Assembly (NCBI GenBank): GCA_965644295.1
Contig: CBFFRP010000486.1
Coordinates: forward strand, 1-18,864
DNA: 18,864 nt
From: Paraphysomonas bandaiensis
Taxonomy: Eukaryota > Protista > Chrysophyceae
Reading direction: 5' to 3'
Shown here: positions 1-18,864 of the stretch, one piece after another
How positions within the stretch are numbered: the stretch's first letter is position 1
How the letters are laid out: each line of letters opens with the position of its first letter
The notes under the pieces: generated by a model
Databases searched by the model: none
What the model saw: the letters and a program-made list of their open reading frames with translations, nothing else
Told to the model about the DNA's origin: nothing
Program-made: the position numbers and the translations under genes

Positions 1-289
1 ATGAGCATTTCTCAATATACTATTCATAGACGAACACTAAGCAAGCACGGTCACAAACACGGGTACTGGGTGGTGTAGTACAGTACCGTATATAGAATAC
101 ACGATCCTTCGAATGAGCATCGTGTGCCTCAAGTTCCGGAATCTGAAGTTGGAGGAAAGAATTCGTTTTCATTACTTTATAAGTTATAATTTCAGTGTCA
201 AATATTCTGTTTAAAATTGATAGTTTCCCAACCAGACAATTATACCAATATTGTACGATAGTTTCAATGAGTACACCGCGTTAATCTCA

Positions 290-1395
290 TCATAGAGAAG
301 AAATAAAAGATAAGATGTCATCAAGGGTTGCACGGTAAACATCTGGCATTGCTTTGATGAACATGAGATCACCTCCATGGATAGTTCCGCAGACAACTCT
401 AGCGCGAGCACGAACACCTGCATGGAGTAGCTTACGGTAGAAAACAAGACCCTCATCTCTAAGAGGATCAAGTTCATTAACAGAAATGACAACGGGAGGA
501 AGTCCAGTCAAATCTTCAGAAGAAGCCCAAAAAGGCCAAGCGAGAGGATTTTCGCGGGGATTTGTACCACTCGGTAGATATATTCCCGATAAGTGGAACA
601 TCTCACCCTCAGTCAGTAATATTCCATTATTTTCTGTTAGTGAAGGAAGTGAAGCTTCTTCCGGTGCTCCATTGCCGTAAAGGCCATAGATATAGGGGCA
701 CATTGAATAGATACCATCGACCTGCGCCCCCTTTCCATCCTTATATGATTTCATTCCAACTGCTAACGATAAATTTCCTCCACCAGATTCACCTGCCACC
801 ACGACTTTTGATATTCCGCGCTCAGCTTTGTGATCATGCACCCATTGAAGACCAACCATGCAGTCATTGAGTCCGGCAGGATATTGATGCGGCCCTAACT
901 TTCCAGCGGCGTTCCGAAACTCGACACCAACAACAATTACGCCCAATGCTGCAAGGTTGTTGCGAAAGGCCACATATAAAGAATCTGTCGCAGTCAAAAT
1001 CGACATACCACCTCCATGAGTATGATATACGCATGGTAGTGGTCCCTCTTTATTCGCTGGTGTAGATATGTACAAGGTAATATCGTTTCCGTCTTCACCT
1101 TTCACAGTCACAGTTTCAGTAACGACTTGCGGAACTTGTGTAAACTCTGCACAAATGGACTCCTGACAACATATGAGACTACACAATCGAAACATATCTC
1201 ACTTACAAATGCCTTCTGGTATCCAGCTTCCGCAGCATTGAAATAAGCAATTCGTTCCTCATACGTTGCAGCTCTGTCAAGTGGGCATGGAGGAGTTGTT
1301 CCAGCCAAACCCAACCCTTTCATTGCATTAACCATTCGGAAATCACCACGCTCAGCGAGGCGATGATCAACAACAACTTCGGCAGGAGTTTCCAT
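290..1395 (-). CDS. Alpha/beta hydrolase, hormone-sensitive lipase (HSL)-like esterase; 2 exons (1395-1207, 1162-290), ~353 aa
   Basis: HGGG oxyanion motif, GESGG nucleophile elbow, ELDPLRDE acid motif, and HG near the C-terminus. ORFs 1108-1431 and 290-1195 join in frame via a 44-nt GTAAGT...TGTCAG intron (1206-1163). Start ATG at 1395 is inferred. Confidence 0.9.
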
Positions 1396-1805
1396 TTTCT
1401 CACGGTACGCTTTAGGGAAGATAGATGTCACGGGGTAGGGCCTATGAACAGCAGCAGTATATGATGTGAAGGCTGTGGTGTACTTTATGGGGATAGTAGC
1501 TCTTCAAGTCAAAAAGATACCATCGATTTCCAGATCCTTTGGACGGTGCGGTGTACCTATAGGCTACATCTATACAGCAGTGTATACAATGTATACAGTG
1601 GCTGGATATTCGTGTGAGATTATCTTGAAGGGACTCTGTTCAAGGGCGTATTCCGGTATTCTTGTACTCCATGTACTGCTGTACGTACATAATAACTAGG
1701 AAAATAGCCGTTGATCAGAATACGTGGTATACAGTGTGTTGGCATGTGTTCTGCTGTGAGTCTCTCTGTGCGTATGATGTATGTGTATATGACTGTTTGT
1801 GCCAC

Positions 1806-4593
1806 ATGACTGCTGCACAGGACAGTCAGGACAGGACAGCGCTGGTAAACGAGAGGGGCATTAATTCACCACTTATCCAAACTTGTAATGATGGCAACCA
1901 AAGGCAGCATAAAGCTCATGTCCCAAACCACAGATAGCGGTCAACAATGAGGTCAAGCGAGAAGTTTTCGACAAAATCGGAAGAAAAAAATGCAATTTGG
2001 TGTCAATATTTGGAGCGGCGAGGTGTGTGTTTATCTCTAGTGGTGATTCATACTTTAATTATTGCATATGAAGGCAAGGGAAGAGTTTTCTGATGAACTG
2101 TCTGGCGGACAGGTCAGGACTGTTCACGATATCGAATCGGTCTGTTCCATGCACACAAGGAATTGATATCTCTCGACATACTGTATCTCTCAAGGCATTT
2201 TCTGAAATGGATGGCGGGAGACCTGTTGCGGGGAACGTTGATGTTGGATTCGTGGATGCAGAGGGACAAGGAGATCGCGATGTTACCTACGATGCGGTAC
2301 TGTGATTGTGTGGTAAATTATTGCGTGATACTGAATCACCTTGGCATCATGCACAAAGCAGCTATTAATGTTGCGACAGAAGGCGATCTAGACAATGCAC
2401 ACGGCGAAATTTTTGGAAATCTACATATAGTCTTCCGTGACTGGCGGTTTGAGGGCGATGAGAATTCCGTTCTAAATGACATTTTTCGTGAGGAACGTGG
2501 CGTAGACACTGCGTCAGCTGTACGGAACCAGATCCGTCGCTCTGTGCGGTCCAGTTTCAAGTCAGTGAACGTGTGGCTTCTGCCTCCGCCCACCAAGGAC
2601 ACGCAGTCGCTGCGGACTGAGCTTACAGTGCAGGGTACATCCCCTGCTTTCAGAGAAAAGTTGCGCGAGCTTAGAGGGACCCTGGTATGAATTTGACGTG
2701 TTCTAAAGCGTTGTTTTGACCTGTTTGCAGGCTAAACAAATGCAGGAGCCCACCTCATTCAATGGTAGACCGCTCAATGGTTACAACATGGCTTCTCTGG
2801 TAGAGACGGTTGTAGGGGTTCTCAACGCCGGAAAAACTATTAGTCCGCTTCCGGCGTGGGTGTCTATGTCATCGGCCGAGGCGACGAAAATACAACGCAA
2901 ATGGCAGGGGTATGTTAGGGAGAATCTAAATGCAGAGGAACAACACATCAAGGAAGCTGCCTCAAAATGTGATTCATATTCTGCTCAATTTATTACTGCT
3001 GCAGAATTACAGCTCCGGGCCAACGAGATCGTGGAGGAAGCCTGCAAACAATATATTGCTGAAGTAGGAGAGACAGTGGGGGATCTTGAAGGAGATCTGG
3101 AGGATGAAATACTGACTCCCCCACTACGAGAGTTGGAGAGGACTTCGAGCGATGCGTTGGCTGGGCATATTCGGTTTTATAAAGAAGTACTTTATGAGTG
3201 GTTACGTTGCCTGGTAAAAGTGACAATGGCTGACATTCAGTCGTGCATGGCTGCTACTGCTCATGAAATTCTACCAGTCGATGATATTACGGAGCTTGAC
3301 CTCGCCATGAGTAATATTTGTAGTCACATTGAGAAAGGAAGCACTTTGCTGCGGGCTGGAGAGCTTTATGGCGTAGGCATGGAGGAGTTACAGGAGTATC
3401 AGTCGCAGTTGGATGCCTGTGCAGAGATGCAGATAAGAATATATCGGGATGAAAATGGAAAACTTGTTGAGAAAGTAAGGCAGGATGTGTCGAGGCTTCT
3501 TGAAGGGAAAATCAAAAACATTCGGGGTGGGGCAGAGAAGTTATTAAAAGATTTTGAAGAGGAAGTGAAGCGAAACCATGTTCCTCTTTGTAACTTGACT
3601 CGACAGCTAGACGAAAGGTTCCATATAGAGAAAGACAGTCTAGAAGTGGATATACGAAACACTATCAAATGTGATTTAGATACCTCTTCACGATTAACAC
3701 GTGCAGTATCGCAGCTAGAAGAAGAGAACCAAAAGCTCAGGGTGTCCCTCAAAAATTCCCATTCAACGGTAGCGATTGCACAACTGCAGAAATTGTCAGG
3801 GAAGTTGACAACAGAGTTGTGTTCAACATCTCTTTCGCTTCTGGATAACGGCCCCGTTGATGATTGTGCAGAATTACAGCAAAAGTTTGGGTATATGGTA
3901 GATGAGTTAAAGGCCATTTTATTAGAGGAGGGTGAAAAGTGGGGTATTGATATGGACGGTAACTTCGAGGAGATGGTAATAAAGCACATATCGGAGGGAA
4001 GTAAAGGAGCATACAACGCGCTTTTGACTTGCAATAAAAAGTTGCTTGCAACAACACGACAGGCGAATCAAAACAAGGAATCCCCTTCGAAAAGCAGAAA
4101 GAGAAGTATAAATACTGATTTGAATGAAGCAAGCAGAGAGGAAATACCTGTGTCTTCTAACAGAAACATCAATGTTTCGAGTTTGCATGACGAAACCGTC
4201 GATACAGGAATGGAAGATCGTAATCCTGCCAAAAAGGCGCGGAGAATGACTACAAAACTAGATAAACCCATTACCATCTCTATGTTAGAGGGCCCTACTG
4301 CCATGGATATTGACGAGGATACTTCTTTAAATAATGTCGACCGTGCAACGAGGATAGAGAGAGAGAGACAACGGGCCAAGGAATGGGGTAAAAACTTGTT
4401 GCAGGGTAAAAACGCTACAAAGGGGGGCGCCAATAAAAAACCCGTTGACACGGTTATTTCAGAACCAAATGCCAGTAGTCTAGATGCTGTAAAGAGAGCT
4501 GCTAGGCAGAATATTAGCGCCCGGGGCGAAGAAAGGTCACGGAAGCTAGGGAGAAATTCGTCTGTCGGGAAGAAAAGTAATGTGAAAGAATAA
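1806..4593 (+). CDS. Guanylate-binding protein/atlastin-like large GTPase with long helical and low-complexity C-terminus; multi-exon, possibly disrupted near 2297-2330
   Basis: The spliced P-loop reads VSIFGAARQGKS (intron 2023-2073). Also PCTQGI (G2), FVDAEGQGD (G3), LHIVFRDW (G4), and intron 2685-2730 leading into NGRPLNG...VLNAG and a helical region. The first exon (1806-1844, intron 1845-1933) is tentative. Confidence 0.8.
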
Positions 4594-5071
4594 GTGTGAA
4601 GTCAATGGGTGTTATTCATTAATACTAACTTGAAACCATACAGCACGTTCATCTAATTTTGCTATGACATTCATGTAACAAGATTTATAACATAGATGAA
4701 TGACTTTGTTGGACTACACCCAACTGCTCAATAGCATGGTATTTTTTTGTAGGTAGGAATAAATTGTTTTAGGGAAACTGCAACGCAGAATACCTAGTCA
4801 ACAGCAGAAGTGAATATGTTAGGGATGTAGGACTATACTTATTTTTAGCCATCTTGGGCATACATTTCCCATAAATAAATTCATACAGGATTAATGTTGC
4901 AAAACAAATAAATTACTAACTAGACAAAGTCTGATATCCTAGTATTTAACGCTACGAAAGCTGCTTATGCGTCGCCACAAGCTCCAAGGTACAACCACTT
5001 TCACTCTATCACTCAAAGCAAATGCAGTGAGAAAGCAGAATGTTGATATACCTGAAACTTTCTGACTTCAG

Positions 5072-5316
5072 GATTTTTGAGTCCTTAAGGTGGATGCCTG
5101 TTTATTCGTCAAGGAGTTCCGCCATTCTCAAGAAACTTTCCAGCAGAGTCTGGAGTACCTCACTTCGACAGGTTGAACGCTTCTGGACAGGAACCATCAC
5201 CGAGGCTCAAATGGAAAGCATTTTTGGAACACAACACAATTGCATCCTCAATTCGCGTGGACTACGTGCCATTGATAACCCTAACCTAAAGAAAGTCAAA
5301 AGCGTCGCACTTCAAA
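5072..5316 (+). other. Possible isolated exon of an unidentified host gene
   Basis: Open frame bounded by a TTCAG acceptor (5071) and a GTAAGT donor (5317). No recognisable motif. Confidence 0.25.
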
Positions 5317-5340
5317 GTAAGTCAATTTTGATCTCATATA

Positions 5341-5423
5341 TACATACATACATACATACATACATACATACATACATACATACATACATACATACATACA
5401 TACATACATACATACATACATAC

Positions 5424-5454
<31 letters not shown>
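5341..5454. repeat. (TACA)n microsatellite, ~28 units
   Basis: Direct reading; one variant unit near 5425. Confidence 0.97.
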
Positions 5455-5456
<2 letters not shown>

Positions 5457-6660
5457 ACTTACTTACGTTGAAGTGTACAATGGTACTCTGTATATATACT
5501 AATTATGTAGAGAGTGATCTTTTTTTACCTTCTTATATAATATACACATAAGTGAAAGACAGATATACATAATAATAGAGAGAGATCGTAATATATATAT
5601 TATATGACAAACATAATATATTATAAGGATTGCATGATAAAGGTATGTTTATATACTGAAGTCGATATAACCTTGTTGATTGCATGATAAATGTTGATTC
5701 AATGTTTGAAGTTCTCACTCTTGTGCACACTGTATATGTCGCCAGCACTCGTTATCCATGGAAGTTATCTTTCTACGATCAAGTTTTAACCGCTGTTTGA
5801 TCGTTTTGAGTAATCCTACGTCAGTCAGAGTTCCTTTAATTGCCAGTAATATGGGATGGTATAATCCATCAATTCATCAAAGCGGGATATTCATTACTCG
5901 CACTTAAAACACTGAATGATGTGCTGGCGCATATGGGTTCAATTGCTGTCGTCATTCAAGTACTGAGGATCACATACACATCATATACACCCCTCATATG
6001 ATGCTCTCACCTCCCCCCACAATAATAACACATGAGATCAGTGTATGTTCATATATGTGACCATCCATACGCATAATATCTCACAACCCTATTAGGCTTA
6101 ACAAGAGGGAAGAGAGAGCAGATGAATCATATCCATCAGATGAGAATCACAGAGATGAGCACACAACAAGAGAAAGGAGGGACGAGACTCTTCTCTGAGC
6201 CCTCAGGGAACAGCAGTCAGAGTAATTTATTCAATCTGGAGAAAGTAAACAATATAATAATATTATGCCAACGTGGAAAAAAAATCCCACGTTTTTGACG
6301 TGCATTCCTTGTTAAAACTAGCTAGTTACTAGTTGAGTGCTAATAAATAGTTCTCTGCATTCAGTATAAAAATGGGCTCAACTAATAACCGTTTGATTGT
6401 TATGTATACGTGAATGAGCATTGTATAAACATAACACCACACATAATTATTAAAGAGAAGAGCAACAAAAACATACTCTAAGGGGCCGAAAAAGGCTCTG
6501 TGCAGTCAGCATATCTATTCAGACTGTTTCGACGGCCTCTGTTCACGTCAGCACAGAGAGCAACACACACACAGCTGAAACGACTGCAAATGAGATCTGT
6601 CATCGAATATCTGTCTATTCATGTATTTGGCAGCCCTCCAAAGTTTGTATTTGGTGTGAG

Positions 6661-7488
6661 TGTAACGCCGAGGCGTCAAACTAATCACATACCACAAGAC
6701 TAGTGAGGTTAATATGCTACAAGGGGAGCTCTAGTGGATTGTGTGTGTATGTACAGCCTGCATCTTATCTTCGGATGAAGACTCACTTCACTCTCGGATT
6801 ACAAGTGCCGCTGTTTTTGCTGTATGAGCAATAGAGATATCTGATTGGTGTACTCGGGTTATACTGTTTTGTATACTGTATGAAATACAGGCTGTATTGT
6901 CTATATGTATATGCTGTATAACGGTTATGGAATACGGACTGTACTTGGTGGTGATGTATTTGCAGAGTGTGTCATGTGACACGAGGTACATAAGTACGCA
7001 ATGATGCAGTTATAGGTACATGTAGGGACTATTACTATACAGCTGCTGTATTATGTATTACTGCTGAACGCTGATTGGCTAGTCACTGCATTTTTGGTCT
7101 GTGGCTGTTGAGTTGGTTTAAGGCTCTTCCTATAGGCCTCTACGTGAATCTTCCAGAAGGTGGATATCTCCACAAAATTGGCGAAATGTTGCTGAATTTT
7201 CTGCAGAATATTGTTCTTTGTTCTCTGCTGTGTTTCTAGACAGTTCATAGAATGTAAATGGTTCTGTATGAGTTGTTTGTGTTCTATGTGCTGTCATTAT
7301 TATGTTACTAGCCTTGCTGATAACACGTTTGAGGAGGTGTCTTCAGATAAGTGCTTGGGGGTGCTCAGGCAGTTGCAGGGCAAAGTAATAAGCATTTTTA
7401 TCTCTATATTTGCTATTTACTTGTTACATTGGTACATTCATTTCACATACATAGCTGCACCCGGTGTCATACCCCGGGTTTGGTTACA
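6661..7488 (+). repeat. Candidate 5' LTR (~828 bp)
   Basis: Starts TGTAAC and ends GTTACA (6-bp inverted termini, TG...CA), lacks a convincing coding region, and ends ~105 nt before the gag ATG. No second copy is present to confirm it. Confidence 0.6.
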
Positions 7489-7593
7489 GTAAATTTACTT
7501 CCGAAAGCAGCGAACGAATCTGCAGATTTGGAATTGATATAAAAAGATATATATATAATATTTATTATTACACAATACTGAGGATTCGTTAAC

Positions 7594-9189
7594 ATGGAAC
7601 ACAATAATCTTCAGGAAATGCTGCAATCTTTTATGCAACAGCAACAACAAATGATACAGCAGACGTTGCATCAGAATGCACAAGTGGCAAGACAAGAGAT
7701 GCAGAAGAACAATCAAGAGTTGCGGCAAGAAATTCAAAAAATAAACCAAGGATTGCTGGGAAGGTTCGAGCAAGTTGACCAACGAGTGGATGCTTTGATA
7801 GAGGAGAAGCAAAAGAGCGATCAGAAAGTGGAGACTGTGCTGGAAGATATCAATGCCAGACTGGAAACTATGGAAGCTAGAACAGCCATCCTGGAAGGAG
7901 AGAAAGAATTAACTGATCAGCAGGACAGGGCAATTACCCACCCGAGCGCATCTAGAGAACGCAAAACTATTTTCATGAAAGAGGTTGAAGAGACTACACA
8001 TCTGGCGGAGAGAAGGCAAGTAGTTGTGCAAATGCCTACTCCCTCTCATTCGCACATATTCCTAAATTCAATGGACCTGGCGGACTATGCTCAGTTTGTG
8101 ACCAAGTGGTTTGACTGGCAGGTCAAGTATGGGGTGAGACTAGAGCCGGCCCTCATCGTTTCCCAAAGCATTCGAAATCTACTAATTTTCAACAATGATA
8201 TGACGGAATCTCAGTTTCAAGAACTCTCACCTGAACAATTTTGCAAGCTGATGGCTAAAGAAACTCAAGTACTGTCCAAGCTCGAGTTTTCCAACACGTT
8301 AAGGCATGCCCTAAGAGACATCAAAAGGTTAAACTGGGAAAGAGTTAGACCGAATACTCACGAGAGGTTCTTCCAAGGCATTCTGAGGCGTAGAGACATA
8401 TACTTAAGGACCTTCAGGATCATTATGGAGAACAATAGCCAGTATTGCCCAGACCTGGAGGGCAAAGACTTCGGTTTAGCACAGATATTCCTAAATTTGA
8501 TTGATGATACATACAACAAGACTGTCTTGGCCGAAATACCCAAGGTCAAGGCAGGCAACTACTCCAAGGTTGAAGAGTTCCTGGAAGCTTATGTTAAGAA
8601 GGCTAAGGAGCACTATGACACGTCAAAGCGTATCAGACTGGTGCCATACAGTGGTGAGGACTATAGTATGAAAAGTCATGACATGCGCAAGAACAAGCCT
8701 TACTCTTCACAGGAAGACAAGCAGAAAGGACACGAGACAAAAACTCACCCGATGACCAGTGGGGAAGCTAAGCCTTTGCACCAGATAAATGACTTCAGTG
8801 ACGATGAAGATCAGGAGCCACGGGAATCCAGAAATGCAGAACCAGACTCAGATGACGACTCTGACTATGAGGAAGATCCAAAGAGCACTGCAGAAGGTCA
8901 TGACACGAATCAGCGCTACGAGGACAAAGTGGACCACCAGACGGCGAGAGATCAGGACACAGACTACAGAAGGCTACAAGCCATAGAGGCATCTGCTACT
9001 GGGTTGGGATGTGTCAATTTCGCCTTGTATGGGAAGTGCTTTCGAGGAGACCAGTGCAAATATGCCGGGAGTCACAATGAGAAGTGTGCAAAGGACTGCA
9101 GACAGTGGATGATGAAGAAGTTGGCGACGATGGAACGAGATGGTCCGGGACCTCCTAAGATAATGAAGCGTGATCCAACGAAATCTTGA
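7594..9189 (+). CDS. gag: Gag-like protein (531 aa): N-terminal coiled coil, acidic linker, C-terminal CCCH-type zinc finger
   Basis: Lies between the LTR and pol. Q/E-rich heptad N-terminus; C-x8-C-x5-C-x5-H at 9010-9075. Confidence 0.75.
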   Translation: MEHNNLQEMLQSFMQQQQQMIQQTLHQNAQVARQEMQKNNQELRQEIQKINQGLLGRFEQVDQRVDALIEEKQKSDQKVETVLEDINARLETMEARTAILEGEKELTDQQDRAITHPSASRERKTIFMKEVEETTHLAERRQVVVQMPTPSHSHIFLNSMDLADYAQFVTKWFDWQVKYGVRLEPALIVSQSIRNLLIFNNDMTESQFQELSPEQFCKLMAKETQVLSKLEFSNTLRHALRDIKRLNWERVRPNTHERFFQGILRRRDIYLRTFRIIMENNSQYCPDLEGKDFGLAQIFLNLIDDTYNKTVLAEIPKVKAGNYSKVEEFLEAYVKKAKEHYDTSKRIRLVPYSGEDYSMKSHDMRKNKPYSSQEDKQKGHETKTHPMTSGEAKPLHQINDFSDDEDQEPRESRNAEPDSDDDSDYEEDPKSTAEGHDTNQRYEDKVDHQTARDQDTDYRRLQAIEASATGLGCVNFALYGKCFRGDQCKYAGSHNEKCAKDCRQWMMKKLATMERDGPGPPKIMKRDPTKS

Positions 9190-9273
9190 CTACTGCAGGG
9201 TCTTTCTGGGCCCCCTGTTGTCAGTGAAACAATAAGCTCACACAGCAGGAAGGCTTGCAGAAAGGCCCTGGAG
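9187..9273 (+). promoter_or_regulatory. Putative stop-codon readthrough signal (UGA-CUA plus downstream stem-loop)
   Basis: TGA CTA at 9187-9192. 9196-9208 pairs with 9258-9270 (13 bp, one G:U) and 9214-9221 pairs with 9242-9249. Confidence 0.75.
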
Positions 9274-11481
9274 CGAAGTTTCCTGCAGGCATGCGGCATA
9301 GGCAGGAGACTATGGACTGCCGCACACACTAAAGCGAGGATTGAAGTAGTAGATAGAAAGAATATGGAAATAAGAAGAGACGTAGAGACATCAGTACTGT
9401 TCGACACGGGAGCCCTCTGTTCGAACTACATCAGCATAAGGAAGTTTAGAGATATCGAGAAACACATGCATACTAAGGACATAATACACAAGAGAACAAA
9501 AGTCGGATTAGCAGACAATAAGACAGTGGCATGGAGTGACATCATGGTGAGACTTACCTTGAAGTTCGAGGATCGTTCACTGAGCGCGGTTTCATGCAAA
9601 TACTCTGGAGAATTTATTGTGTTGGACATGAAAGATAATGAGATCATAATTGGGTTACCTGCGATACTAGGGGACTTGTGGGACTTCTTTTGCTACAGTC
9701 TAAAAGGAAATGCAGAAAGAAAGATTAGAATGAGCGTGGCAGATGCGGAGGAGGAGATGTTGCAGTTCTTGGCATCCATGGACAACATCGTGCATCCCTG
9801 GTCAAATAGTATGGAGGGAGAGCCACCGGAAGAAGAAATGTCTCCGTTGCCAGTGCAGTTTGGTGAGGTGATCAAGTTTTTGGGAAAAAGCAGAGAAGAA
9901 GCCATTCAGGAATTCAAAGATTTGATGCCCGAGCATATAGCTGAAGATTTTGACAAAGCAACACCTGTTCGAGAACTGTTACTAAATGAAGGTTTGAAGG
10001 TTTTTGTACCAGAGACATGGACTGGTATCAGAGGTGTTGAACCATTAAAACTCACCTTCAAAGACACTTTACCTCAGCGACTCAAGCCTAAAGCCAGACC
10101 CATAAACCCAAGACTCTGGGAGGCAGCAGAAAAGGAATTTTTGAGACTGCGTGGATACATGTACGAGAAGAGTAGGTCACCATGGGCGTCTTGCTTGGTT
10201 GTTGCTCCCAAGGCTACGAAGCCATTCATCAGGTTCTGTGGTGATTACGTAGAGATCAACAAGCATATTCACATTGGTAACTACACTATACCTAATATCA
10301 GGCACCAGTTGGATCGTATCATGGGGTACAAGGTATTTTTAGACATAGATCTCACAAATGCCTTCCACCAAATCCCATTACATGAAGAGACGGCGGAGAA
10401 GCTATCCATTCAAACTCCTTGGGGTCAATATCAACCACGATTCATGCCTGAGGGAATAGGTCCTGCTACTGGCGTTTTACAAGAGACTGTCAATGCATTG
10501 TTTTCAGACTTACCCTGGGCCATAGTGATTTTCGACAACATTTTGCTTCTGGCAATGGATTACCAAGAGGCATACGAGAGACTGAAAATCTTCATCGAGA
10601 GATGCATACAACACAATGTTATTCTCAAGTTTGCAAAGAGCTGGCTAGGGTTTGGAGAAGTCAAGTTCTTTGGCTACAGATGTAAGCACCAGAGCTTTGA
10701 GTTGACAGAGGATAGAAAGGCTGCATTACTTGAGATACCTTTTCCAGAATCCGGGAACAGATCCAAGAAAATCAGATCATTATTAGGATGTGGAGTTTTC
10801 TTTGCACCTTTTGTGAAAAATTACAGTGAGAAGGTTAGACATTTGACAGATCTTACGAAACCTGAATTCGACTGGTCAGATGAGTCAAAGTGGGAGCACG
10901 ACTATAGACAGGAATTCGAAGATTTTAAGAAGGATTTGCAAGAGGCATGTGCACTTCATTACCCAGATTACGAGCTGCCATGGGTGATAAGAACTGATGC
11001 GAGTGAGATAGGTGTTGGCGGAGTCCTCATTCAAATCAAGACACATGCAGACGGTTCAAAGGAGGAGCAAATTATAGCGCTGATCTCCAAAAGATTCTCT
11101 AAGCAAGCACAGAAGTGGGATACTATTGAGCAGGAGGGATTTGCAATCTACTATGTGGTCAAGAGACTGGCGTATTATCTAATCGGGAAGGAGTTTTTGT
11201 TGGAGACGGATCATAATAACCTGAGATGGATAGAAGCGTCAGAAGTACCCAAGATTATACGATGGAGAATTTACCTGCAGTCATTTGTGTTTAAGGTGAG
11301 ACATATCCCTGGAAAAGAAAATGTACTGGCCGATACACTCTCCAGACTCCATCTATGTGTTGCTGAAGAGGACGAGCATGAAGATTGTCATACAGCGGAA
11401 GGGCTATGCCACCTGTGTAATGAAGATGACGAATTTGAGGAGGAAAAGTTGGAATATGAACAGCGCATGAGTACCTTATGA
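9190..11481 (+). CDS. pol: Pol polyprotein: aspartic protease, reverse transcriptase, RNase H; in frame with gag after a single TGA; no integrase
   Basis: Protease LFDTGA. RT: SPWAS, RFCGDY, LDIDLTNAFHQI, MPEG, IVIFDNILL, VKFFG. RNase H: TDAS, EQEGFAI, ETDHNNL, NVLADTLSR. The frame is open from 9190, 58 codons upstream of the ATG at 9364. Confidence 0.93.
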   Translation, partial: LLQGLSGPPVVSETISSHSRKACRKALERSFLQACGIGRRLWTAAHTKARIEVVDRKNMEIRRDVETSVLFDTGALCSNYISIRKFRDIEKHMHTKDIIHKRTKVGLADNKTVAWSDIMVRLTLKFEDRSLSAVSCKYSGEFIVLDMKDNEIIIGLPAILGDLWDFFCYSLKGNAERKIRMSVADAEEEMLQFLASMDNIVHPWSNSMEGEPPEEEMSPLPVQFGEVIKFLGKSREEAIQEFKDLMPEHIAEDFDKATPVRELLLNEGLKVFVPETWTGIRGVEPLKLTFKDTLPQRLKPKARPINPRLWEAAEKEFLRLRGYMYEKSRSPWASCLVVAPKATKPFIRFCGDYVEINKHIHIGNYTIPNIRHQLDRIMGYKVFLDIDLTNAFHQIPLHEETAEKLSIQTPWGQYQPRFMPEGIGPATGVLQETVNALFSDLPWAIVIFDNILLLAMDYQEAYERLKIFIERCIQHNVILKFAKSWLGFGEVKFFGYRCKHQSFELTEDRKAALLEIPFPESGNRSKKIRSLLGCGVFFAPFVKNYSEKVRHLTDLTKPEFDWSDESKWEHDYRQEFEDFKKDLQEACALHYPDYELPWVIRTDASEIGVGGVLIQIKTHADGSKEEQIIALISKRFSKQAQKWDTIEQEGFAIYYVVKRLAYYLIGKEFLLETDHNNLRWIEASEVPKIIRWRIYLQSFVFKVRHIPGKENVLADTLSRLHLCVAEEDEHEDCHTAEGLCHLCNEDDEFEEEKLEYEQRMSTL

Positions 11482-11643
11482 AAAAAAAGAGAGAGGAGAG
11501 GGGGATTTCACCCCCTGTACAGTGTTAACCGTGACCATGAAAACTATTAATATACACCAACCCTTGCCCCTATGGTATTACTCTTTATCACGTACAAGTG
11601 CTTCCAATATTGTACATTACATTTTTTTATACACTTTTTTACA

Positions 11644-11732
11644 TAAAAAATGTAGTGTCACCTTTCACAATAAAAAATGCAAAAAAAATCTTATTTTCAC
11701 AAATTCTGTAACAGTATACACTACATTTTTTA
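11644..11732. repeat. Perfect 15-bp inverted repeat (TAAAAAATGTAGTGT / ACACTACATTTTTTA) near the left end of the viral segment
   Basis: Arms at 11644-11658 and 11718-11732, with a 59-nt spacer. Confidence 0.8.
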
Positions 11733-12013
11733 CAACATTTTTCTTTAAAAAAAACTTTTTTCTAAAAAAATAAATTCCAAAATAAATATTTTCAACAAAA
11801 ATGTCAAAAAAAATGCAATCAAAATAAAATAATACTATACATATTAACCCCAGCGATCAACCGACCCTATTAACAAACGATAGACCAACCCTGACTTAAA
11901 CACCGAACAACTACAACAGATAGACGGAACAATAGACCTGTTTAACACTATATATAGACATGCCGTATTTTACTCCCTATTATCCTGTAAAAAAATATAT
12001 ACACTTATTATAT

Positions 12014-12187
12014 ATGCCGAAGAATCAAGCCCAAGTAAACAAACTGATTAATAAAGCTTTGAGAGCAACAGTAAACAAAGCTAAACAAGACGTAACCAAA
12101 CACGCAGAGAATAAGCGTAAGGAGGTAGCTAAGAAGATAAACAAAAAGGCTACATCTGTGAAGAAAAGAATTAAGAAAAAGCTTTAA
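12014..12187 (+). CDS. Small Lys-rich basic protein (57 aa), possible DNA-binding/core protein
   Basis: MPKNQAQVNK...KKRIKKKL. The ATG at 12014 sits in the TATATATG context shared with neighbouring genes. Confidence 0.6.
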   Translation: MPKNQAQVNKLINKALRATVNKAKQDVTKHAENKRKEVAKKINKKATSVKKRIKKKL

Positions 12188-12224
12188 TTTATTTTAAATT
12201 ATTATATAACACATATTATATATA

Positions 12225-12800
12225 ATGAATCTATTCCCTAGAAACAAATCTTTTATCTATAATTTTACATCTATGAATTCTGATACAGTCGGCGATACAC
12301 CTGAAGATTGTACAATTATATTACCGCCATTACCTTATAATGGGGAATGTGATTATTATGAAGTTGAATGTATCGGTTTTTATATAAACTATGAAAGCTT
12401 AGATATATCAGCAATTGCTTTTAATGGTTGCAATGATTTAAATTTTATTGCGGAAAACTTTTCAACAGAAAGCAATTGTATTGATATTTGCGAAAATCAA
12501 TTTCTTGTTTGTGGTACGCATTGTGATAGAAATAGATCATATGCAATATGTGATGATAATAAATGTAAAGTAAAAAATACTAAAAATCCAACTACATACA
12601 GCCTCATAACTAATACAGGCATAGTAAGAGATAAACCCTTTTGTGTATATGGTGATGAAGAGCCAAAAAAGATACGATTTCGTTTATATGATGAAAATTT
12701 AAAACCCTTGAAAAAAGAAGTTGTAAATTATAATGGTAAACAAACACACTGGACGGTGTCTTTTTATTTTATACCAATGTACGAAAGCAGTTTTAAATAA
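12225..12800 (+). CDS. Putative minor capsid/penton-like beta-rich protein, paralog 1 (191 aa)
   Basis: SFIYNFTSMN...EDCTIILPPLPY...IRFRLYDENLKPL...HWTVSFYFIP. Aligns by eye with the 14679 and 15224 ORFs, and the C-terminal pattern resembles PLV pentons. Confidence 0.6.
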   Translation: MNLFPRNKSFIYNFTSMNSDTVGDTPEDCTIILPPLPYNGECDYYEVECIGFYINYESLDISAIAFNGCNDLNFIAENFSTESNCIDICENQFLVCGTHCDRNRSYAICDDNKCKVKNTKNPTTYSLITNTGIVRDKPFCVYGDEEPKKIRFRLYDENLKPLKKEVVNYNGKQTHWTVSFYFIPMYESSFK

Positions 12801-12840
12801 GTACGTATATACAAGTACGTATATATAAGTACGTTTATCT
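12799..12840. repeat. Three copies of a 14-bp unit AAGTACGTWTATMY
   Basis: Units at 12799, 12813 and 12827. Confidence 0.8.
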
Positions 12841-12890
12841 GTATCAAAGGCCATCAAATGGCTAAAAAAACAAAAAAAAATTGTGCAAAA

Positions 12891-12915
12891 TGGCCCTACT
12901 GGGGTTCGAACTGAG
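12891..12915 (-). other. tRNA 3'-end-like fragment (T-loop/box B plus acceptor 3' strand, resembling tRNA-Ile) followed by oligo-T
   Basis: The minus strand reads CTCAGTTCGAACCCCAGTAGGGCCA-TTTT, with spacing that fits tRNA positions 53-73. No 5' half is present and the T-stem is degenerate. Confidence 0.4.
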
Positions 12916-13106
12916 TATGACGACCTCAGTACAGTGCACGCGGCTTTTTTTTTCTTGGAAATGTCCGCGAACGACTTGAGAATATTATTATAATATAAAC
13001 CTATTTTTTTATTTATACAGTGTCTACATCACACTGTATAACTTATCTGCAATGCAGTACAATGTACTTATTTTATCAAGCAAAAAAATATGTACCATAA
13101 TATATA

Positions 13107-14693
13107 ATGAACCAAATAAATACCGTACAGTATTCCACTATAAACGGACTGAAGAGCCTAGATTTAGACGAGCTGTATACAGGTGAGCTATCAGCAGACA
13201 ACCTGAACGCGAATAACATATACTTACAGAACATAGAGACCAACAACATAACCATAGACACAGACATAATTATGAACTCAGGGGCCTATATATATACTGA
13301 TGGCGTGCAGATATCGGACATAGAATTAAGCTATTTGAATAATGTAAGTGATAATATTCAAACACAGATAACGAATAATGATAATGACATAGCAGACATA
13401 GAGAGCGACATACTGGCGATTGAAAGCGATATATTAGCCATATATACTGATGTAAGTAACAACACGGCTGATATATTGATTAATGCGGATGATATCGCGA
13501 CCTTGCAAACTGATATATCTGATATACAAACTGATATTATAGCCATGCAATCAGATATAAGTGTAAATGCCAATGCTATATATAACAATGATATTGACAT
13601 TATGAATATACAGAATGATATTACAGATATACAAACTGATATTACAGATATACAAACTGATATTACAGATATACAAACTGATATTACAACTATACAAACT
13701 GATATATTGATTAATACCAATGATATTACTGATATGCAGACTGATATATATAATAATACTGTTGATATATCCAACATACAACACACATTAACACCCTTAT
13801 CATATCTTGGTGGTGGTTATGATGATTTAACTATTACAAGTGACTTTTTAATGAATAAAAATTATGGCTTATATAATATAACAGGTACAGGCGCAGAGTT
13901 AAGATTATTAGGTACCAATTGTAGATTAGATATTAGAGGTACGAATGGAGTTATAGAATTCCCAGATAATACAGAACAAGCCACAGCGTTTAGCACTGAT
14001 TATAGTACATTGTTAGACGATATAAGCCGCAATGCTAATGAGTGGGCATATCCTACCAACACGATTTTAAAAGCTGTATCAGGTGGTGCAATAGATGAAA
14101 TACGTTGTGATCACTTTAATTGTTATCAAAAAATAGAATTCCCAGACACCAGTATACAAACCACAGCTTTTACATCATCAGATAGAACAAACTTAGACAC
14201 ACTGACCAGTAAAAAGCAATGTTACTGGGAAGAAATAGACGGCCCAGTTACTTTTTTTTCATCCATGTCATATAATACCACCTATCAAACATCTAGCGGA
14301 GGGCACTATATGACATCATCAGAGCTAAGTACAACACCTACAGGTGGTGATTCAAATATGATTGATGTAAACGGTTATATTCAGTATACAGGGCGTTATA
14401 TGCTGCAGGTTTCATTTGAAATTATGGGTATTAAATCATGGACAGATATAAGAGCACGTGTATTAGTAAAGCAAAATGGTACACTGGATAGAGCAACCCT
14501 TTATGGTCCTGGTGTATGGGATGCAAATCGTGGTAGTGTTTCCACTGTAGGATGTACTTTAGCACCATTAATATTTACTATAAATGATGTTGCTGATAAT
14601 TGGACTTTTGAAATTCATACATATAACGATTTCCAAACTGTGGGATCAGGTTCTATATTTTGGAAAACCCATATAGATTTAGTTCAACTCTAA
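13107..14693 (+). CDS. Putative virion fiber/spike protein (528 aa)
   Basis: ELSYLNNVSDNIQTQI fiber-type motif, a long Ile-heptad coiled coil (DIQTDIT)n, two IEFPDxxxQxTAF repeats, and a beta-rich C-terminal head. Confidence 0.78.
   Translation: MNQINTVQYSTINGLKSLDLDELYTGELSADNLNANNIYLQNIETNNITIDTDIIMNSGAYIYTDGVQISDIELSYLNNVSDNIQTQITNNDNDIADIESDILAIESDILAIYTDVSNNTADILINADDIATLQTDISDIQTDIIAMQSDISVNANAIYNNDIDIMNIQNDITDIQTDITDIQTDITDIQTDITTIQTDILINTNDITDMQTDIYNNTVDISNIQHTLTPLSYLGGGYDDLTITSDFLMNKNYGLYNITGTGAELRLLGTNCRLDIRGTNGVIEFPDNTEQATAFSTDYSTLLDDISRNANEWAYPTNTILKAVSGGAIDEIRCDHFNCYQKIEFPDTSIQTTAFTSSDRTNLDTLTSKKQCYWEEIDGPVTFFSSMSYNTTYQTSSGGHYMTSSELSTTPTGGDSNMIDVNGYIQYTGRYMLQVSFEIMGIKSWTDIRARVLVKQNGTLDRATLYGPGVWDANRGSVSTVGCTLAPLIFTINDVADNWTFEIHTYNDFQTVGSGSIFWKTHIDLVQL
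13617..13705 (+). repeat. 21-bp coding tandem repeat (GATATTACAGATATACAAACT), ~4 copies
   Basis: Units at 13617, 13638 and 13659 are identical, and 13680 is a variant. It encodes the fiber heptads. Confidence 0.92.
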
Positions 14694-15155
14694 TGTTGCC
14701 GGTTCAGTAATAACCGGACTAAACAACAGTGATATACACCAATATGTAGTATCAGAATCATCCACAACGCCACTTAATGGTGTTAAATCAGGCGCATATA
14801 ACCTAAATCTTATCCTTCTTTGTTGTCGCATATTTTTAACCCTAAATATGCTACCTTCGCCGCTAGTCATTTGTGATACAGTCTGATGTGTTAATAAATA
14901 AGATATTATACACTGATTAGAATCAAGACCTTGATAATAACCATTTTCTGCTAATTCATCAGCAACTAACAGTGTATATTTTGGCATTGTTACTTGGTCC
15001 ATGCTTTGACAATTCATAATAAAGCCTGTGCATTGTACATTATAATACTCATAATTATATGGTAAAGGTCGTAAATCTATATAACAATCTTCGGCATCTC
15101 CTAAAGCTGCATTAGCAGAAGAGATAGTATAAGTAAAACTATGCATATTTTCCAT
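14679..15155 (-). CDS. Putative minor capsid/penton-like protein, paralog 2 (158 aa)
   Basis: SFTYTISSAN...EDCYIDLRPLPY...IRFRLYAPDLTPL...YWCISLLFSP. Its 3' end overlaps the fiber gene by 15 nt. Confidence 0.62.
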   Translation of the reverse strand: MENMHSFTYTISSANAALGDAEDCYIDLRPLPYNYEYYNVQCTGFIMNCQSMDQVTMPKYTLLVADELAENGYYQGLDSNQCIISYLLTHQTVSQMTSGEGSIFRVKNMRQQRRIRFRLYAPDLTPLSGVVDDSDTTYWCISLLFSPVITEPATLELN

Positions 15156-15184
15156 TATATATATAATTATTATAGAAAATAAAA

Positions 15185-16132
15185 TTAATTTATTGCCCTA
15201 ATAATGCACGTTATATAATAATATTATGTTGTTTCACCATTATCAATATCTGCATTAGGTACTTCTTCACCTATAAAAGGATAATACATTTTAAACCGTA
15301 TATATCTCTGTTGTTTCATATTGGATATTTTAAATACTGATCCATTACCAGCAAAATAATTAGGATTATCTGCAGATTTTATATAAGGTGCAGCGATTAA
15401 CATCCTGTCAGTATATTTATAATAACCACTGTACCCATTTTCAGCCCAACCAAAAGCATATAAATTAATATACCTATACTGACCAGTATTTAAGGAGTCA
15501 GCATTTATTTTAAAGTTGATGACATCCACAAAATAGCTATTGTAATTATCATTAATCGTTGGTAAAGTAATATAACAATCATTAGCACTACCCACAGCAT
15601 TTACACTTGTAATTGTGTATGTGAATGAATAATTATTTTTTATATATCTTGGAACCTTATCCCTAATAGGTGTTAAACTTAATATTAATAGCCAGTGCTT
15701 TAAATATCCGCCATTGGCTATTACATCCTGTTCAAATCCTTCAACATTACGCATAGTAAAACGTATAGTTTTATTATTGAAGTTTTTAACGACATAATGC
15801 ATATTACTTATATTATTAAGTAATCCTGTCCTATGGTCTGATAATTCGGACGCAATTATAGGAGGTATGATAGCTTTATATGAGCTGTTATTATGTGTAC
15901 TAAATCCCGATTCAATAAAATCTTTAGCCTCTAAAACGATAGCCGATGATGGAGGATGTGATAACACAAGACTGGACGAATTAAAGAATATAGGACAGCA
16001 TATAAAATATTCAACGTCTGACGGTAATAACCCTAACATTGGTATTTCACAGTCAGCATTATCACCGCCCCATATCATATTATTTGTATCAATCACATAT
16101 GTAAAAGTTTCATTTGTATAAAAGTCTTTCAT
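15185..16132 (-). CDS. Two-domain penton-like protein (paralog domains 3 and 4) with an apparent premature TAA at 15224-15226
   Basis: Domain 1 is TFTYVIDTNN...ADCEI...IRFTMRN...HWLLILSLTP. Domain 2 is SFTYTITSVN...NDCYI...AENGY...IRFKMYYP. The frame continues YYYITCIIRAIN* after the TAA. Confidence 0.62.
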
Positions 16133-16150
16133 TAATATAAGAATAGATAA

Positions 16151-16903
16151 TTATATACTATCAATTTGTAATAATTTAAAATTTTTTCGTATCTCATTTT
16201 CCTTTAAATATAAGTCTAGATGATTATAAGGCTGACTAAAAACATATTTATATATAGCTTCCAACTTATCGGGTTCATCTATTAACATTTCTTGTTTTAT
16301 TATACTCCACTCCTCGGGATTTGGTTTAAAAAGTGATACATGTGTTAAAATACGTCTTAATTCCATTGGTAACATTCTAAAGGTTTGAACCAAAAACACT
16401 ATATATAAATTTGCATGTCTGGCAACATTCATAATTTTCTTTAATGCGTGTTCTATTTCATAATCTTTTAACATGGCTCCGAAATCATCAATTACAATAC
16501 AAGTGTGTTCACATTCTACATCCATTTCTATACATTCTTCACGTCGTTGTAAGGCATCCTCATGAATATCGTGTAATAGGTCAGGTGTTAATTCATGGTG
16601 TATATTTTCATGGTCTTTAAATGGATTGCTTTTAGCCGAATTAAATGAAGTAGAATTTACTATATAATGTACTTCGTCAAATTTTGCCCTTAATAACTTC
16701 TTGGATTTAAACAGACTTAAAAATAATGATGTCTTCCCGCATCCACCTTTACCACATATAGCCCATATAGTCCCATTCCTCCGTGGCAAATTTGGGTTTA
16801 TATCATCTATATATACTCCGAAATGTTCTTTAATCGGCTCTGTCTCTGGTAAATCATTATTAATTTCAACTATATTATATTTATTTTTCTTTTTGCTTGG
16901 CAT
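16151..16903 (-). CDS. A32-like (FtsK/HerA superfamily) viral DNA-packaging ATPase (250 aa)
   Basis: Walker A GKGGCGKT, Walker B CIVIDD, arginine finger ARH, then the IVFLVQ motif. Size is typical of Polinton/PLV/virophage ATPases. Confidence 0.9.
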   Translation of the reverse strand: MPSKKKNKYNIVEINNDLPETEPIKEHFGVYIDDINPNLPRRNGTIWAICGKGGCGKTSLFLSLFKSKKLLRAKFDEVHYIVNSTSFNSAKSNPFKDHENIHHELTPDLLHDIHEDALQRREECIEMDVECEHTCIVIDDFGAMLKDYEIEHALKKIMNVARHANLYIVFLVQTFRMLPMELRRILTHVSLFKPNPEEWSIIKQEMLIDEPDKLEAIYKYVFSQPYNHLDLYLKENEIRKNFKLLQIDSI

Positions 16904-16918
16904 ATAATAATATACTAT

Positions 16919-16934
16919 AAAAAAATATTTTTTT
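16919..16934. promoter_or_regulatory. Palindromic A7-TA-T7 element, candidate bidirectional promoter
   Basis: 16-bp perfect palindrome within the 51-nt gap between divergent ATGs. The AAAAAAATAT half-site also precedes the 12014 and 13107 ORFs. Confidence 0.5.
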
Positions 16935-16954
16935 CTATATTTATATATATAAGC

Positions 16955-17500
16955 ATGGAAGAAAAAGACGTTTATGAATCCGATATAGATAATATTAAGA
17001 CTAGTGAGGACGAAGCACCATTAACAAAAAAGAAGGTAGGACGTCCCAAAAAAGAACCAGTTGAAAAACCAAATAGGCGTAAAGTGCGATCAGAAGCACA
17101 AAAGAAGGCATTTGAGAAGGCACAATTAAAGAGAAAGGAGAAATTGGAAGAGAAAAAGAGAGAGAAGGAGGAAAGATTAGCGGAGATATGGGCAAAAAAA
17201 CAAGAAGAGAAGAAGAACAAAAAGCCTGTAGTAGAAGAAAGTGAGAGTGAGTATGAGGAGGAGGATGAATATGAGAGTGAGACAGAGAGCGAAGAAGAGG
17301 AAGTTATTTATAAAAAGAAGAAAAAGAAAGCAAAGAAGCCCGTTAAAAAAGTTGTATATGTGTCAGAAAGTGAGACAGAGAGCGATACAGAAAGCGATGA
17401 GTCAGAGGATGAAATTCAATATATTCATATGCGTAAACAAAAGCAAAAGCAACAAGTGAGACAACAACCCGCATTTAATCCACATGACTATTTTTATTAA
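16955..17500 (+). CDS. Highly charged Lys/Glu-rich protein with AT-hook-like motif (181 aa)
   Basis: KKKVGRPKK, a helical RSEAQKKAFEKAQLKRKE stretch, and alternating acidic (ESESE) and basic blocks. Confidence 0.75.
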   Translation: MEEKDVYESDIDNIKTSEDEAPLTKKKVGRPKKEPVEKPNRRKVRSEAQKKAFEKAQLKRKEKLEEKKREKEERLAEIWAKKQEEKKNKKPVVEESESEYEEEDEYESETESEEEEVIYKKKKKKAKKPVKKVVYVSESETESDTESDESEDEIQYIHMRKQKQKQQVRQQPAFNPHDYFY

Positions 17501-17533
17501 TTATTATTATTATTATTTTGTTATATTATAATA

Positions 17534-17565
17534 ATGGTGAAAGAATTCATATTAACATTAGATGT
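17534..17565 (+). pseudogene. 5' stub of a viral ORF (MVKEFILTLDV) cut by an LTR insertion
   Basis: ATG in a TATAATAATG context like the other viral genes. Sequence character changes at TGTAAG (17566). Confidence 0.5.
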
Positions 17566-18864
17566 TGTAAGGCAATAACAAGCCACAAGTTGATAGTAAT
17601 GATAGTGTTATTAACTTGTTTTATCAGAGGTTATCTGTGATAATAATGACTAGCATTCTAATCTATCTTCTATCACAGACTACACCTACAGCTCACTGCT
17701 TGGGCACATATATATGCCCTTACTCTATACCAATCCACTGTACATATTGGACTGTACATATCCTACACCGTATTGTCATCATACACCGTATAATGGTATA
17801 CCGTTACCCTACTGTAGCTGGCTGTCTACACTGTATATATCCTGTATACTATACATCCACAGTATAGTGCAATTAACAGCAGTATACTATCAAACCAAGC
17901 TTTCACTCCAATGACAGCCAACCTCCTATACGGGGATGACAACACACTCTCCTATGTTCAGTCCAACGCCTGATCTCCTTATCGTCCATAAAATATGAAC
18001 CTATAAATAAATATTAAATACCGTGACCTCAATCGGCTATTGCTCGACTAAGTCACAACCGCCCCCCCATAATGCTCTGTGTCATAGGCTTAAACCCAAA
18101 TGATACGCAGGCCTTTGCCTATAGACAACAAAAAGTGCTCTGTGTCATAGGCTTAAACCCAAATGATACGCAGGCAATTGTCTATAGACAGAATAAAAGA
18201 ATGCTCTGTGTCATAGGCTTAAACCCAAATGATACGCAGGCCTTTGCCTATAGACAACAAAAAGTGCTCTGTGTCATAGGCTAAAACCCAAATGATACGC
18301 AGGCAATTGTCTATAGACAGAATAAAAGAATGCTCTGTGTCATAGGCTTAAACCCAAATGATACGCAGGCCTTTGCCTATAGACAACAAAAAGTGCTCTG
18401 TGTCATAGGCTAAAACCCAAATGATACGCAGGCAATTGTCTATAGACAGAATAAAAGAATGCTCTGTGTCATAGGCTTAAACCCAAATGATACGCAGGCC
18501 TTTGCCTATAGACAACAAAAAGTGCTCTGTGTCATAGGCTAAAACCCAAATGATACGCAGGCAATTGTCTATAGACAGAATAAAAGAATGCTCTGTGTCA
18601 TAGGCTTAAACCCAAATGATACGCAGGCCTTTGCCTATAGACAACAAAAAGTGCTCTGTGTCATAGGCTAAAACCCAAATGATACGCAGGCAATTGTCTA
18701 TAGACAGAATAAAAGAATGCTCTGTGTCATAGGCTTAAACCCAAATGATACGCAGGCCTTTGCCTATAGACAACAAAAAGTGCTCTGTGTCATAGGCTAA
18801 AACCCAAATGATACGCAGGCAATTGTCTATAGACAGAATAAAAGAATGCTCTGTGTCATAGGCT
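17566..18864 (-). mobile_element. 3' end of a second LTR retroelement: candidate 3' LTR 18057-17566 (~492 bp), PPT ~18058-18068, internal tandem array
   Basis: The minus strand reads GGGGGGGCGGT then TGTGA...TTACA, the PPT-TG...CA arrangement. No coding domains are in the window. Confidence 0.6.
18072..18864. repeat. Tandem array of a 129-bp dimer (63-bp + 66-bp related subunits), 6 full copies plus a partial copy, continuing past the window
   Basis: Dimers start at 18072, 18201, 18330, 18459, 18588, 18717 and 18846 and are nearly identical. Confidence 0.98.

Follow-up and report, generated by a model that had tools for sequence, protein, structure and literature searches.

A truncated Polinton-like virus copy in Paraphysomonas bandaiensis with four predicted insertion-less penton paralogs, candidates for mixed rings at capsid corners

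Viruses with a second penton or with a penton ring of mixed composition have been described before, among them PBCV-1, PR772, Trimcap B and the adintoviruses. The excerpts drawn on here describe for PBCV-1 a penton, P1, and an insertion-bearing variant, P1v1, each of which forms a homopentamer and the second of which holds the spike (PMC9617893), and for the tectivirus PR772 a heteropentamer of P5 and P31 in a 3+2 arrangement (PMC6750898). Excerpts on Trimcap B (10.64898/2026.06.19.733378) and on adintoviruses (10.1101/2024.03.25.586562) describe genomes in which the penton gene occurs more than once, and insertion-less pentons are also reported for adintoviruses. For Polinton-like viruses (PLVs) in general the portion of the literature cited here gives a module of major capsid protein (MCP), penton and A32 ATPase, which the relatives of the present element share, as well as integration in eukaryotes (PMC7805220).

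The window analysed here is a stretch of 18,864 nucleotides and holds a truncated PLV fragment of about 6 kb set in the pol gene of a gypsy element, its right end cut by another repeat. The proposal of a PLV integrated in a eukaryote genome is supported. PLVs typically combine terminal repeats, an integrase and a replicase in an element of 14-40 kb; the window copy is without MCP, canonical penton, replicase and integrase, and its genes within the window do not by themselves suffice to make particles. Its group shares with PBCV-1 the presence of a plain and an insertion-bearing single-jelly-roll penton in one virus; PBCV-1, however, belongs to the giant viruses and forms two homopentamers, whereas the members of the present group, at about 20 kb, encode several plain domains, part of them joined in pairs or triplets. 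With PR772 it shares paralogous penton domains, here predicted ones and there those of a 3+2 ring which, in the excerpts cited, is made of separate chains with P5 itself bearing the spike, whereas here domains are fused together and the putative fiber is a separate gene. Trimcap B and the adintoviruses differ, as far as these excerpts go, in having two separate copies rather than three to five additional domains fused in tandem or as triplets, and our literature searches did not find fused accessory penton repeats.

Four penton-type domains and the genes around them

The sequence-only reading had pointed to four mutually alignable domains of about 150 aa, and these were found in place, with F10, Y12, D28-C29, I31 and I150-R151-F152 invariant across the alignment. 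Four of the six domain pairs score above all of 1000 shuffles (z 8.7-37.9) and the two weaker pairs, both involving domain 3, are matched by 7 and 3 of 1000; a profile of 89 single-domain sequences, built from 88 homologs together with the 158-aa protein of the window, finds all four at 1e-11 to 5e-49. The family of this 158-aa protein comprises 130 representatives at 50% identity. Domain 1 (12225..12800, forward strand) is a protein of 191 aa with an internal insertion, assigned by alignment, profile and tree; one X7 contig (depth 326) lacks 12193-12808 and so skips its gene. Domain 2 (14679..15155, reverse strand) is the 158-aa protein, and domains 3 and 4 share a tandem ORF of 302 aa (15224..16132, reverse strand). 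The presence of two domains in one ORF was borne out, and its span, given earlier as 15185-16132, was corrected since an in-frame stop at 15224-15226 terminates the ORF ahead of the last strand of domain 4; P0090, a relative with 88% identity, is complete. The four domains are thus paralogs with one pair fused. In the domain tree the N- and C-terminal domains of the tandem proteins form separate clades (16 rows with support 89 and 18 rows with support 98, respectively), and the fusion is therefore old and ordered.

Searches of PDB sequences with the domain profiles, and of Pfam and PHROGs, returned no meaningful match, and the assignment of a fold draws on structure prediction and on deeper profiles. 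For an AlphaFold model of domain 2 (pLDDT 79.5) the first seven VIA-align ranks are taken up entirely by capsid chains from jelly-roll DNA viruses, led by 6ncl_a6 (Z 11.3, rmsd 3.5, 141 aligned), which we take to be P1 of PBCV-1, and followed by PBCV-1 P1v1 (9.7), EhV-201 (9.3), the mavirus penton (8.8), Sputnik (8.7), aviadenovirus (8.5) and SGIV (7.2), with the first non-viral match at 6.9. Foldseek alone was weak on the same model, its top PDB rows having TM below 0.35 and 6ncl_a6 standing 12th with TM 0.52. The model of the tandem homolog P0090 (pTM 0.86) matches the same penton chains with each of its halves at Z 6.0-7.9, a range (below 8) that the aligner grades as possibly a common arrangement; the matches listed included neither a good one over the whole length nor a double-jelly-roll MCP. 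Comparison of the family profile with the canonical penton of this virus group, minus its insertion columns, by HHalign gave a probability of 93.6% (E 2e-7, 136 columns), all controls (MCP halves, ATPase, penton insertion, reversed profiles) staying below 1%. The value rose with profile depth, from 2.7% for 15 sequences against 6 pentons, through 60.6%, to 72.4% for the whole penton and 93.6% for its core. Both the predicted model and the profile match are consistent with an eight-stranded single jelly roll homologous to known pentons, in line with the earlier proposal, and the four domains are accordingly predicted to be penton-type single jelly rolls, insertion-less paralogs of the viral penton.

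Beside them lies an ATPase (16151..16903, reverse strand) that exceeds the Pfam Pox_A32 cut-off (E 1.4e-14) and clusters in our tree with capsid-gene-linked ATPases (support 99), which supports its reading as an A32-type packaging ATPase; a cellular origin was rejected. The gene at 13107..14693 (forward strand) has a conserved N-terminus, 21 heptads of coiled coil at residues 76-222 and a variable, lineage-specific C-terminal head, a layout that suggests a fiber; a sequence search with the head found 3 near-identical heads only. A small lysine-rich protein (11960..12187, forward strand) is a putative DNA-binding core protein; in the relative L002 the tandem gene has a basic gene of 83 aa as its neighbour, and no sequence match between these two small proteins was detected. 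A K/E-rich protein (16955..17500, forward strand) has N-terminal BLAST matches in L002, L007 and L009, its gene being divergent from the ATPase gene as in relatives. The start of the next viral gene (17534..17562, forward strand) resembles by eye the N-termini of genes at the same position in L007, L009 and L010, and is cut off by a different repeat from about 17562. The six frames of the window, which holds a truncated copy, show no trace of an MCP or a canonical penton, and the window gave no tRNA and no credible Rfam match.

Related viruses and a second repeat family

The closest relatives carry a separate, insertion-bearing DUF5901 penton of about 243 aa, which weakly matches PBCV-1 P1v1 (E 0.042), and a major capsid gene of about 450 aa. 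Both are present in all five ATPase loci that are long enough (L002, L007, L009, L010 and L012, among 15 ATPase loci in all), so that the expected linkage to a capsid gene holds for the relatives, the window itself being without one. Because penton and MCP are separate genes there and both are missing in the window, the four domains are extra pentons, additional to a canonical one. Of the proposal that they are the vertex module of the virus the predicted penton-type fold stands, and a role as its sole or main penton is ruled out. The MCP of L002 narrowly passes Capsid_N (24.9 against 24 bits), that of L012 gives no match and a PDB search with the MCP profile yielded no chain; together with DUF5901 these matches only hint at NCLDV-related PLV groups. 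The relatives also carry helicase-like genes. L002 has one single-domain and one tandem accessory gene and L012 one single-domain gene.

Scans of IMG/VR with the ATPase and with the 158-aa family found no relative. A second repeat family (B) is carried by 80 IMG/VR loci of more distant viruses, usually encoded directly after the MCP, which from profile comparison (HHalign 75-79%) is probably related to the window family (A). Family A itself was found in 0 of these 80 loci at E 0.01, one weak match (0.007) appearing with filters off. Family B gave an HHalign probability of 0.5% against the penton core and its nearest named Atlas clusters are DUF5901 and Sputnik V18/19, so its tie to pentons would be only indirect. 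In 30 of the 46 untruncated loci in which domains were counted, a two-domain and a three-domain protein make exactly five domains; other patterns were a single domain (7), 1+2 (4), 1+1 (2) and 1+2+3 (1, L094), and none had only proteins with an even number of domains. All 2+3 loci belong to a single clade (29 MCPs with 52-100% identity), which reduces the recurrence of five to one evolutionary observation, and within this clade L050, L052 and L089 have one single-domain gene after the MCP instead. Extra penton-like domains are not particular to this element and look like a trait of the entire branch sampled.

Possible arrangements at the vertex

The total of five in the 2+3 loci suggests a mixed five-domain vertex ring, and we lean towards the view that the four predicted insertion-less paralogs form such rings at capsid corners beside the canonical penton, for which the P1 and P1v1 of PBCV-1 and the 3+2 heteropentamer of PR772 serve as precedents. 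The canonical insertion-bearing penton would make up one type of vertex, like the spike holder P1v1 of PBCV-1, and the plain domains another, like P1. Fusion would fix the order of domains round the ring, as 2+3 in the distant relatives and for example as 1+1+1+2 or 1+2+2 here, and would thereby break five-fold symmetry in a set way. Against this, a ring of five would need repeated subunits, given four domains in the window and three in L002; domain 4 is also shortened in the window copy and one X7 contig is without the 191-aa gene. A bolder form, which we hold only tentatively, is that of a widespread PLV branch with a hard-wired asymmetric vertex, in which fused repeats (2+3 or 1+2+2) would close as a pseudo-pentamer with all five positions different, beside the ordinary penton, and would hold a trimeric fiber or single out the vertex used for packaging; the five-domain pair could then be replaced by one homopentamer gene.

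It is also conceivable, if rather unlikely, that the domains, though derived from the penton, serve a trimeric fiber as its three-fold adaptor or receptor-binding cap, or stand as a turret on the canonical penton, with 1+2 or three-domain proteins as pseudo-trimers. The fiber gene is flanked by accessory domains in the window, L002 and L012, the 1+2 pattern of L002 and four IMG/VR loci equals three (and L094 has 1+2+3), and the only matches covering both domains of the tandem model are C1q-type trimers, at Z 4.7-5.2 with a poor rmsd of 6.6-6.8. The accessory domains also diverge faster than the ATPase (31-33% against 68% identity to L002). However, vertex pentons are a far better fold match to domain 2 than TNF/C1q domains (Z 11.3 against 5.8), the commonest pattern is 2+3 with no single-domain partner and family B genes usually follow the MCP.

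We regard it as improbable that the single-domain paralogs assemble separately, each into a homopentamer that serves as an alternative vertex, with the fusions exapted or dispensable and no mixed ring. PBCV-1 has two homopentamers and none mixed, seven loci have only one such gene and the contig skipping the 191-aa gene would fit; yet a two-domain protein alone cannot close a five-membered ring, the tandem is old with its domain order kept, and its model packs confidently.

The nested fragment and the meaning of the family

The flanking element has the Ty3/gypsy order of LTR, gag and protease-RT-RNase H. On the forward strand, a 5' LTR (6661..7488, TGTAAC...GTTACA), recognised from sequence and raised contig depth and preceded in its other copies by a polypurine tract, is followed by a 531-aa ORF (7594..9189) with a C-terminal CCCH-type zinc finger (zf-CCCH below cut-off), which from its position is gag-like, and by pol (9364..11481) with a protease motif, RT and RNase H (RVT_1, RT_RNaseH). 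Within the window this copy has neither a 3' LTR nor an integrase downstream of RNase H, and other pol copies run on into sequence that the window lacks. At 11482..11980 follows an AT-rich non-coding segment (GC falling from 0.45 to 0.30) with a polypurine run, a small hairpin and a TTTCACCC motif that also occurs twice in L002, where the PLV genes end; its depth in X3 is about twice that of the interior. It is probably the left end of the virus, and could alternatively be an LTR-like terminus belonging to a different retroelement. Long repeats, inverted or direct, were not found in the window, the copy being truncated; on the right, loose ends and a jump in depth mark the different repeat at about 17562, and the missing genes therefore need not lie just past 18864.

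That gypsy gag-pol and the viral block are one chimeric mobile element, with viral genes in place of the integrase, is very improbable: the AT-rich block begins where pol ends, pol and viral-gene contig depths are of similar order in four runs and a polypurine run also precedes other copies of the left segment, but a second LTR copy was not found in the window, the main pol contigs match it only up to 11478 and do not continue from 11507 (11479-11506 being masked in this matching; in X3 record 9, at depth 49.7, another 761 bases stay unmatched even at 80% likeness), and in X15, a run guessed to be RNA, pol has a depth of 1787 and the sequence past the junction one of about 12-39. As a piece of integrated DNA the fragment is an ordinary case of nested mobile elements.

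Numerous PLV genes remain annotated as hypothetical, and to our knowledge little is known about how small jelly-roll viruses break five-fold symmetry so as to attach a trimeric fiber or package DNA at one vertex. Here an unannotated family of 130 representatives is given a predicted penton-type fold and a second family is linked to it. If the mixed-ring reading is true, the two-domain and three-domain proteins would form a 1:1 ring.

Penton-like domains and their predicted fold

Four mutually alignable domains, noticed previously in the sequence-only reading, are present in the window: domain 1 on the plus strand (12225-12800, 191 aa), domain 2 on the minus strand (14679-15155, 158 aa) and domains 3 and 4 together in a tandem ORF on the minus strand (302 aa). 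The tandem arrangement stands, with its extent corrected to 15224-16132 from 15185-16132, and the stop (15224-15226) precedes the last strand of domain 4. P0090, a homolog 88% identical to this tandem protein, is complete. The domains are paralogous by two tests, with 4 of 6 pairs scoring above every one of 1000 shuffles and all four domains matching a profile of 89 single-domain sequences at 1e-11 or better; two pairs with domain 3 were weaker (reached by 7/1000 shuffles against domain 1 and 3/1000 against domain 4).

The model of the 158-aa domain (pLDDT 79.5) is almost entirely beta, and among the 48,161 structure chains with which we compared it ranks 1-7 were capsid chains of jelly-roll DNA viruses. 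The best was PBCV-1 6ncl_a6 (Z 11.3, rmsd 3.5, 141 aligned), followed by 8h2i_bG (Z 9.7; named P1v1), EhV-201 (9.3), the mavirus penton (8.8), Sputnik (8.7), aviadenovirus (8.5) and SGIV (7.2), with the first carbohydrate-binding module appearing only after these seven (Z 6.9). Judging by size, we take 6ncl_a6 to be PBCV-1 P1 and the EhV, Sputnik, adenovirus and SGIV chains to be the pentons. The SGIV penton is described in passages of PMC10090177 as a single jelly roll without a crown. Foldseek against viral models returned unnamed 160-210-aa adintovirus and giant-virus proteins (TM 0.55-0.63). In the P0090 tandem model (pTM 0.86) each half matches the same capsid chains as the 158-aa model (Z 6.0-7.9). 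Independently of structure, the window-family profile matched the group's own penton, insertion removed, at 93.6% (E 2e-7, 136 columns), and five control profiles all gave <1%. The structural comparison suggested by the earlier reading, led by PBCV-1, mavirus, Sputnik and adenovirus capsid chains, and this profile match thus bear out its proposal of penton-type single jelly rolls at the level of prediction.

Accessory and canonical pentons in related viruses

The window ATPase, of A32 type, passes Pox_A32 and in a quick tree (120 rows) clusters with the ATPases of metagenome loci L002, L007 and L009 (support 99). Scanning metagenomes with the ATPase gave 15 loci, and in all five that were sufficiently long the ATPase is followed by a ~243-aa and a ~450-aa gene, linking a capsid gene to the element in relatives. 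In both loci tested the ~243-aa gene scores above the DUF5901 cut-off, and it has a weak match to P1v1; the ~450-aa gene passes Capsid_N in L002, not in L012. Besides a putative fiber, L002 encodes one single-domain protein (150 aa) and one tandem protein (308 aa), and L012 one single-domain protein. Within the window no trace of a canonical penton or major capsid protein (MCP) was found. The domains had been read as a duplicated, diverged vertex module; their predicted fold is of penton type, and they are additional to the main penton, since relatives have the separate ~243-aa one.

Among 128 representative hits of the window family the domain was found in 113 and two domains in 14. The first domain of the tandem falls in one clade and the second in another, each clade with window and L002 members, and the fusion of the two is therefore old. 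Two penton copies are reported for some Trimcap B viruses (10.64898/2026.06.19.733378) and some adintoviruses (10.1101/2024.03.25.586562). Fused two- and three-domain accessory pentons were not found in the main-text passages searched, including those of PMC12220804, 10.64898/2026.10.13.758929, 10.1101/2022.07.28.501842, PMC11071308 and PMC7805220.

The product of a 528-aa gene starts with an N-terminus common to 5 relatives and continues with 21 heptads; its head matches only 3 proteins, all near-identical to it. Because of this layout we call it a putative fiber. Close to the small basic gene, the window (12860-12960) and L002 (7340-7550) each have a non-coding stretch in which a GGTTCGA-like box is accompanied by hairpins and by a run of T or A; neither gave an ARAGORN match, nor the window stretch an Rfam match.

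Domain counts and a possible mixed vertex

Scanning IMG/VR with the MCP gave 104 confirmed loci, of which 80 were kept. The window family was not detected in these at E 0.01; they carry instead a ~170-aa repeat, family B, whose profile aligns with that of the window family over ~120 columns with a probability of 75-79%, against 0.9% for the reversed control. Its profile gave no direct alignment with the penton (0.5%), and its closest named Atlas clusters were DUF5901 (0.95, 12% of members) and Sputnik V18/19 (0.94, 52%). Domains were counted in 46 loci, leaving out 34 cut by the contig end: 30 pair a two-domain gene with a three-domain one (2+3), 7 have a single domain, 4 are 1+2, 2 are 1+1, one is 1+2+3 and two have none, each of these two with part of a domain at its end. 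Every counted pattern is compatible with closing a five-membered ring, which is suggestive, the evidence coming from one clade and by way of an indirect homology link. The 2+3 loci form one clade (29 MCPs in the tree, one short ORF omitted), three members of which (L050, L052, L089) have a single-domain gene at that place; sequence past it is ample only in L050 (1.6 kb in L089, 0.9 kb in L052). From gene content, the five-domain pair seems exchangeable with one single-domain gene in this clade.

We slightly favour an arrangement with two vertex types, in which the insertion-bearing penton would form one and the plain domains another, their fusion fixing subunit order in a mixed ring. The main rival, in which the domains would sit on the fiber or penton as a trimeric cap or a turret, appears rather unlikely; for it speak that 1+2 makes three domains and that C1q trimers were the only matches covering both domains of the tandem model, at rmsd >6.5. 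The two proposed vertex types resemble the division in PBCV-1, where P1 occupies eleven vertices and P1v1 the one that bears the spike (PMC9617893), and the proposed mixed ring would recall the 3+2 heteropentamer of PR772 (PMC6750898).

The conserved 2+3 pair lies directly after the MCP (L036:11215-13811, L055:10067-12700 and 28 more loci) and is without annotation in PHROGs. Single-domain family B genes of 217-240 aa lie directly after the MCP on the opposite strand, replacing the pair at L050:7800-8465, L052:3529-4179 and L089:3520-4236 and additional to it at L094:5568-6287.

Junctions and flanking repeats

Left of the viral block are a gypsy LTR (6661-7488), gag and pol, which ends after RNase H, and GC drops from 0.45 to 0.30 at the pol/viral junction. 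Matching sequence occurs in sequencing runs of four organisms and in marine metagenomes. In four runs 30/30 bins were covered with many variants, and depth on the gypsy and viral parts was several-fold above the 5500-5914 flank, from which we infer two multi-copy families, depth being no copy number. Raised depth at 5915-6660, directly upstream of the LTR, points to one more repeat. The main pol contigs match the window to 11478 and no longer match it beyond 11507 (11479-11506 masked), which makes it probable that few copies share this junction.

Segment 11482-11980 may be a viral end, as its TTTCACCC motif is found twice in L002 at points where its viral genes stop; an LTR-like end would also fit, given a polypurine run before TG and a poly(A)-ended contig of run X15 at 11847. 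A small hairpin after the polypurine run (11482-11525), whose copies differ but keep the stem (loops with TTC), suggests a conserved structural signal of the element end. At 17562 depth jumps and contigs of three runs enter from other sequence; another repeat from here truncates the next viral gene after ~10 codons. This separate, high-depth repeat (17563-18864) leads into a tandem array of 6.2 near-perfect copies (99% matches) of a 129-bp unit, itself two related half-units, and may belong to the 5' part of another retroelement.

Host genes are present in pieces, an alpha/beta hydrolase (Abhydrolase_3; 290-1431, minus strand) and a coiled-coil gene (2093-4593, plus strand) whose upstream pieces are presumably GBP-like. 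The way these genes are spaced points to a protist genome of compact organisation. Depth in X15 on gypsy pol (9364-11478) was ~100x that on the viral left end; if this run is RNA, the gypsy retrotransposon family would be strongly transcribed.
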